Shown: positions 1-7,829, counted from the first letter of the stretch. The stretch: DNA of 7,829 nucleotides from Prasinococcaceae sp. CCMP 1430 (GCA_013416795.1 RQSC01000811.1:1-7829); one strand, 5' to 3'. The notes: generated by a model from the letters alone, not told the origin. A program made the numbers and translations.

Positions 1-1
1 G

Positions 2-595
2 CGACGAACCCGTCGCCGAATGAAGTGTCCTGAGCTCCCTGGCGGTCTTGCCTGTCACCGCCACATTGTTAATGTCATGCACCACAGGATAGAGCACACC
101 GCAGCCCTTGTGGTTGTCCGAGTACTCCTTGATGCACCCATTCAGCCTCTTGGTGGCCAGGCAGCTGCGGATGCGGGGGTGCTCTCCCAGGTTTGTGATG
201 CCCCCCTCCTTCGCATCCGCCCTCCTCAGGATGTCCTCGGCCAGGGAGCGGTCGGCATTGAGGTAGCGCTCCAACAGCACGGCCACCTTGTCACGGAACG
301 TGGCCGCGATCTTGCCGGGGAGCAGCATTATGATCTTGACCATCCCTTGTCGGTCGATCACGGGTGTGTCTCGCTGCCTGGCACCGGGGAATTTCCAGTT
401 GTCGGCCAGACCGACAACTTCGGGATGAGCTTTTTGCAGTGCCGCCCATGCATCTCGCGGGTTCTTAAATCCACAGCCTGACAGTGCATCATACAAGGAC
501 ATTCTTTCGTCGTCCGTCATGCGGATCTTGCCACCAAACTGTGGGTCCTCCTCCGCCCCGTCGGCCGGCGTCAGGTAGCGGATCACAGAGGACAT
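2..595 (-). CDS. Gene A: Bro-N-like (KFPG-QR-TPV) DNA-binding domain plus DinD-like C-terminal domain; 3'-partial, runs off the left edge; absent from the ORF track
   Basis: Manual translation from ATG at 595 gives 198 stop-free codons: MSSVIRYLTPADGAEEDPQFGGKIRMTDDERMSLYDALSGCGFKNPRDAWAALQKAHPEVVGLADNWKFPGARQRDTPVIDRQGMVKIIMLLPGKIAATFRDKVAVLLERYLNADRSLAEDILRRADAKEGGITNLGEHPRIRSCLATKRLNGCIKEYSDNHKGCGVLYPVVHDINNVAVTGKTARELRTLHSATGSS. It is collinear with B and D. The start sits in a perfect Kozak context (GCCACCATG). Confidence 0.92.
   Translation of the reverse strand, partial: MSSVIRYLTPADGAEEDPQFGGKIRMTDDERMSLYDALSGCGFKNPRDAWAALQKAHPEVVGLADNWKFPGARQRDTPVIDRQGMVKIIMLLPGKIAATFRDKVAVLLERYLNADRSLAEDILRRADAKEGGITNLGEHPRIRSCLATKRLNGCIKEYSDNHKGCGVLYPVVHDINNVAVTGKTARELRTLHSATGSS
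395..421 (-). repeat. Intragenic inverted repeat in gene A (perfect 9-bp arms, 5-nt loop)
   Basis: Sense strand reads AGTTGTCGG-TCTGG-CCGACAACT (arms 419-411 and 405-397), within codons EVVGLADNW. Confidence 0.9.
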
Positions 596-613
596 GGTGG
601 CAGATTCATACTG

Positions 614-627
614 TTATCATACATAAT
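614..627 (-). promoter_or_regulatory. Putative promoter motif ATTATGTATGATAA upstream of gene A
   Basis: Ends 18 nt before the ATG. It matches the motif upstream of gene E at 12/14 positions and shares the GATAACA core with the B/D upstream element. Confidence 0.5.
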
Positions 628-657
628 TGACGGTGTGTGGGCGCACCTGGCCAGTCT

Positions 658-663
658 TTTATT
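658..663 (-). terminator. AATAAA polyadenylation-type signal downstream of the 708..1646 gene
   Basis: The + strand reads TTTATT about 45 nt past the TGA, inside an AT-rich patch with the direct repeat ATTACAAAA x2. Confidence 0.45.
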
Positions 664-707
664 ACAAAATAAATTACAAAACTTTACTCCCACGACAGCA
701 TCCTCCT

Positions 708-1646
708 TCAATCCGTCATAAACTCCCCCGTCACCGTGCCGGGGTGCGCGGGGGTGAACCCGGGGGGCACGCCGTTGTCGATCAGCATGTAGTACGTCAT
801 GAACGCCTCCAACCACGCGAGCCGTTGTCTCCGTGCCGGGTCGGGGGACTTGTCGCTGCCTGCTTCGGCTCTCACCATGCGGATGCAGCTGTCCGCGGTG
901 GTGGCGCCCGCGTGGGCGTCCAGCACGCGCAACTGGCGAACGTACATCCTCCACTGGGGGGCGTAATCCGTCGCGACGATGGCGAGCGTCTCCGCGTCCG
1001 CCCCCTCCCCTCCCGCAATGTCCACCATGCTCGTGACCAGGTCCGTGGAGATCCTGTCCAGCCCCACCAGCAGCGACTCGTGGTCGCGCATGGCCTTCAC
1101 CACCTCCGGGTGCTGGTAGATGTACAGCGTCGAGTGGCGCTGGAACCCCAGCCTCCGAACCTGCCTGTCCAGCCTCCACAGGTCCCCGGGTGCGAAAGGG
1201 AACCGGGTCGCCGGGTCCTCGAACCGTCCGGACGCGATGATGTACTCCGCCAGCTTGACCGCGTCGAAACCCACCACCTGCCGCGTGGGGCGCACGAACT
1301 TGAACACGCGCTCACTAGAGGGCAGCGCGTCCATCGTGATGGGGTCCTCCTTGTTGGACACCCTCACGGCCAGGTAGGCGGCGATCGTCCTCTTGGCGCG
1401 GGCGTAGGGCAGCACCGTCCGCCTCACCCACCGCTGGACGCGGATGGCCTGCTGGTTGCAGTACGCCGCGCACTCCAGCTCCCGGTGCGTGGCGCTCCGG
1501 AACGGCCGCAGCCCCTGCATGAGCGCTATCTTTCTCAGCGTGTCACGCCTTGTGCCCTTGCCGTAGTAGTTGGCGGGGATGGCGGACGCCGCACGGACGC
1601 TGAGGCGGACGTCCTTGACGTCCACGGCCACGCGAAACGGCTTCAT
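708..1646 (-). CDS. Hypothetical giant-virus-type protein with HeH/SAP-like, IQ-like and U-box-like segments (putative ubiquitin-ligase-like)
   Basis: 312 aa from the first in-frame ATG (1646); the track starts at GTG 1694. Codons are strongly GC3-biased. Motifs: RRDTLRKIALMQGLRPFRSATHREL (HeH-like), AIRVQRWVRR (IQ-like) and DPITMDALP...FDAVKLAEYI...DPATRFPF (U-box-like, no zinc ligands). The start is uncertain. Confidence 0.8.
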   Translation of the reverse strand: MKPFRVAVDVKDVRLSVRAASAIPANYYGKGTRRDTLRKIALMQGLRPFRSATHRELECAAYCNQQAIRVQRWVRRTVLPYARAKRTIAAYLAVRVSNKEDPITMDALPSSERVFKFVRPTRQVVGFDAVKLAEYIIASGRFEDPATRFPFAPGDLWRLDRQVRRLGFQRHSTLYIYQHPEVVKAMRDHESLLVGLDRISTDLVTSMVDIAGGEGADAETLAIVATDYAPQWRMYVRQLRVLDAHAGATTADSCIRMVRAEAGSDKSPDPARRQRLAWLEAFMTYYMLIDNGVPPGFTPAHPGTVTGEFMTD

Positions 1647-1772
1647 TCCTACTGGTACGTCCACAGAATCCGGATGCGGATGTAGGCGGCACACCGCCGG
1701 TGGTGAGAAGTGCCTGCCCGGTTAACTTCATCAGACTTAAATATTATTATCAATATATAGCACCGAGATCTG

Positions 1773-1835
1773 AGATCCGAGCTGTTGACCGGGGCGGGGT
1801 CGCGCCAACGAACTCCCCGTCGACAGCTCAGATCT
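1773..1835 (-). terminator. Long inverted repeat overlapping the stop codon of gene E (possible 3'-end hairpin)
   Basis: Arms AGATCCGAGCTGTTGAC (1773-1789) and GTCGACAGCTCAGATCT (1819-1835) pair at 15/17 Watson-Crick positions, with inner GGGG/CCCC pairing. The stop codon is at 1828-1830. Confidence 0.6.
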
Positions 1836-2862
1836 TGAGTCTCTTCTGGCCGTACCTAGCGAACCTCTCTACGTTCAAGGGCCGGGTCAGTTCCAAGTCA
1901 GCCTTCATATCCTGTTTGTTCTTCTGTACCGCATCTATCGGAGCGGGGCCCTCAGGGGGCTTCACAAAGGCAGCCATGGCCTTCTGCACCTCCATCGCCG
2001 CCTTGTGCAGCTCCTTCTCCTCCCCCGGGTTCTTCGCGCGCTCCATCACATTGAACATGTAGAACCAGCTGTTCGCCAGCTGCCCGTCGTCCATCGGGTC
2101 TCTGGAGCTCCCGTGCTTCACGCCGTTGAGCTTCTTGAAAGCGGCCGCTGTCATCCCGGTCGCCGCCTCGCACGTCTTGTCGCCCAGAAACGCCATCACG
2201 GGTCCCACGCGCTCCTTGGGCAGATGGGAGGACACGAAGTCCGCCAGCTTGTGCTGAGTGTCCTTGGCCCTGATGCGGAGGGTCGGGTCGACCGTGCGCA
2301 CCGGTGGGACGTAGTCGGGGCGCGTGCGGCTGTTGCCCGGTTGGGTCAGCACCGCCACCGTGGTGGTCGTGCCGTGGACGGCGTCGTGGGCGTCGCGCAC
2401 CACCCGCATCATCGTGATGTCGCCGGCCAGGATGCGGTCCACCCACGAGCCTGCCTTGACGGCGAACTTGGAGCTTATCCACATGGCCAATTGGCTCACG
2501 AGACGGGGGTGGATCCAGATCCCGCGCTCGTCATTAGAGCCATCTGTAACCTCTTTAAAAACTGTTTTGGTGGTCGGCTCATTATTGAGCCCACCCCCGA
2601 CCTCCTGTTCTAACTCGTTGGCGAACTCTTGCACGCTCTCAAGCCTCCACCAGTTCTTGAAAAGTTTGCTACCATTTGAGGCTGCATGGCAAAGATCTTT
2701 CCCTAGAATGAGCTTGTCGCTTTTCCGTACTTTGATCTCCTTGGTCTCATCGACAACGAGACCGGGGAGGCTCTTGAGGGTGAATATCAAGTGCTTGTTG
2801 TTCTCTTTGACTAGCACAAAGAGTGGATGAGTAAAAAGGGCCGAGGCCTTGGCGAGAGCCAT
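1828..2862 (-). CDS. Gene E: KilA-N (APSES-like) DNA-binding domain plus DinD-like C-terminal domain
   Basis: KilA-N signatures: DLCHAASNGSKLFKNWWRLESVQEFANELE and GIWIHPRLVSQLAMWISSKFAVK. The C-terminal LRIRAKDTQHKL...EAATGMTAAAFKKLNGVKHGSSRDPM aligns with A, B and D. ATG 2862 (ACAACAATGG, strong Kozak) is preferred over 2910 and 2874 because the sequence between them is AT-rich and holds the promoter-like motif. Confidence 0.88.
   Translation of the reverse strand: MALAKASALFTHPLFVLVKENNKHLIFTLKSLPGLVVDETKEIKVRKSDKLILGKDLCHAASNGSKLFKNWWRLESVQEFANELEQEVGGGLNNEPTTKTVFKEVTDGSNDERGIWIHPRLVSQLAMWISSKFAVKAGSWVDRILAGDITMMRVVRDAHDAVHGTTTTVAVLTQPGNSRTRPDYVPPVRTVDPTLRIRAKDTQHKLADFVSSHLPKERVGPVMAFLGDKTCEAATGMTAAAFKKLNGVKHGSSRDPMDDGQLANSWFYMFNVMERAKNPGEEKELHKAAMEVQKAMAAFVKPPEGPAPIDAVQKNKQDMKADLELTRPLNVERFARYGQKRLKI
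2569..2598 (-). repeat. Intragenic imperfect palindrome in the KilA-N variable loop of gene E
   Basis: Sense strand GGGGGTGGGCTCA-ATAA-TGAGCCGACCACC pairs at 11/13 positions with a perfect inner 6 bp; it encodes part of EVGGGLNNEPTT. Confidence 0.7.
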
Positions 2863-2874
2863 TGTTGTTTGCAT

Positions 2875-2888
2875 TAATCTTACATAAT
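2875..2888 (-). promoter_or_regulatory. Putative promoter motif ATTATGTAAGATTA upstream of gene E
   Basis: 12/14 identical to the motif before gene A and ends 12 nt before ATG 2862. Confidence 0.45.
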
Positions 2889-2958
2889 ATGAAGACCATT
2901 TTAAACGCATCTGCCGATCAGTAAGAAGCGGTTAACAAATGGAGGTCTTAAAGCACCT

Positions 2959-3291
2959 ATGAGTGATGATGGCGGTCCGATAGTCGTGGAAAGGGCACCT
3001 GGTCTCACAGACTATCTGTACCCATGGGGCGAGAAATGCACCACCCTTTTTTCTGGGGACGCGTGCCCAATATTGGAGGAGGGCGACGACCAGTTCGATC
3101 TTGTGATGTCGTCCACCCACCGTCTCTGTTGCAATAGGGGTTGCGACAAAATCACCAGGAAGGGTGGCATGAAAAAGTGCGCAAAATGCAAAAAAGCATA
3201 TTACTGCTCGAAGGCATGCCAAACAGAGGCGTGGCCACTTCACAAGATTGGCTGTGCTCGTTTAAGAGACGGATGGTGCGAAACACAATAG
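2959..3291 (+). CDS. Small MYND-type zinc-finger protein
   Basis: CNRGC...KKCAKCKKAYYCSKACQTEAWPLHKIGC fits the MYND pattern C-C...CxxC...YCSxxCQxxxWxxHKxxC. 110 aa, ATG start. Confidence 0.9.
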   Translation: MSDDGGPIVVERAPGLTDYLYPWGEKCTTLFSGDACPILEEGDDQFDLVMSSTHRLCCNRGCDKITRKGGMKKCAKCKKAYYCSKACQTEAWPLHKIGCARLRDGWCETQ

Positions 3292-3306
3292 GCCCGGGGG
3301 CAGGTA

Positions 3307-3340
3307 GCGCGCTTATCTCAGGGGATAACATTTCTCCGCC
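3307..3340 (+). promoter_or_regulatory. Conserved 34-nt upstream element of gene B
   Basis: GCGCGCTTATCTCAGGGGATAACATTTCTCCGCC is 30/34 identical to 6353..6386 and contains the dyad TTATC-N6-GATAA. It ends 14 nt before the ATG. Confidence 0.75.
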
Positions 3341-3354
3341 ACTAGTAAACGGTC

Positions 3355-4266
3355 ATGACGTCCCAGGCACTTGTGAAGTATCTGCAGCCCTCGCGCGATG
3401 TGCCGGGGGATGACCCGTTCGCGAACAAGATGCGAGTGACGCCCGATGGCATGATTTCAAAGGTAGACGTCGTCAAGGTTGTGTGCTTTATGAACCCAGA
3501 TGGCACGTTGATGGACAATGCAGCTACTCAGGCATCAGGGGCGCTGGTGAGGCTTCACAAGGCATACCCAGAGGTTGAAGCATGCAGCTTTAACTTCAAA
3601 TTTCCCGGACCCGGGCAGCGAGACACTCCCGTCACCGACCGAGCTGGCATCATCAGGATCATCCAGCTGCTGCCCGGCAGGAGGGCCGCGTCGTTCCGCG
3701 ACAAGCTGGCGACGCTGTTCGAGCGGTACCTCGACGCCGACCGGTCGCTGGCCGACGAGATTTACGCGCGCGCGGATGCCAGGGAGTCTCAGCTGAAGGA
3801 CGACAAGCGCGTGAAGTGCTGCGAGTCCACAAAGGGCCACATGCAGGCGGTGAAGGAGAGCGGCGCCCCCTCTCTGGCGTCAAACCCGGGCAGGGTGTAC
3901 GCGCACATCAACGAGGTCCAGAACCACACGGCCACCGGGATGCACACCCGCGAGATCCGCGAGCTGCACCAGATGAAGAAGAGCGACTCGACGCGCGACT
4001 ACCTCACCGAGAGCGTCTGCGCCGGCATAGACCTTATGAACATCCTCAACAGGAACGCCATTTCCAGGGGCGAGGACCCCTCCGCCAGCATAGACACCAT
4101 AGGCGGCAAGCTGTTTTCGGTCTTTAAGGATCTCAAGATGCACCAGGAGGCCAGCGAGCCGCAGCCCCGGTCGTTCGCGCTGGCCAACAAGAGCAAGAGA
4201 GAGGAATACAACGCTCGACAGAAACTGGTAGTGGAGGCCCCGGCTAGGAAGCGCGTATGTTCGTAA
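3355..4266 (+). CDS. Gene B: Bro-N-like (KFPG-QR-TPV) DNA-binding domain plus DinD-like C-terminal domain
   Basis: 303-aa ORF with MRVTPDG...CFMNPDGT...FKFPGPGQRDTPVTDRAGIIRIIQLLPG...LFERYLDAD. It is paralogous to A, C and D at both protein and DNA level. Confidence 0.92.
   Translation: MTSQALVKYLQPSRDVPGDDPFANKMRVTPDGMISKVDVVKVVCFMNPDGTLMDNAATQASGALVRLHKAYPEVEACSFNFKFPGPGQRDTPVTDRAGIIRIIQLLPGRRAASFRDKLATLFERYLDADRSLADEIYARADARESQLKDDKRVKCCESTKGHMQAVKESGAPSLASNPGRVYAHINEVQNHTATGMHTREIRELHQMKKSDSTRDYLTESVCAGIDLMNILNRNAISRGEDPSASIDTIGGKLFSVFKDLKMHQEASEPQPRSFALANKSKREEYNARQKLVVEAPARKRVCS
3571..3597 (+). repeat. Intragenic inverted repeat in gene B (11-bp arms, 5-nt loop)
   Basis: GAGGTTGAAGC-ATGCA-GCTTTAACTTC forms 9 Watson-Crick plus 2 G-T pairs and encodes EVEACSFNF. 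Confidence 0.85.
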
Positions 4267-4268
4267 TC

Positions 4269-4274
4269 AATAAA
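4269..4274 (+). terminator. AATAAA polyadenylation-type signal after gene B
   Basis: Begins 2 nt after the TAA; a second AATAAA lies at 4322-4327. Confidence 0.5.
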
Positions 4275-4336
4275 GCATTTAAGGTTGTTTGTCCTTTTTT
4301 TATGTCATACTAGTACAAGTAAATAAAAAGGCCGAC

Positions 4337-4397
4337 CAGCCGGGGACGGCAGCGGTCACCGCGTGACAAGGCTACCGTCACCCGCGCGCCTCGGCTG
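4337..4397. other. GC-rich nested stem-loop in the intergenic gap between gene B and the 4409 gene
   Basis: Outer stem CAGCCGGGG (4337-4345) / CCTCGGCTG (4389-4397). Middle stem GACGGCAGC (4345-4353) / GCTACCGTC (4371-4379), 8/9 pairs. Inner stem GTCAC-cgc-GTGAC (4355-4367). Both flanks are AT-rich. Confidence 0.6.
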
Positions 4398-4408
4398 TGA
4401 TAATAAAT

Positions 4409-5029
4409 ATGGCCATCACCCTTAGCATGTCGCACCCCGTCGTGTCCATCGAGCGGCTTATGCCGTCAGAGACCGAATTCGGGACCGCGGAGGGTTTCTG
4501 GCTCAACCTGAGCGGCTCTCTTTACGACGATTTTGCGAAAGAGGGAATGCAAGGGTTTATTGACACAAAGGGCCGCTACTGCCTCGTTTTCAACGAATAC
4601 GATGACGACCCCGAAGACAATTTTATTAACCGCATTATCGACGCACTCTTCGATAAGAATGTGACATTTAGCGCGGAATCCTACCGTGGACCGATGTGCG
4701 CGAGTGGCGCGACTGCCATGAGCTGGAGGAGAGGGGATTCTTACATCGACATCCGGCGCCCGGAGGTGCGCGTGATACGAGCCAATTTGGAAAGGCCGTT
4801 CAAAGATCCAGAGTTCTACAAGTCCGTACCACCACCCGACCAACTGGAGATAGGTCAATACTCGTTCCCGTCCGCATACCGTCGCCTCATTCACGACTAC
4901 TGCAAGGACTTCACGGTCTACGAACTGATCGGAACCTACAACGGGGAGAACAAGAATCTGCCATCGTACGCGTCATGGAGTGAGCCGGTGCGGCTCGGGC
5001 GTGACATAAAAAATGACCGCCACCATTAA
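4409..5029 (+). CDS. Hypothetical protein (206 aa), no recognised family
   Basis: Long ORF with globular-looking composition, in tandem orientation with its neighbours and preceded by AT-rich TGATAATAAAT. ATG 4409 is preferred over the track's GTG 4397. Confidence 0.75.
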   Translation: MAITLSMSHPVVSIERLMPSETEFGTAEGFWLNLSGSLYDDFAKEGMQGFIDTKGRYCLVFNEYDDDPEDNFINRIIDALFDKNVTFSAESYRGPMCASGATAMSWRRGDSYIDIRRPEVRVIRANLERPFKDPEFYKSVPPPDQLEIGQYSFPSAYRRLIHDYCKDFTVYELIGTYNGENKNLPSYASWSEPVRLGRDIKNDRHH

Positions 5030-5032
5030 CAG

Positions 5033-5185
5033 ATGACGGCCGCCATGTTCATCCCCGTGCCCGCGCCGCGCCCCGTGCCGCTCCCCATTCCCCTGCCCGT
5101 CCCCGTGCCGGTGCCAGTGCCGCGACCGCGCCCGAGGCCCAGGCCCCGACAGCCGCGGCAGGCCAAGAAGAAGTTTGTGAAGTGA
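5033..5185 (+). CDS. 50-aa proline-rich basic microprotein with 16 consecutive X-Pro dipeptides; absent from the ORF track
   Basis: MTAAMFIPVPAPRPVPLPIPLPVPVPVPVPRPRPRPRPRQPRQAKKKFVK*. It fills the gap between the 5029 stop and the convergent DVNP stop almost exactly. Pro (CCC/CCG/CCA), Val and Arg codons vary synonymously while the dipeptide phase is kept. Confidence 0.7.
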   Translation: MTAAMFIPVPAPRPVPLPIPLPVPVPVPVPRPRPRPRPRQPRQAKKKFVK

Positions 5186-5195
5186 AAAGGCCGGG

Positions 5196-5498
5196 TTAAT
5201 TACGCGAGAAATTGGACATCACCTCGCGCCGGTTCTCGGGGGTATTCGCGAGGCCGTTTTCCTTTAACAAACGGTCCATCCGACTCTTGGCCTCCACCAT
5301 CGCCTCACTCAGCGATCCACCGGTCTCCGCGTGCACCTTCTGCACGAACTTGGCCCACGGGTTCTGCGCCCCTTTCTCGCTCCTCGCCTTCGAAACGACC
5401 CGGCCGTCCTTCCTCCGCACCAAGTCGTCGCTCGTGAGCCCTCCGCTCGTCCTGGTCGCCCTGCCCTTCATGACGTCAGCTTTGCTCCCGACCGGCAT
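5196..5498 (-). CDS. DVNP: DVNP (dinoflagellate/viral nucleoprotein) family basic DNA-binding protein
   Basis: VGSKADVMKGRATRTSGGLTSDDLVRRKDGRVVSKARS...PWAKFV matches the DVNP core as I know it (VGSR/KAxVxxGxAxKTSGGLxKxDLxxNKxGxxVSK...W). 100 aa, basic. Confidence 0.85.
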   Translation of the reverse strand: MPVGSKADVMKGRATRTSGGLTSDDLVRRKDGRVVSKARSEKGAQNPWAKFVQKVHAETGGSLSEAMVEAKSRMDRLLKENGLANTPENRREVMSNFSRN

Positions 5499-5542
5499 CC
5501 GTATCGCATATATGACTATACCAATATTTTAATCACCCCCCA

Positions 5543-5560
5543 ACACACACACACTCTCTC
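5543..5560 (+). repeat. Short (AC)6(TC)3 microsatellite in the 5' leader of gene C
   Basis: ACACACACACACTCTCTC read directly, 8 nt before ATG 5569. Confidence 0.6.
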
Positions 5561-5568
5561 CCGAGAAG

Positions 5569-6345
5569 ATGTCCGCAAACGTCCACGAAACGGACGCGTC
5601 CACGTCCGCAAACGTCCGCACGGTGTCAGCAGACGCGGACGCTGGGACGTCCGCAAACGCCCGCGTGACGCCGGATGGCAGAAATTCGATCATCGACGTC
5701 ATCAAGGTTGCATGCTTTATGAACCCGGATGGCACGTTTATGGACAAAGCAAGCGCTAAGGCGTCCAATTACTTGATTAGGCTTCAAGCCATGCATGCGG
5801 AAGTGACGCGTCCTATCAGCTATTGGAAGTTTCCCGGTCCAGGCCAGCGAGACACGCCGGTGATCGATTTTGAAGGCCTGAAGAAGATTGTGTACCTTCT
5901 GCCGTGTGTTACCCACGAGTCTGCTGACAAGATCAAGAACGCTAAGGATGTCGACGAACTTCTGCGCATTTTCTCCAGTTCATCCAATGCAAAGAAGCGA
6001 AAGAGGTGGGGAGAGAAGGACGTGCAGGCCGACCTCGCGGATAAGCTGGGGGGGCAGCGAGAGGTGAAGTGCCGGGCCGGGCTCATTGACATACTGTGCC
6101 CCGATACCAAGCAACTCATCGAGGTGAAGGAGTTCGGTGGCGCCCTGGCCGGCATCGGCCAGCTTCTGGGGTACGCCCTCGACTACCCGACCTACACGAA
6201 GAGGCTGCATCTATTTCGCACCCCGGCCTCGCTCAACGTGACCGCAGAGAGGCTGCTGATATTCAAGGAGGTCTGCGACTTGCACAAGATCGAGCTGACC
6301 CTGGACGAAGGCATAGAGTTGCAGGACCCCAACATTGACTTGTGA
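5569..6345 (+). CDS. Gene C: truncated Bro-N-like domain fused to a PD-(D/E)XK-family nuclease domain
   Basis: The N-part RVTPDG...CFMNPDGT...WKFPGPGQRDTPV...LLP matches B and D. The C-part EKDVQADL...GGQREVKCRAGLIDIL...IEVKE...IGQLLGY shows the E...D...ExK catalytic triad plus the QxxxY motif of RecB/Mrr-like nucleases. Confidence 0.88.
   Translation: MSANVHETDASTSANVRTVSADADAGTSANARVTPDGRNSIIDVIKVACFMNPDGTFMDKASAKASNYLIRLQAMHAEVTRPISYWKFPGPGQRDTPVIDFEGLKKIVYLLPCVTHESADKIKNAKDVDELLRIFSSSSNAKKRKRWGEKDVQADLADKLGGQREVKCRAGLIDILCPDTKQLIEVKEFGGALAGIGQLLGYALDYPTYTKRLHLFRTPASLNVTAERLLIFKEVCDLHKIELTLDEGIELQDPNIDL
5571..5659 (+). repeat. Three in-frame copies of GTCCGCAAACG with interspersed palindromes at the 5' end of gene C
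   Basis: Copies at 5571-5581, 5604-5614 and 5649-5659 (spacings 33 and 45 nt). Perfect palindrome GGACGCGTCC at 5592-5601. CGTCCGC (5613-5619) pairs with GCGGACG (5635-5641). Confidence 0.8.
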
Positions 6346-6352
6346 ACTGGTG

Positions 6353-6386
6353 GCGCGCTTATATCAAAGGATAACATTTCTCTGCC
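6353..6386 (+). promoter_or_regulatory. Conserved 34-nt upstream element of gene D
   Basis: GCGCGCTTATATCAAAGGATAACATTTCTCTGCC is 30/34 identical to 3307..3340 and ends 17 nt before the ATG. Confidence 0.75.
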
Positions 6387-6403
6387 TAATGATATAGCTC
6401 AAC

Positions 6404-7321
6404 ATGTCTCAGGTGCTGGTCAACTACCTGCGACCGGTGCACGCTGTGCCGGATGGTGAGCCAGATCCGATTGCTGGCAAGATCCGCGTGACGCCGGATG
6501 GTGATATTTCGAAGCTAGACATGATCAAAGTGATGTGCTTTATGAACGAGGACGGGACGTTCAAAGCCGGGGCGGGCGGAAACGCCTGGGTGTACTTGTC
6601 GAGGCTTGAAAAGGAGTACCCAGAGCTTACTACTCTGGGTCGCAACTTCAAATTCCCCGGTCCCGGTCAGCGAGAGACGCCTGTCACCGACCGGCAGGGC
6701 ATCATCAAGATCATCCAGCTCCTGCCCGGCAAGAAGGCCGCCGCCTTCCGCCACTCCATGGCCGTGCTGCTGGAGAAGTACCTCGACGCCGACCCGGCGC
6801 TCATCCAGGACCTGCACGACCGGTACCGCGAAAAGACCGGCGAGGAGTTCGTGCCTCTCCCTCGCCAGCAAGTGATTGGGGCCCCTCGCATCAAGAGCTG
6901 CGAGAAGACAAAGCTGGACATGCGCGCCATCAAGGAGAGCAGCGCCAAGCCCGTGCCGCCCAGGGTGTACGCCATCGTCAACAATATCTCTAACAAGCTG
7001 GCGACAGGATATGAGCAGACTGCGGAATACCGCAAAGACCAGGGGCTCGTAAAGAAAAGCCAGGCCACTCGCGACACGTTCACGGACGGGATGTGCGGTC
7101 TATCGATATTCTTCCACGAGCAGCACCTGGACATGGTGTCTAAGGGGGGAGACCCCGAGAAGTCGGCGCTGTCCTTAGTGGAGACACTGGCACCCGCGCT
7201 GGCAAAAACAGGGATATACGAGAAGGCGCGCGAGTACCGCGGACCTGAGTTTGCAACACACAACAAGCGATTGATGATGGAGAATCAGGCATGGAACAGG
7301 GACAAGAGAATCAAGGCGTAA
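6404..7321 (+). CDS. Gene D: Bro-N-like (KFPG-QR-TPV) DNA-binding domain plus DinD-like C-terminal domain
   Basis: 305-aa ORF collinear with B over its full length (FKFPGPGQRETPVTDRQGIIKIIQLLPG; RIKSCEKTK...VYAIVNNISNKLATG...TRD). Confidence 0.92.
   Translation: MSQVLVNYLRPVHAVPDGEPDPIAGKIRVTPDGDISKLDMIKVMCFMNEDGTFKAGAGGNAWVYLSRLEKEYPELTTLGRNFKFPGPGQRETPVTDRQGIIKIIQLLPGKKAAAFRHSMAVLLEKYLDADPALIQDLHDRYREKTGEEFVPLPRQQVIGAPRIKSCEKTKLDMRAIKESSAKPVPPRVYAIVNNISNKLATGYEQTAEYRKDQGLVKKSQATRDTFTDGMCGLSIFFHEQHLDMVSKGGDPEKSALSLVETLAPALAKTGIYEKAREYRGPEFATHNKRLMMENQAWNRDKRIKA
6618..6649 (+). repeat. Two overlapping inverted repeats in the variable segment of gene D
   Basis: Perfect ACCCAGAG-CTTACTA-CTCTGGGT (6618-6640), plus a degenerate 27-nt dyad GAGCTTACTAC-TCTGG-GTCGCAACTTC (6623-6649; 7 Watson-Crick and 1 G-T of 11 pairs) centred as in A and B. 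Confidence 0.75.
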
Positions 7322-7409
7322 TTATGATAAAAGCCACTGAAATAATGTCACTCATTCATCATAAATCTTTTCATTGGGAGAATTATCTGTCAGAGTAGTA
7401 AACACGACA

Positions 7410-7829
7410 ATGAGATCACAATGCACGTCCGCTACGAGGCGAGGCACGCGCTGCAGACTGGCCGCGCTCTCCCACAGCAGATGCCACATCCACCGTGCCG
7501 CGTCTCACGGCATGCGAGCGAAAAAACAACCAAACGGCGCACCGGCCCGCTTTCGAGACTTCGAGTACGACGTGGACTTTAACCATTACGCAGATGCCGT
7601 CGAGGAGTCGAGGAGGCCGGTTCTTTTACGCAACGGTAGGCCTGCACCTGATTACGTAGCCCGACGTAGACGCCACCAGAACATTGACCGGTTAAGGGGC
7701 ACTAGGGACGACCTCGAAAATACCATGCTCGAGAATGACGATATGACTTATGAAGACTACTACAACGACGTGGTCGCCCTCGGAGATACGCTTATAGCCC
7801 CCCCTGAACCACCGTCCCCACCACCAACC
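7410..7829 (+). CDS. Protein with an N-terminal C-x9-C-x9-C-x2-H zinc finger of the giant-virus type; 3'-partial; absent from the ORF track
   Basis: 140 stop-free codons to the window edge: MRSQCTSATRRGTRCRLAALSHSRCHIHRAASHGMRAKKQPNGAPARFRDFEYDVDFNHYADAVEESRRPVLLRNGRPAPDYVARRRRHQNIDRLRGTRDDLENTMLENDDMTYEDYYNDVVALGDTLIAPPEPPSPPPT. It follows an AT-rich gap and has A at -3. Confidence 0.8.
   Translation, partial: MRSQCTSATRRGTRCRLAALSHSRCHIHRAASHGMRAKKQPNGAPARFRDFEYDVDFNHYADAVEESRRPVLLRNGRPAPDYVARRRRHQNIDRLRGTRDDLENTMLENDDMTYEDYYNDVVALGDTLIAPPEPPSPPPT

Follow-up and report, generated by a model that had tools for sequence, protein, structure and literature searches.

Why is a short, hypervariable stretch of a viral DNA-binding-protein gene kept as a DNA palindrome in hundreds of distant relatives, although the amino acids it encodes differ from paralog to paralog? 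We addressed this question in a window of 7,829 nucleotides (nt) from Prasinococcaceae sp. CCMP 1430 (GCA_013416795.1 RQSC01000811.1:1-7829; the window is the whole stretch of DNA that was analyzed). It contains four paralogous genes, A to D. According to the original prediction, the 9 codons preceding the K-F-P-G motif (here called the slot) form a dyad, that is, a potential hairpin, at a fixed position in each paralog, although decayed in C, and the two arms change together. Three explanations had been offered: (i) hairpin-driven coupled rewriting of the segment, (ii) an operator carried by each gene and matched to its own loop peptide, and (iii) an mRNA or single-stranded DNA hairpin acting as a signal.

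The slot dyads in the window

We first reexamined the four slots, and all sequence statements of the original prediction were reproduced. The gene of paralog A (2-595, - strand) has a complete N-domain, as shown by its translation and by the N-domain alignment, but its C-terminal part is cut off by the start of the window. Slot A (395-421, - strand; E V V G L A D N W, encoded by GAA GTT GTC GGT CTG GCC GAC AAC TGG) has 9 consecutive Watson-Crick (WC) pairs (397-405 with 411-419) and a 5-nt loop, with a minimum free energy (MFE) of -14.8 kcal/mol. The Lys codon that follows in the gene (392-394) is AAA. Paralog B (3355-4266, + strand) consists of a predicted winged-helix-like N-domain and a C-domain with weak matches to phrog_2657, PDC-S13, and DdrC. 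Slot B (3571-3597, + strand; E V E A C S F N F) has 9 WC and 2 G·T pairs of 11 and a 5-nt loop (MFE -12.7 kcal/mol), and the next codon (3598-3600) is AAA. An 81%-identical relative has 10 WC pairs and 1 G·T pair at the same place. The E-V and N-F codons (GAAGTT and AACTTC) are themselves reverse complements.

In the other two paralogs, the dyad is lost or weak. Paralog C (5569-6345, + strand) has the N-domain fused to a different C-terminal part, which had been called a nuclease; searches of PDB, PHROG, NCBIfam, and PADLOC gave no match and thus no support for this. In slot C (5800-5826, + strand; E V T R P I S Y W), only 3 WC pairs of 11 are present, and only the 8-nt palindrome GACGCGTC (5805-5812) remains. 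Paralog D (6404-7321, + strand) has the same architecture as B. Slot D (6623-6649, + strand; E L T T L G R N F) has 7 WC pairs and 1 G·T pair of 11 (MFE -2.1 kcal/mol), and its next codon (6650-6652) is AAA. Its inner pairs are close to chance and its 7 WC pairs are near the mean of codon-resampled sequences (see below), so the view that D retains the dyad is generous. A separate perfect 8-bp hairpin with a 7-nt loop (6618-6640, + strand) overlaps the left half of slot D, and its center lies 7 nt upstream of the canonical center. Since a perfect stem of ≥8 bp occurs in about 1.4% of random 45-nt windows, this could be either a relocated hairpin or chance.

To estimate how often such dyads arise by chance, we scanned the nine ORFs of the window. 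Only 4 of 6306 27-nt windows reached 9 WC pairs, and two of them were slots A and B. This is only suggestive, because the conserved E-V/N-F codons give 4-6 pairs for free.

The dyad in relatives

Next, we tested whether the dyad is present in homologs, which were found through the downstream protein motif and not through the dyad. In these relatives (phage contigs, cyanobacterial genomes, and giant-virus-like contigs), the same slot is an 11-12 bp stem with a 3-5 nt loop, the arms of which differ but stay complementary. The mean was 8.06 of 11 WC pairs, against 5.65±0.17 after synonymous-codon resampling, and the mean of the inner five pairs was 3.58, against 1.61±0.15 after swapping arms between homologs. 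At least 9 WC pairs were reached by 54% of the slots, but only by 0.02% of 37,992 other windows of the same ORFs. In one alignment, 80% of the cells were paired, against 29-45% when the partner was slid, and the covariation score was 0.497 against 0.184, which was reached by 0 of 500 shuffles. The sequences are not phylogenetically independent, and the p-values given here and below are therefore optimistic. RNAalifold predicted this helix and no other in a 117-nt alignment. A covariance model with the helix scored held-out slots 14-22 bits above a sequence-only model; the scores were 40.5 against 20.6 bits for slot A and 45.4 against 31.1 bits for slot B. Thus, the observation of a position-fixed dyad with covarying arms is confirmed, and it holds across the family. 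An excess over codon-shuffled controls and arm covariation, which had been set beforehand as the tests of the idea, were both clearly found.

The dyad is also visible at the protein level. In 157 slot peptides from 133 representative proteins, residues 3 and 7 were compatible with antisense codons in 76% of cases against 22±3% in shuffles, and residues 4 and 6 in 60% against 26±3%. The palindrome is in phase with the reading frame: codon i is the reverse complement of codon 10-i, and codon 5 is the center. The family has about 2,600 protein clusters at E≤0.001, and the feature was seen in every group sampled, including a phage contig with DNA polymerase, primase, an SSB-like protein, exonuclease, and endolysin. 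In multidomain proteins, it is repeated once per domain: the five best dyads of a gene with five domain repeats are its five slots, each with different arms. When three residues are inserted before the wing motif, the dyad follows the E-V...N-L codons. Across 492 kb of loci, family slots were about 35-40 of the 67 strong dyads found, whereas a block-shuffled control gave 4. Dyads of 8-10 WC pairs persist in degraded copies. On the other hand, about 20% of members with intact ORFs, including C and D, have lost the dyad, and only one of them has a relocated dyad, so the feature is dispensable.

Codon constraint and evolution of the arms

We then analyzed codon usage in and around the slot. Position 8 was NAC 52 times and NAT never, position 9 was TTC 38 times and TTT once, and Val was GTT 32 of 53 times. 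The Lys codon just 3' of the stem was AAA 21:3 in GC-rich loci, although AAA is 28% elsewhere in the same ORFs (p=1.5e-9) and 44% for Lys followed by Phe in general. Copying of one arm from the other cannot produce this bias.

Inner-arm identity tracked the third-codon-position identity of the flanks (0.48 against 0.45, 0.57 against 0.60, and 0.81 against 0.84), showing that the arms diverge at the pace of synonymous sites. Two relatives with flanks only 64-68% identical share all 24 stem bases, and their triloop is exactly inverted, so that one slot is the exact reverse complement of the other. Compensated pairs were found between close relatives. These comparisons between relatives, made without ancestral-state inference of single events, agree with arm homogenization and spacer inversion by template switching, which is reported to homogenize inverted-repeat arms, invert spacers, and maintain stems (PMC8604942, PMC8794818, PMC5941160).

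Similarity to described families

To identify the encoded domain, we compared it with described families. The term Bro-N-like, used in the original prediction, is loose: none of 8 relatives had a precomputed Pfam domain such as Bro-N (PF02498), and the N-domains gave no PHROG or NCBIfam Bro-N hit. An AlphaFold model (pLDDT 87.8) shows a predicted winged-helix-like domain. Its top matches in BFVD are uncharacterized phaeovirus proteins (Feldmannia sp. virus, FirrV-1, and EsV-1), namely, B5LWF9 (E 1.9e-6, TM 0.77), B5LWM3, Q6XM33, and Q8QN79; this is a match of protein structure only. Phage "Bro-N domain-containing" and antirepressor proteins appear only weakly, at E 0.01-0.1 with TM about 0.45-0.5. 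The best PDB fold match is DdrC, but it is weak (E 0.24, TM 0.48-0.53), and the scores against NCBIfam NF033622 were 21.7 bits for B and 16 bits for A, below the curated cut-off of 150 bits. The PADLOC candidate defense model PDC-S13 was matched by B (1.4e-7), D (2e-6), and a phage gene of a relative, locus L055 (1e-5), with matches covering the wing and the C-domain only. Neither strand of the window matched any Rfam 15 family up to E=1.

The suggestion in the original prediction that KilA-N genes behave alike is supported for one phage KilA-N subfamily, in which a covarying 22-24 nt palindrome lies at a fixed distance from the conserved strand motif. The two families are not demonstrably homologous (hhalign probability 0.25%), and that the palindromes occupy the same structural place is our reading of the motif order only. 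The KilA-N gene of the window itself is a different ORF (1828-2910, - strand).

Discussion

The three explanations offered in the original prediction are partly supported. A hairpin acting as a signal (iii) fits best, since all 11-12 positions pair about equally often, the loop sequence is free, and the helix is the only conserved structure. Hairpin-driven rewriting (i) is supported only in a weak form: the pace of arm drift and the single loop inversion fit template-switch copying, but nothing shows hypermutation or directed diversification. A matched operator (ii) is not supported.

Our analysis establishes that the conserved entity in this segment is a nucleic acid palindrome and not a peptide. 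Residues 3, 4, 6, and 7 of the slot are passengers of the arm sequence, while residue 8 is held to N/D/H/Y (NAC) and the Phe codon at position 9 to TTC by pairing with the E-V codons. What follows is inferred, including function, folding, and any binding. We tentatively propose that the palindrome is a selected stem-loop acting in cis, more likely at the DNA than at the mRNA level. It would be a small hairpin or cruciform recognized by shape, together with the conserved base of the stem and the A-rich 3' flank. The only factor that travels with it through bacteria, phages, and algal viruses is the DNA-binding domain encoded around it, and we therefore take that domain family to be the most likely reader of the putative site, an inference from co-inheritance alone, with indirect support from the one dyad per domain and its persistence in degraded copies. 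This would resemble other replication, packaging, or control sites that lie inside the gene of the protein that uses them. In view of this host range, no host-specific RNA machinery can be the reader. Pairing would be kept up largely by template-switch-type copying of one arm from the other, with selection removing broken versions, which would explain how the arms drift at the neutral pace yet stay complementary. We consider a selected structure of some kind slightly more likely than not, whereas a DNA-level site read by the family itself is possible but doubtful. The free, invertible loop fits a mere mutational attractor as well as it fits a shape-read site, and a 27-bp palindrome is short for cruciform extrusion in duplex DNA. 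The excess of G·T over A·C is weak (30 against 16, p=0.054, in the main family; 11 against 7 in KilA-N) and does not decide the strand or the molecule.

The main rival, itself doubtful but possible, is a neutral, self-perpetuating palindrome. In this view, a short inverted repeat arose once in a linker that tolerates almost any residues, and intramolecular template switching has since corrected every mismatch, so that the amino acids merely follow. Divergence of the arms at the synonymous-site pace is what 50:50 revert-or-copy predicts and is faster than classical compensatory evolution. The spacer inversion with identical arms, the persistence in degraded copies, the presence in phages, bacteria, and eukaryotic viruses without any shared trans factor, and the loss from about 20% of intact genes also fit, and there is published support for preferential correction of imperfect repeats to perfect ones and for multinucleotide changes in coding DNA (PMC5941160, PMC8604942, PMC8794818). 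However, arm copying cannot explain the AAA bias 3 nt outside the stem. Neutrality also does not explain why the palindrome sits at this one site and nowhere else in the same genes, where other variable, indel-rich loops of the domain are not palindromic, nor why a second family has a palindrome at a fixed site. Moreover, retention in about 75-80% of members of a family with saturated synonymous sites needs a very high ratio of correction to mutation.

An mRNA stem-loop that modulates translation (a pause before the wing is made), mRNA stability, or binding of the protein to its own message is unlikely. It is suggested by the G·T over A·C difference on the sense strand (46 against 17 when the E/F pair is included), by A-rich triloops being more frequent than T-rich ones on that strand (AAA + AAT 16 against TTT + ATT 6), by the A-rich 3' flank, and by the RNAalifold helix. 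But the G·T bias is marginal and partly reflects codon constraints, and the element would have to work with both bacterial and eukaryotic expression machinery. The loop can be inverted without loss of the arms, dyads persist in copies that can no longer be translated, and no Rfam family matches.

Very unlikely is a duplex-DNA operator coevolving with the specificity of each paralog, in which a dimeric protein would bind the two-fold symmetric site in its own gene. Paralogs and domain repeats within one genome all have different arms, and in two nearly identical repeats of one gene the slot and the end of the preceding helix are much more diverged than the flanks. In the model, the slot lies between the long helix and the wing, plausibly near DNA, and the conserved outer half-sites are 21 bp apart center to center. 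However, all 11-12 positions of each arm are symmetric to about the same degree (64-88%), which protein contacts would not demand. Drift at the neutral pace would require hundreds of matched specificity changes, no code lets a peptide recognize its own codons, and arms can be identical between proteins whose flanks are only 64-68% identical. Finally, a small mobile palindromic element inserted in frame, as found inside genes of some bacteria and organelles, is effectively refuted by the constant slot length (9 codons in 129 of about 145 domains, palindromic or not), by the lack of a gap in members without the dyad, and by outer arms that are the domain's own E-V and N-F codons, although another part of one relative's gene holds two perfect 11-bp-arm palindromes with identical outer arms, 57 nt apart and out of phase with the reading frame.

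How does the element compare with described systems? Inverted repeats kept perfect by template switching (Lavi et al. 2018, PMC5941160; Abraham & Hazkani-Covo 2021, PMC8604942; Mönttinen & Löytynoja 2022, PMC8794818) share with it the location inside coding DNA, arm homogenization, spacer inversion, joint replacement of neighboring amino acids, and pairing that is kept while the sequence drifts. Those cases are scattered, lineage-specific events or RNA genes, whereas here one site of one domain is palindromic in most members of a large family across phages, bacteria, and giant-virus-like elements, with a flank constraint outside the repeat. Perfect inverted repeats in translated genes (2019, PMC6649704) are likewise a compromise between protein sequence and a stringent secondary structure, but they are long (up to 284 bp), numerous per genome, located in conserved protein regions, and lineage-specific. 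Here, a single 24-27 nt element per domain lies in a variable linker and is conserved by position across very distant hosts.

Replication origins within initiator genes of lambdoid phages, small isometric ssDNA phages, and rolling-circle plasmids are cis sites encoded and inherited as one unit with the protein acting on them, as we infer here; those sites have a conserved sequence and demonstrated binding or cleavage, whereas here only the shape, the base of the stem, and the flank are conserved. Integron attC sites, ends of IS200/IS605 elements, and hairpin promoters of N4-like phages are defined by a folded strand with arms that covary between copies. They are noncoding, associated with a known recombinase, transposase, or polymerase, and have characteristic bulges or loop bases; none of these features was seen here. 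The hairpin rule for transcript 3' ends in giant viruses (Priet et al. 2015, PMC4402537) also involves sequence-free palindromic hairpins, but these lie after the stop codon in AT-rich spacers and are cut by a viral enzyme. The present hairpin is translated, lies in frame in the middle of a domain, and also occurs in phages and cyanobacteria.

More speculatively, and unlikely on present evidence, each DNA-binding module of this kind (this family, at least one KilA-N subfamily, and possibly more of the Bro-N/KilA-N/Rha-type modules) may carry its own cognate, shape-read hairpin site of about 24-27 nt inside its coding sequence. Module and site would then form one heritable, shuffleable unit in phages, bacteria, and giant viruses, and the free drift of the site by arm copying would write the hypervariable loop of the protein.

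Structured nucleic acid elements with clear covariation are rare inside protein-coding sequence and are normally tied to a known process. This one is embedded in phase in a widespread viral and bacterial DNA-binding domain and is conserved across phages, cyanobacteria, and algal giant-virus-like elements. It shows that an apparently hypervariable, "positively selected" protein loop can be a passenger of DNA or RNA structure, which is a caution for scans for diversifying selection and for specificity-loop predictions. If the palindrome is neutral, it is probably the clearest natural example of a palindrome surviving deep evolutionary time by template switching alone. If the hairpin is a functional site, it defines a new cis element for a very large and poorly understood group of phage, prophage, and giant-virus regulators, some of which resemble candidate defense genes.

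Gene content of the window and predicted structure of the N-terminal domain

The window contains four paralogs sharing an N-terminal domain of about 110 residues with the invariant motif K-F-P-G-x-G-Q-R-x-T-P-V. Paralog A (2-595, - strand) is cut by the window edge; the others are B (3355-4266), C (5569-6345), and D (6404-7321). The other genes include a KilA-N gene (1828-2910, - strand). The nearest proteins are two from the green alga Mesostigma viride (77% and 59% identity) and one from a public read assembly (81%). An exact look-up of protein B in public assemblies returned nothing, and sequence searches of the PDB with B and C were also negative.

An AlphaFold model of the B N-domain (pLDDT 87.8) is winged-helix-like, with helices at 16-25 and 36-50, a short turn, strands at 59-62 and 70-74 (the K-F-P-G...T-P-V "wing"), and then two helices. 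The best structural matches of this model are uncharacterized proteins of brown-algal phaeoviruses (TM up to 0.77), whereas phage Bro-N/antirepressor proteins and bacterial DdrC match only weakly. The window is therefore, on present evidence, probably part of a phaeovirus-like element in or near an algal genome. The label "Bro-N-like" used in the original prediction is at best a superfamily-level label.

Some further features of the window were noted. Paralogs B and D share a conserved segment of about 35 nt directly upstream of their start codons (3307-3340 and 6353-6387), which is not shared with A or C and may be a duplicated promoter or leader. A hexamer array at 5054-5121 encodes a Pro/Val/Arg-rich 50-residue ORF (5033-5185), and direct 10-nt repeats and inverted repeats lie in the first 90 nt of paralog C (5591-5659), giving its repetitive N terminus. 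A small Cys-rich ORF (2959-3291, + strand) looks like a MYND-type zinc finger by eye, but no library match supported this.

The slot palindrome is a family-wide feature

Each paralog has a 9-codon slot preceding K-F-P-G, in which a position-fixed dyad had been predicted. The observation held, and every statement made on the sequence was correct. Slot A (395-421, - strand) has 9 perfect pairs, slot B (3571-3597) has 9 WC and 2 G·T pairs of 11, slot D (6623-6649) has 7 WC and 1 G·T pairs with a separate perfect 8-bp hairpin at 6618-6640, and slot C (5800-5826) is decayed. Only 4 of 6306 27-nt windows in the nine ORFs reach 9 WC pairs, and two of these are slots A and B. This was only suggestive, because the conserved E-V and N-F codons are reverse complements and give up to six pairs for free.

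To test whether the dyad is a property of the family, we collected homologous DNA through the protein motif downstream of the slot, so that the sampling was blind to the dyad. The sources were 7 viral contigs, 44 metagenome contigs, further viral contigs found with a degenerate DNA pattern, 4 bacterial genome contigs, and 4 contigs for chosen proteins; loci of this collection are designated by L numbers. In the first 50 unique slots, the mean was 8.06 of 11 WC pairs, against 5.65±0.17 after synonymous-codon resampling. The inner five pairs scored 3.58, against 1.61±0.15 after swapping arms between homologs. At least 9 WC pairs were found in 54% of the slots but in only 0.02% of 37,992 other windows in the same ORFs.

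In the alignment, 80% of cells are paired, against 29-45% when the partner is slid. Six of the twelve pairs show many two-sided changes; one example column pair reads GC 16, CG 13, AU 7, UA 6. None of 500 shuffles reached the observed covariation. RNAalifold found this helix and no further conserved helix in 117 nt, and a covariance model with the helix beat a sequence-only model by 14-22 bits on slots that were not in its training set.

Next, we tested whether the constraint is visible at the protein level. A profile search of 1.84 billion representative proteins found 2,596 clusters at E≤0.001. In 157 slot peptides from 133 of the best 150 hits plus the 8 relatives found earlier, residues 3/7 can be encoded by reverse-complementary codons in 76% of cases (22±3% in shuffles) and residues 4/6 in 60% (26±3%).

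Anatomy of the palindrome and codon constraint

The palindrome is in phase with the reading frame: codon i pairs with codon 10-i, and codon 5 is the center. In about half of the slots a twelfth pair leaves a triloop, which is A/T-only in AT-rich genomes. The slot is 9 codons long in 129 of about 145 domains. When three residues are inserted before the wing motif, the dyad stays with the E-V...N-L codons.

Synonymous choice is strongly constrained inside the stem. Position 8 is NAC 52 times and NAT never, Phe at position 9 is TTC 38:1, and Val is GTT 32 of 53 times. The Lys codon just 3' of the stem is also biased: in GC-rich loci it is AAA 21:3, where AAA accounts for 28% of Lys codons elsewhere in the same ORFs. 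A general codon-pair effect was ruled out, since Lys followed by Phe uses AAA 44% of the time in GC-rich loci, against 88% at the site. Further away, codon use is mostly at background, though Arg codons at slot positions -7, 14, and 17 also deviate.

A gene with five domain repeats (locus L088) has five different 10-12 bp hairpins, and they are the five best dyads in that gene. They include both halves of a local tandem duplication of 22 codons (slot plus first wing strand; L088:7258-7350) inside one domain repeat, where both copies keep a dyad with different arms. In addition, a 10-of-11 dyad with slot-like outer arms (L088:7908-7934) overlaps the stop codon of this gene in another frame; it could be the remnant of a sixth slot or a 3'-end hairpin. 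In a four-repeat gene (locus L091), two perfect 11-bp-arm palindromes lie 57 nt apart (L091:4479-4505 and L091:4536-4562) in another part of the gene. They share identical outer arms but have different inner arms and are out of phase with the reading frame, showing the design of the slot in a different domain.

Host range and genomic context

The family and its hairpin occur in a phage contig with DNA polymerase, primase-helicase, an SSB-like protein, exonuclease, and endolysin, in filamentous cyanobacterial genomes, and in giant-virus-like contexts. A tblastn search of the N-domain and of a phage-type relative against 50,697 GenBank phage records detected no relative. The wing and C-domain of B (3355-4266), of D (6404-7321), and of the phage homolog (L055:10259-11014) weakly match the PADLOC candidate defense protein PDC-S13 (E 1e-7 to 1e-5).

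Evolution of the arms

Identity of the inner arms between homologs tracks identity at third codon positions of the flanks: 0.48/0.45, 0.57/0.60, and 0.81/0.84 in the three informative bins. The arms therefore drift at roughly the neutral pace while staying paired. Close relatives show compensated pairs that change even the "conserved" V and N. Two nearly identical domain repeats of the L091 gene (L091:4102-4128 and L091:5002-5028) are about 98% identical for 150 nt downstream of the slot but differ at 8 of 27 slot positions, including two fully compensated pairs, and at many positions in the 30 nt upstream. This suggests gene conversion that stops at the slot, or faster change there.

Two slots of different loci, L011:2109-2135 and L094:3112-3138, are exact reverse complements of each other. 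All 24 stem bases are identical and the triloop is exactly inverted, changing Lys to Phe, although the flanks are only 64-68% identical. These patterns are what template switching between the arms produces (PMC8604942, PMC8794818, PMC5941160).

Loss and persistence of the dyad

About a fifth of members with intact ORFs lack the dyad, C and D among them. We looked for replacement hairpins in these members and found a relocated one only in locus L049 and perhaps in paralog D; the rest match the background. In L049, a perfect 11-bp dyad (L049:2006-2032) lies 16 nt upstream of the decayed slot (L049:2022-2048), and its right arm is the left arm of the old slot, as if the arm had been copied to the other side. 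Conversely, several degraded copies, whose breaks were counted but not located, keep a dyad of 8-10 WC pairs. These are a copy on the - strand of L031/L039 with one frameshift, L051 with one frameshift, a truncated copy on the - strand of L043, and a second copy in L047 with several stops and no recognizable flanks.

To look for a strand preference, mismatches were compared. On the sense strand, G·T outnumbers A·C by 30 to 16 outside the E/F pair (p=0.054), and transversion mismatches number 66. This is weak evidence for a sense-strand fold and does not separate RNA from DNA.

A covarying palindrome in phage KilA-N genes

The original prediction had also suggested that phage KilA-N genes carry such palindromes, which prompted a test. 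We used relatives of the window's KilA-N ORF from GenBank phages plus 80 viral contigs found through the G-T-W-[VIL]-H-P motif (loci L096-L099 and L103-L182); no close relatives of the window's KilA-N gene were found in viral contigs. In phages L097 and L098, the KilA-N gene sits directly downstream of cI, and there are E. coli prophages whose KilA-N gene lies next to cI. At a fixed distance from the motif, over the codons for x-x-G-I-P-x-x, 30 of 44 unique sequences have ≥10 of 12 WC pairs, forming a 22-24 nt palindrome (for example, L096:419-442 and L099:430-451). The center is conserved and the outer arms vary.

The mean was 8.8 of 12 pairs, against 6.53±0.16 after synonymous resampling, and pairs 5-12 scored 5.86, against 3.60±0.22 after arm swapping. 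In the 32 sequences whose palindrome sits at the standard offset, 92% of cells pair, eight of twelve pairs show two-sided changes, and none of 500 shuffles reached the covariation. The sample is limited to sequences ≥51% identical to one E. coli phage protein, and more distant KilA-N genes, including the one in the window, lack the palindrome. A profile comparison revealed no detectable homology between the two families. That both palindromes lie between a helix and the conserved beta-hairpin is our reading of the motif order only. The suggestion on KilA-N genes was supported for one phage KilA-N subfamily.

Interpretation

The analysis itself establishes a family-wide, in-phase, covarying palindrome, whereas any function of it, and the factor that would read it, are inferred from sequence alone. 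Two readings remain. In the first, the palindrome is a selected stem-loop whose pairing is kept up by arm copying. This is supported by the AAA constraint outside the repeat, the restriction to one site of the gene, the presence of one hairpin per domain, and the parallel in a second family. In the second, a neutral palindrome perpetuates itself by template switching, in line with the neutral pace of arm change, the loop inversion, the dispensability in a fifth of members, and the persistence in degraded copies. We commit to the first reading, considering selection of some kind slightly more likely than not. Within it, a role at the mRNA level is an alternative that we consider unlikely.

Of the interpretations offered with the original prediction, only a part was supported: an mRNA or ssDNA hairpin acting as a signal fits best, and hairpin-driven coupled rewriting is supported only in a weak form, in that the arm changes fit template switching, but a duplex operator co-evolving with each paralog is unlikely, because all 11-12 positions of each arm are about equally symmetric and the arms drift neutrally. 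Chance, amino acid composition, or a by-product of the conserved E-V/N-F codons (synonymous resampling, arm swapping, background of other windows), a protein-level cause such as complementary hydropathy or a beta-hairpin (constrained synonymous positions; the slot is a helix-to-strand linker in the model, not a hairpin), an inserted mobile palindrome (constant slot length), and a giant-virus transcript-end hairpin (position and host range) are all excluded.

The nearest known phenomena are template-switch-maintained inverted repeats, the coding palindromes of Nematomorpha mitochondria, cis sites embedded in the genes of their own binding proteins, and sequence-free ssDNA hairpin sites. We found no description of the present element in the papers searched and no match in Rfam. 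None of these phenomena combines a position-fixed, in-phase, covarying hairpin with a widespread DNA-binding domain.

Within the reading of a selected stem-loop, we tentatively favor, as one possibility, a DNA-level, shape-read cis site that would be used by the domain family itself. That protein is the only factor inherited together with the site across bacteria, phages, and algal viruses, and degraded copies could still serve intact paralogs.
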